Shown here: one piece after another, positions 1-64,000 of the stretch
Layout: the number at the start of each line of letters is the position of its first letter
Position numbering within the stretch: position 1 is the first letter of the stretch
Source of the DNA: Opitutales bacterium
GTDB taxonomy: Bacteria; Verrucomicrobiota; Verrucomicrobiia; Opitutales; PNEW01
DNA: 64,000 nt
NCBI GenBank assembly: GCA_965197745.1
Contig: CBDANS010000007.1
Location: 320,001-384,000, forward strand
Direction of reading: 5' to 3'
Position numbers and translations under genes: made by a program
Notes under the pieces: model-generated
Told to the model about the DNA's origin: nothing
The model's input: only the letters and a program-made list of their open reading frames with translations
Databases searched by the model: none

Positions 1-797
1 TGGGATTCCATCTATCGACAACCCTCATTTTGTTTCAGTCAGTGAAGCTATTGCCAGTTTCATGGAAGACGATGATGTTCTCACCAGTGTAACAATTGAT
101 GGTGAGACGCGCGCTTACCCCTTTCGTGTCTTAAACTGGCATGAGATTGTAAATGATAATATAGGGGATACTTGCCGCCACCTATTGTCCCTTGTGTGGC
201 ACTGCCATGGTCTTTGACAGAATGGTAAATGGGCGTCTCCTCGAATTTGGAGTATCGGGATTATTATTTCAGGATAATCTTCTTATGTATGATCGAGAGA
301 CCGAAAGTCTCTGGCAGCAATTCACTTTGAAAAGTGTGGCCGGGCCTCAGCTCGGAACAAAATTGCGTTTCATGTTGAGCGAACAGCTTACCTTTAAGGC
401 ATGGCGCGAAAAGTACCCCGAGGGTCAAGTTTTATCAACCAATACCGGTTTTTTTCGTAATTACTTTATCAATCCTTATGCCGCATATGAAAATTCACCG
501 GGTGCTTTATTTTTCCGCGGAAATATTCGGGATGATTTACGGGGAAAAGATTTCGTTTTGGGATTAATCATCGACGATGTGGCGAAGGCCTACCCACGGG
601 ATCAATTGCCTTCAGGAGCAACATTTGAAGATGTCGTTAACAGCAAAACGTTGTCCATTACCTATAATGCGGATACCGGTTTAATTCAGGCTATCGATAA
701 GGCAACGGGAATTGAATTAACCGGAGTATGGTCGTTCTGGTTTGTCTGGCAGGCTTTTTACCCGGACAGCTTAGTCTGGTCTCCGGTTAGTGGATAA
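1..797 (+). CDS. DUF3179 domain protein, 5'-truncated by the window edge, with an apparent frameshift near 170
   Basis: Frame 2 from base 2 reads GIPSIDNPHF...RAYPFRVLNWHEIVNDNIGD; frame 3 continues AATYCPLCGTAM...FGVSGLL...MYDRETESLWQQ...FWFVWQAFYP, all typical DUF3179 motifs. Confidence 0.8.
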
Positions 798-866
798 GCT
801 GTATGTTGTAAAAACCTTAAATACCTCTCCTCCTTTTTTACCGACTGGAAGTAAGGTTATCTTCAG

Positions 867-1658
867 TTATGATGGTTCAACGGGAGGAATCTCTTTCGCT
901 ACCGGTTTTTTTATTTCGATAAGTTCGATATCAAAAATGAGCGTTGAACCCGCGGGAATTTTTCCTTTTGACTGATTACCATATCCGAGGTCGGGAGGGA
1001 TATAGAGTTTAGCTTTACCCCCTTCGCCAATTAACTTTAAGCCTTCTTTAAAACCCTGGATGACACCGCTCATATGAAAGCTGGCGGGAGTTCCGCGATC
1101 GCGCGAACTATCGAACACCTCGCCATTAATATACGTTCCATGATAATGGACCACGACATTGTCAGCAGCTGTCGGTCTTACATCGGTGCCTTCTTCAATG
1201 ATTTCATAGTAAAGACCTTTTTCCGTTTTGGCTATTCCGCGGTTATCAAGGTCGGCAAATAAGACCTGGCCAGCCGTTATATTTATCGAAGCTGTTTCCG
1301 CATCCAATTTCGCCTTTTTATCCTGAAACGCCTTTGCCTTTTTTCCGACAATTTCCCTTACCATCGGCAGTATTTCCTGCAGATTCTCCGGTTCCGATGT
1401 GCCCTGTGCCGCTCGGCGCATGCCTTCAAGAATACGATCAATCTCTTCATCAGTGTACCCCATATGAAGACCTGTCTGTCGGACAATCATCCATCCATAG
1501 ACCTCGAGCGCTTCATTTAATTTGTTTGCCTCAACTATTTCTGCCGAAACGGTTTCACTGTCATCTGTGGATTCGCTCTCGGCCATGACAAGAGGGAGTA
1601 TCATAAATAATCCAACCGCAGGGATGAGGAGGAAATAAAAAATAGAGGTGCGTCTCAT
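867..1658 (-). CDS. FKBP-type peptidyl-prolyl cis-trans isomerase (FkpA/Mip-like, signal peptide)
   Basis: VVVHYHGTYINGEVFDSS, VIQGFKEGL, LYIPPDLGYG, IPAGSTLIFDIEL; hydrophobic N-terminus. Confidence 0.93.
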   Translation of the reverse strand: MRRTSIFYFLLIPAVGLFMILPLVMAESESTDDSETVSAEIVEANKLNEALEVYGWMIVRQTGLHMGYTDEEIDRILEGMRRAAQGTSEPENLQEILPMVREIVGKKAKAFQDKKAKLDAETASINITAGQVLFADLDNRGIAKTEKGLYYEIIEEGTDVRPTAADNVVVHYHGTYINGEVFDSSRDRGTPASFHMSGVIQGFKEGLKLIGEGGKAKLYIPPDLGYGNQSKGKIPAGSTLIFDIELIEIKKPVAKEIPPVEPS

Positions 1659-1948
1659 AAGCGGTTAAGCTCACAAATTAAAGATCATGGGTCAATTCAT
1701 TAGTATAAATTGAAATGATTTCACGATTGAAGATGCGCTATCTCTCTCGCTGAATAGCCTGGCAGAGGTAATTATTTTAATGACTATTCCGAGTAAGACA
1801 TAGTAAATGAAGTAAGTCTTCAGGCGTGCTATGAGCACCGCATAGCTTAATGGCTTAATTTTTACTTTGCGCTTTAGAAGCGATTAAATACCAATTTATT
1901 TGCTGTATAAGTATATTTATAATTTTAGAAATTTTAAAATCATAGGAC

Positions 1949-2611
1949 ATGACCTTTACAGAATTATTATGGGAGAGCATCGAACCCACTTATAATCAAA
2001 TTTTAAAGCATCCCTTTATCCATGGATTGACTAGCGGGGAATTAGACGAAGAGGCCTTTCGATTTTACGTCATTCAGGATGCCATTTACCTCAAAGATTT
2101 TGGCCGTGGTCTGGCCTTGCTCGGAGCGCGCAGTGAGAACGATAATGACTTAATGATGTTCTGCGAACATGCCAAAACGGCTATTGTCGTGGAACGAGAA
2201 CTGCACAAAAGTTTCATCGAAGCCTGGGGTCTTTCCTGGGGAGATATTGAAAAAACAGAACCTTCACCTAATTGTTTGCTTTATACATCTTATCTCCTGC
2301 GCGTTGTTTATTCGCGACCCTACTACGAAGCCTTGGGCGCCTTTTTACCCTGTTACTGGATATACCGGGAGGTTGGGAAGGCGCTTGTTAAACAAAGCTC
2401 ACCCCATGCTCTTTATCAGCGCTGGATCGATACTTACGCGGGTGAAGAGTTCGCCCTTACGGTTCGCGATATGTTGGCTACCGTTGAAGATGCTTGCTCT
2501 TCGCTCAGCGCTGGGCAGAAAGAAAGGGTAGCGAATCATTTCAGGATAACCTCAAAATTTGAATACTTATTTTGGGATATGGGTTATCACCGCCAAAAAT
2601 GGCCTCTTTAA
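1949..2611 (+). CDS. tenA: Thiaminase II / aminopyrimidine aminohydrolase TenA
   Basis: HPFIHGL, FYVIQDAIYL, LPCYWIY (catalytic Cys), WIDTY, EYLFWDM. Confidence 0.92.
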   Translation: MTFTELLWESIEPTYNQILKHPFIHGLTSGELDEEAFRFYVIQDAIYLKDFGRGLALLGARSENDNDLMMFCEHAKTAIVVERELHKSFIEAWGLSWGDIEKTEPSPNCLLYTSYLLRVVYSRPYYEALGAFLPCYWIYREVGKALVKQSSPHALYQRWIDTYAGEEFALTVRDMLATVEDACSSLSAGQKERVANHFRITSKFEYLFWDMGYHRQKWPL

Positions 2612-2691
2612 AATATTACGAAATAAAGAGTGAGAATCAGACTCATATCTATTATAAAACCCCTTCAGCTCTTTCTTTTGAGCTTTTATAC

Positions 2692-3621
2692 ATGAAATTC
2701 AATTCACTATTGATAGCGCAATTTTTAATAATCGCTGTTTTCACCGTCGGTTTTTTGCCTGGTACATCAACCCCGCTTTCTGGCGAAGAGGTATCAGAAT
2801 TTGATAGCCTCATCGATGAAATATTCGGGGGTAAAATCAGGGATGAAAATGTATTCAGGGAAAAACTGGAGCGTGTGCGTGTCCTCGGCGCCTCGCCTCA
2901 GTTGATAGCCGAAGCCAGAATGCTTTTTCATCTTATGAATCAGGATTATGAGGGAATTTCGCCCTATTTACCTGAAATAGATGAAGTGGCGGAAAATTGG
3001 GAACCTGAAGAAAGTAAAGTATTTCGCGATTCTGCCGGTTACGATGGATTGCGTTCAGCTCTTCATGCCTACGATGCGCGATCGAAGGATGACGTAGCCG
3101 CTTTTGAAAAGTATTCGAAGGAAGCGTTCTGGCATGATCCCAGGCTTGCTCCGCTTCTTACCACTTGGATCCAGGATTATCGCAATGATAATTTATTGAC
3201 TGATCTTCAGGTTCCAATGGATATGCCCATTCAACAATCTGATGGAAATGCCACTACCCTTGGCTCACTTGTCAGCAGGAAGAAGGCTATATTACTCGAT
3301 TTTTGGGCAACATGGTGTATCCCATGCGTTTCCCTTATGCCGGAGTTAATAAAAAAAGCTGAAATCCTCGAACCACAAGGTGTTCTCGTAGCCGGGATGA
3401 ATACGGAAACCGTAGAGAAAGCGGAGCAATTTAGAAAGAAAAGAGAAATTAATGTTACCTGGCTCGTGGAACCTGAGGGTCAACCCTTAAGCCGACTGCT
3501 GTCAATCGATAGTATTCCGAGGATGATCCTTATCGATGGCCAGGGACAGGTTCTCTTTAATGGACATCCTATGGATCCATCGCTGATCGATGCGCTTGCC
3601 ATATTGGAAGTGAAATTATAA
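2692..3621 (+). CDS. TlpA/thioredoxin-like disulfide reductase with long N-terminal extension and signal peptide
   Basis: LDFWATWCIPC, IDSIPRMILID; ATG at 2692 starts a hydrophobic leader. Confidence 0.85.
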   Translation: MKFNSLLIAQFLIIAVFTVGFLPGTSTPLSGEEVSEFDSLIDEIFGGKIRDENVFREKLERVRVLGASPQLIAEARMLFHLMNQDYEGISPYLPEIDEVAENWEPEESKVFRDSAGYDGLRSALHAYDARSKDDVAAFEKYSKEAFWHDPRLAPLLTTWIQDYRNDNLLTDLQVPMDMPIQQSDGNATTLGSLVSRKKAILLDFWATWCIPCVSLMPELIKKAEILEPQGVLVAGMNTETVEKAEQFRKKREINVTWLVEPEGQPLSRLLSIDSIPRMILIDGQGQVLFNGHPMDPSLIDALAILEVKL

Positions 3622-3625
3622 ATAC

Positions 3626-4285
3626 TTATAACGAGCGCAACCATGCGCCGTTTTCCTTCATCTCGGGGCAGAAAATCAAGGATCCGGGAACGACTATATC
3701 TGCTCCGGCTTCCCGTAAGCTCGGCACTGTATGACGGCGGATTGCACCATCAGCCTCAATTTCAAAATCCAAACCTCTATCGCTTCGCATGCGAACAAGA
3801 CTTTGGATTTTCGCACACGTTCCATCGGCAATATCACTAATTCCTTTCACCGCGAAACCTGTTCCCAGGACACAGACAATAGCGAGTTGTTCTAAATAGG
3901 AATGGATTATGGAAACGGGATTTTCTATGGCCAGTGAGATGCCAACACTCATCTTATGCGATTTGATAGAATCGATAATTCCCTGTTGGTTTTCAGTGGT
4001 GTCGGGGTAATAGATGATGCGGTCAGCACCGGCTTCAGCAAAAGGGGTTACCCATCGTTCAGGGTTTTGAGTTATGAGATGAACTTCGATTGGCTTTTCA
4101 GTCTTACCACGAATAGCTCTGGCTAAATCAGGAAAAAAGAGAAGAAGCTCGGCATAAGTTCCGTCAGCTACGTCAAGATGGTATAAGTCGGCGTAGGGGT
4201 CCACGCGCTCTATTTCGGATTCCAGATTTGTCAAATCAGCAGACCATAATGAAATCGAGGTTTTTAGCGGTCGTGTAGCCATCAT
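3626..4285 (-). CDS. Ribulose-phosphate 3-epimerase family protein
   Basis: SLWSADL, HLDVADG, EVHL, IEADG, AGADIVVPGS; ATGA overlap with the upstream hydrolase stop. Confidence 0.85.
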   Translation of the reverse strand: MMATRPLKTSISLWSADLTNLESEIERVDPYADLYHLDVADGTYAELLLFFPDLARAIRGKTEKPIEVHLITQNPERWVTPFAEAGADRIIYYPDTTENQQGIIDSIKSHKMSVGISLAIENPVSIIHSYLEQLAIVCVLGTGFAVKGISDIADGTCAKIQSLVRMRSDRGLDFEIEADGAIRRHTVPSLREAGADIVVPGSLIFCPEMKENGAWLRSL

Positions 4286-5085
4286 AATATCGATTTTAAA
4301 AAAGCGGCCAAATGGCATTGAAAGCTTTTAGTATGTTCTTCAATGCTTTCAATTTTCGCAGGTACCTGAATAAATTTTCCTTGAGGCAGGTGCTTCTCCC
4401 ATTCTTTTGCAAAGGCCATGGGATGCGTGGGATCCGGTTCATTTCCGACAATTAAGGTGGGAAAATCAAGCCTTTCAACTTCGCGCCAATCGAAAGTCGG
4501 GGCATCGTTGGGAATATGTCTGAGACGTGCTCGGCGATCAAATGCTTGTGGTGACTGAAATTGCTGGCACAGTGATTCGGCATTATCCATAGATTGCCGC
4601 TTTATGGCTGCAAACTCAGGTAACTGCTTAAAATATTCCAACCCCTCATATTCCCCATGGGCTTCCATTAACTCAGCTATGCGGGGGATGATGCTCAATG
4701 TATCGGGTAAAGATTGATCAACCCATGCCGGACGCATAAGCACGAGCGCTTTAATCTGTTGGGGAAAAAGTACCGCGTAGCGTACCGATACTGCCGCTCC
4801 CATGGATATCCCACCAATTACCGCTTGTTCGACTTTAAGATGATTAAGTAATGCATCGAGGTCTTTCGCGAAAGTGGTAAAGTTAAATTTTTCCTCCGGT
4901 CCTACCGGATCGGTCTTACCATGCCCCCGGCAGTCCCAGACAATCCTTTGATAGCCATTTATCTCACCGCATAGATCTTTAGGTTGTTGCAAATCACTGC
5001 CCAGTCCGTGAGTAAAGACAAACGGAATACCTTCACCTATCACTTCAAAACAAAAGCGGATCCCGTCATGTTCAAAATAGCTCAT
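4282..5085 (-). CDS. Alpha/beta fold hydrolase
   Basis: HGLG, DCRGHG, GISMG nucleophile elbow. Confidence 0.88.
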   Translation of the reverse strand: MSYFEHDGIRFCFEVIGEGIPFVFTHGLGSDLQQPKDLCGEINGYQRIVWDCRGHGKTDPVGPEEKFNFTTFAKDLDALLNHLKVEQAVIGGISMGAAVSVRYAVLFPQQIKALVLMRPAWVDQSLPDTLSIIPRIAELMEAHGEYEGLEYFKQLPEFAAIKRQSMDNAESLCQQFQSPQAFDRRARLRHIPNDAPTFDWREVERLDFPTLIVGNEPDPTHPMAFAKEWEKHLPQGKFIQVPAKIESIEEHTKSFQCHLAAFLKSIL

Positions 5086-5948
5086 AGTCCTGTTTCCGAT
5101 TCTGACACGGGTCTATACCACTTAAATATTTCACGCTGGAGGAATTCAAGGCTCATATCAACCTGTGATTTTTTAAGGTTGTGCAATACGATAGGGCCTC
5201 TAAAACCAATTTTAGCCAGTGATTGGCAATAAGTCTGCCAGTCTAAAGCACCTGTTCCTGCAGCTCGACTGTACCCGGTTTGCTCAATTGGGATGTCTTT
5301 GGCGTGTGCCATAATAATATCGGGACCGAGTATTTCTATCGATTCTTCAATCACCTCTTTCATCCTCGATAAATCAGTTGTCTCAAAAAGATTGGCTCCG
5401 TCGATAATAATTTTGAGTTGCGAAGATTGCATTTCATCCAAGAGGCGTCGGGCTTTTGTGGCTGAATCGATTACATTGGCTTTCTCCGGCTCGATGCCAA
5501 GGACCACATTATTATCCTGTGCCACCGGTAACAGTTTTTCGAGGGTGGTTATAAGATCCTTCCAGGCTTCAGGTTCAGCGTTGTCGGGATGGCGCTGCCA
5601 CATGTTATCAGGATCGCGTGTTCCCGTGCATAATGAGACGATGGATGTTCCTAATTTTCTGCATCGCTTAATGAGGTGACAAGCACGGTCGACTGACCGG
5701 CTGCGCATTTTTCTATCGGGATGGATGGCGTTAAAAGTCCCCGAAATGGCAATCATTTCCATTGTCCGTTGTTCGAATGCTTCATAAATATGTCGACATA
5801 AAGTATCATCGATCAATTCCGGCAAGCTCTCGATTCCGGCGCCATTAAAGTTAAAGTGAACAGCGTAGAGATTATGCGCGAGAATGGTGTCGAGCAGGTT
5901 CTCGACACTCGATCTGCTGAAGGTCCTGGAAAAAATCCCAATCTGCAT
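5082..5948 (-). CDS. Sugar phosphate isomerase/epimerase (xylose-isomerase-like TIM barrel)
   Basis: LGIEPE, IIDGANL, MAHAKD, GTGALDW metal-binding pattern. Confidence 0.85.
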   Translation of the reverse strand: MQIGIFSRTFSRSSVENLLDTILAHNLYAVHFNFNGAGIESLPELIDDTLCRHIYEAFEQRTMEMIAISGTFNAIHPDRKMRSRSVDRACHLIKRCRKLGTSIVSLCTGTRDPDNMWQRHPDNAEPEAWKDLITTLEKLLPVAQDNNVVLGIEPEKANVIDSATKARRLLDEMQSSQLKIIIDGANLFETTDLSRMKEVIEESIEILGPDIIMAHAKDIPIEQTGYSRAAGTGALDWQTYCQSLAKIGFRGPIVLHNLKKSQVDMSLEFLQREIFKWYRPVSESETGL

Positions 5949-5953
5949 CTTTC

Positions 5954-7018
5954 CTAAGAGGGAGCCTTGGGTTTTACCACTTCCTGGTGCTTACCGCTAA
6001 CAGACGAAGCTTTAACTGCCTCGGTGAGCATTACCGTGGCAAGACCTTCACGCGCATCGGGATTTGTCGGCTCATCATTTTTCACGGCATGAACAAAAGC
6101 TTCGATTTGGCGTTTGTAAGGATTGCTATGAGCACTCAGGGGTGTATGCCATTGTTCACTGCGAGCATCGAAGGCGCGAACTTTACTCGGGCGGTAGTAA
6201 AAGGGGAGAAAAGTATTTATCTCCACACTGCCACTTTCGCCATGGACAACATATCCTTCGGACCAATCTGAATTGACCTTAACCGTTAACTCAAAGTTGC
6301 CAATCCCTCCGTGTTCATATTCGAGAAGACCATGCCAGGTATGCTGATTGGATTTATAAGCATGTTTTGTTGTGACCCCCGCTATATCTCCGCCAAGGTA
6401 ACGCAGATTATCAAATAAATGCGCCCCATGCGTAACCAGAGAATAGTGCTCCTTATCATTTTTGGGATCGGTTGAAGGCTTAATCACATCTTTACTTGTG
6501 AGCAAAGGCGGGAGCAGCGTTTCCTGTAATGACGGGCGAAATAATGTGTCTCGATACCATCCGCTGATGGACAGTATTTTGCCAAGAGATTCTTTTATAA
6601 ATTGTCGGCCGAATGCTATTCCCGGATCGTGCCGCTTCATGGAGCCGACTTGTAACTTCAATTGCGTCTCTTGTATTTTATCAATTAAGAGTTCGCATTC
6701 TGTCGCGTTTACGCCCAGTGGTTTTTCCACTAACACATGCTTGCCTGCATCCAGTGCCTGCATGGCCAGGGGAACATGAAATTCATCGGGAGCCGCAATG
6801 ATCACTGCCTCTATGTCAGATTCTTCAAGAAATTGGGTGTAATCGGTATATAGATTTTTAACCCTTTCACGGTTACCCACAGTCTTTAATAAATCATCGG
6901 CTCCTTCACAGATCGCGGTCAATCGCGCGCTCCGTACTTTTGCAAGGGCGGGAAGATGGGCATATTGGGCTATTGTTCCGCAACCCAGCAAACCTATATT
7001 TAACACTGATTCTGACAT
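5954..7018 (-). CDS. Gfo/Idh/MocA family oxidoreductase
   Basis: GLLGCGTIA, AGKHVLVEKP. Confidence 0.9.
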   Translation of the reverse strand: MSESVLNIGLLGCGTIAQYAHLPALAKVRSARLTAICEGADDLLKTVGNRERVKNLYTDYTQFLEESDIEAVIIAAPDEFHVPLAMQALDAGKHVLVEKPLGVNATECELLIDKIQETQLKLQVGSMKRHDPGIAFGRQFIKESLGKILSISGWYRDTLFRPSLQETLLPPLLTSKDVIKPSTDPKNDKEHYSLVTHGAHLFDNLRYLGGDIAGVTTKHAYKSNQHTWHGLLEYEHGGIGNFELTVKVNSDWSEGYVVHGESGSVEINTFLPFYYRPSKVRAFDARSEQWHTPLSAHSNPYKRQIEAFVHAVKNDEPTNPDAREGLATVMLTEAVKASSVSGKHQEVVKPKAPS

Positions 7019-7265
7019 TATCCTTAATAATTAAAGCAAAATAATAACGATCACCGCACTGATAATCAAGAATTCAGAACATCGGAAATTAGTGAACAGT
7101 ATTAGGCAGGGTATAATCAGTTGTCATCGACCTACATTAGTAAATTAAGACCGGTAAAGAGAAAGGCTTTTGACCTTCGATCTTTGACTTTCGACTGTAT
7201 ATAAAAAACAGTTGTCAGTAAGATTGATTTTAAAGTTAATAAAAAGCGAATTTTAAAAATTTTGT

Positions 7266-9008
7266 GTGAGTAGTATTTGGCTAGTTCTTGTTGGGGGAAT
7301 AATCTTTTTTTTGGGATACCGTTACTATTCTAAATATATTGCGGAAAAAATATATCGTTTAGATCCCGATTATATTACCCCTGCGCATCAGTTTGAAGAT
7401 GGGGTCGATTTTGTTCCCACTAATAAATATATCCTGTGGGGCCACCATTTCACTTCGATTGCCGGGGCGGCTCCTATTGTGGGACCTGCCATTGCCGTCT
7501 TTTGGGGGTGGCTGCCCGCGTTTTTATGGGTTGTCTTAGGGACTGTTTTTGCCGCCGGTGTCCACGATTTCGGCACGCTGGTAATTTCTATCCGGCACAA
7601 AGGTAACTCCATCGGCACGCTTGCCAACCGGCTAATTGGTCAGCGGGCTAAATTGTTGTTTCTCTTTATTATACTTATCCTAGTCCTCATGGTAAACGCC
7701 GTCTTTGCCTGGGTGATCTCAAAATTATTTATCCAAAATCCCGCAAGTGTGCTTACCGTTTTAATTGAGATACCGTTGGCCCTTTGGATTGGGTATGTCT
7801 ACATAAGAAGAAAAAAAGGAATGCTTGTTCCCTCGATAATCGCCTTAGCGGTGATGTATATAATTGCGATTTTATCGAGCTACAACCCCGCTATGCAAAT
7901 TGATCTCGTTAGGTATCTCGGTGGAGCGGATAAAGTGGTATGGTTCGGATTAAACGGAGTTTCCACCGCATTTTTTATCTGGATCCTGGTCTTAATGATT
8001 TATGTTTACATTGCTTCGACCCTGCCGGTATGGAAACTTTTACAGCCAAGAGATTATATTAATTCGCATCAACTCGTTGTTGGTTTGATCATATTATATT
8101 TAGGCCTGTTCATTACCTATCCAAAGATTACCGCACCGGTGATGAATGCCAATGCCGATGTTTCCTGGTTCCCCCTCCTTTTTATCACTATCGCCTGTGG
8201 TGCGATATCCGGCTTTCACGGTCTTGTCTCGTCAGGTACTTCATCCAAACAGATATATAAAGAGACGGATGCCCGCTTTGTTGGCTATCTGGGTTCCATT
8301 GGTGAAGGCGCGCTGGCCTTGATATCTATTATTGCGGTTGTCACTTTCTTTGGGAGTAAAGGGGAGTTCCTGGGAACTTATAGCAGCTTTTCATCCGCCA
8401 GCAGCGAAGGATTGGGAGCTTTTATTAAGGGAGCCGGTCAATTGGGAACCGGTCTTTTTATTCCCGCCGAGGTAGCCAGAACGATCATCGCCGTTATTGT
8501 TGTCAGCTTTGCCGCGACGACCCTGGATACTTCGGTTCGGTTGATGCGTTATATTATCTCCGAATTGGGAAGTGAATATAAACTGAAGGTATTGACGAAA
8601 AAACACATAGCCACATCCATCGCGGTCTGTTCCAGCGCCGCTCTCGTATTGCTGCCACAGGGGCCTAAGGGTTTTGGATCGGGGGGGTATTTATTATGGC
8701 CGTTATTTGGCACTTCAAACCAACTGCTGGCCGGTATCAGTTTGCTCCTTGTCACCATTTGGTTGAAAAAACAAAAGAGAAATTATCTGGTAACCCTTAT
8801 ACCCATGGTTTTCCTCTTGTTCATGACCTTATGGGCCATGATTAATCAGGTTGTTTTTGAATGGTCAGGGATAGGTGATGCTGAGCGAAACGGGCTGCTT
8901 TTTCTTTTGGGAGCTATTATCATGTGTTTTTCTCTATGGATATTAGCGGAGGCCATCAGAACATTGGTGGGGAAAGGAAAACACGGAGAAATTGAAGAAT
9001 CCGCTTAA
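7266..9008 (+). CDS. cstA: Carbon starvation protein A family transporter
   Basis: DGVDFVPT, GHHFTSIAGAAPIVGP, LLQPRDY, FITIACGAISGFH, WPLFGTSNQLLA. Confidence 0.95.
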   Translation: MSSIWLVLVGGIIFFLGYRYYSKYIAEKIYRLDPDYITPAHQFEDGVDFVPTNKYILWGHHFTSIAGAAPIVGPAIAVFWGWLPAFLWVVLGTVFAAGVHDFGTLVISIRHKGNSIGTLANRLIGQRAKLLFLFIILILVLMVNAVFAWVISKLFIQNPASVLTVLIEIPLALWIGYVYIRRKKGMLVPSIIALAVMYIIAILSSYNPAMQIDLVRYLGGADKVVWFGLNGVSTAFFIWILVLMIYVYIASTLPVWKLLQPRDYINSHQLVVGLIILYLGLFITYPKITAPVMNANADVSWFPLLFITIACGAISGFHGLVSSGTSSKQIYKETDARFVGYLGSIGEGALALISIIAVVTFFGSKGEFLGTYSSFSSASSEGLGAFIKGAGQLGTGLFIPAEVARTIIAVIVVSFAATTLDTSVRLMRYIISELGSEYKLKVLTKKHIATSIAVCSSAALVLLPQGPKGFGSGGYLLWPLFGTSNQLLAGISLLLVTIWLKKQKRNYLVTLIPMVFLLFMTLWAMINQVVFEWSGIGDAERNGLLFLLGAIIMCFSLWILAEAIRTLVGKGKHGEIEESA

Positions 9009-9072
9009 GCCCGATATAATCCAGAAAATCGATCCTCACATAATTATAGTTAACTGTATATAGATTCGGGAA

Positions 9073-9348
9073 ATGGCATTAGGTAATAAAAAGAAGTCGC
9101 CCATAAAAAAACTGATCGATGGTTATGATCAAGCCATCAGCCTTTCCCATCAAGCGGAGATTAAGAGAGAGTTAAGGGATGAAGATGACCTCTTCCTGCT
9201 CATGTGCTTTTCAGAATTGTTAGGGATTCCGAATCCGGTCTCCTATTATACAATGGAATTGTACCCGGTGCAGATGGAAAAATTTCACCAGTGGCACTTG
9301 CGTATGGGAATGGATAAGTCACCGCTTGAAGAAATTCGTTGCTGCTAG
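9073..9348 (+). CDS. Small CstA-associated protein ending in Cys-Cys-stop ('CC-star' type)
   Basis: EDDLFLL...LGIPNPVSYYTMELYP...FHQWHLRMG...RCC*; lies between cstA and an ArsA-like ATPase. Confidence 0.8.
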   Translation: MALGNKKKSPIKKLIDGYDQAISLSHQAEIKRELRDEDDLFLLMCFSELLGIPNPVSYYTMELYPVQMEKFHQWHLRMGMDKSPLEEIRCC

Positions 9349-9406
9349 TGATAAGAGATGCAGTTCGCTGATTTTTATAGACTGAAATTATCATTGCTAA
9401 AATGTT

Positions 9407-10357
9407 TTGAATCCTGAACTAAAGATTACTTTTTTCAGTGGCAAAGGGGGGGTAGGTAAGTCGACCATCGCTTCCGCCTATGCGCTGTTTTTATCTTCCC
9501 AGGAGAAAAAAACGCTGCTCGTGTCTACCGATCTTGCGCATAGCCTGGGTAACATTTTTAAAACTGATATCGGAGGGAATGCGACACGGCTTCGCAATGA
9601 TCTGTGGGGTTTGGAAATTGATCCCAAAGGTGAAAACAAACGGTATATCGAGCAGGTTAAAGGATCTTTAAAAGGACTGGTGAAAGCAAAGATGGAGGAT
9701 GAGGTAAACCGGCTGATTCAGTTGGCGAGCGTTTCACCGGGAGCAGAGGAAGCGGCTCTATTTGACGCCATGGTAACCATAGTCCTCGATGAAGGTCTTG
9801 TCTTTGATCGTATCGTTTTTGACACGGCCCCAACCGGTCATGCTATCAGGCTGTTATCACTACCCGAAATGATGAGCGTATGGATAGAGGGAATGTTGAA
9901 TCGGAGAACAAAAGTTACGAAGGATTATTCACAATTGCTTGGTGATGGTGAAATATTAGAGGATCCTGTATACGATTTATTAAACAAAAGAAAACAACGA
10001 TATGCGGCGGCAAAGGATATAATTATGGATGCCAATAAAACCGAAATTGCCTTCGTGCTGATCCCGGAAAAACTCCCCATCATGGAAACGCAAGCCGGTC
10101 TTCATTTATTAACGCATTACTCAATTAAAGTAGACACCCTCCTCGTAAATAAAATTCTCCCTGGAAATATTACGGATCCATTTTTCATAAAACGTAAACG
10201 CCAACAAGTGACTTACATCGATACCATTAAAAAAACTTTCGAAGATCAGGATATTCTGTTACTGCCCCTCTTAGAAGAAGATGTCACCACCCTTCAGGCT
10301 TTGGAAGACCTTAGCAACTACCTGACCCGGAGCAAAGTCCTAAGCATGGAAGGATGA
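9407..10357 (+). CDS. ArsA/GET3-family ATPase (single domain)
   Basis: GKGGVGKST, STDLAHSL, DTAPTGH. Confidence 0.9.
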   Translation: MNPELKITFFSGKGGVGKSTIASAYALFLSSQEKKTLLVSTDLAHSLGNIFKTDIGGNATRLRNDLWGLEIDPKGENKRYIEQVKGSLKGLVKAKMEDEVNRLIQLASVSPGAEEAALFDAMVTIVLDEGLVFDRIVFDTAPTGHAIRLLSLPEMMSVWIEGMLNRRTKVTKDYSQLLGDGEILEDPVYDLLNKRKQRYAAAKDIIMDANKTEIAFVLIPEKLPIMETQAGLHLLTHYSIKVDTLLVNKILPGNITDPFFIKRKRQQVTYIDTIKKTFEDQDILLLPLLEEDVTTLQALEDLSNYLTRSKVLSMEG

Positions 10358-11062
10358 GGGAAAAAATATATCATCCAATAAGTTAAAGATGCTCAATTTA
10401 GTTGCTGAAAATATCTGGGAAATTAACCATCCCTTAAAATTGGCCGGTATGAACTTAGGTCATCGGATGACGGTCATCCGGTTAAGAAATGGTGATCTCT
10501 TTATCCATTCACCGGCGCCTCTCGAAGACGCGCTATTCAGTGAATTAAATTCATTGGGTAAGGTAAGTGCGATTGTTGCCCCCAGTCGAATGCATGATCT
10601 TTATCTGAGACTTTACTTTGAAAAATATCCGAACGCGCAATTTTATTGTGCGCCTGGCCTGGCCGAAGAACATCCTCAATTGCCCTTCACGGCCACTTTA
10701 TCATCAGAAAAGAATTATTTCTGGAATAAAGAAATTCAACAATTGCTCGTTCATGGGATGCCGAGAGTCAACGAGGTTGTCTTTCTGCACCGTTCAAGTG
10801 GCAGCCTGATCGTAGCTGACCTCTTGTTTAATTTAGGGAGAAACTGTTCATTTATCACAAAATGTTACCTCCTATTAGCCGGTGCATATCGAAAAGTCAC
10901 CCCCACCAGGCTTTTCAGGTTATTAATAAAAGATCGGAAAGCGATGAAAACATCGATTGGGTAGTGTCTCAGTTTGATATAAAGAAAAAGAAAAGAAAAT
11001 TTGACAAAAATACTATTTTGACAAATTTATATAAAAATATCTTTTTTGCAAAAAATGAAATA

Positions 11063-11284
11063 ATGCCAAAAGGACCAAAAGGACAAAAACGGCCTGCGGA
11101 CGTGATTGGCAATGCTGTAACAGTTGCAAAAATCGCAACGGGTGAAATAGAGGAAACCTGTTACAAACAACCAGCAAAGCGCAATGGTGGTTTAATAGGC
11201 GGTAAAGCACGTGCTGAATCATTAACGCGTGAGCAAAGAACTAAGATTGCTAAGAAAGCCGCCGCGAAAAGATGGGGAAAGTAA
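11063..11284 (+). CDS. Small basic IS-associated protein (putative nucleic-acid binding)
   Basis: MPKGPKGQKRPADVIGNAVTVAKIATGEIEE...GGKARAESLTREQRTKIAKKAAAKRWGK. Confidence 0.8.
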   Translation: MPKGPKGQKRPADVIGNAVTVAKIATGEIEETCYKQPAKRNGGLIGGKARAESLTREQRTKIAKKAAAKRWGK

Positions 11285-11317
11285 ATTAACTTTCCTAACC
11301 TAAAGTAGCCAACAATT

Positions 11318-11710
11318 ATGGCTGAAACAAATGATAAACCAGAAGGACTGGCGGTTATAATATGCGATAATATCATTACAGATCCTTCAACGAACAAAAA
11401 GACATTATTTGGGCTATTTAATAATATCAATGCCCCTTCTTTTCCAGTCAATCTTCAGAAGATATGCATATTTGTCACGATATATAATGGTAATGGAAAA
11501 TATAATGCAAATTTTAAGATCATACATAGCGATGATAGTGAAGCTATTTACGAAGCAAAAGGCCCTGTTAAATTCGAAGACCCAAACCACGTCGTTGAAA
11601 TGGGATTTATAATTGAGGACTTAGTATTTCCAAAACCCGGAATTTATAGCATTGAATTTTATTGTGATGAAGAATTGATTTCTGACCGCCGATTTACAGT
11701 AAATAAATAA
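11318..11710 (+). CDS. Hypothetical passenger protein, DUF6941-like beta-rich domain
   Basis: IICDNIITD..NKKTLFGLFN..., FPKPGIYSIEFY. Confidence 0.6.
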   Translation: MAETNDKPEGLAVIICDNIITDPSTNKKTLFGLFNNINAPSFPVNLQKICIFVTIYNGNGKYNANFKIIHSDDSEAIYEAKGPVKFEDPNHVVEMGFIIEDLVFPKPGIYSIEFYCDEELISDRRFTVNK

Positions 11711-11738
11711 CAAAACAAATAAACAACTATAATTAATT

Positions 11739-11927
11739 ATGGCACAACATATTACAGAACAATTGCCCATATTTGAAGACAAGCCACCAAAGGTAATAGG
11801 GCGAGGTGGAGTTCTTAAGGTAGACTACTATGAATATGTCTCCAAATCTCCTTTGCCAAACTCAGAAGACTCAGATGATTTAACCTGTATAAAAAATCGT
11901 CAAGATCCGAAACGTTGGACAAAGTAG
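11739..11927 (+). CDS. Small hypothetical passenger protein
   Basis: 62-aa ATG ORF co-oriented inside the insertion. Confidence 0.4.
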   Translation: MAQHITEQLPIFEDKPPKVIGRGGVLKVDYYEYVSKSPLPNSEDSDDLTCIKNRQDPKRWTK

Positions 11928-12105
11928 TTCAAGACTTGGGAATTAATTATTCGTCGCGCCTGGCCTAGATAAGGCCGAAGACTTAGAATATTAGACATCC
12001 TCAAGGCTTTGCCCTTCACGAAGGCCATCTTTATCATCAGAAAAGAATTATTTCTGGAATAAAGAAATTCAACAATTGCTCGTTCATGGGATGCCGAGAG
12101 TCAAC

Positions 12106-12216
12106 GATGTAAAAGCTACGCGTGTTCAGTGTGATGAAATCTGGTCTTTTTGTTACGCTAAGGACAAAAATATTCCTACTGCTAAGGCCGCACCACAAGA
12201 CGCAGGCGATGTCTGG
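12106..12216 (+). pseudogene. IS1-family transposase fragment
   Basis: Translates DVKATRVQCDEIWSFCYAKDKNIPTAKAAPQDAGDVW, including the DE(I)W motif around the first catalytic Asp. Confidence 0.8.
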
Positions 12217-12588
12217 TGGCAGCCTGATCGTAGCTGACCTCTTGTTTTTAATTTAGGGAGAAACTGTTCATTTATCACAAAATGTTACCTCCTATTAGCC
12301 GGTGCATATCGAAAAGTCACCCCCACCAGGCTTTTCAGGTACGTATTCACAAGTTAAAGGTAAAAGATCGGAAAGCGATGAAAACATCGATTGAAATTAT
12401 GCTCCTCTGGGAGTTCGATCGCATTATCGTGGGGCACGGGGATATTGTTAATTCTTCCGGCAAGGATGCTTTGCGTAATGCTTACGCCTCGTTGTTGAAT
12501 AATGCGTGAGTTCGTCGATTGATACAGGGGCGAAACTCGGGTGAGCAGATGGCCACTTCTTGTTGCTACTCTTTACTTCTGTGGATAT

Positions 12589-14916
12589 TCACTTATCGGT
12601 GGCAGGTGATATTATTTTGTCTCGAAAAGCTTTAGCTGTGAGAACCATATTTTTGAGGGCCGGTTTGACCTCCTCCCATTGACGTGTTTTCAGTCCGCAG
12701 TCGGGATTGACCCAGATATTCTCTTTGGGGAGAACTTCTATCGCTTTTTGCAGAAGATTGTCCATCTCCTGCACATCGGGAATCCGGGGTGAATGAATAT
12801 CATAAACACCAGGACCGATTTCATTAGGGTAATTGAATTTTGCAAAGACATCGAGCAATTCCATGTTAGAGCGGGAAGTTTCAATAGAAATGATGTCGGC
12901 ATCGAGATTGGCAATCGACTCAATAATATCATTAAACTCTGAATAGCACATATGGGTATGAATTTGTGTGTCATCGCGCACACCGCTCGAACAGAGACGA
13001 AAGGCTTTAACGGACCAGTCGAGGTAATAATGCCAATCCTCTCGCCGTAAAGGGAGACCCTCACGCAAAGCAGGTTCATCAATCTGAATGGCTGCAATAC
13101 CAGCTTTTTCCAGATCATTCACTTCGTCTCGAATCGCGAGGGCTATTTGTTTAGCGGTCTCTCCACGTGGTTGGTCATCACGGACAAAACTCCATTGTAA
13201 TATTGTTATGGGTCCGGTGAGCATTCCCTTCATGGGTTTATTCGTTAACGATTGCGCATAACTCGACCATCGCGTCGTCATCGGAGTAGGACGTGAAACA
13301 TCGCCGAATATAATGGGTGGTTTTACATAACGTGATCCGTAACTCTGTACCCACCCGTTTTGGGTAAAAGTAAAACCTCCCAATCGTTCACCAAAATACT
13401 CCACCATATCATTGCGCTCGAATTCCCCATGGACCGGCATATCAATATCAATCTCATTCTGAAATTCGACGACATTCTTTATTTCGCTTTCAAGGAAGGT
13501 TTCATAATCCTCGGTTGAAATTTGGCCTTTTTTGTGTTTTGCGCGCATAGAACGGACTTCTTTAGTTTGTGGAAATGAGCCAATGACCGTCGTTGGGAAA
13601 ATTGGCAGGTTGATTTTATCATGTTGAACCTGCTGTCGTACTGGAAACGACGAATTTCTTTTTAAGTAGTCTTCGGTCACTGCGGCACATCGTTCTTTGA
13701 CTGCCGGATTGTGGATGCGCTTGCTCTCGCGTCTGGAGAAAATCGACTGTCGATTGGAAGCGATATAATTTTCATCACTTTGATTATCGAGTATTCTTGC
13801 CAGAGCGGTAACTTCGTTCAGTTTCTCTTCCGCGAATGAGAGCCAGCTTTTAAATTCATCGTCAAGATCATGCTCGTTTCTAAGCGTTATCGGTGAATGC
13901 AGAAGCGAACAGGAAGGTGCTATTATTAAACGTTCGTTGCCCACGACGGTGCGTGCTTTTTCAAGCAGTACCAACGAGTGTTCAAAATCGTTTTTCCAAA
14001 CGTTTCGTCCATTTATTACACCCAACGATAATAATTTATTTTCAGGATAGGCAGCTAGAACAGTATCTAATTCATCAAATGCGCGCACAGCGTCGATATG
14101 CAATGCGTCTGCCGGTAAATTGATAAAGGATTCCAGGTTATCGCACAATTTGCCGAAATAGGATGCCACCATAATTTTCAGTGTGGTTAATCCGGATGTA
14201 ATATTATCATAAATCATCTTCAGCGCCAGGCGTTGATCAGAGGTTAAATTAAGAGCAAGAACCGGTTCGTCTATCTCGACCCATTCTGCTCCCTGAGCTT
14301 CCAGCTTTTTTAATATCTCAATATATACGGGAATAAGTTTTTTAATAAGATCGATGAAGTCAGAATCGCAGCTGTTTTTCCCCTGAACCTTTCCCAAAAT
14401 CAAATAAGTTAATGGCCCGATGATGACAGGTTTCGTTTTTATTCCCAATTCCAACGCTTCCTGGAATTCATCAAAAAGTTTTTCCGATGAGAGCTTAAAG
14501 GCTGTATCCTTATTATATTCGGGTACGATATAATGGTAGTTGGTGTCGAACCATTTTGTCATTTCACATGCGTATGTGGATAAAGAGTCAGCCCTTTGTC
14601 CTTTACCGCGCGCTATTAAAAATCTTATGTCCAGATCTATCATCTCACCATTCCACTTAAAGCGGGGAGGGACGTTGCCCAGAAGACAACTCATATCGAG
14701 CATCCGGTCGTAAAAACTGAAGTCATTCGACGGGATTAAATCGATGCCCATTTCTTTTTGTTTCAGCCAGTTGGCTTTACGTATGGAAGCACCCGTTGCC
14801 TTGAGTTCAACTGCCTCTATCTTACCTCTCCAATAGGCTTCAGTAGCTTTTTTTAACTCACGCTTCTCTCCAATGCGGGGATAGCCGAGGTTTTGTGTCA
14901 GTACCTTATCTTTCAT
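12589..14916 (-). CDS. metE: Cobalamin-independent methionine synthase
   Basis: LGYPRIGEKRELK, EMTKWFDTNYHY, TTVIGSFPQT, HTHMCY, WVNPDCGLKTR. Confidence 0.97.
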   Translation of the reverse strand: MKDKVLTQNLGYPRIGEKRELKKATEAYWRGKIEAVELKATGASIRKANWLKQKEMGIDLIPSNDFSFYDRMLDMSCLLGNVPPRFKWNGEMIDLDIRFLIARGKGQRADSLSTYACEMTKWFDTNYHYIVPEYNKDTAFKLSSEKLFDEFQEALELGIKTKPVIIGPLTYLILGKVQGKNSCDSDFIDLIKKLIPVYIEILKKLEAQGAEWVEIDEPVLALNLTSDQRLALKMIYDNITSGLTTLKIMVASYFGKLCDNLESFINLPADALHIDAVRAFDELDTVLAAYPENKLLSLGVINGRNVWKNDFEHSLVLLEKARTVVGNERLIIAPSCSLLHSPITLRNEHDLDDEFKSWLSFAEEKLNEVTALARILDNQSDENYIASNRQSIFSRRESKRIHNPAVKERCAAVTEDYLKRNSSFPVRQQVQHDKINLPIFPTTVIGSFPQTKEVRSMRAKHKKGQISTEDYETFLESEIKNVVEFQNEIDIDMPVHGEFERNDMVEYFGERLGGFTFTQNGWVQSYGSRYVKPPIIFGDVSRPTPMTTRWSSYAQSLTNKPMKGMLTGPITILQWSFVRDDQPRGETAKQIALAIRDEVNDLEKAGIAAIQIDEPALREGLPLRREDWHYYLDWSVKAFRLCSSGVRDDTQIHTHMCYSEFNDIIESIANLDADIISIETSRSNMELLDVFAKFNYPNEIGPGVYDIHSPRIPDVQEMDNLLQKAIEVLPKENIWVNPDCGLKTRQWEEVKPALKNMVLTAKAFRDKIISPATDK

Positions 14917-15059
14917 ATCATCTTATAGTTATATATTGATATGTATATGAATCGACGATAGATGCCAATCAAAAAGTAACATAAAATACTCTATCGGTAA
15001 ATAACTGGAGGCTTTAGAGAAAGGGCCGCAATGAATCAGCCCTGAATGAAGGTACCGAT

Positions 15060-16658
15060 TCAGGACGGGTCCTGAGAGGTTTTAACCTCTATCACTTCCA
15101 CGTCATGAGGTGAAGCTTCTCGCTGTCCTGCGGGAGAGACTTTGATATAACGCGCTCGCTCTTTGAGCTCAGACAGATCCACCGCGCCCAGGTATCCCAT
15201 GCCTGACTGAATACCACCGACTATTTGAGTCATCAGTTTATCGAGCGAGTCGGTTACTTCCTTCAGTGCTTCAACACCTTCTGCTGCAACCTTGCGCGGC
15301 GGTTCATTTATGCTGTGTCCATAGCGTGCAACGGAGCCTGCCTTCATTGCCTCCAGGCTTCCCATACCGCGGTATTGCTTATAAATTTTTCCGTTTATCT
15401 CCATAATTTTTCCAGGAGCTTCACGACAACCGGCAAGGAGGGCTCCACAGATGACAGCATCGGCGAGGGTGAGCGCTTTCACGATATCTCCGGATTTAGT
15501 AATTCCGCCATCGGCAAGTATGGTTACACCCTGACTCGCAGCTTTGCGGGAAGCTACGTAAAGGGCGGTTAACTGGGGGACACCAACGCCGGTGACAACA
15601 CGCGTGGTGCAAATAGAACCGGGTCCTTGACCAATCTTGATCGCATCTGCTCCGGATTCGGCAAGAAAAGCAACTCCTTCAGCGCTGGTAATATTGCCGG
15701 CGATAATAGTCAGGTCCTTAAATACACTTCTGATCGTTCGCACCGCTTCGCCAACACCCTGGGAATGACCGTGAGCAGTCGAAATTGCCACCGCATCGAG
15801 ACCTTCGTCGACAAGGCTCCCAACGTGATCAATGATGCGGTCCTGGTCGATTTCGTCGACACCGGTTCGAGCGGCTGAGACAGCGGCGCCGCAAACTAAT
15901 CGGAAAGAACTATCCCGTGCAGGTTTACGGCGTGAATGGGCTTCCTGCATGATACGCTCTATATCGCTTAAAGTGAAGAGACCACGTAAACGGTTATTCT
16001 CGTCGACAACCAGTAACTTATGGATGCCCATGTGTTCGTTAAAAAATTTATCTGCCGCAGCGATGGGATCGTCAGCTATATCCTTCTCTAGAACAGTAAA
16101 GACCTGATCGCGTGGAGTCATAGCTTCATGCACCATTTTACTGCTATAGCGTTCCTTGACGACTAAGCCGGAGAGCAGGCCAACAAAAATGCCCTTATCA
16201 TCGACTACAGGGAAGGTGTGAAATTCGTATTTTTTCTCTTGAATTAAATTAAGGACATCACCGATGTGCTGATCCGGTATTATAGTGATGGGCTCCTGAA
16301 TCAGTCCGTGAATATGGTTTTTTACCCGCGCCACTTCTTTAACCTGCTGTTCTTTAGGCAGGTTGTAATGGATAAGGCCAAGCCCCCCCTGTTGTGCCAT
16401 TGCGATCGCCATGCTAGCTTCAGTTACCGTATCCATATCAGAAGATATGATAGGTATCTGCAGGGTTAAGGATTCTGAAATCTTCGTATCTAACCGAATA
16501 TCGCTTGGCGACAAAGTGGAAAAGCGAGAAGCCAGCGTTACATCGTCATAAGTAAGCCCATAGGGCAGTTGCAGGGGAAAAAACGTGTCAGCTGATTGGT
16601 AAAAAGCAGAGTCCGTCTCATCTACTACGGATTCGGTATCGCTATCTAGTATCGCCAT
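15060..16658 (-). CDS. guaB: IMP dehydrogenase (with CBS pair)
   Basis: [35 protein letters not shown]. Confidence 0.95.
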
Positions 16659-16737
16659 GTTGAAAAATGTCAGAAATGTTTAGAAGAATCAAGTGTAAAT
16701 AATAGGGAGATTAATTTTAGGTGTTCTCGCTTTGCTC

Positions 16738-17748
16738 ATGGATTATCGTTTTGAATTTAAATTTTATCGCAGGCAATTCTGTCAAGAATTGGTAACCGGT
16801 CACGGAGGATGGAACATTCGCGAGGGCTTGCTTGTGCGATTGGAGGATGAAAGCAACGTGATTGGATACGGTGAGATCGCGCCTATGCCTTTGTTTGGCA
16901 GCGAGAGTATAGATGAAGCGGGTGATTATTGCCGTCATCTCAATGGCCGTATTAATGATTCTTCCATTGATTCGATGGACTATAACTTACCTGCTTGTCG
17001 CTTTGCCCTGGAAAGTGCGCGTGATACAATCCAGCGTGGAATTGGAAACAGCGAAAAGAGGGAGGTGCGGGTAGCAGCCTTACTGCCCCATGGTGAAAAT
17101 GGTTTAAAAAATTTAAAGAAATATTCTGAGCGGGGTTTTACTACTTACAAATGGAAAATGGGAGTGAATGAATTAGAAGATGAACAGTCCGTATTCGCAA
17201 GAATCGTCAAGGCCTTACCTGATAATGCCCGTATCCGCCTTGATGCGAATGGGGCGTTAACGGTTCGACAAGCCGAAGACTGGCTTAAGATCCTCGATGA
17301 TCACGACATCGAGTTCCTTGAGCAACCCCTTCCGCCATCGGAGATGAATTCCATGTATGAACTAACACGAAAGTATCGAACACCTATCGCGCTTGATGAA
17401 TCCGTGGCTACTTTCGAGAATCTTAAAAACACCGTTGACCGGGGGTGGCCAGGATTACTCATAGTCAAGCCATCGATCATGGGGTCCCTTACCGCATGGT
17501 ACACCTGGAGATCTCAATCTCATACTCCCGTGATATTTTCTTCAGTATTTGAAACCGCCATCGGTTTTCAGGCAGGACTTAAACTGGCCGCTGCCTGCGA
17601 GATGCAGGATTACGCTGCTGGATATGGAACTAACAGTTATTTTTTAGATGACGGGTTTTCCCTGCACGGAGACGGTCCCATCTTAAACGCCGATTTGTGC
17701 ACACTCGAAGATTTTGAAAAAATATGGAGACTGATTGGGAAAAATTAA
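16738..17748 (+). CDS. menC: o-succinylbenzoate synthase
   Basis: GYGEIAP, YKWK, RLDANG, EQP, IALDES; adjacent to a menE-like gene. Confidence 0.88.
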   Translation: MDYRFEFKFYRRQFCQELVTGHGGWNIREGLLVRLEDESNVIGYGEIAPMPLFGSESIDEAGDYCRHLNGRINDSSIDSMDYNLPACRFALESARDTIQRGIGNSEKREVRVAALLPHGENGLKNLKKYSERGFTTYKWKMGVNELEDEQSVFARIVKALPDNARIRLDANGALTVRQAEDWLKILDDHDIEFLEQPLPPSEMNSMYELTRKYRTPIALDESVATFENLKNTVDRGWPGLLIVKPSIMGSLTAWYTWRSQSHTPVIFSSVFETAIGFQAGLKLAAACEMQDYAAGYGTNSYFLDDGFSLHGDGPILNADLCTLEDFEKIWRLIGKN

Positions 17749-19061
17749 AGCAAAGCCTTAAGCGCAGAGGGTGGGATACCGATGTAATTGTTCATGAGAA
17801 ATTACATAATAATCAAGATCCTTCACCCCGTGTATTAATAGCTGAAAGTAATATAGAGAGATTCATCCCTTCTTTATTCAAGTATGCCATGAAGGGAAGT
17901 CATATTTTTCTTGGTAACCCCAAATGGGGAAGCGATCGCTGGCGCGAAGCAATCACACTGGTCAATCCGCATCTCTGCATTGGGGATATACCGAATGAAG
18001 GGGTAATCGATTATAAACAGAACGAGGATTTGGAAGCCTTATATTCAGAAGATGGACCGCTTCTCATGATACCTACCGGGGGGAGTACCGCGGGTCTGCG
18101 TTTTACGATGCATGGATGGAAGCATTTCGTTATTTCGGTTCATGCCTTTCAAACGCATTTCGAGGCTATGAAAATCAACAATTGTTGTGTCCTGCCCCAT
18201 TACCATGCCGGTGGATTCATGCAAATTATGCGTTCAATCTTAACCGAGGGTTCTCTTGAATTTCCTTCCTGGTCAGGAATCAAGGAGGGGAGGTTTCCCG
18301 CCTTTGATCCTGCGGAATTTTTCATCTCTCTCGTGCCAACACAATTATGGCAGCTTCTTAGCCATACGCCTGCAGTCGACTGGCTGAAGCAATTTAATAC
18401 CGTGCTTCTCGGCGGCGGCGCTGTGAGTGAACAGGTGCTCGATAAAGCGCGATCTTCCCGCATCAGGCTGGCTCCCTCTTACGGTATGACAGAAACGGCC
18501 GCTATGGTCTCTGCCCTGAAGGCCAAGGATTTCCTCAATGGTAAAAGGGGTGTGGGCCGGCCCTTGCCTCACGCAAAAATAGCGATACGCGATGTTAGAG
18601 GGAATCCCGTAGAGCGAGGTAGCCCTGGGCGCATTATCGTAAAAACGAAAACACTCAGCCATGGTTATTATCCGGATATTAATTTGCCGGTGAGTGACGA
18701 ATTTAATACCGGAGACGAAGGTTATTTCGACGAAGAGGGTTGCCTGCATATCCTTGGTAGACTTGATCGCGTAATTATTACCGGAGGAGAAAAAGTGGAT
18801 CCTCTGGAAGTTGAAGCAGCAATGTTCGCTACCGGCCTGATCAGGGATGTTTGGGTTTTAGGACGGGCCGACCCTGAATGGGGGCAACGTGTCATTGTGG
18901 TCTATGTGCCCATTGATGAAGAAATAAGCGACGAATGTATAAAGACCCAATTACGCGATAAATTATCGTCACATCAAATGCCCAAATCATGGATTGCTCT
19001 CAAAGCTATTCCACGTAATGCCGCGGGAAAAATAGAAATCGATCAGATCGATTTATTTTAA
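17724..19061 (+). CDS. menE: o-succinylbenzoate--CoA ligase (AMP-binding)
   Basis: IPTGGST, SYGMTET, TGDEG, GRLDRVIITGGEKV. Confidence 0.85.
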   Translation: METDWEKLKQSLKRRGWDTDVIVHEKLHNNQDPSPRVLIAESNIERFIPSLFKYAMKGSHIFLGNPKWGSDRWREAITLVNPHLCIGDIPNEGVIDYKQNEDLEALYSEDGPLLMIPTGGSTAGLRFTMHGWKHFVISVHAFQTHFEAMKINNCCVLPHYHAGGFMQIMRSILTEGSLEFPSWSGIKEGRFPAFDPAEFFISLVPTQLWQLLSHTPAVDWLKQFNTVLLGGGAVSEQVLDKARSSRIRLAPSYGMTETAAMVSALKAKDFLNGKRGVGRPLPHAKIAIRDVRGNPVERGSPGRIIVKTKTLSHGYYPDINLPVSDEFNTGDEGYFDEEGCLHILGRLDRVIITGGEKVDPLEVEAAMFATGLIRDVWVLGRADPEWGQRVIVVYVPIDEEISDECIKTQLRDKLSSHQMPKSWIALKAIPRNAAGKIEIDQIDLF

Positions 19062-19143
19062 ATTGATAAATATTTTATCATAAATGATCATACTGTTATC
19101 ATACTGATATTGACTAATATTAAATAAAAAGCAGGAAGCAAAG

Positions 19144-20148
19144 ATGGATTATCGGAATTTCGGACGAACAGGGGTCAAAGTCAGTCCGATCTGTCTCGGG
19201 TGCATGATGTTTGGAGGGAAAACAAATCCCAAAGATTCATACACGATAATAGATCGGGCAATCGATGCGGGAATAAACATTCTGGATGTAGCCAATGTTT
19301 ACAATAGGGGGCGCAGTGAGGAGGTGACAGGTGAAGCGCTCAAACGTAACGGAAAGCGAGACCGTATTTTTCTAGGCACTAAGGTTCACGGCTCAATGGC
19401 TGACGACGACCCCAATGCCCAGGGTAACTCGCGTCGCCATATCATAGAACAGTGCGATGCCAGCCTTCGCCGCCTGCAGACCGATTATATTGATCTTTAC
19501 CAAATCCACCGGCCACAGCCGGTCACGCCTATCGACGAAACCCTGCGCGCTTTAGATGATCTCATTCATGCAGGTAAGGTCCGTTATATTGGCGCAAGTA
19601 CATTTGCGGCCTGGCAGTTTACAGAATCGCTGTGGGTGGCAAAAGAACTGGGATTAAACCGGTTTGTCTCTGAGCAGCCCCCCTATAACATACTGGATCG
19701 GCGTATTGAGCGTGAACTTTTACCCATGGCCCAGACTTATGGCGTTGCCGTTATTCCCTGGAGTCCCTTGGCAGGGGGCATGCTCACGGGTAAATATTCA
19801 AAAGAGTGGAAGGCGCCCGGTGTCGCCCGATATAATGAAGCGAAGCCTTTATGGAGCCAAAGACTTACCAACATGGGATTTGCCGCTGTTGAGGCGCTTA
19901 AACCGATTGCCGAAATGAAAGCGCGCCCTCTCTCACAATTATCACTCGCGTGGTGCGTGCAGCAACCGGGTGTGACCAGTCCTATTATCGGACCCCGCAC
20001 CATGGAGCAGCTCGAAGACAATCTGAAAGCTCTCGATTTGGCTATTACTGACGAAGACCGGAGAAGTATTGACGCTGTAGTGCCACCCGGACGCATGGTT
20101 TCCCCCTATTACGAGGCAGATTTTGGACCCCACCCGTTTGCCTTGTGA
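19144..20148 (+). CDS. Aldo/keto reductase
   Basis: LGCMMFG, DVANVY, SLRRLQTDYIDLYQIH, WSPLAGG. Confidence 0.93.
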   Translation: MDYRNFGRTGVKVSPICLGCMMFGGKTNPKDSYTIIDRAIDAGINILDVANVYNRGRSEEVTGEALKRNGKRDRIFLGTKVHGSMADDDPNAQGNSRRHIIEQCDASLRRLQTDYIDLYQIHRPQPVTPIDETLRALDDLIHAGKVRYIGASTFAAWQFTESLWVAKELGLNRFVSEQPPYNILDRRIERELLPMAQTYGVAVIPWSPLAGGMLTGKYSKEWKAPGVARYNEAKPLWSQRLTNMGFAAVEALKPIAEMKARPLSQLSLAWCVQQPGVTSPIIGPRTMEQLEDNLKALDLAITDEDRRSIDAVVPPGRMVSPYYEADFGPHPFAL

Positions 20149-20185
20149 TAGGTAATATCTACAATTGGAGTTAGTTACCAAAAAC

Positions 20186-20315
20186 CACCCCAGAGGGGTG
20201 TGACATACATAGCCCACAGCGCAAGCTGTGGGAGAATGGATAAGTGTAAATAATAAAAGCCCCAGCGGGGCGACACAGTATTTATTCGAACTGGATTGTG
20301 TCGCCTCGCTGGGGC
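20186..20315. repeat. Cluster of GC-rich palindromes (REP/MITE-like remnant)
   Basis: CACCCC-AGA-GGGGTG; CCCACAGC-GCAA-GCTGTGGG; 19-bp inverted repeat 20259-20277 / 20297-20315. Confidence 0.65.
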
Positions 20316-20532
20316 CAGGTTGTGTCGTTAAAGATTAATCTTTGGCACTGCTTACCCAGTCATGTTCCATTCAGCGATGGGTTGCTTATTAATAATTTGC
20401 TAAAAGAAATATTACAAGAATGGGGATGATGAAAATTAAGAAATATTCGATTCTACCCAAGATAGTTCTTTATCATCCGCTTTATCCTATTAATAGTATG
20501 AATACAAAAGTATCACTAATTAAAGAATACGG

Positions 20533-21906
20533 ATGAAAGCAAAAACCGCTGAAGGATCGAAAACGACTGAGCCATCATCACTGGCGATAAGGGGTGGAGA
20601 AACAGCAGTCAAATCAGATTCTGGGGATAATTTTACCTGGCCAATTATGACACGCGAGGATGAGGAAGCGGCTTTGGATGTTATCAGACGCGGAGCAATG
20701 TCCGAAATCGATGTCACGATAAAATTTGAAGAGGAATTTGCTCGCTGGCAGGGCTGCACTTACGCGTTGGGCTATAACAACGGTACCGGTGCGATCCAGG
20801 CGGCTATGTTCGCCATAAAAATTGGTGTCGGTGATGAAATTATATGCCCAAGCCTCAATTTTTGGGCTTCCGTTATCCAGTGTTACTCCCTAGGCGCCAC
20901 ACCGGTGTTTGCAGAAGTCGATCCCGATACGCTTTGTCTTGATCCCAGTGACATAGAACATCGCATAACCGGTAATACCAAGGCGATTGTCGTAAATCAC
21001 AATTACGGGCACCCGGCTGATATGGATGCTATCATGGATATTGCTAACCGTGGAAATCTCAAGGTTCTCGAAGATGTCTCCCACGCGCATGGGGCACTGC
21101 TTAAAGGTAGAAAAGTGGGATCCTTTGGTCACGTCGCAGCAGCTTCCATGATGAGTAAAAAATCATTAGCCACCGGCGAAGCTGGAATACTATGGACTGA
21201 AGATAGAGAGATTTATGATCGAGCTATAGCCTGGGGCCACTACAATCTTTATTCCCCTAATATCGAGACAGATTATTTAAGAAGCAATTTTGGAATTCCT
21301 CTAGGGGGTATTAAAGGACGAACGCACCAGGTGAGCGCGGCGATGGGAAGAGTGCAATTAAAACACTACGATCAGCGAACCGCGGAGATCCAAAAGGCGA
21401 TTAATTATTTCTGGGATTTACTCGAAGGGGTCCCGGGAATTAAGCCCCACCGCATCTCCAGGGATTCTGGTTGCACTATGGGGGGGTGGTACTGGCCAAG
21501 GGGACATTACCGCTCTGAAGATTTAGAGGGACTTTCTATATCAGCTTTTGCGGATGCCGTTAAAGCTGAAGGCAGTCTATGCGATCCGGGTTGCAATTTG
21601 CCTCTCCACCTCCACCCGGTTTTCAGTGAAGCAGATATTTATGGGCACGGAAAACCCACGCGGAATGCCCATACTACTCGAGAGATTTACCAACCCTGGG
21701 GAAGCCTTCCGGTAAGTGAAGGAATCGGGGAAAGGGTTTTTGGTGTGCCTCGATTTAATTTTTATAAAACAGACTTTATTGAAGAACACGCGGCGGCCTA
21801 CCGCAAGGTGGCAGAAAATTATCGTGATTTACTCACCGATGATAAGGGAAACCCCGGTTATCTCACCCGTTGGGATATTCCAAATCCTAAAGTCTGGTCC
21901 GCTTAA
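20533..21906 (+). CDS. DegT/DnrJ/EryC1/StrS family PLP aminotransferase
   Basis: NNGTGAI, VGDEII, EDVSHAHG, SKKSLATGEAG. Confidence 0.9.
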   Translation: MKAKTAEGSKTTEPSSLAIRGGETAVKSDSGDNFTWPIMTREDEEAALDVIRRGAMSEIDVTIKFEEEFARWQGCTYALGYNNGTGAIQAAMFAIKIGVGDEIICPSLNFWASVIQCYSLGATPVFAEVDPDTLCLDPSDIEHRITGNTKAIVVNHNYGHPADMDAIMDIANRGNLKVLEDVSHAHGALLKGRKVGSFGHVAAASMMSKKSLATGEAGILWTEDREIYDRAIAWGHYNLYSPNIETDYLRSNFGIPLGGIKGRTHQVSAAMGRVQLKHYDQRTAEIQKAINYFWDLLEGVPGIKPHRISRDSGCTMGGWYWPRGHYRSEDLEGLSISAFADAVKAEGSLCDPGCNLPLHLHPVFSEADIYGHGKPTRNAHTTREIYQPWGSLPVSEGIGERVFGVPRFNFYKTDFIEEHAAAYRKVAENYRDLLTDDKGNPGYLTRWDIPNPKVWSA

Positions 21907-21973
21907 GCCCGGTTCCTGTTTAAGATAAGCCCCTAGATCTTTTTAAGATCAAACCTAGGGAGCCCGGAATTTT

Positions 21974-22000
21974 TGAACGTTTTAACCCCTTTTCCGTCTA
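21974..22000 (+). promoter_or_regulatory. Candidate ECF-sigma promoter, copy 1
   Basis: TGAAC-N16-CGTCTA. Confidence 0.5.
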
Positions 22001-22006
22001 TACATT

Positions 22007-22197
22007 GTAACCGTAGAAATTCTTAAAAAATTTGTAATTAAAACGATATAGAGTCCAAGACAGTTCATCACTATTCCAGATATATATTCACTCATTTTTA
22101 TGTTTTCCTCCTGAAAAGGAGTTTTGGGGTAACAGACGTAATTGGATGATAAGACGGGCAGCTTAGGGGTAGGCTGCCCGTTTTCTTTGTTTTTTTT
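22007..22197 (+). ncRNA. Candidate small RNA, copy 1 (5' end approximate)
   Basis: No ORF; CTCCT-GAAA-AGGAG hairpin, TTTTGGGGTAAC motif, terminal 15-bp stem with GGGG loop and T-tract; paralogous to copy 2. Confidence 0.55.
22151..22197 (+). terminator. Rho-independent terminator
   Basis: AAGACGGGCAGCTTA-GGGG-TAGGCTGCCCGTTTT followed by a T-rich tail. Confidence 0.75.
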
Positions 22198-22323
22198 AAT
22201 GTGCCCGTTGCTTTTTAGGGTTTGGACTTAACCTCTGTTTTACTAAATTTTTACAATTAAATAAGTGTTTCTTATGGCACCTGTAGCACTGATAGTATTG
22301 TATCTGATAAGGGTTAAATAACT

Positions 22324-22350
22324 TGAACGTAATCCGACTTAGATAATCTA
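22324..22350 (+). promoter_or_regulatory. Candidate ECF-sigma promoter, copy 2
   Basis: TGAAC-N16-AATCTA, same spacing and TGAACGT heptamer as copy 1. Confidence 0.4.
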
Positions 22351-22356
22351 TTAGTT

Positions 22357-22470
22357 TTGAGTCTATTCACATATCTTTCTCCCTCAGGGGAGTTTTTTGG
22401 GTAACAAAAAAGAATAGTGAAGTAGAAAATAAGCGGCGGGCAGCTTAGGGGTAGGCTGCCCGCCTTATTT
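22357..22470 (+). ncRNA. Candidate small RNA, copy 2 (5' end approximate)
   Basis: CTCCC-TCAG-GGGAG hairpin, TTTTTTGGGTAAC, GGCGGGCAGCTTA-GGGG-TAGGCTGCCCGCC then TTATTT. Confidence 0.55.
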
Positions 22471-22782
22471 GATACCGATATAACCGGTATCGATGGACAA
22501 ACCGGGAGATTCTGTGGCGTGGGTTAAATTCCCTTATTGGATCAAGTTGCTGGTGGATAATAGCTTGAGCCCATAAGACACCAACCGTTAGGGGACCGGT
22601 GGCGCTAAATCGAAGGGGATTTAGATAAAGAGAAGTCGTGACATTATTTTTATTTGCCTCTTCGTCTTCGTCAAAGATGAGTCTATGACAACTCTTGGTA
22701 TACATTTTTTAGGACGTAGAGGCAGACCCGTCTTCGCCAGTAGTCTACGACGTGGCAAGCGAAGACGAAGAGTTAATGTCAA

Positions 22783-25332
22783 TTATTCCTCCTCACGCAG
22801 GATGATTAAAGGTGGATGACTGGCAATACCGCGACTGTTGAAGAGCCCGGTAAGGAGTGTCAGCAGAGAGACGGTAATCACGGCTACCGGTAAACTTATC
22901 CAAACGACATCATAGGGAATTTTAAAAACAAAACGAGCGAGGGCCCAGGTGGCAATAAGAGACAGGACTGAACCTGCAATGCCGGACAGGGTGCCAAGCA
23001 GGAGATATTCAATTGTAATGATTCCACGAATAAGTCCGCTCGATGCACCTAAAGTCCGCAGCAGGACACTTTCACGAACGCGCTGGTAACGACTGGTTAT
23101 AATTGCCCCCGCCAACACCACTAATCCTGTGGCTATGGTAAAGGTTGCTATGAAGCGGATGACAAAAGCGACTCGATTCAGAATTGAAGTGACGGTTTCA
23201 ATTACCAGTGACAAGTCAATAGCTGAGACATTAGGAAATGTGGTAACTATTACTTCCTGTAAGCTGGCAGTAGCAATACGATTCGGCACCTTAGTGACGA
23301 TAGCGTAAAATGTTGGCGCTTCTTCTAATATACTGGTGGGGAAAACCACGTAAAAATTAGTCCGCATTTTCTGCCAATCCACTTCCCGTATACTCTCTAT
23401 CCGGGTCTCAATAGGGATTCCTTGCACGTCAAAGAGAATATTGTCACCCCGTTTTACTTCCAGTGACTTGGCAATACTTTGTTCGATGGATACCGGTATT
23501 GGTATTCTATCGTCCCAGTCTCCAATCAGCTTACCTTCGGTGATTTTTTCTGTGTCAATAAGATGGTTGCGGTAGGTAGAGCGGTATTCCCTATTTAAAG
23601 CCCAGCTTTCTGTTTTCGACTGCGGATCTGATTTTATTTCCGGAACTGAGCGGCCATTGATTTTAACGAGGCGCATAGTCACGATAGGCACCGTTTCGAT
23701 AATCGTATAACCCGCTTTTTCGATTATGGAAGTAACGCCTTTAATTTGATCGGGCTGTATGTCAAAGAGTACCATGTTTGGTTGGTCTCCGGCGTCTGAG
23801 AGCGCGACTTGCCGCAGTAACATTCCCTGGCAAAGATAGAGTGTGTAAATGAGAAATGCTCCCATCCCAAGGGTAACGACAAGAAATACGGTCCGATTAT
23901 TGGGGCGATATAGGTTAGAGAGACCCTGCCTCCAGATATAGGGCCACGTTTTAGGGAAATAGCGACGCATTATCCAGCGCAGACCTACGGCGAGTGCACT
24001 CAGGAGAAATAAACTGCCGGCTATTCCACCCGCGAAACCCAGGGCGTAACGGAGTTCGCTCGTTTGGGAAAAGCAGAATCCCAGGGTAATAAATGCGATG
24101 ATAGATGAAATTATCCAAATCCAGGGATCACGTCTTAAGAGGTGAGCGTTTTCGAAAGCCACACGCAAGGCATGGAGGGGAGTAATCCTGCGTACCGATA
24201 ATAGAGGGATGAAGGCAAAGAGCAGAGATATGAGCAATCCGAATGCGACGCTGAAAAACACACTCCACAAAGATATGAATACATCTACTTCGAATGGAAG
24301 AAATGAGCGAAGAACCCAAGGGAGGAAAAACTGCACGGTCACCCCAAGCACAGCGCCGAGTGCCGACCCGATAAATCCTACAACAATGATCTGTATAAGA
24401 TAGACGCCGAAAGCCTGACTTATTTTACAGCCCAGACATCGTAACACGGCAACGGTGTTTAGTTTCTCCTGCAAATAAATTTGAACCGCGCCCGCGACAC
24501 CCATGCCACCGAGTAAAAGCGCGACGAAACCGACTAGATTGAGAAAGTCATAGAGGTTGTCCATAACCTCACCAATGTTTCGTTTGCGCTTTTCTACCGT
24601 ATCATAGCCCAGGCGTTCTTCAGCAAAGATTCCTTTATCTGCTTTTTCTAAAATTGCGGTATCGATCTCTTGAGGAAGTTTAAAATAGATTTTATATCTG
24701 GCTATACTTCCCGTTTTTATAAGATCCGAGGCATCGAGCCACTTTTTGGAGAAAAAGATACGCGGGGCATAAATACCGGCTACACCGTTTTCACCGGAAA
24801 TGCGTTGCAGACCACCGACAATTTCAAATTCTAACCCTCCCAGAATTAACGAGTCACCGGGATGCACCCGGTAATGGGTCATCAGGCTTTTTTCTACAAG
24901 GGCTATAGGTCTATTCGGGGTAAGGAAATCTATAGCATTCGGTTCGGTTTCAATCTCACCGTAAAAAGGAAATGTTCCCTCTAATGCCCTGGCTTGTATT
25001 AAACGCGTTTTTCCCTGCCGGGGAAAATAAGCCATGGTTCGAAATCGGACTTCACGCGATTGTTCTCCTCCCAGAGAGGAAAAATATGATTCCGCCTTAT
25101 CCGAAAATGGACGTCTTCCAGAAATGGCTAAATCGGCGCCTAAAAGACTGCGTGAATGGAGTTCAATTGCCACTTCGAGATTATGCCGAAACGAGCTTAT
25201 TGCTACTAAAGCACCGATCCCGAAAACAATACAGAAAGTAAAGAGAAGTAATTTACGGCGATGGCCCTGACTGTCTCTCCAGGCCATGATCACCATCCAT
25301 CTCAATTCGTGGGCAGGGATTTTTATTCTCAT
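22783..25332 (-). CDS. ybbP: FtsX-like ABC transporter permease (YbbP-type)
   Basis: LLGADL, FPFYG, AVLRCLG, LFDIQPDQ, LNREYRSTY, LRTLGAS; synteny with ybbA/tesA. Confidence 0.85.
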   Translation of the reverse strand: MRIKIPAHELRWMVIMAWRDSQGHRRKLLLFTFCIVFGIGALVAISSFRHNLEVAIELHSRSLLGADLAISGRRPFSDKAESYFSSLGGEQSREVRFRTMAYFPRQGKTRLIQARALEGTFPFYGEIETEPNAIDFLTPNRPIALVEKSLMTHYRVHPGDSLILGGLEFEIVGGLQRISGENGVAGIYAPRIFFSKKWLDASDLIKTGSIARYKIYFKLPQEIDTAILEKADKGIFAEERLGYDTVEKRKRNIGEVMDNLYDFLNLVGFVALLLGGMGVAGAVQIYLQEKLNTVAVLRCLGCKISQAFGVYLIQIIVVGFIGSALGAVLGVTVQFFLPWVLRSFLPFEVDVFISLWSVFFSVAFGLLISLLFAFIPLLSVRRITPLHALRVAFENAHLLRRDPWIWIISSIIAFITLGFCFSQTSELRYALGFAGGIAGSLFLLSALAVGLRWIMRRYFPKTWPYIWRQGLSNLYRPNNRTVFLVVTLGMGAFLIYTLYLCQGMLLRQVALSDAGDQPNMVLFDIQPDQIKGVTSIIEKAGYTIIETVPIVTMRLVKINGRSVPEIKSDPQSKTESWALNREYRSTYRNHLIDTEKITEGKLIGDWDDRIPIPVSIEQSIAKSLEVKRGDNILFDVQGIPIETRIESIREVDWQKMRTNFYVVFPTSILEEAPTFYAIVTKVPNRIATASLQEVIVTTFPNVSAIDLSLVIETVTSILNRVAFVIRFIATFTIATGLVVLAGAIITSRYQRVRESVLLRTLGASSGLIRGIITIEYLLLGTLSGIAGSVLSLIATWALARFVFKIPYDVVWISLPVAVITVSLLTLLTGLFNSRGIASHPPLIILREEE

Positions 25333-25349
25333 TGAGACGTTTTTAAATA

Positions 25350-26051
25350 TTATAGCCCATTATCAACTAGCTGGCCATTGTCTATGCGCAGTATGCGTTT
25401 GTTGCGGGCAGCTAATTTAAGGTTGTGGGTGACCAAAACGAGGGTGGTCCCCGAGGCTTTATTGAGAGAGAAAAGTAATTCGGTCACATGCAGGCTGGTT
25501 TCACTGTCAAGGTTTCCTGTCGGTTCATCGACGAATAAAATTTTCGGATCATTGATAAAGGCACGGGCGAGAGAGACGCGTTGTTGCTCACCCCCTGACA
25601 ACTGGACCGGATAATGATCAGCGCGTTCAATTAGACCTACTTCATCAAGTAACTCATGGGCGCGTGTAAATGATTTTAAATTACCGCGAAGTTCGAGGGG
25701 AACCATGATGTTTTCTAATGCTGTCAGCGTGGGAATGAGTTGAAAATTTTGAAAGACAAACCCCACATTTTCATTGCGGAAAAGCGCGCGCTCATCTTCG
25801 TTCAGGGTTTCCAATTCAATTCCGTTGATCATAACTGACCCACTTGTGGGTTCATCAAGACCGGCACAAAGCCCGAGCAGTGTTGTCTTCCCGCTTCCTG
25901 AAGGGCCCACAATAGCAATGGATGAACCCGGCATCACACTGAAGTTAATGTCCTTCAGAACAATTAAAGGGTGACCACCACTTTGAAATACTTTGCTCAG
26001 GGATTTTACCCTGAGAATGGATTGTGGTTGTGGGGAATCAGTTTCAGGCAT
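25350..26051 (-). CDS. ybbA: ABC transporter ATP-binding protein (YbbA/LolD-type)
   Basis: GPSGSGKTT, LSGGEQQR, DEPTGNLD. Confidence 0.88.
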   Translation of the reverse strand: MPETDSPQPQSILRVKSLSKVFQSGGHPLIVLKDINFSVMPGSSIAIVGPSGSGKTTLLGLCAGLDEPTSGSVMINGIELETLNEDERALFRNENVGFVFQNFQLIPTLTALENIMVPLELRGNLKSFTRAHELLDEVGLIERADHYPVQLSGGEQQRVSLARAFINDPKILFVDEPTGNLDSETSLHVTELLFSLNKASGTTLVLVTHNLKLAARNKRILRIDNGQLVDNGL

Positions 26052-26186
26052 ATATAGAAATTACTCTTCCATAAGAGCACAGCGTGCTTTGAGATGTTGC
26101 AACAAAGTTACACTTAGATTAAAATGGCCAATCGTAAATATTGTAATTCCATAGAGAATTTGATTCAGCATCCATCTTCCTCTTAA

Positions 26187-26819
26187 ATGAAACTTAATCG
26201 CAAATCTTATTTTTTCTGTCATTTTTTGCTGTGCTTTTACGCCGCCAATGCATCCCTTCTGTTTGGCGATACTCCCACTATCCTCTTTTTCGGGGACAGC
26301 CTGACTGCCGGTTATGGCCTGGAGCCAGATGAAGCTTACCCCGCACGCATTCAAGAGAAAATTGAAAAGGAAGGTTTAAATTTCAAGGCTGTCAACGGTG
26401 GATTGAGCGGTGAAACAAGTGCCGGGGGCCTGCGGCGTATTCAATGGATGCTTAGAAGACCCATCGCTATTCTCATCCTTGCTCTCGGATCCAATGATGG
26501 CCTGCGCGGACTCGATCCGATGAATACGCGACAAAACCTTCAGGCCATCATGGACCAAACGAGGCAGGTAAACCCTCATGCGGTGTTCCTCATTGCGGGG
26601 TTAAAGGCGCCCCCAAATATGGGCAGCGACTATTCAGAAATGTTTGACCGTATTTTTCACGATCTGGCAAAGATTAATAATTCGGTATTAATCCCTTTCT
26701 TACTCGAAGATGTCGCGGGTATTCCCAGTTTAAACCAGGCAGATGGCATTCACCCAAATAGTGAGGGCCATCATATTATTGCCGATAACGTATGGAAATA
26801 TCTAAGACCTGTTCTCTAA
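26187..26819 (+). CDS. tesA: GDSL arylesterase / acyl-CoA thioesterase I
   Basis: GDSLTAGYG, GSNDGLRG, DGIHP; divergent from ybbA. Confidence 0.9.
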   Translation: MKLNRKSYFFCHFLLCFYAANASLLFGDTPTILFFGDSLTAGYGLEPDEAYPARIQEKIEKEGLNFKAVNGGLSGETSAGGLRRIQWMLRRPIAILILALGSNDGLRGLDPMNTRQNLQAIMDQTRQVNPHAVFLIAGLKAPPNMGSDYSEMFDRIFHDLAKINNSVLIPFLLEDVAGIPSLNQADGIHPNSEGHHIIADNVWKYLRPVL

Positions 26820-26899
26820 ATACAGGGCAATGGCGACCGTAATTCTTATTAAATGATTTACGATAACTGGATAATAATTTTTATTTCTATTAATCCAGT

Positions 26900-27613
26900 A
26901 TGAATAAGACGGAGACAGATTTACTAAGTGACGACGCTGTTAAGCAGTATTTTCGTGACGGGTTTCTCGTCGTTAAAAACCTCTATAGCGAAAATGAAAT
27001 GCAAACCTGGAAAAATAAATTAATGGCAATCTTAAAAGAAGAAGGTTCGATTAATAATACTTCCGGGGTGCGTGTTTTTTTTATGCATGATATACATTCT
27101 TACTTTAAGGATAAGATGGGCGATCCGAAAGTTGTCTCCATATTGCGCCAAATTATAGGACCCCAGATTGAGTTCCTAAGCGTAAAGGCAGTTTTCAAAA
27201 ATAATAAGACAAAATTTAACTCTCCCTGGCATCAGGATTGGTATTATTGGAAAGGCGCAAATAAGACATCGGTATGGATTGCCCTGGACGACGCTATTCC
27301 TGAAAACGGATGTCTGAAAATGATCCCATGCAGTCATAAAAAACTTTTTCCGTGGAACACTATCAAGAGTAGTAACCTCTTTAGCCATCGCACAGAGGAA
27401 GATGAAATTAAAGACCTGCCATTCCAGACTTTGGCTCTTAAACGGGGAGGTGCTGTTTTTTTTCACGATAGGACCTTGCACAGCTCTTATCCCAATTCCA
27501 GTGGTGCTGACCGCTATTCTTTTATCTCGACATACCGTGACGCTTCTATCAAAGACGAATCATCGGTATGGGATTCTGCCATGGTGGTAAGCGGTGATAG
27601 TGTGAATGGTTAA
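26900..27613 (+). CDS. Phytanoyl-CoA dioxygenase (PhyH) family Fe/2OG oxygenase
   Basis: WHQD, VWIALDD..ENGCL..IPCSH, LHSS..N. Confidence 0.9.
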   Translation: MNKTETDLLSDDAVKQYFRDGFLVVKNLYSENEMQTWKNKLMAILKEEGSINNTSGVRVFFMHDIHSYFKDKMGDPKVVSILRQIIGPQIEFLSVKAVFKNNKTKFNSPWHQDWYYWKGANKTSVWIALDDAIPENGCLKMIPCSHKKLFPWNTIKSSNLFSHRTEEDEIKDLPFQTLALKRGGAVFFHDRTLHSSYPNSSGADRYSFISTYRDASIKDESSVWDSAMVVSGDSVNG

Positions 27614-27618
27614 CATAA

Positions 27619-28806
27619 ATGGATACAGGTGTGGGCGATAAATCCAGTGTAAAAGAAGTGGGAGTCGGAATCATTGGCTGTGGGTCCCGTATTCAAAAGA
27701 TTTTTACCCAAGTACATAGTAAGCATCCGGAGATTAAATTGCTTGCCTTGAACGATCCCCATCAAGGGTCAATTGACTCTACCCGTGGGGCCTTTAATTC
27801 CGACGCTCAGGTAATTCAAGATTATCATCAGTTGGTAACCATTCCTGAAATAGAATGGGTCCTTATTGGCTCTTGGAATCGTTTTCATTGTGATCACGCA
27901 GTGGCCGCGCTTGAAGCCGGAAAACATGTGTTTTGCGAAAAACCTCTGGCCATAACATTGGAGCAATGCCTGAAAATGAGAGATACCTGGAAACAGAGCT
28001 CATGTCAGTTTTCAATTGGATTTGTTTTACGCTATTCGCCATTTTACCAGAATGTATTCAGGCTCATCCAAGAAGGTGCTATTGGAAAAATTGTATCTTT
28101 TGAATTTAATGAGACGATAGATTTCAATTTAGCTACTTTAATTCACGGAGGGTGGCGAAGACATCGGGAGAATGCCGGCACCTTCATTCTCGAAAAATGT
28201 TGTCATGATCTCGATCTCGCCAATTGGTTTACCGGCAGTTTGCCGGTGCGCGTCGCCAGTTTCGGCGGGCAGGATATTTTTCGGCCTGAAAACGATTACC
28301 TCGTCAAAAAAACAGGCCATGACTTGGATGGGCGACAAGCTTACACGCGAAAAGCAGGAGTAAATGACATTGCAGTTGAAAATCCCTTTACCACGGGAAA
28401 AAGCATAGTTGATAACCAGGTCGTTATCCTCGAATACGCAAACGGGGTGCGTGGCACCTTTCATACCAATTGCCAGGCGGGTATCCTGGAGCGCCGCTTT
28501 TATATCCTGGGCACGGAAGGCGCCATTCGTGCGGATATCATAAGCGGCCGTCTTGAAACTCAGCGTGTAGGATTTAACAAGGAGCGTGAAGTTATAGAAT
28601 ACCCCCACATGGAAGGCCATTATGGCGCCGATCAATACCTGGCGGAATGCGTTTCTCAATCTATATTAAATGGAGACAAGCCCATGGCTGGCATTGAAGA
28701 GGGTATTAATTCAGCTGTCGCGGCATTTGCCATTGATCAGGCTTTAGATGAAGGGTGTATCGTCGACTTATCATCACTTTGGGAAAAGGTGGGCCATAAG
28801 CTTTAA
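27619..28806 (+). CDS. Gfo/Idh/MocA family oxidoreductase
   Basis: GIIGCG, AGKHVFCEKP, LEKCCHDLD. Confidence 0.9.
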   Translation: MDTGVGDKSSVKEVGVGIIGCGSRIQKIFTQVHSKHPEIKLLALNDPHQGSIDSTRGAFNSDAQVIQDYHQLVTIPEIEWVLIGSWNRFHCDHAVAALEAGKHVFCEKPLAITLEQCLKMRDTWKQSSCQFSIGFVLRYSPFYQNVFRLIQEGAIGKIVSFEFNETIDFNLATLIHGGWRRHRENAGTFILEKCCHDLDLANWFTGSLPVRVASFGGQDIFRPENDYLVKKTGHDLDGRQAYTRKAGVNDIAVENPFTTGKSIVDNQVVILEYANGVRGTFHTNCQAGILERRFYILGTEGAIRADIISGRLETQRVGFNKEREVIEYPHMEGHYGADQYLAECVSQSILNGDKPMAGIEEGINSAVAAFAIDQALDEGCIVDLSSLWEKVGHKL

Positions 28807-28963
28807 GCCATTTGCTTCAGGCTATGGGGTGGGAGAAAGTTTGTAGAATTCATAAATTGAACGCTTCCTCATAAATGGCTGCATTATCCTAATCTCACAG
28901 CGGAATATCATGATGGAGATTGAATTGACAGATACATCATCGTTTAAGTTATTTTAAAACCCT

Positions 28964-30553
28964 ATGTCCCAAGATAAACAATATGTACTTATTAATGGTG
29001 AATGGCGCCAGTCCGCAGCCACTGAATATTTCCAAGCGAGTAACCCCGCGAAGAAGGAAAAAATCTCCGAACAATTCCCAGTCAGCCCGTGGCCGGAAAT
29101 AGAAGATGCGATAAACGCCAGCGCACAGGCATTTGCGCAACTGCGTGATTTTTCTCCCGAGGACATTGCCAGATTTCTCGAGAACTACGCAGATCGCATC
29201 GAGGCGAGAACCGATGAGATTGTCGCTAAAGCTGCCGAAGAAACAGGGTTGCCGCCTGAGCCTAGACTGAAGGGAATTGAGTTGCCCCGAACGACTAATC
29301 AGCTGCGCATGGCTGCCGTCGCGGCTCGCGACCGATCATGGAGTCAACCGACAATCGATTCTAATAATAATTTGCGTTCCATGTATCGGGCGATTGGCCC
29401 GGTGATTGTTTTCGGCCCCAATAATTTTCCCTTAGCTTTTAATGGTGTCTCGGGCGGAGATTTTGCCGCGGCCATCGCCGCAGGCAACCCGGTTATCGCT
29501 AAGGCCAATACTTCGCATCCCGGAACAACGAGGCCATTAGCCGAAGAAGCCCTGGGGGCAATTGAGGAAACAGGCATGCCATCCTCATTGATCCAACTTA
29601 TTTACCGCACGGACCATGAGGATGGTAAGCGGATGGTCTCCCATCCGCTTGTCGGCGCCACGGGTTATACCGGTTCACGAAAAGCCGGGCTCGCTTTAAA
29701 AGAAGGTGCGGACAAGGCGGGGAAACCTATATATCTCGAGTTGAGCAGTATCAACCCGGTGGTGATATTGCCCGGCGCTTTGAAAGAACGCGCTGGCGAA
29801 TTGGCTGATGAATTCGTGGGCTCAGTCTTGATGGGTGCCGGTCAATTCTGCACCAATCCGGGACTCGTTATTCTCCTCGAGGATGAAAACACGCAAGGAT
29901 TTATCAGCGATATCAGTAAGCGCTTCGAGGATGCACCCGTCGGTACGCTACTCGGCGAAGGGGTAGAAAATGCGCTTGTAGAAAGCATTCATGAGATTAG
30001 TGACGGAGCGGGTGCGAAGCTTTTGACAGGTGGTAGTCCGGGTAGTGGCACGGGTTATAGTTGTCAGAACACGTTGATGATGGTGGACGGATCAAAATTT
30101 ATCGAGGCCCCTGAAGATTTTCAGAAAGAAGCTTTTGGCAATGCCAGTCTTCTCGTGGTCACCTCCGGAAATGATGAGCTGAATAAAGTCCTCCTCTCCC
30201 TCGAGGGCAACCTCACCGGTTGTGTCTACAGTCATAATGGAGGTGAGGACGATGAACTCTATAAAATGGTTGAACCCGTATTGCGCAGTAAAGTAGGGCG
30301 CCTTCTTAATGATAAAATGCCCACCGGGGTTCTTGTTTCACCCGCTATGAATCATGGCGGTCCATTTCCCGCTACCGGGCACCCGGGCTTTACCGCCGTT
30401 GGGATACCAGCGTCCCTCGGTCGTTTTTCAGCCCTCCACTGTTATGACAAGGTGCGTCATGACCGTCTCCCTCCAGAGTTACAGAATAAAAATCCTACGG
30501 GTCAATTAATGCGGTCAATAGATGGTCAAGTGACTGCGAATGACGTAAGCTGA
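28964..30553 (+). CDS. NADP-dependent aldehyde dehydrogenase, alpha-ketoglutaric semialdehyde dehydrogenase type
   Basis: FGPNNFPLAF..GGDFAAA, ELSSINPV, GQFCTNPG, PTGV..SPAMNHGGPFPAT. Confidence 0.88.
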   Translation: MSQDKQYVLINGEWRQSAATEYFQASNPAKKEKISEQFPVSPWPEIEDAINASAQAFAQLRDFSPEDIARFLENYADRIEARTDEIVAKAAEETGLPPEPRLKGIELPRTTNQLRMAAVAARDRSWSQPTIDSNNNLRSMYRAIGPVIVFGPNNFPLAFNGVSGGDFAAAIAAGNPVIAKANTSHPGTTRPLAEEALGAIEETGMPSSLIQLIYRTDHEDGKRMVSHPLVGATGYTGSRKAGLALKEGADKAGKPIYLELSSINPVVILPGALKERAGELADEFVGSVLMGAGQFCTNPGLVILLEDENTQGFISDISKRFEDAPVGTLLGEGVENALVESIHEISDGAGAKLLTGGSPGSGTGYSCQNTLMMVDGSKFIEAPEDFQKEAFGNASLLVVTSGNDELNKVLLSLEGNLTGCVYSHNGGEDDELYKMVEPVLRSKVGRLLNDKMPTGVLVSPAMNHGGPFPATGHPGFTAVGIPASLGRFSALHCYDKVRHDRLPPELQNKNPTGQLMRSIDGQVTANDVS

Positions 30554-30587
30554 ATTTTTTGGCGAACAAATCGCAATCGTCGATAGA

Positions 30588-31208
30588 TTATTTAAGCCCG
30601 GCGACGTAGTCGGCGTGTGCTTTCTCACGCGCTTTGTTTGTTTTTGCATTAACTCCCTGGTAATTAAGGACAATCCCACGGCGATGACGATCGGTGGTGT
30701 TAGCGCCACTGCGATGAGGAGTCAGAATGTGATGAATCGAGGCGTCACCCCGTTTTAAGAGAGCGGGAAATTCAGGATATATTTCTAAATCGAGTTGAAC
30801 AGTGAGTCCCTTGCTGAATAAAGCCACGTTGGTTTCGTGGTGGGGCAGGTCGCCCTCTTTAAAACAGCCTCTGGAAAAGTATACTGCCCCGTTTTCAATT
30901 GTCGTATCATCCAAAGCTATCCATATCACAGCTCCATCTGCGGGTTCAAGATGAAGGTAGGCATTATCCTGATGGTAGGGTGCAGGAGTCCCCGTTTTTG
31001 CGGATTTATAAAATACTTCAGAAGCAAGAGCTTTAACCGGGGTTCCAAGACAGGTTTCCAACAAATCAAAATTTTCAGGGCGATCTATGAGGTCTTTATA
31101 GTGATCACTAAAATGATCGGGGGAATTGAGATGTTTTATGGGTCTATCGGGTCCCGATTCATAATAGACATAGTTTTCACTAAGGTGGGGGACTTCATCT
31201 TTAATTAT
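30588..31208 (-). pseudogene. PhyH-family dioxygenase, 3' part (disrupted by the IS1595 element)
   Basis: YHQDN, WIALDD..ENGA, HILTPHRS; joins in frame to 35191-35078 when the element and one TSD copy are removed. Confidence 0.88.
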
Positions 31209-31283
31209 GGGAATTATATATTTATTGCCCCAAAAATAATAAATAGTGCTTGACTTTTGGGGCATATAGTGTAAATTATTCTT

Positions 31284-32216
31284 ATGAATAAATCAAAATC
31301 CCCTACAACGATTTCAGTGTTTGAATTTTTTACCCGATTTCCTGATGAAGCAACGGCAGTAAAATTTGTTGAGGAACAGATATGGAAAGATGGTGTTCCA
31401 GTTTGCCCTCACTGTGGCGATAGAAACGCCAGTCCACGCCCAGCCAGAAATGGTCATCGTTGTAAATCCTGCAGGAAGGATTTTACAGTGAGGCATGGTA
31501 CAATATTTGAAAATTCGCGAGCTGGATTAAGAAAATGGATCTACGCTATCTATTTGATGCAAACCAGTCGCAAGGGAATCAGTAGCTTACAGTTGTCTAA
31601 AGAGGTGGGGATAACCCAAAAAACCGCATGGTTTATGATGCATAGAATCAGGGAAGCTTGTAATGGCAACGAAACTCCATTATATGGCATTGTTGAAATA
31701 GATGAAACCTATATAGGTGGAAAAGAAAAAAACAAGCATACCGGTAAAAAGACCGTGGGCACCCAAGGAAGAAGCAATAAAACCAAAGCGACTGTAGTCG
31801 GCCTACGTTCAAGGGACGGTAAAGTAAAGGCAGGGCCAGTGAATACTCTAACCACTGGAACTATGCAAACTATTATTGATAAGCATGTTAGAACTGATAG
31901 TGCTCTTTGCACAGATGAAGCCTTATTCTACAAAGGAATTAGAGGATATAATCGATTTTCGGTCAACCACGCCGCTGGTGAATACGTCAAGGGCATAGCC
32001 AGCACAAACAGTATTGAAAGCGTATGGGCTTTGCTCAAGCGGGGCTATCATGGGACCTTTCACCACTTCAGCGTAAAGCACCTCAACCGCTATATCAAAG
32101 AGTTTACATTTCGATTGAATGAGGGTAACTGTGCAATTCCCACTGTAGAGAGAATAAAGAACGTTTGCTCTGCTGCCAAGGGGAAAAGATTAACCTATTT
32201 TGATCTGGTAGCATGA
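31284..32216 (+). CDS. IS1595-family DDE transposase
   Basis: Zn ribbon CPHC..CKSC, HTH ISSLQLSKEVGITQKTAW, VEIDETYIGG, TDE, VNH, TNSIESVW, EFTFR. Confidence 0.95.
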   Translation: MNKSKSPTTISVFEFFTRFPDEATAVKFVEEQIWKDGVPVCPHCGDRNASPRPARNGHRCKSCRKDFTVRHGTIFENSRAGLRKWIYAIYLMQTSRKGISSLQLSKEVGITQKTAWFMMHRIREACNGNETPLYGIVEIDETYIGGKEKNKHTGKKTVGTQGRSNKTKATVVGLRSRDGKVKAGPVNTLTTGTMQTIIDKHVRTDSALCTDEALFYKGIRGYNRFSVNHAAGEYVKGIASTNSIESVWALLKRGYHGTFHHFSVKHLNRYIKEFTFRLNEGNCAIPTVERIKNVCSAAKGKRLTYFDLVA

Positions 32217-32274
32217 CTAAGAAGGACACACGTGTATCGATTCTGGATGGCTTAGATTTCCACAAAACAGAAAT

Positions 32275-34878
32275 TTGTTTTGTGAGAAACAAAACCTTAC
32301 TAATGAAGCCAGTGTTGAGCAATTTTTCGTATCGAGATTGCTGGAAGATTTAGGATTCAAAGATAATCAGATTCTTCCAAAATCATCTATCAAAAAATAT
32401 ACGATTTCAATAGGCAGTAAGAGTGTTAATTACAAACCCGATTATATTATTAAGGTAGGAAACACTCTAAAATTAGTGATAGATGCAAAGTCTCCTTCTG
32501 AAAATATCTACGATTGGATTGATCAGTGCGCTCATTATTGCCTCAAATTGAATCAGAAAAATAAAACAGTACACTATTTTTTATTATCAAATGGTCTCAA
32601 AACAGGACTGTTTGTATGGGATCAAGCAAATGCAATACTTGAGCTTGGTTTTGAGGATTTCTATTTAGGAGGTGAACTCTATGAGAAACTTAGGAATATT
32701 ATCTGTGTTGATACGTTTAAAAAAGGACTGGGGGCACCTGATCCAGGTAGAAATATTCTATTACGTAAGATTCATAAAGAAGAAGCACAAAAAGTCTTTA
32801 TAAACTGTCACAAGTATATTTGGAATACCGAGAAAAGGGGCCCACTATCGGCATTTACAGAGTTCGTAAAGTTGATATTCCTTAAATTGTGGAACGATAG
32901 AATTTTGCACGAGAATTTTCGTCCCGATTATTCAGGTAAGTTACTTGTCCCGCAATCTGCTAATACTTTCTCAATTTTGTGGATAGAATCCAGAGAGAAA
33001 GACCACGGCTCCCCGGTAAACGATATCTCTTTCAAGAACCTGATAACACATATTGAAGACGATATAGACAAACGGAATAAAAAGAGAATTTTTGATCAGA
33101 ATGAACAGATTGAGTTGAAGCCTACAACAATTAAAGGAATTGTAAAAAAACTTGAAAAAATAGATCTTTACGGAATCGATGAAGATTTAAATGGGAGGTT
33201 GTTTGAGACCTTTTTGAATGCGACAATGCGAGGTCAGGCATTGGGGCAATATTTTACACCACGAAGCATTGTTTTACTTGCTACCGAATTGGCTGAATTG
33301 AGGACAGATTCAAATTATATTGAAAAGGTTTTAGATGGTAGCTGTGGGACAGGTGGATTCTTGATAGAAGCCATGTCAATTATGAGAAACAATATTCGTG
33401 AGAATGATTCTTACTCGATTCAAGAAAAAAAGAAATTAATAGAGGTAATTTGCAATGAAAAGATATTTGGAATAGATGCGGCATCCGAGCCAAATCTGGC
33501 AAAGATATCAAGGATAAATATGTATCTGCATGGGGATGGAGGCAGCCATATCTATTTTGCGGACGGTTTGATAAAAAATATTCAGGTCGATAAAACTGAT
33601 CCGCGGGAACTACAACGGGAAATTGAGGAAATGAAGCATGAGTTTGGTCCCAGTTCTTTTGATGTTGTTTTAACCAATCCCCCTTTCTCAATGTGGTACG
33701 AGGAAAAGAATGAGTCTCAAAAACATATACTTGAGCAATACAACCTAACCCAATATAAAACAAAACCCCCGAGAACACGACTAAGAGGAAGTGCACTTTT
33801 TATCGAACGATATTGCGATTTACTACGACCAGGGGGCAAACTGATCACTGTTTTGGATGAAACTGTATTATCTTCAGGACAATATTCTTACCTGAGAGAT
33901 TTCATCCGAGAAAAGTTTATCATTCGAGCTGTGATCTCATTGCATGGTGATGCATTTCAGATGGCGAAAGCCAGGGTCAAAACTGCTTTAGTATATTTAC
34001 AAAAGAAAAAATATCCGGATGATGACCAACCAGCTGCATTTATGTACTCTTCTATTAGATTAGGTGTAGATGATATGCCAATCACAACTAATCCAGAAAA
34101 GGTGAAAAGTGCTCGTGAATTGGCAAGGGAAGAAATCAAAACAATTCTGGAGCTCTATAAAAGATACAGAAAGGGCGAAAAGGGTGAGTGGTTCGTCCAA
34201 ACAGCAAACCTGAACGATCGCTTGGACGTTAAGTCATGTGTGGATATGAGAGGCCGGATGATTGAACGCTGGGAAAAGGGAAGTTACGAGGTTAGTTCGC
34301 TCGGCGAGCTGTTGACACCCCAAAATGATACTGTAATGCCAAAAGATAATCCAAACAAGGAATTCAGAATACTCGAAATCACGTACTCGGGCAGGTGTTA
34401 TATAAAAGAAAAGCGAGCTGGACGAAATATTAACTATAAAAAAATGACGGTAGTACATACTGGGGACCTGATATTTTCGAGTTATAATACTTTTCAAGGT
34501 GCAATGGGTTATGCAACAGAGGAAATTGATGGCGCGGTAGCATCAAATAGTTACATCGTTACACGTGCGAATAATATAGAAGATTCCCTTTATTTATGGT
34601 CTATTCTAAGAACAACAGAAATTCGTGCAGAATTTCTTACCTCTGCAATCGGGATGGGTAGGCAAACAGTAAAATGGGATAAGATTTGCACAGTCCAAGT
34701 TCCATTATTGCATCCAAGTCAAAGAGAAGCTATCGGACAGAGAGTAATGGAGCATTGGGAAGCAGAAAAAAGGGCGAAGGATGGAATAAGCGCGATCTCA
34801 AGAGAACTGCACAACAAATTTGATGTTGAGTCTCTAAGTTCACAAAAACGGTTTTTAGGGGCAAAACCACCCAAATAA
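32275..34878 (+). CDS. Single-chain restriction-modification enzyme (HsdR_N-like nuclease + N6-adenine MTase + TRD; type IIG-like)
   Basis: PDY..IDAK..Q..Y..LLSNG; GQYFTPR, VLDGSCGTGGFL, LTNPPF; HsdS-like C-terminus. Confidence 0.85.
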   Translation: MFCEKQNLTNEASVEQFFVSRLLEDLGFKDNQILPKSSIKKYTISIGSKSVNYKPDYIIKVGNTLKLVIDAKSPSENIYDWIDQCAHYCLKLNQKNKTVHYFLLSNGLKTGLFVWDQANAILELGFEDFYLGGELYEKLRNIICVDTFKKGLGAPDPGRNILLRKIHKEEAQKVFINCHKYIWNTEKRGPLSAFTEFVKLIFLKLWNDRILHENFRPDYSGKLLVPQSANTFSILWIESREKDHGSPVNDISFKNLITHIEDDIDKRNKKRIFDQNEQIELKPTTIKGIVKKLEKIDLYGIDEDLNGRLFETFLNATMRGQALGQYFTPRSIVLLATELAELRTDSNYIEKVLDGSCGTGGFLIEAMSIMRNNIRENDSYSIQEKKKLIEVICNEKIFGIDAASEPNLAKISRINMYLHGDGGSHIYFADGLIKNIQVDKTDPRELQREIEEMKHEFGPSSFDVVLTNPPFSMWYEEKNESQKHILEQYNLTQYKTKPPRTRLRGSALFIERYCDLLRPGGKLITVLDETVLSSGQYSYLRDFIREKFIIRAVISLHGDAFQMAKARVKTALVYLQKKKYPDDDQPAAFMYSSIRLGVDDMPITTNPEKVKSARELAREEIKTILELYKRYRKGEKGEWFVQTANLNDRLDVKSCVDMRGRMIERWEKGSYEVSSLGELLTPQNDTVMPKDNPNKEFRILEITYSGRCYIKEKRAGRNINYKKMTVVHTGDLIFSSYNTFQGAMGYATEEIDGAVASNSYIVTRANNIEDSLYLWSILRTTEIRAEFLTSAIGMGRQTVKWDKICTVQVPLLHPSQREAIGQRVMEHWEAEKRAKDGISAISRELHNKFDVESLSSQKRFLGAKPPK

Positions 34879-34897
34879 ATAAAATCCCGATACTACA

Positions 34898-35035
34898 ATG
34901 AAAACAAAACAAGAGAAAACCCTAGCCGGAGCAGTCAAAGCCATCGGAGCCTACAAACCAACGGCACTGCCTAAGCAACCAAAGCAAACACCTCCAATCA
35001 AAGAGCTTAAAAGGAAATGGAAAATAAGCAGGTAA
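34898..35035 (+). CDS. 45-aa basic hypothetical passenger ORF
   Basis: MKTKQEKTLAGAVKAIGAYKPTALPKQPKQTPPIKELKRKWKISR*, ending just before the right TIR. Confidence 0.45.
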   Translation: MKTKQEKTLAGAVKAIGAYKPTALPKQPKQTPPIKELKRKWKISR

Positions 35036-35069
35036 TACCTCCTTTTGGGGCAATAAGTATATAATTCCC

Positions 35070-35191
35070 TTATTTATTCGTTCTAATTCATTGTCGAGCT
35101 TATCAATTTCAGCCGGATTTAAAAACCCCTCAACAATAACAAAGCCATCATCTTTGAATCTTTCACTGAGTTTAGCGTTATCGTATGCCAT
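35070..35191 (-). pseudogene. PhyH-family dioxygenase, 5' part
   Basis: MAYDNAKLSERFKDDGFVIVEGFLNPAEIDKLDNELER, a typical PhyH N-terminus with an upstream AAGGA. Confidence 0.85.
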
Positions 35192-35248
35192 ATTAATTTC
35201 CTTTCACGGAATTTATTAAAATGATTATTCTGTTTAACGAGGGTTGTA

Positions 35249-38239
35249 TTACAATTCCTGCTTAATTTTATCGTAGATTTGTTCAATCGATAGTTGTCCT
35301 AAATCATAAGGGGACAATCGATTTTCGTTTAATGGGGGTAGGTGAATTATAGGCTCATTGAGGCGAAGGTTGCGGTTGGCGTTAACTTCATCAACGCGAT
35401 CCACGGGTGTAAAAAAAGGTGTTTTATTGAGTATTTCAGGATTTTCATGAATAAGCATTATAATACACTTTACCGCTTCGGCAAAACGATCGAGTTCACT
35501 TTTACTGTAACTTTCAGTAGGTTCGATCATCAGGCCGAAGGCTTCCGGCCAGTTTACGGTCGGGGCATGAAAGCCAAAGTCGAGAAATAATTTTCCAATT
35601 CGACTGATGGCTACTGCTTTACTCAGTCCTACAGCATCCAGTCGTTCGAAATCTTCCTCCTCGAGGGTGAGGATAAACTCATGCATGCGCGGTAAGCTTT
35701 CAGAGGCCTGCGGGAGTGCGGGATAATGCTGCCGGAGATTTTCGAAAAGATAACGTGCCGATAGTACCGCAATAGCTGACATTCGTCTGACTCCTTTATT
35801 TCCCAGGCGCAAGAGGTAGGCATAACAACGAACTTTGTGGGAAAAGTTTCCCCAATGCCGGTGAAAGGATCCGATACTCGCAGGTGGTTTAACCGGGACA
35901 TATTGATTTCCCACCTTAGTGATTTGATAACCGGGCAGGTAATCCAACAACTTTTCACTGACAGCGACTACCGCGTCACCCGGACCTCCTCCCCCGTGAG
36001 GGATAGTCCAGGTTTTATGTAAATTCTGGTGAACAGCGTCGACACCCAATCGATCCAGGTTTACCCATCCGGCAATGGCGTTCATATTTGCTCCATCCAT
36101 GTAAACAAGTCCACCAGCCGAATGAATTTTGTCTGCGATAGATTTAAATTCGGTCTCAAATAAACCGCTGGTGTTAGGGTTTGTAATCATTATCGCGCTG
36201 ATGCGAGATCCGTAATCAGTGATTTTACGGTCGAAATCTTCCTTATCAATAAGGCCGGAAGGGGCTGCCTCTAAATGGACAATACCCACGTTCAGATTAT
36301 CTATTTTTTTATTTACAAATCCAGCCATGGTGGCCGTGGCAAAATTTGTGCCATGAGCGGATTTGGGAATTAAAATTACATCCCGATCTGTCTCCCCCCG
36401 CGCTCGGTGGTAGGCTTGGATCATTTTTATCCCCATCAATTCACCTTGTGCCCCAGCTACCGGTTGCGTTGTTACGCCGGACAGGCCTGTAATCCCTTTA
36501 AACCATTCCTGTATTTCATACAGTAATTCCAAACAACCCTGTACCTCTTCGATAGGGGCCTGGGGGTGTGTATTGACGAAACCCGAGAGGTTTGCCGCCC
36601 AATCGTTAATATAAGGATTATATTTCATTGTGCAGGAACCCAGGGGATAACAACTGTCATCGGGACTCACATTCAGGTCACCCAGTTTTTGATAGTAGTG
36701 TTTAATTTCGTCCAGGGGAATTTGTGGTAAGTCCGCAGCATCCACTCTTAAAAGATCGACTGGAATACTATAGTTTTGACTGTCACTCGAAGGTATCAGT
36801 GAATCTGAAACACTATTTTTTTCGAATAATTCTATGAGCGCGGCAAGATTCCGTTTTTTGTCTGAAAATGATATTTTTAATAGATTTCTAGAACCCGAAA
36901 TGCGTTCAGAAACATCAATACCGGGAAGCAATCCGACAAGGCGGCCTTTTTCAGTGAGCTCAGATACCGAACCAGGTAACTCGAGGACAAATTCGTTGTA
37001 AAATGGCGCATCAGGGTATGCGAGTCGAATGCCGGGTATTGAGGAGAGTGTTTGCGCCGCTTCCAGGGCTTGCTCTCGCGCTTGCGTGCAGGTTCGCTGC
37101 ATTCCCGATTCTCCCCGCGCAAGTAAAGCGGCCCCCGCGAGGCTGGCGAGAAAAGCCTGGTTGGAACATATATTGGAAGTGGCTTTGTCTTTGCGGATAT
37201 GTTGCTCACGTGTGGAGAGCACCATGACTTGACATTCACGGCCATTGATATCTTCAGCTTTGCCAACATACCGGCCAGGTGTGTAACGCACATCATTCTT
37301 TGTCTCATCGTTAAAACGGACTCCAAATACTCCCAGACCCGGTCCCCCGAAATTAGGACCTATCGCCAGATGCTGCCCCTCGGCCACTATCATGTCGGCC
37401 CCTTTCCTCCCATATTTTATGGGGGGCTTGAGACCCCCGGTGCCCAGTAATACAGGGTCGATGATCGCGATACTTTTTGTTCCCGTGTCTGTGCAGAAGT
37501 CAGCTAAGGCATCGACATCTTCGAGGATCCCCAGAGAATTTACTTGAGGAAAGACAAAGGCCGCAAGGCGGGCATCGAGTTCGGCAGCTACAGCCGCTGT
37601 GGCATCCATGTCGATACGGCCGCTTTTCGGGTCGAGCGGGATTTTAATGATTTTTGTCGGCGTATCAGATACCAGTGTTTCTATTACATCCAGATCGCCG
37701 AGGTATATTCCTTCAGAGACAATAACTGTATCGGCATTCTTTTTTATTCGGATTGCGGTGCAGATCGCTTCATAAATGGCTGTCGAGCGATCATAGAGAG
37801 AGGAGTTGATCGCCTCGAAACCGGTTAGCATGGTCATAAGGCATTGGTAAATCCAAAGACTCATCAATGTTCCCTGGCTGCGTTCAGGTTGATAGGGGGT
37901 ATAGGCTGTTGTAAGATTTCGAATGCCCGCTACGAAAGAGACAATTTCGTGAACTTCGTAATCAGGGAGGCCGTCACCAATAAAAGACTCGCAGGGGTTA
38001 TTTTTTAAAGCCAGTGAATCCAGTCGCTCCTGTAAAGCATCATAGCTGAGCTCTTCAGGCAAGTTGAAGTCTTCATTAAATAAAACATCAGGGGGGATAT
38101 GACTGAAAAGTTGATCCAGATTCTTCAGGCCCAGCTTATCCAGCATGGCTGCGATATCTTCATTCGTGGCGGATATATAGTGCCGCTTGAGTTCTCGCGG
38201 CAAAGTTGCCGGGTTGTAGGGGAGCGGTGTTTTAGTCAA
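35249..38239 (-). CDS. gcvP: Glycine dehydrogenase (P protein), single-chain GcvPA+GcvPB-like
   Basis: TAYTPYQPERSQG, TREQHIRKDKATSNICSNQ, YPLGSCTMKYNP, NLHKTW.IPHGGGGPG, MIEPTES. Confidence 0.95.
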   Translation of the reverse strand: MTKTPLPYNPATLPRELKRHYISATNEDIAAMLDKLGLKNLDQLFSHIPPDVLFNEDFNLPEELSYDALQERLDSLALKNNPCESFIGDGLPDYEVHEIVSFVAGIRNLTTAYTPYQPERSQGTLMSLWIYQCLMTMLTGFEAINSSLYDRSTAIYEAICTAIRIKKNADTVIVSEGIYLGDLDVIETLVSDTPTKIIKIPLDPKSGRIDMDATAAVAAELDARLAAFVFPQVNSLGILEDVDALADFCTDTGTKSIAIIDPVLLGTGGLKPPIKYGRKGADMIVAEGQHLAIGPNFGGPGLGVFGVRFNDETKNDVRYTPGRYVGKAEDINGRECQVMVLSTREQHIRKDKATSNICSNQAFLASLAGAALLARGESGMQRTCTQAREQALEAAQTLSSIPGIRLAYPDAPFYNEFVLELPGSVSELTEKGRLVGLLPGIDVSERISGSRNLLKISFSDKKRNLAALIELFEKNSVSDSLIPSSDSQNYSIPVDLLRVDAADLPQIPLDEIKHYYQKLGDLNVSPDDSCYPLGSCTMKYNPYINDWAANLSGFVNTHPQAPIEEVQGCLELLYEIQEWFKGITGLSGVTTQPVAGAQGELMGIKMIQAYHRARGETDRDVILIPKSAHGTNFATATMAGFVNKKIDNLNVGIVHLEAAPSGLIDKEDFDRKITDYGSRISAIMITNPNTSGLFETEFKSIADKIHSAGGLVYMDGANMNAIAGWVNLDRLGVDAVHQNLHKTWTIPHGGGGPGDAVVAVSEKLLDYLPGYQITKVGNQYVPVKPPASIGSFHRHWGNFSHKVRCYAYLLRLGNKGVRRMSAIAVLSARYLFENLRQHYPALPQASESLPRMHEFILTLEEEDFERLDAVGLSKAVAISRIGKLFLDFGFHAPTVNWPEAFGLMIEPTESYSKSELDRFAEAVKCIIMLIHENPEILNKTPFFTPVDRVDEVNANRNLRLNEPIIHLPPLNENRLSPYDLGQLSIEQIYDKIKQEL

Positions 38240-38360
38240 TGTTGAGCTCAGTCTTATTACCTCGGGTATTGCGGTGATGGGTCAAATTTCTTGAAGTGAT
38301 GCTGATGACTTTATTGTTTTGTGCAACCGGACTTTTTAATTTATTTAAATTTTCCCCCCC

Positions 38361-39014
38361 ATGAAGAAAAAAGAGCGCGCTGAATACATCCATTGCCGAC
38401 TCAATGAAATATACCCTGATCCGCCCATCCCCTTGAAGCACAATGACCCCTATACCTTGCTTATTGCGGTTTTGCTTTCTGCGCAGTGCACCGATGTAAG
38501 GGTCAATCAGATCACCCCCAAACTCTTTAAAAAAGCAGATAACCCGCGAGATATGACCCGTTTATCGGTGAAAAGTATCGAGGCCATCATCCGCCCCTGT
38601 GGATTGGCACCGGCCAAAGCTAAAGCGATAGCCGGACTGTCTGAAATTATTATTGAAAACTATGCGGGTAAAGTGCCTGACTCCCTGGAAGAATTAGAGA
38701 CCCTGCCCGGCGTGGGACACAAAACGGCTTCTGTAGTTATGCTCCAGGCCTTTGGGGTGCCCGCTTTTCCCGTCGATACACACATCCACCGTCTCGCTCA
38801 ACGATGGGGGCTCACCAGTGGAAAAAATGTCGTTCAGACCGAACGCGATCTCAAACAACTTTTTCCTGAGGAATGCTGGAATCATCTCCACCTTCAGTTT
38901 ATCTATTATGGAAGAGAACATTGCACCGCTCGCGGTTGTGATGGAACCGTCTGTGAAATCTGCTCTACCTGCTTTCCCCGCCGCCGTAAACCTTTCTTGA
39001 ATAAGAAAGCATGA
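38361..39014 (+). CDS. nth: Endonuclease III
   Basis: LLSAQCTD, LPGVGHKTA, PVDTH, C-terminal Cys cluster. Confidence 0.95.
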   Translation: MKKKERAEYIHCRLNEIYPDPPIPLKHNDPYTLLIAVLLSAQCTDVRVNQITPKLFKKADNPRDMTRLSVKSIEAIIRPCGLAPAKAKAIAGLSEIIIENYAGKVPDSLEELETLPGVGHKTASVVMLQAFGVPAFPVDTHIHRLAQRWGLTSGKNVVQTERDLKQLFPEECWNHLHLQFIYYGREHCTARGCDGTVCEICSTCFPRRRKPFLNKKA

Positions 39015-39048
39015 ACCTTTAAGCCAATATTTTCCGACTTCCTTTAAG

Positions 39049-39396
39049 ATGAAGATCTATACCTATAAGAACTGTGATACCTGCCGTAAGGCGCTCAAGT
39101 GGCTTGATGCTCGGGGCAAGGGATATGAGCTAAAAGCCATTCGTAAAACGCCACCTACGGTTAAAGAACTCCAGTCTATGCTGGACGCCTATAATGGTGA
39201 AATCCGAAAACTGTTTAATTCCTCAGGCCGTGATTACAAAGCTTTGAATATTAAGGATAAACTCCCTGAATTGACATCAGCGCAGGCGCTTGACCTTCTT
39301 GCCGGGAATGGAAATCTTATAAAAAGACCTTTTCTTCTCGCTGGGACCGCAAATCTTGTCGGATTCAATGAAGTAGAATGGAGCGAGAGGCTCTAG
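39049..39396 (+). CDS. ArsC/Spx/MgsR family protein
   Basis: CDTCRKA, NLIKRP, VGF. Confidence 0.88.
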   Translation: MKIYTYKNCDTCRKALKWLDARGKGYELKAIRKTPPTVKELQSMLDAYNGEIRKLFNSSGRDYKALNIKDKLPELTSAQALDLLAGNGNLIKRPFLLAGTANLVGFNEVEWSERL

Positions 39397-39420
39397 GTGT
39401 TATCAGTGAAATCAGTAGCC

Positions 39421-39448
39421 GTGTTAAGTTTTAGGTGTTAGGTTTTAG
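39421..39448. repeat. Short heptamer tandem repeat (A[A/G]GT[G/T]TT)
   Basis: gtgttaagttttaggtgttaggttttag; same unit as at 54272-54407. Confidence 0.6.
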
Positions 39449-39533
39449 AAGGAGAATAAAATAACATCCTATATCTCTGCGTCTCTCGCTGTTTAATCTC
39501 TTTCCCCATATCTGAAATCCGCAATCGATCACT

Positions 39534-40382
39534 TCAGACAGCTTTAGCCAATTCCTCATTGTTCGGGTCGAATTGTTTAAGATATTCCCGGGCGGTTTTT
39601 ATATAGTCGGGATTGATATCAAAACCGATAAACTTTTTAACCCCACATCGCATGGCCCCGATTGCAGCGTGACCGATTCCAACGAAGGGGTCCAATACCA
39701 CCGTCTTACTTTTAACACCGTGAAGATTAATGCAATTTTCCGCTAATTTTGCCGGGAAGGTTGCAGGGTGAGGGCGATCTTTGGACCTGTTTTGAATGGT
39801 TTTGTATGAGATGAACCAATTATTACCGCGGCATCTTTTGTCCCGGCCGCCCGTATGACTCCAGCGTACGATATTTGATTTATCACTGTAGGGTACGCCT
39901 AGACTAAGACGGTCTATGGGTGTGTTTCCCGAATGAGTTAAGTGGAAAATATATTCATGGCAGTCGGTCACGTATCGCTTTGAATTGATGGGTTTGAAAT
40001 GACCGACCGATAGCTCCTCTCCTTTCGGAGTTTCGACAGTGATCGACTTAATCCAGTGAAATGTATTCTGAAGGATAAAATAATTACTCATGACGTTAGC
40101 GATTTGGTGCGGAAGCATCGGATTAGACGGACAGGTTCCGATGTTGAGAAAAAAGGATCCCTTTTCTTTTAATATTCTCTTTATTTCCAGCGCCCATTCT
40201 TTGCTCCAGTTTAAATACAAGTAGCGGTCACACGCATCATTGTATTCATCGTATTCAACACCCAAATTGTAAGGTGGTGAAGTGACCACAATATCAATTG
40301 AATCCGAATTGAGTTTTCGCATGCCTTTCAAGCAGTCCTGACGTATCAATTCATAGTCGTGGTTCTCTCTTCTCACTTTCAT
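39534..40382 (-). CDS. Orphan site-specific DNA methyltransferase (beta class, likely m4C)
   Basis: VVTSPPY precedes HPATFP and VLDPFVGIG. Confidence 0.9.
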   Translation of the reverse strand: MKVRRENHDYELIRQDCLKGMRKLNSDSIDIVVTSPPYNLGVEYDEYNDACDRYLYLNWSKEWALEIKRILKEKGSFFLNIGTCPSNPMLPHQIANVMSNYFILQNTFHWIKSITVETPKGEELSVGHFKPINSKRYVTDCHEYIFHLTHSGNTPIDRLSLGVPYSDKSNIVRWSHTGGRDKRCRGNNWFISYKTIQNRSKDRPHPATFPAKLAENCINLHGVKSKTVVLDPFVGIGHAAIGAMRCGVKKFIGFDINPDYIKTAREYLKQFDPNNEELAKAV

Positions 40383-40529
40383 GATTTTCGGTCCTTTGCA
40401 GAGTCATTAAAGTAAAAGAGTAATAAAGTACAAGCCTGTTTTTACACAAAATGAAATCTAATCAGAGGGCATCGCGTCGTCGGGCTGCTTTGATCTGTTT
40501 AATTATGGAGATGTCCCTTATTTACTCAT

Positions 40530-40548
40530 ATGTGCCATTATGACACAT
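40530..40548. promoter_or_regulatory. Palindromic candidate regulator site upstream of clpB
   Basis: ATGTGCCA-TTA-TGACACAT. Confidence 0.45.
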
Positions 40549-40686
40549 TCGTGTCTATCTGCCCGTTGCTTAATCGGGAGTCGAAGCGATTAGAGAATAG
40601 CCAGTTTATTCCATAAACTATTTATAAATAATTTCTTATATATATTAAGCAGTTACCATATGAGAGTGATAATAAAAAAAAGAAAA

Positions 40687-40701
40687 TGGAATAATTCCTG
40701 C
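40687..40701 (+). promoter_or_regulatory. Candidate sigma54 (-24/-12) promoter of clpB
   Basis: TGGAATAATTCCTGC = GG-N10-GC, ending 17 bp before the ATG. Confidence 0.45.
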
Positions 40702-40718
40702 GTAATATAAGGTAAATC

Positions 40719-43352
40719 ATGAATATAGACCCAAATAAATTTACTGAAAAGTCAGGAGCAGCCCTCCAGAAGGCTCAGGACATTGCACGCCGTCACAATC
40801 ATCAGCAGGTTGATGGATTGCATTTACTGTCAGCCCTGGTGAACCAGGAGTATGGCGCGGTCCCGGCTATCTTGGAAAAGATGGAAATCACCCCGAGTGC
40901 AGTGCAACTTTCATTGGAAAGAGAACTGGATAAATTGCCCAGTGCATCTAGCAGTGTCGATGCATCGCGTGTTTATGTAACGCCATCTTTTCAAAATGCC
41001 ATCACAGGAGCTGAGGAAGCGGCTAATCGTTTACAGGATGAATATATCAGTGTCGAACACCTGTTACTAGGGATGATCGAGGATAGCGATAACAATGTGC
41101 TCCAGCAGTTTTTTAAACAGTTTGGTATTGATGGCAAAAAAGTTCTCACCGCGATGAAAGATGTCCGCGGTAATCAAAGGGTAGCATCACAGAACCCGGA
41201 GGCCACCTATCAATCCCTGGAAAAATATGGTATCGATCTCGTTGACCATGCGCGCTGTGGAAAGTTGGATCCGGTCATTGGACGCGATGCAGAAATACGA
41301 AGAGCCATCCGTATCCTTTCCCGTAAAACAAAGAACAATCCCGTTCTTATCGGTGATCCGGGTGTAGGAAAAACCGCTATCGTTGAAGGACTTGCCCAGC
41401 GCATTGTTCGCGGTGATGTGCCTGAGGGCTTAAAAGACAGAACCGTTTATGCCCTCTATATGGGAGCCTTACTGGCCGGCGCAAAATTCCGCGGTGAATT
41501 TGAGGAACGTCTCAAAGCAGTGCTTCAGGAAATAAAAAACAGCGAGGGCCGCATCATTCTTTTTATTGATGAGTTACATACTATTGTAGGAGCAGGTAAA
41601 GCTGAAGGAGCTATCGACGCGGGGAATATGCTTAAACCCATGTTGGCCCGAGGTGAACTCCATTGTATCGGTGCTACCACCCTCGACGAATATCGCAAAC
41701 AGATCGAAAAAGACGCCGCCCTTGAACGGCGCTTTCAAACCGTGATGGTTGATCAACCTACGGTCGAAGATACCATTTCAATTCTCCGCGGACTTCGTGA
41801 ACGTTATGAATTACATCATGCCGTCCACATCCAGGACAATGCAATCGTAAATGCGGCAGTGCTCTCTAATCGTTACATCACGGATCGGTTCTTACCAGAC
41901 AAGGCTATCGACCTCGTCGATGAAGCCTGTGCCATGATTCGCACGGAGATGGACAGCATGCCGACGGATTTGGACGAACTCAGCCGTCGAGTCATGCAGT
42001 TGGAAATAGAAGAAGCTGCTCTGAAGAAGGAAAAGGACGATGCCAGTAAGCAGCGATTAAAACAGCTTGAAAAAGAGCTCGTTGAAACACGGGAAAAGGC
42101 TGACGTCTTTCGCCGCCAATGGGAATCCGAAAAGCAATCACTCGGTGAGGTGCAGAAAGTACGTGAAGAGATCGAAAAAACAAAACGAGACATGGAACAG
42201 GCAGAACGCGATTATGATCTCAACCAACTGGCGGAATTGCGCCATGGTCGTTTGCCTGATCTGGAAGCTGAACTTAAAAAATTGGAATCAGCGGAAAGTA
42301 AATCCAACGGTGCACGTCTTTTCAAAGAGGAAGTTTCAGCTGAAGAGATTGCGGAAATCGTCTCGCGATGGTCCGGTGTCCCGGTCACGCGTTTGCTTGA
42401 AGGGGAAAGAGAAAAACTGCTACGTCTGGATGAAGAATTGCACAAACGTGTTATTGGACAGAATGAAGCTGTTGAGCTTGTCTCCGAAGCTATACTACGC
42501 GCACGTTCGGGGATTAAGGATCCCAGGAGACCCATTGGTTCGTTTCTTTTTCTTGGACCGACGGGTGTTGGAAAGACCGAGTTGGGCAAGACCCTCGCTG
42601 AATCACTTTTCGACAGCGAGGACAATATGGTGCGACTGGATATGTCAGAATATATGGAGAAACACACCGTATCGCGGTTGATCGGAGCCCCTCCAGGTTA
42701 TGTCGGTTTCGAAGAAGGAGGACAGCTCTCTGAAGCCGTGCGCCGCAAGCCGTATGCCGTTATATTATTTGATGAAATAGAAAAAGCGCATCCCGATGTC
42801 TTTAACGTTCTTCTTCAAATCATGGATGATGGGCGTATCACGGACGCGCAAGGTCATACCGTAGATTTCAAAAATACGGTTATCATCATGACTTCGAACA
42901 TCGGCAGTCGCTATTTGCAAGATGGAGTATCTGGAGATGAAATTCCCGAGTCGGTGCGCGAATCTGTGTTTGCGGAACTGCGTCAGGCCATGAGGCCAGA
43001 ATTTCTCAACCGTATTGATGACCTCGTTCTTTTCAAACCGCTGACCCTTGAGGAAATTCGGAGTATTGTTGATCTGCAACTTGTGGAATTAAACCGACGC
43101 TTGAAAGATCGCCGTATTACTATAGAACTCGACGGCGAAGCCCGCGATTGGGTAGCTGAGCGTGGCTATGATCCTGTCTTCGGCGCTCGCCCCTTGCGAC
43201 GCTTCCTGCAAAAACGTATCGAAAATAAACTGGCTCGGGCGCTCATTGCCGGTCAGGTGGAAGAGGGACAAACAGTTGATTTCATTTTAGAGGACAATGA
43301 AATCACCATGCACACCTTTCCCGAACCTCAGGTAATTATTGATAATAATTAA
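40719..43352 (+). CDS. clpB: ATP-dependent chaperone ClpB
   Basis: Two AAA+ modules ([16 protein letters not shown]), coiled-coil M domain, [11 protein letters not shown]. Confidence 0.97.
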
Positions 43353-43398
43353 TCCTCGTCTTGGTCTTCGTCCCTACAGTTATTTGCATCAATATCAT

Positions 43399-43524
43399 GG
43401 TGGAACGCACTGTCCTCAGTGCGTTTGACTATGTCGTAACTGCAGAAGCGTGCTAGGGACAGCCCGCTCCACCGTAGCCCTCCAAAAAATGAAAAAAAGG
43501 GAGGGCCACGCTCCGTCGTGGCCG
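43399..43524. repeat. REP-like palindrome cluster (inverted doublet plus a second type)
   Basis: GGTGGAACGCACTGTCCTCAGTGCGTT and inverted AAGCGTGCTAGGGACAGCCCGCTCCACC; GGAGGGCCACGCTCCGTCGTGGCCG. Confidence 0.7.
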
Positions 43525-43614
43525 CTTAGTAAGTTTGAACTATAGGCTCAGATTGAGCACCTCTAATTAATTTAAGAGGCAGACGAAGACGAAGCGGTGG
43601 TCGGAGCTTTACTA

Positions 43615-44385
43615 TTAACCTGACGAATAACCGGCATTAATCATCACGGGGGCTCCGGTTAAGGCAGAGGCTTCATCATGGCACAAGAATAATATCAGTG
43701 CTGCTACTTCTTTTGGTTCGAGAAGGCGTTTAAGCGCGGTGGGTCCAATGGCTATCTTTTCGATCACCTCATCTTCAGTCATTCCGCGTTCACGTGCTTG
43801 ATCGGCAATCTGATTCTCAACAAGAGGGGTCCGAACATATGACGGACATACCGCATGAGCGGTGATCCCATGAGGACCGCCTTCGAGGGAAGTAACGCGG
43901 GTGAGGCCAAGTATTCCATGTTTTACCGTGGTATAGCCCACTTTAAAAGCTGAAGCACGAACGGAAAGAACCGAGCCCATATTAACGATGCGACCCCAAT
44001 GCTGTTTTTTCATGTAAGGCCAGGCATAACGGGTAAGGAGGAAGGGAGCAGTTAACATCACCGCTATCATCTTCTCCCAGGTGTCATCGGAAAAATTTTC
44101 CAAGGGTGCAACATGTTGAAAACCTGCACTGTTTATGAGGATATGAACGGTCCCGAATTTTTCGACTGTCTTTTCGATAAGTTTTTTGCATTCCGTACCC
44201 TTACTTAAATCCCCTTCAATAAATGAACTGTTCAAACGTTGAGCTGCTGATGCACCTTTCTCCGTTTGCACATCGTTTATAACTACCTTTGCTCCTTCAG
44301 AAGCAAATCGTTCGGCGACGGCCAGGCCGATTCCACTGGCGGCTCCCGTGACGATCGCAACTTTATCCTTTAAGTTTATCTCCAT
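43615..44385 (-). CDS. bdhA: 3-hydroxybutyrate dehydrogenase (SDR)
   Basis: TGAASGIG, AGFQHVAPLE.F, YTTVKHG, CPSYVRTPLVENQI. Confidence 0.88.
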   Translation of the reverse strand: MEINLKDKVAIVTGAASGIGLAVAERFASEGAKVVINDVQTEKGASAAQRLNSSFIEGDLSKGTECKKLIEKTVEKFGTVHILINSAGFQHVAPLENFSDDTWEKMIAVMLTAPFLLTRYAWPYMKKQHWGRIVNMGSVLSVRASAFKVGYTTVKHGILGLTRVTSLEGGPHGITAHAVCPSYVRTPLVENQIADQARERGMTEDEVIEKIAIGPTALKRLLEPKEVAALILFLCHDEASALTGAPVMINAGYSSG

Positions 44386-44418
44386 GCTAAGTGTATCTAA
44401 TTCACCAAGCTCAACGGT

Positions 44419-45696
44419 TCACCAGCAAGTAAGGGTGTTGAGGAATAATTCTTTCAGATCATCGGCACTGGCGGGGCGGGGCGACAGTTTGGTCACACGG
44501 TGTTGCGGTAAAGTGCCCTCAACAAGCTGATCGATATCACCGGAAGTGTATCCCACTGCCTGTAATCCGTTAGGCATTCCTGTTTTTTGCATTAAGTCAA
44601 TAATCGCACCGGCAAGCATTTCACCCGCATCTTCTGGCTTTGCTTCAGAGATATCCACTCCCATTAAACTTGCGGCTTTAAGGTGTAGGATAGGGTTGGT
44701 GGGCGCGGTAAAACGAAAGACGGCGGGAGCGTTCAGAATAACCGACATGCCGTGAGGAATGATCGGGTGATCGGGCGCGTAGCCCTCGGGGGTAAAATTA
44801 CGCACCATCCCTGAAACGGGATAGGACATGCCGTGCGGTAAATGCACGCCGGCATTCCCAAAACCAATCCCCGCAAATGTAGCTGCCAGCAACATTTCTC
44901 CGCACGCTTCTTCATCGCTCGAATCATTAATTGCGCGTTCAATGTTCGAGGATACCATAGTTATCGCTTTTTTTGACCAAATATTGCTGATGGGGTTGGC
45001 TCCCTGGTAGGCAGGACGCATGCGAGGATGTTCGGGAGCGGGACGATTATTAAAAGGTAGAGCCGTCATGGATTCCAGAGCGTGGCTTAATACATCAAGG
45101 CCGGTACAGGCTGCTACCATTTTTGGGAGTTTGCGCGTATTATGAGGATCCACAATACCCAACACCGGACGCAGGGCCCAATGAGCGATGCCTGTCTTAG
45201 CATGCATTTCCTTAAGATCAAAAATCGCCACCCCGGTTGTTTCACTGCCCGTACCCGCCGTCGTTGGTATGGCGATCAAAGGTTTTAATTGGCCTGGAAC
45301 CGGTTTCCCTTCACCTATGGGTGGGTTTACATAAGTGAGAAAATCCGCAGGGTAAGTAGTGTATAGGTTGGCTGCCTTGGCAGTATCCATCGTTGAACCT
45401 CCCCCGACCGCGATAAAACCGTCGAATTTTCCTTCACTTGCGAATCGGATTGCATCATTGAAAGATATATCTGTTGGCTCGACATAAACCTGGTCGTATA
45501 AAACCGCGTCGATGCCTTCTTTTTTTAAGGCGTCAAGCGTTACCGATACAGATTCACTCTGAGAAAGGTGAGGATCAGTCAGGACCATGACACGTTGGGC
45601 CCCATAATCTTTTATATCAATCCCCACTTCGCGGGTGACGCCAGGACCATATTTGATCCGCGAAGTATCCATGATATAGGAGGTCTCTAAAGTCAT
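44419..45696 (-). CDS. Hydroxyacid-oxoacid transhydrogenase (ADHFE1-like iron-containing ADH)
   Basis: GGGSTMDTAKAANLY, PTTAGTGSETT, RPAYQGANP, GNAGVHLPHGMSYP. Confidence 0.88.
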   Translation of the reverse strand: MTLETSYIMDTSRIKYGPGVTREVGIDIKDYGAQRVMVLTDPHLSQSESVSVTLDALKKEGIDAVLYDQVYVEPTDISFNDAIRFASEGKFDGFIAVGGGSTMDTAKAANLYTTYPADFLTYVNPPIGEGKPVPGQLKPLIAIPTTAGTGSETTGVAIFDLKEMHAKTGIAHWALRPVLGIVDPHNTRKLPKMVAACTGLDVLSHALESMTALPFNNRPAPEHPRMRPAYQGANPISNIWSKKAITMVSSNIERAINDSSDEEACGEMLLAATFAGIGFGNAGVHLPHGMSYPVSGMVRNFTPEGYAPDHPIIPHGMSVILNAPAVFRFTAPTNPILHLKAASLMGVDISEAKPEDAGEMLAGAIIDLMQKTGMPNGLQAVGYTSGDIDQLVEGTLPQHRVTKLSPRPASADDLKELFLNTLTCW

Positions 45697-45963
45697 AGTC
45701 TTTCTCTTCCGATCTTCTTTAATAAGGCGGGTTTTATTTAATTGTCGATTTAATCTTTATCTCCCGCCTTCGGGATATATCAGTCCCAAAAATCAGTAAC
45801 ACCCTTTTATATCCGTTCATGTCTACAGAGTGTAATGAGCATCGCCATAGATATTTTGCCCGTGACGATTTGAAATTGGGGTAGAACAAAACCCAGTCAT
45901 GTCCGCATAGCAGTTGGGACTGATTTTTATTTTATGCGCGTATTAAGAGGTGCGGAATGAAGA

Positions 45964-47016
45964 TTAGTTTACAACATTCACAGACTTGGCTTCATATTCC
46001 TGAAGCGCCTCCTGGGCGGCTATCGCCTGTTCCGATGTCGAATCGCGTTTGATCAATCGTTTCAAGGCAAAACGCGCATGTTCATCTCCACTCCTTGCCA
46101 ACTTTAAAGCTTCAGCAAATCCCTTTTCCCCAAAACTGAGGTCTCTCGGAATAATCGGGAAATCGAGAGCTTTCCAGTAATACTGTAAATTTTTCGATTC
46201 CCATTTGGCGTAAATCTGATCCCAGGTTATATCACTAAAAGTGTTCAAGTGAGGCTCTAACATATGCTCGTTGAGAGGATGTTCCAAAGCCTGGTAGCGA
46301 TTGTCGAGCGATATTCTCAATCGATCCTCAGTTAAATTGGGCAATGCTCGATGAAGGGTCAGACAGTGAAAGATAAGGGTATCCCCAATTTCATAATTGG
46401 TTGTCACCCAGTTCCCCGGATATTTTTCAGTATCTACGGTTAAGGCCCCAGCACCCAGGGAAAAATGATGGTCAAAAACAGCATTCTCTTTGTGAGATCC
46501 CGGTAATATTGCGAGGCCACCGAGTTCGATCGGGCTTTCGCCTACAGGGGTCCAACAGGTATAGGTCTCATAATTACCCTGGAAATGAACAAAGTCCTGA
46601 TGCGCGGGAGTGGTGTGTTCCGTGTATTGTGGGAACCAGAGCCGGATAATTTTGTGGGGATAAGGAAAGACTGTATCGCCAATAATTTTCTGCATCATTT
46701 CAAGCACTTCTGGCCAGTGTCCCGACTGATGAAAAGATTCAAGCTTATAGACTTCGTGATAGACGTCGGTATATTTAATGTCTCCCTCCGTGCATCGACG
46801 CGAAAGATCAGCCACTCCGTCAGCAAGGTCTGATCCCTCTTTTAACCATCCCCCTTCACGGATCACTTCCAGCATATCCAAACGCAAGGCCTTGAGCTGA
46901 TCGGGGTTTTGCAATTTACGGAAAAATAAATACCCCTCATCATTCATCCGGCGGCGCAGCTCCTCCGCGTCGTCAATTGCGTCGTTTGATACTCTAAATT
47001 CACTAAATTCAGCCAT
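45964..47016 (-). CDS. PhyH-family dioxygenase with C-terminal extension
   Basis: EGYLFFR, TPAHQD, TCWTP, LPGSH, LHRALPN..RISLDNRYQ. Confidence 0.88.
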   Translation of the reverse strand: MAEFSEFRVSNDAIDDAEELRRRMNDEGYLFFRKLQNPDQLKALRLDMLEVIREGGWLKEGSDLADGVADLSRRCTEGDIKYTDVYHEVYKLESFHQSGHWPEVLEMMQKIIGDTVFPYPHKIIRLWFPQYTEHTTPAHQDFVHFQGNYETYTCWTPVGESPIELGGLAILPGSHKENAVFDHHFSLGAGALTVDTEKYPGNWVTTNYEIGDTLIFHCLTLHRALPNLTEDRLRISLDNRYQALEHPLNEHMLEPHLNTFSDITWDQIYAKWESKNLQYYWKALDFPIIPRDLSFGEKGFAEALKLARSGDEHARFALKRLIKRDSTSEQAIAAQEALQEYEAKSVNVVN

Positions 47017-47192
47017 TGAGAAGTCCTCGAAATAAGATGCAGTTGTTTTGAAACAGAATTTTATAGAAAAAATCGCATAACAAACAAGCAATTTGTAATA
47101 ACAATCAACGCATATTAATGGCTAAGCTCGAGTATAATTCTTGAACCCTTATTGTTCATGTGTAATAAGTGCTATCTTTCTTATAATTTAAT

Positions 47193-48152
47193 ATGAACTA
47201 CCGCCAATTTGCTGACACGGAATTAGAAGTATCTGAAATCTGCTTAGGCCCCATGCGGTTGTCCGCTAAATTTCCATCCGATGACGATAAGTCTAAAGCC
47301 GGTAAGCGTGCCATGGAAAGAGCGCTTGAGCGGGGAGTAAATTTTATTCATTCCAGCTATGAATATGGCACCCGATGGGCAGTAGGGGAGGTCCTTAAAA
47401 ACCATCCCCGACGAGACGAGATACATCATATTATCAAAGTCCCGGTTCCTGATTTCGATGACGGTGGTTCCTTCGATGCGGCTAAGTTCAGGTTGAGGAT
47501 AGAGGAGGCGCTGAGCGACTTACATACGGACTGTATTGACGTATTGCAGCATTTACAGCGGGCGCGCCCCAACGACGAAGAATTAAGAATTCCCAATATT
47601 CCTAGTGTGAGTGAGGCGATGCTGGAGGTTTTCGAAGCGTTAAAAGGGGAGGGCAAGGTCGGTTACCTGACTACATTTCCTTATACACCCGGGTATGCAG
47701 GTGCGGCCTTAAAAACAAATACTTTCAAGGGTATGGTTGCTTACTATAACCCGATCGAAATTGAAATGGCCGAGTTTTTCCCCCAGATGGAGGCACAGAA
47801 CCGGGGATTCTTTTGCATTCGCCCGTTTATGTCAGGATTGTTGACTGATAAACGTGTCAATCGAAATCAACTTGATAAAGACGATCGTTTTAATGATCCG
47901 TTGTGGGATGCATCCTATGATAGATTGGCACTGTTAAATTCTGAACTTGGCATAGAAATCAATTCATGGTCCGATTTCGCCATAAAATTTGGCCTGTACC
48001 ACCCAATCGTAACCAGCCTCATTGTCGGTCTCAACACCGAGGAACAGGTCGATGGGGTCCTCGAAGCCGCTGATGGAAATTACCCGGATAAAACAGTATT
48101 TGATAGTGCTCTCAGGATCTACCGTGAATACGGCCTTGTTAAATCAAATTGA
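47193..48152 (+). CDS. Aldo/keto reductase family protein (divergent)
   Basis: MNYRQF..TELEVSEICLG, LHTDCIDVLQH, RPFMSGLL, SLIVG. Confidence 0.8.
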   Translation: MNYRQFADTELEVSEICLGPMRLSAKFPSDDDKSKAGKRAMERALERGVNFIHSSYEYGTRWAVGEVLKNHPRRDEIHHIIKVPVPDFDDGGSFDAAKFRLRIEEALSDLHTDCIDVLQHLQRARPNDEELRIPNIPSVSEAMLEVFEALKGEGKVGYLTTFPYTPGYAGAALKTNTFKGMVAYYNPIEIEMAEFFPQMEAQNRGFFCIRPFMSGLLTDKRVNRNQLDKDDRFNDPLWDASYDRLALLNSELGIEINSWSDFAIKFGLYHPIVTSLIVGLNTEEQVDGVLEAADGNYPDKTVFDSALRIYREYGLVKSN

Positions 48153-48258
48153 AGGGGAAAATAAGGATAAGTAATAAAGTTCGAGAATTTATTCGCTCTA
48201 TTCCCGTAGCCTTTGTCACCCTGTAATTAATAGCATTGATCAATAAAAATCTATAATT

Positions 48259-49053
48259 ATGATGAAAATCACCATCCTTGGATCTGGTGCCGGGACCGAA
48301 CCTATGCCCGGGCGCCATCACAGTGCCTTTACCATCGAATATAATGGTTCTTTGTATTGGATAGACGCGGGCGAAGGTTGCACTTACACAGCTCATCTTG
48401 GCGGTATTGATCTCCTCACTACAAGGGCAATATTTATTTCCCATCCCCATATTGATCACATCGAAGGGCTTCCCCATTTAATTTCCATATTGGAAAAACT
48501 GAACTCGAGAGCGGATCCCGGATCAACCACTTTGACTGGAAAAACAATAGACGTGTTAATCCCCGATCTTGATGTGTGGAAGGCCATAATGGAAATGAAC
48601 AAGTATACCTTTCCTGCTTACGATAATAATAACATCGAATATAAATCTTCATCTTATGAAGATGGGATTATCTTTAATGAAGATGGTATTAAAGTTACGG
48701 CATTGCATAATTTACACATGGGGGAGCCGTTGAACGGGGAACCATGGCAGTCATACTCATTTCGCATTGAAGCGGGTGAAAAGTGTTTTGTTTATTCTGG
48801 AGATTTGCATGGTCCTGAAGACGTCGACCCGCTTTTTGATACCTGTGATTTGCTTTTCATGGAAGCAGGGCACTTTCCCATAGATAAAGTTTGCCGCTAT
48901 TTGAAAGATTCGGGTAAATCGTTTAATCAACTGGGAATAATTCATAACGGAAGAGAGTCCCTGGCCGACCCTCAGGGGGAACTTCAAAAAGGTAAAGACA
49001 TCCTGGGTGATAATATTTTTGTCGGTGAAGACGGCATGGTTTTTAATTTATAA
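48259..49053 (+). CDS. MBL-fold metallo-hydrolase (RNase Z-like)
   Basis: LGSG, IDAGEG, SHPHIDH, YSGD. Confidence 0.85.
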   Translation: MMKITILGSGAGTEPMPGRHHSAFTIEYNGSLYWIDAGEGCTYTAHLGGIDLLTTRAIFISHPHIDHIEGLPHLISILEKLNSRADPGSTTLTGKTIDVLIPDLDVWKAIMEMNKYTFPAYDNNNIEYKSSSYEDGIIFNEDGIKVTALHNLHMGEPLNGEPWQSYSFRIEAGEKCFVYSGDLHGPEDVDPLFDTCDLLFMEAGHFPIDKVCRYLKDSGKSFNQLGIIHNGRESLADPQGELQKGKDILGDNIFVGEDGMVFNL

Positions 49054-49103
49054 AAATTCTCATAGGGCTCGAGTCTTCCCCAATCGTAAATTTGAATTTG
49101 AGT

Positions 49104-50117
49104 ATGAATTCCGTCACGATTGAAGAGATCAACCGGCTGGTATCGGGCCTGCTTGTGGGGTCTCCAGACTTGATCATTACCGGGGTCGAGCAATTAGACA
49201 AAGCTGGGCCTTCACAGTTAACATTCATCGGCCAGAAAAAATACATAAATGCCTGGGCGGATTGTTGTGCAGCCGCGGCGCTAATTGATGAAAATCTGGA
49301 ATTAGAGCCGGGTCATGGTCGCGCCTTTATCCGTGTTCCCGACACTGATCTTGCATTAGCAACAGTTTTGGAGATCTTTGCCCCCGAAGTTCCGAGATGT
49401 GAACCGGGAGTGCATTCCAGTGCGATTATCGATCCCTCGGCTGAATTAGGTGATGGTGTAGCTATCGGTCCCGGGTGTGTAATTGGCGCACGCGTTCGAA
49501 TTGACAGGAATGCCGTGCTCTATGCCAATGTTACGGTTCTTGATGATTCAAGCATCGGTGAAGGCACGACAATCTGGCCGGGTACTGTCATTCGCGAGCG
49601 CTGCCTCATAGGTAACGGTTGCATCATACACCCCAACGTAACAATTGGTGCAGATGGGTTTGGCTATCGGCCCTCATCAGACGGTGAAAGTTTAGTTAAG
49701 ATCCCGCAGATCGGGACTGTGTGTATTGGTGACAATGTTGAAATCGGAGCAGGTAGTTGCGTTGATCGAGGTAAGTTCAGTGCCACTGCAATCGGAGATG
49801 GCACCAAGATTGACAATCTGGTTCAGATAGCACATAACTGCACCATAGGACGGTCTTGTGTGATTGCGGGTCTGGTTGGCATCAGCGGCTCGGTAACCAT
49901 TGGCAATGGTGTCATGATTGGGGGCAATGTGGGAATCGCAGATCATGTTTCCATCGGTGATAGGGCAGTACTTGGAGCAAAGGCTGGAATCATGCGAGAT
50001 GTCCCTCCGGGTAAATTTGTCGTCGGCGCTCCAGCCCGCGAGACCAAAAAAGCGATGAGGGAATGGGCCGCTCTTTCAAGGCTCCCTGATCTGATTAAAG
50101 AATGGCGGAAGAAATGA
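49104..50117 (+). CDS. lpxD: UDP-3-O-acylglucosamine N-acyltransferase
   Basis: Hexapeptide repeats, IGADGFGY, KIPQIG, TKIDNLVQIAHN. Confidence 0.95.
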   Translation: MNSVTIEEINRLVSGLLVGSPDLIITGVEQLDKAGPSQLTFIGQKKYINAWADCCAAAALIDENLELEPGHGRAFIRVPDTDLALATVLEIFAPEVPRCEPGVHSSAIIDPSAELGDGVAIGPGCVIGARVRIDRNAVLYANVTVLDDSSIGEGTTIWPGTVIRERCLIGNGCIIHPNVTIGADGFGYRPSSDGESLVKIPQIGTVCIGDNVEIGAGSCVDRGKFSATAIGDGTKIDNLVQIAHNCTIGRSCVIAGLVGISGSVTIGNGVMIGGNVGIADHVSIGDRAVLGAKAGIMRDVPPGKFVVGAPARETKKAMREWAALSRLPDLIKEWRKK

Positions 50118-50151
50118 AACGGGGTCCTCACTGGATGATCCTGAGATAAGA

Positions 50152-50174
50152 TCACTTTTCATCTTGAAAAGTGA
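50152..50174. terminator. Hairpin after lpxD
   Basis: TCACTTTTCA-TCT-TGAAAAGTGA. Confidence 0.4.
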
Positions 50175-50322
50175 AAGTGCGCGATGATTATCGCTGCTTA
50201 AAGGTGAAGAGTTCGAGGCTATTGCCTGATTCGACTAAGCTCATCACCGGCTGATCGATTAAAAATCATGATACCCGGCTGTTGACTCTCTTTATTTTTT
50301 TTCATCATACTGGGTAACCACA

Positions 50323-50535
50323 ATGAGTTTATTTGGTCCGATTTTCTATTTTATACTTGTAGCCCTGCTCTTTATGTTCTGGAGGAAGACTCGCGGTTTG
50401 TCGCTTGATAAACTTCTTGCAAAAAGCGCCCACGATCATCACCAAATTAATAAAGTATCGGCCGGGCATCCGCGCGGTGGAACATGGGAAGAACACCAAC
50501 AATGGGTGAAAGATATAGAATCTACAGGGGATTAG
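50323..50535 (+). CDS. Small membrane-anchored hypothetical protein
   Basis: 70-aa ORF with N-terminal hydrophobic helix, preceded by TTGACT-N17-CATACT. Confidence 0.55.
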   Translation: MSLFGPIFYFILVALLFMFWRKTRGLSLDKLLAKSAHDHHQINKVSAGHPRGGTWEEHQQWVKDIESTGD

Positions 50536-50568
50536 CTCATTCTTACGCAGCTAATCACTTAAGCTACA

Positions 50569-51960
50569 TCAGATCTCACTGGTGGCCGCAGTAATCATTT
50601 GAATGCGCTCTACTTGTTCAAGAAAATCTTGAACATTTTCTTTGAAATCTACTTCCTGCGCCTCGGTTAATAGCTCAGCAGCTTTGTCCCAGTCTTTGAT
50701 CTTAGTCAATAACTGTGCGTGGGCAACAAGAGCTTCAGCCTTAAAATCATCCAGCTTCTGCGCTTTTTCAAACATGTCTACTGCTCCTTCGATGTTGTCC
50801 TCCTGTCCATAATAATTGGCTAAAGTAATCAAGGCTCTCCCGCGTTTATCATCGCGTTCGATTATTTTTTCCAGTGTTGCTTTTGCTTTTTCACCCTCAC
50901 CGCGTGCAATGGCAATTTGCGATTGCATCGTCAAAAGCGTTAATTCCTCTTCGTCGGGGGTACGACCGCGATATACTCTCCGGATTTTATTTATCAGTAT
51001 TGCTGCTTCATCATACGCGCCAAAATTTGTTAAAGAACTCGCTGCTCTTATGGGGCCGTTAATATCTTGTTCGCGATCCTTATCAATTGAAGCGAGGTAG
51101 GCCTGCTGGGCGAGTTTGAGCATTTGTTTGTTTATATAAATATCTCCAAGGAGCAGAAGGCTATCCGGTGGAGCTTTATTCATGCGTTTTAATATTTCGA
51201 TATTAGCAGCAGCGTCTTCAATTTGGTTTAACCCGATAAAACCATTAAACTGCAGCAACCAATGGTCCTCATTATCCGGATCTTTGAGAAGCATTTCCTG
51301 GAAGAGAGCGTTGCTCTCTAAATATTTATCCTGGGACAGTAAGCTATGAGCCAGGCCGGTCCTCCATTGTTTTTCAGTCGGTTCTATAATTACCGCTTTT
51401 GTGTAGGCTTGCTCTGCCGCGTGGGCTTTATCTTGAAGTTGGTAACAGTAGCCGAGGAGTCCGTAAGTTCGCCCTTCTGTGTTTCCCATGTTAATGGTCC
51501 GTACAAGGTAGGGGATAGCTTCATCGTATTTTTCATTTCGCACATTGAGATAAGCCAATGCTTTCTGGGGGATTAAATAGTAAGGGTGTTGTCTCGCAAC
51601 TCTATCTATATAAATCTTAGCTTGTTCAAAGTTATCATTTTGAATGTAGAGATTACCGAGAATTAAAATCATAGCAGGGCTGGATTCGCTGTTTATAGAT
51701 ACCTCCAGTATATTTATGGCGGAAGTGATGCCGTCTGGTAAAAGTGCCTGAATCTGTTGAATCAAATCCCGCTCTTCGACTGAAATCCTGGGTGCTTTGT
51801 TAATAATGTAATTGAGCTCACCAATATAATACTTCTGCCAGAAACTATCATCAAATAATTCTTTCATGGGATTGGGCAGAGACTTAACTCCATTCGCGGA
51901 GCCATATACACCCACGCACAATATGATAGACAGGAAAATTGAGTTCTTATACTTTTTCAT
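50569..51960 (-). CDS. Exported tetratricopeptide-repeat protein
   Basis: Signal-like N-terminus; repeated LG..Y...A...Y..A helical units. Confidence 0.8.
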   Translation of the reverse strand: MKKYKNSIFLSIILCVGVYGSANGVKSLPNPMKELFDDSFWQKYYIGELNYIINKAPRISVEERDLIQQIQALLPDGITSAINILEVSINSESSPAMILILGNLYIQNDNFEQAKIYIDRVARQHPYYLIPQKALAYLNVRNEKYDEAIPYLVRTINMGNTEGRTYGLLGYCYQLQDKAHAAEQAYTKAVIIEPTEKQWRTGLAHSLLSQDKYLESNALFQEMLLKDPDNEDHWLLQFNGFIGLNQIEDAAANIEILKRMNKAPPDSLLLLGDIYINKQMLKLAQQAYLASIDKDREQDINGPIRAASSLTNFGAYDEAAILINKIRRVYRGRTPDEEELTLLTMQSQIAIARGEGEKAKATLEKIIERDDKRGRALITLANYYGQEDNIEGAVDMFEKAQKLDDFKAEALVAHAQLLTKIKDWDKAAELLTEAQEVDFKENVQDFLEQVERIQMITAATSEI

Positions 51961-52244
51961 TAACTATTTAAATAAAACGTATTGGAATTATATTTGAATT
52001 CGAATTACGCTTTTTTGGTCTTTAATCTTTAGCGTGAACGGGCAATATTGATAATGGTGTTGGATAATACAAACAAAATGTGTAAATTGATGAATCCGTA
52101 ATCGTGAGGGGAGTCAATCAGATAGTCAGGCATTATCATATCTAATTATTGCCTAAAGAGCAGCTCTTTCACATATTGTGACTGTAGGGGTCCATGCGTG
52201 GGACTCAATTAAATGACCAATAATATTTATAATCAGGACCTTAA

Positions 52245-52679
52245 GTGAATGGATCTATATATTCAGTAAAAGCGGTTAAATTTGGACTCTACGGATTATT
52301 TGTGACGGTATTATGCACAGTCACCCTTATGGTTTATGCCGCTCACCCCTGGGGTGACAATTACGCTTACCAGACGCTGACCGATTACATATTTCTTACG
52401 GCCTTTGCTTTTTGGGCGGTTATACCTTATCTCGCTCTCATGTTGCTCATTCAAATCTTTCACCGTCATAAAATATCCATCTACGTCACTCTGATAGGTG
52501 CGGGTATCATATGCCTGGCGAGTGTCGGTCTTCTCATCGATATGGTATTTATTCACGTCGATGCGCAAGGTTCACTTCTCTTTCTCTTCTTACCGGTTTA
52601 CCAGTGGGTGGCTATTTTTATTTTAGGTGTAATTTGTGTTATCGTCAATTACACCCTGGAAAAAACAGAGGAAAAATGA
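52245..52679 (+). CDS. Hypothetical membrane protein (about 4 TM)
   Basis: Four hydrophobic segments, DAQG motif. Confidence 0.65.
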   Translation: MNGSIYSVKAVKFGLYGLFVTVLCTVTLMVYAAHPWGDNYAYQTLTDYIFLTAFAFWAVIPYLALMLLIQIFHRHKISIYVTLIGAGIICLASVGLLIDMVFIHVDAQGSLLFLFLPVYQWVAIFILGVICVIVNYTLEKTEEK

Positions 52680-52709
52680 ACCTCCCATTAACATTCTTAT
52701 AATATAAAC

Positions 52710-53734
52710 ATGGCCATAAAGAAAAGTTGTGAAATTCACTTGAAACAATATCCGGAGGGTATGCCGACTTCAGATATTTTTAAAGGGTGGAGGTTAATCT
52801 TCCTGAATTAAAAAAGGGTGAAATTCTCATTAATAATCTATGGATGTCGGTGGATCCCTATATGCGTGGGCGTATGAGGGATGTGAAAAGCTACGCGGAG
52901 CCGTTTAAAATCGGCGAAGCATTAAATGGAGGGGCCGTTGGCCAGGTGATTGAGTCCTTACATCAGGATTACAAACCCGGCTTCTTTGTAAAAAGCATGC
53001 AGGGTTGGAGAGATATTTTTATCTCCGACGGTGAGGGGTTGGAAATAATCGATCCCGAACGCGCACCGCTCCAGACCTATTTGGGCATTATGGGAATGCC
53101 GGGTTTGACCGCCTATGTCGGCCTGATGATAATAGGAGAAATCAAACCTGAAGATACGGTGTTTGTTTCGGCGGCATCAGGGGCGGTTGGTTCTCTCGTG
53201 TGCCAGATTGCGAAATTGAAAGGTTGTCGCGTGGCAGGGAGTGCCGGGTCAGATGAAAAAGTCAGCTGGTTGATTGATGAAGCTAAAATTGACGCGGCCA
53301 TCAACTACAAAACGGCCGTCGACCTGGAATCTGAAATCGCGAGTGCATGCCCTGAGGGGATTGACCTTTACTTTGACAATGTTGGGGACAAACACCTGGA
53401 AGCTGCGCTAAACCTGATGAATCAATTCGGTCGTATCGTTATATGCGGAGCGATTGCGACTTATAATGATACGGAACCTAAACCAGGCCCCCCCAACCTT
53501 CGCCAGGTATTAGTGAAAAGACTTAAAGTGCAGGGCTTTATCGTAACCGATAACAAGGAATTATATCCGGTGTTTTTAGAGCAAATGTCGAATTGGATTG
53601 CCGAGGGAAAAATTAAATGGCGTGAAACAATCGTTGAGGGTTTAGATAAAGCACCGGATGCATTCATGGGTCTATTTAAAGGAGAAAATACCGGTAAGAT
53701 GTTGGTAAAACTGAGCGATCCGGATACGTTTTAA
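52710..53734 (+). CDS. NADP-dependent oxidoreductase (CurA/prostaglandin reductase-like MDR), apparent frameshift near 52780
   Basis: MAIKKSCEIHLKQYPEGMPTSDIF from ATG 52710, then a different frame with SVDPYMRGRM, GMPGLTAY, VSAASGAVGS, YFDNVG. Confidence 0.88.
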
Positions 53735-53866
53735 CATTATTTATATTACTGCCTCAGCTTTAACATAGATTGACACCCTGGGACTCTGTCTTTTTTGTTA
53801 AACCTGTAATGCTTAGAAGGGGAGAGATTATTATGTTCTGCGTATTTCAGGGTAACCAGTAGTGTT

Positions 53867-54235
53867 ATGAAAAGAATACTTGTAGTGGATGATGACCCTG
53901 GCATGCGGGAAATGGTAAAGCTGCTTTTAAATGATGAAGGGTATCATGTGTTTGAAGCTGCAAACGGAAAGCATGCCATGGAATGTCTGAAAAACGAATC
54001 ACCTGATCTTGTGATTACTGACATCATCATGGAGGAAATGGATGGAGTGGAAATTATTATGGAAATTCGGGAAAATTATCCTGATATAAAAATTATAGCG
54101 ATGAGCGGTGGCAGTAAAATATCTGCCGCCCACTACTTGGAATCAGCATCAGATCTGGGTGCAGATTACGCTTTTACAAAGCCCTTTGCGCTCCCCGATA
54201 TGTTGAAAGCGATTAAAGAACTGATAGAAGAATAA
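53867..54235 (+). CDS. Single-domain response regulator
   Basis: ILVVDDD, LVITDI.M..MDG, FTKPF. Confidence 0.92.
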   Translation: MKRILVVDDDPGMREMVKLLLNDEGYHVFEAANGKHAMECLKNESPDLVITDIIMEEMDGVEIIMEIRENYPDIKIIAMSGGSKISAAHYLESASDLGADYAFTKPFALPDMLKAIKELIEE

Positions 54236-54271
54236 AATTTATTCTTCAACTCTCAGCTTTCTTTGGTAATT

Positions 54272-54407
54272 GTGTTAGGTGTTAAGTTTTAAGTGTTAGG
54301 TAAAAGAGAATTAAATTTTAATGCCTAGGGTCAATTGTTGAAATTTTACCTTTTGACTTAAGTTTACCGACTATTTCCCTTAACACCTAAAACTTAACAC
54401 TTAACAC
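54272..54407. repeat. Inverted pair of heptamer tandem arrays
   Basis: 54272-54298 gtgttaggtgttaagttttaagtgtta vs reverse complement of 54381-54407 (25/27). Confidence 0.75.
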
Positions 54408-54444
54408 TGCTATTATAACTTTTAAGTTTCGATCACTGCTAATC

Positions 54445-55494
54445 ATGCCATTAAAAGTAGAGCTTAATGAAACGGATCGTCGGATATGGGAAGAACTCGA
54501 TGCATTCGTCCCACCGGAAATAATTGACGTTCACACCCATCTCTATCTTTGGAATTTCAATAGTGATCCAAAGAAGGATGATGTACCGGAAGCGGGTAAT
54601 ACATGGCCGGCGAAACCGTTCCGTGAAGATTTTCCCATCGCCGGTTGGCGAGAGAGTGATAAGTTTGACCAGCTTCTTATGCCCGGTCGAAAAGTTCACC
54701 GTCTATCTTTTGGCATGCCTTTCCCGATGGTGGATTTCGAAGCATCCAATAAATTTACGGCCGAGGAAACAGCCAATGATCCCGATTCTCGTGCTTTAAT
54801 GTTGGTGGATCCAAAAATGAACGCCGACTACCTGGAAGCGCAGGTGCAAAAATACGGGTTTATCGGTTTTAAACCTTACCGTCTCTACTCGATTACTGGA
54901 GATGTCGACAATTGCAGAATTACTGACTTTATTTCCGAACATCAGGTTGAGGTCGCCCACCGGCTTGGGCTCATAATCATGATGCACGTTTCTAAACGCG
55001 ACGCGATCGCCGATCAGGATAATATCGATGACTTGCAGCGACTATCTGAAAAGTACCCAAACGTAAAATGGATACTCGCGCATTGCGGTCGCAGTTATTC
55101 CTCATGGGCTATAGAAAAAGGCGGTAAATTTATGAGGGACTTACCCAATGTATGGTTCGACACCTCGGCGGTAACCGAGACCGATGCCATCGATGCCCTC
55201 TTATCTACAGTCGGAATCGATCGGGTTATGTACGGGAGTGACGATATTCCTTTTGGCATCATGCGGGGAAAATTAATTGCCTTTGGCTATTCATGGGCGC
55301 TTCTTACTGATGATAATCACTCATTTAATCTCAACCATTGCGATGGACGACTGACTTTCATTCGTTACGAAGAACTGCGTGCCATACAAAGGGCCCTTAT
55401 AAAATACGGTCTGACCGATAAAATTTGCCAGGACCTTTTTTATAACACCGCAAAAAACTTAATCGGTTCCGTCGGTTCTCAGGTTTCGGGGTAA
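54445..55494 (+). CDS. Amidohydrolase family protein
   Basis: IDVHTH, ILAHCG, FDTS, MYGSD. Confidence 0.85.
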   Translation: MPLKVELNETDRRIWEELDAFVPPEIIDVHTHLYLWNFNSDPKKDDVPEAGNTWPAKPFREDFPIAGWRESDKFDQLLMPGRKVHRLSFGMPFPMVDFEASNKFTAEETANDPDSRALMLVDPKMNADYLEAQVQKYGFIGFKPYRLYSITGDVDNCRITDFISEHQVEVAHRLGLIIMMHVSKRDAIADQDNIDDLQRLSEKYPNVKWILAHCGRSYSSWAIEKGGKFMRDLPNVWFDTSAVTETDAIDALLSTVGIDRVMYGSDDIPFGIMRGKLIAFGYSWALLTDDNHSFNLNHCDGRLTFIRYEELRAIQRALIKYGLTDKICQDLFYNTAKNLIGSVGSQVSG

Positions 55495-55729
55495 GCGTAT
55501 ACGCACCAGTATTAGGACTAAGGAAACGAAAATATAGCCACTACCGAACGTAGCGAGATCTTCCAAAGGCACAAAAAGGACAAGATTATATTCATGCAAA
55601 TCGGATGCCTGATCCCACAACCGCTGGACTCGTTAGTGGCTATTCAATCTTCTCCTCATATTGTATCCGTATTTATCCGTGCCATCCGCGGTCAATCTAT
55701 CCTGACAATCGACAATCGTAAATTGAGTA

Positions 55730-57025
55730 CTAGTTCTCAAACCATTCAAGGGGGATGATGAGAAGTTTATGATCGGAGAGAGTGAGATGGGGATAGTCCC
55801 CGATCTGCCACTCACGATAAGAGAGATAAACATCTCGATTGTAAATACGCGCAGATACATAATCGTAGGTTCGACCGAGCATAGGTTGAATGATCTTTCG
55901 AAACTTAAAAGACTTTCCTGCGTCCTTACTTACGGCAAAAGCTAAAGGAGTCCGGTCACAGTTGCGGTCTCTTTCACCTACCGGGTTGTTGTTATAGATG
56001 ACCGCTATATGGCCTGAATCTGGCAGGCGGAACAGGGTTTGGGGAGAAACAGGGGTTTGTAATTCCTTGATCGGAACGGGTTGACTCCAGGTCTTACCGC
56101 CATCTGAGGAAATACTCTTAAAGGGATTACCGAGTTTAGTGCGCATGATCATAAACACCCTGCCTTCCTTAAGCTCAATTAACCCGGGTTCTTGCAGCGT
56201 TAATTTTTTGTATTCCTTATCGGGAAAATCTTTTTGAAGCAAGGTGCAGTATTCACCCTGTTCCCAACTTTTTCCTTCATCGTCGGAGTAATAAGTGAGA
56301 CAGGATTGTTTCATCCACCTGAATTCCTGGCCGGGGTCGAGAGAGACCGCTGCCGGCACCAGAATTCTACCGGTTGAGAGCTGGAGGACGCGGGCATTAT
56401 TGACAACATAAAAATGGTCCCGATCTGATATTCGTTCGGCTTTAGTGAATATTTTTCCATCACTTGTAAAGCGGACATAAATGGAACAGCGCATCTTACG
56501 GTAGTCATCATCGCTATCTCGCTCTACCTCTTCCTTGCCGAGGTAAACTAACATTACTTTGTCGCTGGACTGCAACCGTAGCAAACTGGCGTCCATCAGA
56601 TTTGAATTCTTTCTGTGTTCTTTTTCGGAGAGGGTCGCAAATGGTTCAATCCCTCCCCAGCTCATACCGAAATTGTAACTGCGTCGTCCGATAATAATCG
56701 ATTCGGAAAGGTCACTGCGATTACTGTGGCGCGTCCACACTGCCAGTAGACTACCATCGGCAAGTTGCGCGATATCGCCCTCGGAATGCCTTTGGTAAAT
56801 CTCATCCGATCTCCCGAGAACAATTTCTCTACCCGGTGCGGCAGGATCACCTTCGTCAAAGCGTTCTCTTACGTGTATGAGATCAGAATTGCTGATCGGT
56901 TCCGACTTTTCCATTTCTTTCCTATTTTTGGACTCGGTTATGCCACTTCCCCTTGTTGTAATAAAAGTGTAGAATACTACAATTATTATTAACGCGTTTC
57001 GAAATATCGGTTTTTCTTGATTCAT
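55730..57025 (-). CDS. Sialidase-like BNR/Asp-box beta-propeller protein
   Basis: YSDDEGKSW, SSDGGKTW, SKDAGKSF, LQEP, RTPL. Confidence 0.8.
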   Translation of the reverse strand: MNQEKPIFRNALIIIVVFYTFITTRGSGITESKNRKEMEKSEPISNSDLIHVRERFDEGDPAAPGREIVLGRSDEIYQRHSEGDIAQLADGSLLAVWTRHSNRSDLSESIIIGRRSYNFGMSWGGIEPFATLSEKEHRKNSNLMDASLLRLQSSDKVMLVYLGKEEVERDSDDDYRKMRCSIYVRFTSDGKIFTKAERISDRDHFYVVNNARVLQLSTGRILVPAAVSLDPGQEFRWMKQSCLTYYSDDEGKSWEQGEYCTLLQKDFPDKEYKKLTLQEPGLIELKEGRVFMIMRTKLGNPFKSISSDGGKTWSQPVPIKELQTPVSPQTLFRLPDSGHIAVIYNNNPVGERDRNCDRTPLAFAVSKDAGKSFKFRKIIQPMLGRTYDYVSARIYNRDVYLSYREWQIGDYPHLTLSDHKLLIIPLEWFEN

Positions 57026-57110
57026 TGTAAATACATTTCAATAAACATTTCATTGAAGATTACTGTCAATAAAACCAAATATACTTTTACTCTTATCCCC
57101 TTGCTTCCCA

Positions 57111-59690
57111 TCAATCTTTTTTAGGGTGCATTGTATAAAGCGTGAGCCCCTCGAGTGACCTCTTACGCTCCGGAATAATCAGACTGGCAAAATACCCAAC
57201 TATGAAACAGACGGTGAAACCGATCGCAGAGTAGAGAAAGAAGTGTATCGGTGTATCATATTTTACGGAATAAAGTATAACCGCACTGGCGATCGCGCCA
57301 ACTATAGCGCCCATACCATTCGCACGTCGTGTAAAAATACCCAGGGCAAACAGTCCACCCAACCCGCTGATAAACAAACCGGCGATATAGGCAGCAAACA
57401 ATGCGGCGTTATGAATGTCAAAAGTTACCAATAGGAGAGTGATAGCGGTGGCAAAGAGACCAACGACCAAGGTAACTGAGCGAGCGAGAAATAAATAGAG
57501 GCGATCGGGTTTGTCAGGTTTGAAGCGTCGGTAAAAATCGGTGACAAAAACTGTGGCCACCGAATTCATTCCGCTGTCCAGGCTAGACATCGCAGCAGAA
57601 ATGATGGCGGCAATGACAAAACCAGCAAGCCCGTAGGGAAGATTTTGTGCGATGAAGAGAGGAAAAATCGCGTCATTCTGCATTCCCATGCTGACTGAGG
57701 CTGGATGCGTTTTATAATAGGCGTAAAGGGCGGAACCCATACCATAAAATAAAAAACCGATGGGAATACCAATTATAGCATTTAACCATATCCCTTTCGC
57801 GGCCGCTTTTTCATCCTTGGTTGTAAGATACCTTTGGATCGTGGTTTGTTCGGTGGCTGGACCTATAAAGGAACCAAAAGCACTATTAATTAATATTACC
57901 CATAGAACGGGCGCAGTAAAGTCCCACTCCAGATACAACATGCGGTATTTATCATCTGCCATTCCAATATCGAACATTCCCTTATAACCATTATCGATAT
58001 GAAAAGGAATAACGATGAGGGCAATTATGATGCCGACAAAAAATATGATAACCTGTAAAACGTCCGACCATACGACCGCTTCGATACCACCCAGCACGGT
58101 GTAAAAGGTGCTGATCAGTCCCATAAAGAGAATGCATAAGTATATATTAATCCCCGCGATGGTGGAGAGAACGACTGCTGGTAGATAAAGAATAATGCTG
58201 ATCCTGATTAATTGAAAAATTATGAATTGAACACTCCCGTATAAGCGAACAGGTAGATTAAATCGTTTTTCCAGGTATTCATAAGCGGTGGTAACATTAA
58301 GCCTTCGGTAAAACGGCAGGTAAAAATAGATAACAATTATAGGTGCAATGATTAACCCAATCCTTCCGGGAAATAGAAACCAGTCCGATGTGTAAGCCAA
58401 TGCGGGATAGGAAATATAAGTTAAGGCGCTGAGTCCGGTTCCCAGAATACTGAGCCCTGCTGCCCACCAGGGTACGCGATGACTGGCGAGAAAATAATCT
58501 TTTGTCCCTTTCTCCCGCTTGGAAAAATAAAAACCCATGTAGACAAGCGCCACCATGTAGATAATAAGAAAAGCGTAATTTATAGTTCCAAAGGAAGCGT
58601 TCGCTCCCGCGTCGTGAATCATTAGTTGCATCTTAGGCGTCGTTACACCCGGGTAAATTTCTCCACTCGTCAGGACGATCCCTTCATCCCAGGATACCGC
58701 TTCAGAAAAGACTACACCTAACGGTATTTCATCTTTTAGTAGCCAGGTATCCGTTACCGTATGATAGACGAGAAGATCGCGTGAATAATTGGTATGATCA
58801 TCTCTGAAATTCTCATCTGTGTGTTTCTGGGTATTACCCCCAAAAATAAGAATATGCGATTGCCCATAGGCAATACCAGGAGCTGCGGTTACCGGGTGAG
58901 GGGTGTCAGCGATCGGTTCCCAACGCTTATAACGAAGAGAATAGCGGTAGCCGTCAGTCAATTGCCTGGTTTTAATCTCTCGATTCTCGTTCCAGACCAA
59001 TTCTTCGCCGCCAATAATGTATACATATCTTCTATTTCCGATAGTCTGACCTACGACGATGGCCATTCTCCGGGCCGGGCCATCCCAGGTTTCTAAAGGT
59101 TTCCACCCCGCTTCCAATTTATTAAGGTCAAGTGACCAGAAAATTTTCTTCAGGCTGGAGACATCGCGGTCTAACCGGCTACCCGCAATGTAAATAACAT
59201 CATCAATTTCAACAGCGCTGAAAAAAGAGAGGGGTTGTGGTAGAGGTGGCAGGGATACGTGATCTATTTTTCGAGAACTTGCATTCCACCTCAATTGCGT
59301 CACCCGGTTTTGATAGCCCGCAGCGTTGTTTCCTCCAATCAAGATCAAACTATCATCATGACTTACGGATGCACCGAAGGCGATCGGTTCATTCAGTTTG
59401 TATCCTGTCAGCCACGTTTTCTCTTTTGTATTCGTAAGAATATAGATGTCATCATGCCAGACTCTGCTTCCCCCCTTCTTATCCATGACATCGGGTATAT
59501 TAGATCCCCCGGCAACGATTAACACTCCGTTGCTGACACCGGAAAAGGCTCCTCCCACCCCAAGGGCATTGGGGAAATCAGGAAGTTCTATCCAATTGAT
59601 GACTTCTGTCGCTGCTCTTGCGGTTTCACTGCGCCCTGTATTGTAAAAAACAGAAGATATACATAATAAAATAGTACAGGCACGCTTCAT
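57111..59690 (-). CDS. Fusion of Kelch-repeat (NanM-like) domain and sodium:solute symporter (SiaT-like)
   Basis: N-terminal repeats IVAGG/LIGG/YIIGG/IFGG; C-terminal DYFLA, TAYEYLEKRF, GGIEAVVWSD, QRYL, AAMSSLDS. Confidence 0.88.
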   Translation of the reverse strand: MKRACTILLCISSVFYNTGRSETARAATEVINWIELPDFPNALGVGGAFSGVSNGVLIVAGGSNIPDVMDKKGGSRVWHDDIYILTNTKEKTWLTGYKLNEPIAFGASVSHDDSLILIGGNNAAGYQNRVTQLRWNASSRKIDHVSLPPLPQPLSFFSAVEIDDVIYIAGSRLDRDVSSLKKIFWSLDLNKLEAGWKPLETWDGPARRMAIVVGQTIGNRRYVYIIGGEELVWNENREIKTRQLTDGYRYSLRYKRWEPIADTPHPVTAAPGIAYGQSHILIFGGNTQKHTDENFRDDHTNYSRDLLVYHTVTDTWLLKDEIPLGVVFSEAVSWDEGIVLTSGEIYPGVTTPKMQLMIHDAGANASFGTINYAFLIIYMVALVYMGFYFSKREKGTKDYFLASHRVPWWAAGLSILGTGLSALTYISYPALAYTSDWFLFPGRIGLIIAPIIVIYFYLPFYRRLNVTTAYEYLEKRFNLPVRLYGSVQFIIFQLIRISIILYLPAVVLSTIAGINIYLCILFMGLISTFYTVLGGIEAVVWSDVLQVIIFFVGIIIALIVIPFHIDNGYKGMFDIGMADDKYRMLYLEWDFTAPVLWVILINSAFGSFIGPATEQTTIQRYLTTKDEKAAAKGIWLNAIIGIPIGFLFYGMGSALYAYYKTHPASVSMGMQNDAIFPLFIAQNLPYGLAGFVIAAIISAAMSSLDSGMNSVATVFVTDFYRRFKPDKPDRLYLFLARSVTLVVGLFATAITLLLVTFDIHNAALFAAYIAGLFISGLGGLFALGIFTRRANGMGAIVGAIASAVILYSVKYDTPIHFFLYSAIGFTVCFIVGYFASLIIPERKRSLEGLTLYTMHPKKD

Positions 59691-59773
59691 TAATCAGGAT
59701 AATGATGCGAATCGAGCATGTAGCTGTCCAGTTATCTTTAAGATACCTGGAACGGGCGACACCGACTCTATCT

Positions 59774-59809
59774 TATTGAGTAATGAACGATGGGTTTCAT
59801 TACTCAATA
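59774..59809. terminator. Perfect 14-bp hairpin just downstream of the Sel1 gene
   Basis: TATTGAGTAATGAA-N8-TTCATTACTCAATA. Confidence 0.5.
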
Positions 59810-59817
59810 GCTGAAAT

Positions 59818-60483
59818 TTATCTATTCAGTCTTTTCTTGGTTTTGTGCTTTTCCAACCAACGGGCAACGGTGCGTTCGGCGTCTTTGACTTGTACCTCAG
59901 TCATTTCTTGTTTCAGAGTGAATAAATTAGCATCGGTGTTATATTCTCTCCCAGAGGCTGCGATGCTATACCACGTGTAGGCCCGAACATAGTTTTTTGG
60001 CACCCCTTTGCCTAAGGCATACATTTCTCCTAAATTGTATTGAGCACTGGAATTATTCTGATCCGCGGCCTTGCGGTACCATTTAAAGGCTTCTTCATAA
60101 TCCTGCTCTACCCCAAGACCCCATGCATACATATCACCCAGGTTGTTCTGGGATTGTGCTATTCCCTGACCGGCAGCTTTGCGATACCATTTGATAGCCT
60201 TACTGTAGTTTATACGGACTCCCTGACCCTTTTCATACATCAAACCCAGGTTGCTTTGGGCGGGCGGATATCCTTGCACCGCAGACTTGCGAACCCAATG
60301 AAATGCCATGGCGTAATCTTGTGTAAGATAATGGCCAAAGTAATAAAGCTCACCTAAATTGTTTTGGGCGCGGGCGTCTCCACTTTCCGCTTTCGTTCTC
60401 AATGAGAATATCTCACCGCTTTCATCCCCTAATCCAAGGGTCGGTATAAGACTGACAGCGATGAACAGAACCGCAAATTTCAT
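59818..60483 (-). CDS. Sel1-repeat exported protein
   Basis: Four AQ.NLG.MY..G.GV..DY..A..WYRKAA units. Confidence 0.92.
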   Translation of the reverse strand: MKFAVLFIAVSLIPTLGLGDESGEIFSLRTKAESGDARAQNNLGELYYFGHYLTQDYAMAFHWVRKSAVQGYPPAQSNLGLMYEKGQGVRINYSKAIKWYRKAAGQGIAQSQNNLGDMYAWGLGVEQDYEEAFKWYRKAADQNNSSAQYNLGEMYALGKGVPKNYVRAYTWYSIAASGREYNTDANLFTLKQEMTEVQVKDAERTVARWLEKHKTKKRLNR

Positions 60484-60706
60484 GATAGCAATAAATAATG
60501 TTTTTCCTTACATGGCAACCGCGAGTGGCGCAATCACAAGGATATAAGGTTACATAATTCAGAGAGCTCGTTGCTCAGAGAGAACTCCTTCAGGTAACTT
60601 CTGTTCTACAGCGTAAACTGAGAATTTTCTTAGGCTGAGTTTATAAATAATCGCTAAAAGCTCAGACTCTTAATCGCGTGTCGATTTGAATGCAACGAGT
60701 GTGAAA

Positions 60707-61117
60707 TTATCCGGACATTGTTTCTTTTTCGGATTTCTCCTTTGCCTTGGATTTTTTCTCGGTAGCTTTAAAACCTGTTTTATTAATTACCTTTAAGATC
60801 TTTTTTTCATTTAATTTCGCAGGATCGTAGACAACTTTCCCGCCTTTACCTTCATGGGAAATATTCGTTTTTATAACACCATCGAGTTTATCCAGTGAAG
60901 CGAGGACACTATTCGAACAACTGGTGCAAACCATGCCCGATATAGCGAGATCCATCGTTTTATAATTTTTCTTAGCAGCCTGAGATCCCGGTTGCCCCAT
61001 CTCGCTTACTGATGATTGATCCGGCGCCTCACTGGTGCCTGATCCCCACGTCTGTACCGGTGCCATTATCAGCATGCTGGCAATCCCTATACCTGTAAAT
61101 ATATTGGTTAATTTCAT
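60707..61117 (-). CDS. Exported heavy-metal-associated (HMA, MerP/CopZ-like) protein
   Basis: Signal peptide, ISGMVCTSC. Confidence 0.85.
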   Translation of the reverse strand: MKLTNIFTGIGIASMLIMAPVQTWGSGTSEAPDQSSVSEMGQPGSQAAKKNYKTMDLAISGMVCTSCSNSVLASLDKLDGVIKTNISHEGKGGKVVYDPAKLNEKKILKVINKTGFKATEKKSKAKEKSEKETMSG

Positions 61118-61249
61118 AATAATTATCCTTAATCTAATTGTATAATTCAGCGCAACAAATAAATAGGCAGAAGTCCCTTGTAAATGGTACAAAGACAGAA
61201 TATTTCTCTTTAATTGAGTGATGGAGAGTGCTTTTAACTGACACCGCAA

Positions 61250-62143
61250 ATGAATGAAGAGGAAATTATATCGCTCTATCAGAATGACGGCTACGTTGTA
61301 TTAAGGGATTTGATTGCCGATTTGGATCTCGATCCAATGCGCGATTATTTATCCGGAAAAGTGAACGAATTTGCCCGCGAACTCTTGAATCAAGGTAAAG
61401 TAAAGACACTTCACGATAGTGAATCTTTTGAACGTCGCCTGGCAGCTCTCAACGAGGAGGCCGCCTTTCCCCCTTGGAATATTTCCCTCAAGTGTTTTGG
61501 CCGTGAATTTTATGACCTTTATAATCATCCCAAAATATTAAGTGTCCTGAGGCAGCTCTTAGGCTTGGAAGTGACCAATCACGGGATTCCGGCACTACGG
61601 ACCAAATTACCTGGTGATCTTAAAACTACCTTCCCCTGGCACCAGGACAGCCTCTATTACAATGAGCCTGTGCGTGGGAAATGGAAGAGTAAGACCGAGC
61701 ACTTGCACGTTGTCACGGTTTGGGTTCCTCTCGTGAATGCGACCATTGAAAATGGCTGCTTGTGGATTATTCCCGGCAGCCACCGGTGGGGATTGCTCAA
61801 AGGCGCTCGATCTGCAGATAATATCGTGCGTATGGAGGATGATGTCGAATCGCGCAGTGAGCCGAAACCCCTGCCGATGAAAGTGGGTGATGTGCTTTTC
61901 CTGACAAATCTGACGATGCATACAAGTAAACTTAATAAAACCCAAAATTCGCGATGGAGTATTGATTTCCGATACCATGCCACGCCGAAAAAGGTTAGCA
62001 TGAAGCAATCGGAAAGCGATGCGGCCCAGTATTTGATTGAGAAAGCGCGATCCCATAAGCGGGAACCACTGATAGTGATTACCGAGGGTCACAAACCTGG
62101 GTGGGAAGAGTGGCTTAAAGCTAATGAGCAATTAAACAATTAG
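61250..62143 (+). CDS. PhyH-family dioxygenase
   Basis: DGYVVLR, PWHQD, VWVPL..ENGCL.IIPGSH, MHTS..N..RWSIDFRY. Confidence 0.9.
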   Translation: MNEEEIISLYQNDGYVVLRDLIADLDLDPMRDYLSGKVNEFARELLNQGKVKTLHDSESFERRLAALNEEAAFPPWNISLKCFGREFYDLYNHPKILSVLRQLLGLEVTNHGIPALRTKLPGDLKTTFPWHQDSLYYNEPVRGKWKSKTEHLHVVTVWVPLVNATIENGCLWIIPGSHRWGLLKGARSADNIVRMEDDVESRSEPKPLPMKVGDVLFLTNLTMHTSKLNKTQNSRWSIDFRYHATPKKVSMKQSESDAAQYLIEKARSHKREPLIVITEGHKPGWEEWLKANEQLNN

Positions 62144-62206
62144 CATTAGTGCGACTTGAGGTGTGCCAAGAGGGGATGAATGCTGCTCTTTTCCATCTTC
62201 AATTAT

Positions 62207-63208
62207 ATGAATACTATTAAAGTGGGGGTAATCGGAGTCGGTCAATTTGGTCGGGAACATATCCTCCATTATGCGTCAATGCCACAGATTGAGGTCGGTG
62301 GAGTGTTTGATGTCGATAAAGCACTGGCAGATACAATTGGCACCGAGTATAACACGAGATCTTATTCCAGCCTGGATGATCTTTATAATGATGAATCAAT
62401 TTCACTGGTCTCCGTCGTTACTCCCGAGGATGCGCACGCAGAACCCTTTGTCAAAGCGGTCGAAGCGGGGAAAGCGGTTTACGTGGAAAAACCATTGGCG
62501 ACAAATTTGACCGATGCCCGGACTATGGCGGAAGCGGCAGAGGGCGCTATTGCTACTTGCGGGTATCTACTTCGGTTCGAATCCCATTATGCTCAAATCA
62601 AACTTCAGATTGCTGAGTATGGTCGGTTGTGCCACATGTATTTTCGGCGACATTGTGATCAACAACTTCATCAGATTTATTCAAGAACCCATCCCGCTCA
62701 ATTAACAATGACACATGATATCAACATTACTCACTGGTACGCGGGGAGTTCATTCAAGCAAGTGATCGCTCGAGAGAGACACTTCAATGATAACAGGCAG
62801 CCCGACCAGATCACGGCAATGATTGAGTGTGAGAACGGTGTAACCGCTACCCTCGAGGCGGACTGGCTCGGTGCAGGTGACGCCGGTCTGCAGCATGATG
62901 ACACCTGTTCTCTTCTTCTCGAAAATGGTGAATTGAATCTTAATTTACCCGGTCAGGATTTCATTTTGAGATCGAATAAAGGAGTGCAGCATATCAACGC
63001 GCCATTTGATCTTGATCTTCACGGACAAAAGTACGGCCCATTAAGAGCGGCTCTCGATGACATCGTCAATTGCACGCTTAAACAGACAAAGCCAACAATC
63101 AACACCATTGAAGATGCCGTGGAAACGGTGGCCACCGTGGATGCGGTAATGCAATCTGCTCTGGAATCAAGACCGATAACAAGAAAGGAAATCTATGCCC
63201 ATCATTGA
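62207..63208 (+). CDS. Gfo/Idh/MocA family oxidoreductase
   Basis: GVIGVGQFG, AGKAVYVEKP, MTHDI. Confidence 0.88.
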   Translation: MNTIKVGVIGVGQFGREHILHYASMPQIEVGGVFDVDKALADTIGTEYNTRSYSSLDDLYNDESISLVSVVTPEDAHAEPFVKAVEAGKAVYVEKPLATNLTDARTMAEAAEGAIATCGYLLRFESHYAQIKLQIAEYGRLCHMYFRRHCDQQLHQIYSRTHPAQLTMTHDINITHWYAGSSFKQVIARERHFNDNRQPDQITAMIECENGVTATLEADWLGAGDAGLQHDDTCSLLLENGELNLNLPGQDFILRSNKGVQHINAPFDLDLHGQKYGPLRAALDDIVNCTLKQTKPTINTIEDAVETVATVDAVMQSALESRPITRKEIYAHH

Positions 63209-64000
63209 TACCCACATACATTTGTTTGATCGACCCTTTGCGTTGGCATTCAATGCCGATCATATCAAGAGAGGACCGGAAGGAGAGGTGACCCAGTATG
63301 AAAATTTTCGCCGCACTCATGATATTTCTCATGCATTCATCATATGCTACGAATATCGCCCGAATCCCAGGAATAACGAATACGTCTTAAATCTTTCTAA
63401 ACGTCGCAAGTGGATCCTTCCCTTCGGATTTCTGAGGTCCAATCCCACGACGATGGCAAGGCATGCGGCGAAGCTTTTAAAGAAGAAATTTTTCGGTCTG
63501 ACGTTTTACCCGGATTCCACTGACGGCGTTTGGAATACCAAAAGCACCCGTTGGATGGCCGAGCGTAAAATGCATGACTTCTGGGCTCTGGTGGAGGAGC
63601 AAGAGGTGCCGGTTAGTATAAACATGAGTTACCGAAGTATTCCAACCCTGCTTAAAGCGCTGGATCGTTACCCAAATTGTATCTTGTTGCTCGCTCACAT
63701 GGCCTTCCCAGTCGTTAAAAACGGAAAATTGAACAAACCCTTTCTGGTCACTAAAGAACTAAAAAATTACCCCAATGTGTTTGTTAAGTTATCCGGCTTT
63801 TATGATTTATCTGCGAAAGGGTGGAAGTACCCTCAGGACGATATGTTTCCCGCGGTGGACTTTTTGCGTGATCATTTTACGCCCAAGCGCCTGTTGTTTG
63901 CGTCGGACGCCGCTCCGGTCCTGCCATTCAATACCATGAAACAGACGGTGGAAATGTTGCGAACGGAATATCGTGGTTTTTCCAAAAAAGAGATTCAGGA
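63195..64000 (+). CDS. Amidohydrolase_2 family protein, 3'-truncated by the window edge (absent from the ORF track)
   Basis: MPIIDTHIHLF..., LLAHMA, NVFVKLSG, LLFASD; RBS AAGGA. Confidence 0.82.
   Translation, partial: MPIIDTHIHLFDRPFALAFNADHIKRGPEGEVTQYENFRRTHDISHAFIICYEYRPNPRNNEYVLNLSKRRKWILPFGFLRSNPTTMARHAAKLLKKKFFGLTFYPDSTDGVWNTKSTRWMAERKMHDFWALVEEQEVPVSINMSYRSIPTLLKALDRYPNCILLLAHMAFPVVKNGKLNKPFLVTKELKNYPNVFVKLSGFYDLSAKGWKYPQDDMFPAVDFLRDHFTPKRLLFASDAAPVLPFNTMKQTVEMLRTEYRGFSKKEIQ

Follow-up and report, generated by a model that had tools for sequence, protein, structure and literature searches.

The present analysis shows that the gene-free gap at positions 21907-22782 (875 bases) of the window, i.e., of the whole 64,000-nucleotide stretch of Opitutales DNA analyzed here, carries on its + strand two paralogous copies of a structured RNA, the helices of which covary strongly and which recurs in most of the sampled genomes of the order. 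That this is a real family of structured small RNAs (sRNAs) can be stated with high confidence. The explanation that best accounts for the data as a whole, which we consider on balance probable, is that the two units are separate genes encoding sibling trans-acting sRNAs of an Opitutales-wide family. The kind of element is well known, namely sibling trans-acting sRNAs with stress-sigma promoters; what is new is the family, its order-wide spread, its doubled invariant motif, and its mixture of promoter classes.

The family represents a well-defined and structurally supported sRNA candidate in the Verrucomicrobiota, in which the functional motif is exactly conserved and the promoters seem to fall into three or more sigma classes. 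Should it be confirmed, the family would offer a first handle on Hfq-independent riboregulation in the phylum and a natural example of a single RNA output placed under different stress and nutrient signals. For annotation, the covariance model described below can be applied as it stands.

Locus and Anatomy of the Two Units

The features of the locus are collected in Table 1. The original prediction had described two units with the same order of parts, and this observation is correct in every detail, as seen from the parts being in place, from the blocks returned by the repeat finder, and from the terminator scan. In both units, TGAACGT...TCTA (21974-22000 and 22324-22350) has 18 nt between GAAC and TCTA, TATTCAC follows at 22085-22091 (unit 1) and 22364-22370 (unit 2), and GGGTA occurs twice. 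The U-run and GGGUAAC of unit 2 occupy 22393-22405. An identical 26-mer is found at 22155-22180 and 22437-22462, the base of the terminal stem being GAC/GUU in unit 1 and GGC/GCC in unit 2. Between the 5′ hairpins of the two units, the proposed compensatory change is indeed present as a double change from U-A to C-G. The repeat finder identifies the same three blocks as common to both units, with unrelated DNA in between, which agrees with the claim that motifs and structure are kept and the linkers are not. Both terminal stems are picked up by the terminator scan, and this on the + strand only (5 terminator-like sites against 1.3 expected). Inside 21974-22444 there are no ORFs of 40 aa or more, as had also been proposed; an 86-aa minus-strand ORF (22445-22705), which has no Pfam match, touches the end of this stretch.

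Table 1. Features of the Gap and Its Neighbors, with Positions in the Window
Feature	Positions	Strand	Support or remark
DegT/DnrJ/EryC1-type aminotransferase gene	20533-21906	+	upstream neighbor of the gap
Unit 1 promoter-like motif TTGAAC-N16-CGTCTAT (ECF type)	21973-22001	+	sequence; TTTTGAAC and GTCTAT invariant in three-genome alignment A4
Stretch between unit 1 motif and core	22002-22100	+	kept in G001, missing in G003
Unit 1 conserved RNA core	22101-22190	+	covariance model R1, 65.0 bits; fold z-score -3.58
Unit 1 5′ hairpin CUCCU-GAAA-AGGAG	22108-22121	+	sequence, fold; helices 1-2 of A3 covary
Unit 1 U-run and GGGGUAAC, first G-rich motif	22122-22133	+	GGGTA invariant in A1; largely unpaired in fold
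Unit 1 terminator (stem 22153-22165/22170-22182, UUAGGGGUAG at 22163-22172, U-rich tail)	22153-22197	+	terminator scan, covariation, fold
Sigma-70-like site TTAACC-N18-TACAAT between the units	22228-22257	+	consensus scan; TACAAT in G001, not in G003
Unit 2 promoter-like motif TTGAAC-N16-AATCTAT (ECF type)	22323-22351	+	CTTGAAC and ATCTAT invariant in alignment A5
UCUAUUCAC (includes TATTCAC), 5′ arm of predicted helix with 22417-22426	22362-22370	+	minimum-free-energy fold
Unit 2 conserved RNA core	22372-22472	+	R1 match, 79.7 bits; fold z-score -4.81
Unit 2 5′ hairpin CUCCC-UCAG-GGGAG	22379-22392	+	sequence, covariation, fold
U6-GGGUAAC-A6, first G-rich motif atop a predicted weak U/A-stemmed hairpin	22393-22411	+	sequence and fold
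Unit 2 terminator (stem 22435-22447/22452-22464, UUAGGGGUAG at 22445-22454, tail UUAUUU)	22435-22470	+	terminator scan, covariation, fold
FtsX/MacB-type permease gene	22783-25332	-	downstream neighbor, convergent

In the predicted folds, the TATTCAC of unit 2 is an arm of a helix, and that of unit 1 has no such partner. Both arms of this helix (22362-22370/22417-22426) are unchanged in the G001 and G003 genomes, so that it offers no test by covariation.

It may be mentioned here that nested inverted repeats are present within 22640-22782, just past the 3′ end of the minus-strand FtsX/MacB gene, including a perfect 13-nt pair (22658-22670/22760-22772) and a 12-nt pair with 92% complementarity (22655-22666/22713-22724). 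They may be the terminator of that gene or another structured element; the Rfam matches in this part are at chance level only.

Structure, Covariation, and Strand

Both helices of the RNA covary strongly. In alignment A3, which comprises the 84 matches of covariance model R1 with E-values of 1e-7 or lower and is fitted to the model in a way that favors structure, 95.9% of the pair cells are standard-paired, compared to 79.4% in shuffles, and both sides are changed at 16 of the 19 pairs. When the partners were slid by 1-3 columns as a control, the paired fraction was 38-55.5%. In the model-free alignment A1 (98 copies aligned with MAFFT), from which R1 was built, the three stem positions per side that had been left free in the search pattern are paired in 97-98 of the 98 sequences. 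The two units can hence be described, as in the original prediction, as paralogous structured RNA genes with covarying hairpins. In addition, their folds beat those of their own shuffles, as seen from the z-scores in Table 1.

In RNAs that span 38% to 62% G+C across the order, the 10-nt loop region UUAGGGGUAG and the unpaired (U)GGGGUAA show no or almost no variation. The three loop-proximal "pairs" are constant or almost constant in A3 and should, given the near-invariance of the loop region, rather be taken as conserved sequence. The RNA thus presents GGGGUA twice, once in the U-run with GGG(G)UAAC and once in the terminator loop UUAGGGGUAG.

The assignment to the + strand, proposed earlier on the basis of G-U pairs and the T-tail, is firmly supported. 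The sense matches of R1 score 45-100 bits and the antisense matches at most 31 bits, U-G pairs occur at several positions of A3, and the U-rich tails are on the + strand; together these fix the strand.

Each unit displays the attributes of a sibling trans-acting sRNA: a promoter-like motif and a terminator of its own, no ORF, a covarying structure, a conserved unpaired motif, and, across the order, a variable gene neighborhood. Three members (L165:1501-1616, L168:1501-1610, and L014:1498-1603) are structural variants. Two of the variants have an additional hairpin inserted in the linker; in L014, the first G-rich motif forms a hairpin loop of its own, resembling UUAGGGGUAG.

Copy Number and Spread in the Opitutales

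When up to three mismatches are allowed, the 26-mer occurs twice in the 4,451,628-base genome and its reversed control not at all. The R1 model, most sequences of which come from other genomes, gives sense-strand matches at these two places and nowhere else in the genome, and it still scores the window units with 65.0 (unit 1) and 79.7 bits (unit 2). With only two copies in 4.45 Mb, flanked by the DegT and FtsX/MacB genes, the units are not a dispersed mobile repeat, a possibility that had been raised against the sRNA reading.

A nucleotide search of 40 relatives and the own genome gave matches in 25 of the 41, distributed over many families of the order. The terminal stem-loop pattern matched at least 117 stretches in a collection of species-representative genomes, and the matches listed carry the names Opitutus, Opitutaceae, Opitutales, Opitutia, Puniceicoccaceae, related genera, and Verrucomicrobia, as well as one "bacterium". 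The search of related genomes with a covariance model, suggested as a check in the original prediction, gave a clear picture. Of 151 genomes sampled across the phylum, R1 matched 27, namely the own genome and all 26 others of the same order, and none of the 124 genomes from other orders; the seeds of R1 were picked for a fixed loop sequence, so distant relatives with a different loop may escape it. In a sample of the order, 104 of 151 genomes have the RNA (90 of the 129 with at least 90% completeness), with 1-6 copies per matched genome. The families of the order in which R1 has no match mostly have genomes of 0.8-1.3 Mb; one further family has genomes of 3.6-4.4 Mb (0/6).

The family is absent from Rfam, consistent with the original prediction, in which it had not been recognized as a known one. 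No Rfam 15 model, those of MicA, RybB, and MicL being among the ones scanned, reached its gathering score in the 64-kb window. In E-value mode over 21850-22850, no E-value was below 0.89, and the best match reached 22.7 bits where the gathering score is 90. Among ten family loci in other genomes, Rfam returned one unrelated tRNA and nothing else. The full-text literature searches, to the extent that the articles were accessible to them, returned no paper on this RNA or motif and no study of sRNA regulators in the Verrucomicrobiota.

Promoter Motifs and Candidate Sigma Factors

Most likely, both genes would be read from ECF-sigma-type promoters of the form TTGAAC-N16-(C/A)(G/A)TCTAT, and the RNAs would then measure ~185 nt in the case of unit 1 and ~115 nt in that of unit 2, in line with the lengths originally estimated. 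The motif is conserved in close relatives and is similar to one found upstream of an ECF gene, which lends support to the promoter form originally assigned to the units. In the alignments with the two closest genomes (A4 and A5), neither TTGAAC nor (C/A)(G/A)TCTAT varies in front of the two units, while the spacers do. In G003, the motif of unit 1 is located ~25 nt from the hairpin; the window and G001 have ~85 extra bases here, which places the motif ~100 nt away from the core. If this motif is the promoter, 22002-22100 would be a 5′ extension of the unit 1 RNA. The sigma-70-like site at 22228-22257 could be a second promoter for unit 2.

The own genome contains 10 sigma-70-family genes, 8 of which were treated as ECF-type, seven being short frames of 162-229 aa and one lying within a 710-aa frame. 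A comparable upstream motif is present at only one of these eight, the gene G000:C7:1771640-1772176 (Pfam Sigma70_r2 and r4), which is the candidate for the sigma factor that would read the sRNA genes. The motif in its upstream gap, GGGAAC-N19-TCTTA, is positioned 61 nt before the called start codon and ~20 nt before the ATG at L172:341, and it is kept as GGGAAC-N19-TCT(T/A)A in the orthologues of G001 and G002. Its gap is 19 nt, compared to 18 in the sRNA units.

A spacer likeness, AATCCRACT, shared by unit 2 and the upstream region of the ECF gene occurs twice in the genome. We give it no weight, since it was noticed only after the fact and has no counterpart in G001 or G002. A scan for the same promoter upstream of other genes had also been suggested as a check: TGAAC-N16-[CA][GA]TCTA has 11 hits genome-wide, where ~8-9 are estimated by chance, and at such a level no regulon can be derived from the pattern. 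When the two promoter 32-mers were compared with the genome by ungapped identity, only the queries themselves came up. The one-base gap difference, the chance-level pattern, the unconserved spacer likeness, and the presence of the sigma-70-like site make the link to the ECF factor suggestive and not a proof; we nevertheless consider it fairly probable that the copies in the window are ECF-dependent. The envelope-stress control proposed in the original prediction amounts to an analogy.

Two side observations on the region of the candidate ECF gene are worth recording. The surroundings of its -35 box (L172:285-300) read GGAGTTTTGGGGAAC, which is near-identical to the GGAGUUUUGGGGUAAC of the sRNA in the same sense; the same site reads AGTTTTACGGGAAC in G001 and G002. 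The place directly downstream of the gene, in which an anti-sigma gene might be expected, is taken at L172:980-2770 (G000:C7:1772279-1774069) by genes for an IS1595-type transposase and a P63C-domain protein.

To view the promoters across the family, 161 distinct upstream regions from 148 loci were collected from 168 pattern-defined copies, duplicates and copies with less than 90 nt upstream being dropped. GGAAC occurs in 52 of the 161, as compared to 9 of the reverse complements and 10.6 in shuffles, and 50 of its 54 occurrences fall between -50 and -31 relative to the hairpin. TTGAC is found in 46 regions at -60 to -41, and TGGC(A/C) in 35 at -40 to -21. By class patterns that were written after inspection of the sequences, 61 of the 161 regions are ECF-like, with the motif at a fixed distance upstream, 13 are sigma-54-like (TGGCA(C/T)-N5-NTG(C/T)), 21 are sigma-70-like, and 72 have none of these; the corresponding numbers in the reverse-complement controls are 0 ECF-like, 0 sigma-54-like, and 6 sigma-70-like. 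In one family of the order with regular tandem pairs, a sigma-54-like motif precedes the upstream copy and a TTGCA-type -35 the downstream one, from which it seems that homologous RNAs are wired to different sigma factors.

Targets and Mode of Action

We tentatively favor a mode of action in which the RNA pairs with other RNAs through GGGGUA, a choice guided by the fact that base pairing is the commonest mechanism for such anatomy. The RNA would act without Hfq, its G/U-rich motifs pairing with C/A-rich (UACCCC-type) sites in mRNAs. Searches of the own genome, at 92.28% completeness, found neither Hfq (PF17209), for which the control genomes give matches, nor CsrA (PF02599).

The target searches returned no mRNA signal. 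Over -150..+45 of 4,466 crudely called gene starts in the own genome, the contiguous complements to UUUUGGGGUAAC and to the loop are no stronger than those of six shuffled seeds each. For TACCCC and related words, no peak connected with the start codon is seen in the own genome. A small bump of TACCCC at -100..-81 was discarded, as it consists of unrelated sequences and an IS-like repeat. Identical or near-identical sequences are found upstream of four short ORFs (G000:C5:59138, C7:618919, C7:24473, and C7:981144), which are probably copies of an insertion sequence. The duplex energies of both units give a top 20 of predicted genes that share no theme and include no outer-membrane proteins. 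Three Amidohydro_2 (PF04909) genes (G000:C7:171723-172415, C6:1185435-1186343, and C7:1217506-1218510) are among the 12 best duplexes, probably by chance, because their sites differ in position and one of them falls within the coding sequence. Porin_O_P and Porin_4 were not found in the own genome; the one OprB-type gene that was found has no UACCCC-type complementary site in its leader. In 101 genomes of the order, the 12-mer GTTACCCCAAAA occurs 56 times, versus ~76 by hand count for the reversed control, and 17 of the 32 sites in the loci inspected are, by reading, the sRNA genes themselves. Target prediction from a single genome is at noise level here.

This absence of a target signal is among the points that speak for a protein-titrating sponge or decoy, in which the two GGGGUA motifs would be the paired sites of a dimeric RNA-binding protein and the promoter inputs would set the amount of protein sequestered. 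The motif is shown twice and both copies are invariant across RNAs of 38%-62% G+C, the loop is conserved as sequence, its proximal "pairs" hardly varying, and the first motif is also placed in a hairpin loop in unit 2 and L014. However, the motif is devoid of the GGA core of CsrA sites and no CsrA gene was found, each RNA has two sites where known sponges have many, and neither a candidate protein nor an order-wide neighbor gene points to a partner. We consider titration, the main alternative to base pairing, unlikely, if worth keeping in mind. Somewhat more doubtful is a broader picture, in which the RNA would be half of an Opitutales-specific post-transcriptional hub operating without Hfq or CsrA: the twin GGGGUA motifs would capture an RNA-binding protein or one conserved RNA partner, and paralogues with ECF, sigma-54, and sigma-70 promoters would feed a single output.

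Comparison with Known Systems

MicA, RybB, and MicL are sigma-E-dependent sRNAs of Escherichia coli and Salmonella. The present units are similar to them in being short stand-alone RNAs with a promoter-like motif of ECF form, a conserved single-stranded seed, and an intrinsic terminator. The spacing of the ECF-type motif is also alike, being GAAC-N18-TCTA in the window and GGAAC-N18-TCnnA in many members. They differ in that there is no sequence or model match, no Hfq, and no outer-membrane protein target was found; moreover, the seed is here G-rich and present twice, and other members have sigma-54-like or sigma-70-like motifs.

Sibling sets of sRNAs are represented by Qrr1-5 of Vibrio, OmrA/B, and PrrF1/2, and the Qrr genes have sigma-54 promoters. 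Common to these sets and the present family are the several paralogues (1-6 here), often in tandem, and the combination of identical functional motifs with divergent linkers; some Opitutales members also carry TGGCAC-N5-NTG(C/T), similar to the sigma-54 promoters of Qrr. In contrast to the Qrr sets, the paralogues here differ in promoter class, and neither homology nor Hfq was found.

CsrB/RsmZ-type RNAs sequester CsrA/RsmA by means of many GGA motifs, which are the binding sites of CsrA/RsmE. The repeated short purine-rich motif, exposed once in a hairpin loop and once in unpaired sequence, is reminiscent of these RNAs, but there are two motifs only, which read GGGGUA and not A(N)GGA, with no CsrA gene found and no model match. 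The G/U-rich R1 region of the enterobacterial GcvB pairs with C/A-rich sites upstream of start codons. The U-run and GGGGUAAC would be comparable if they pair with C/A-rich sites so located, although no homology, no Hfq, and no enrichment of such sites were detected.

Gene Neighborhoods across the Order

The genes next to the RNA are conserved only within families of the order, and no order-wide neighbor that would hint at function was found. The family of the window has the DegT and FtsX neighbors, another (12 loci) has a divergent dciA, and in yet another a GCV_T-like gene with a DAHP synthase gene, or else PhoH-PIN, is found. Of 44 loci, 26 have a downstream ORF that runs in the same direction as the RNA, and 18, among them the window, have a convergent one; such mixed orientation is more in keeping with independent genes than with a leader.

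We have also considered that the RNA could be a cis-acting leader or attenuator, i.e., the 5′ part of a downstream transcript with the terminator as a regulated stop. The co-oriented ORFs are often 46-200 nt away and include, in particular families, those for DAHP synthase, PhoH-PIN, and ribosomal protein S1. However, these functions are unrelated, the downstream gene is convergent in the window and the 17 other loci, the copies come in tandem twos or threes with a terminator each, and no alternative anti-terminator pairing is conserved, such that a leader is very improbable. The least probable reading of all, that the units are repeat elements or shared terminator modules devoid of RNA function (duplicated intergenic DNA or mobile element ends), would explain the identical terminal 26-mer, and a terminator alone could persist as a bidirectional stop between convergent genes, but it fits poorly with the mere two copies in the genome, the retention of the RNA in 104/151 genomes of the order at family-specific loci, the covarying second hairpin with an invariant unpaired motif upstream of the terminator, the promoter-like motifs at fixed distances, and the lack of a transposase flanking the units.

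Separate sRNA genes remain the preferred reading, and some arrangements in other genomes may be described in this connection. In one family of the order (L155, L161-L164, and L166-L168), two or three tandem members are located beside a divergent dciA, the place of which is taken in L164 by a PAPS-reductase gene. In these arrays, the upstream copy has TTGGCAC-N5-NTGTT, which is sigma-54-like, and the downstream copy has the TTGCA-type -35. In the related single-copy loci L157-L160, the RNA is followed by the gene for ribosomal protein S1.
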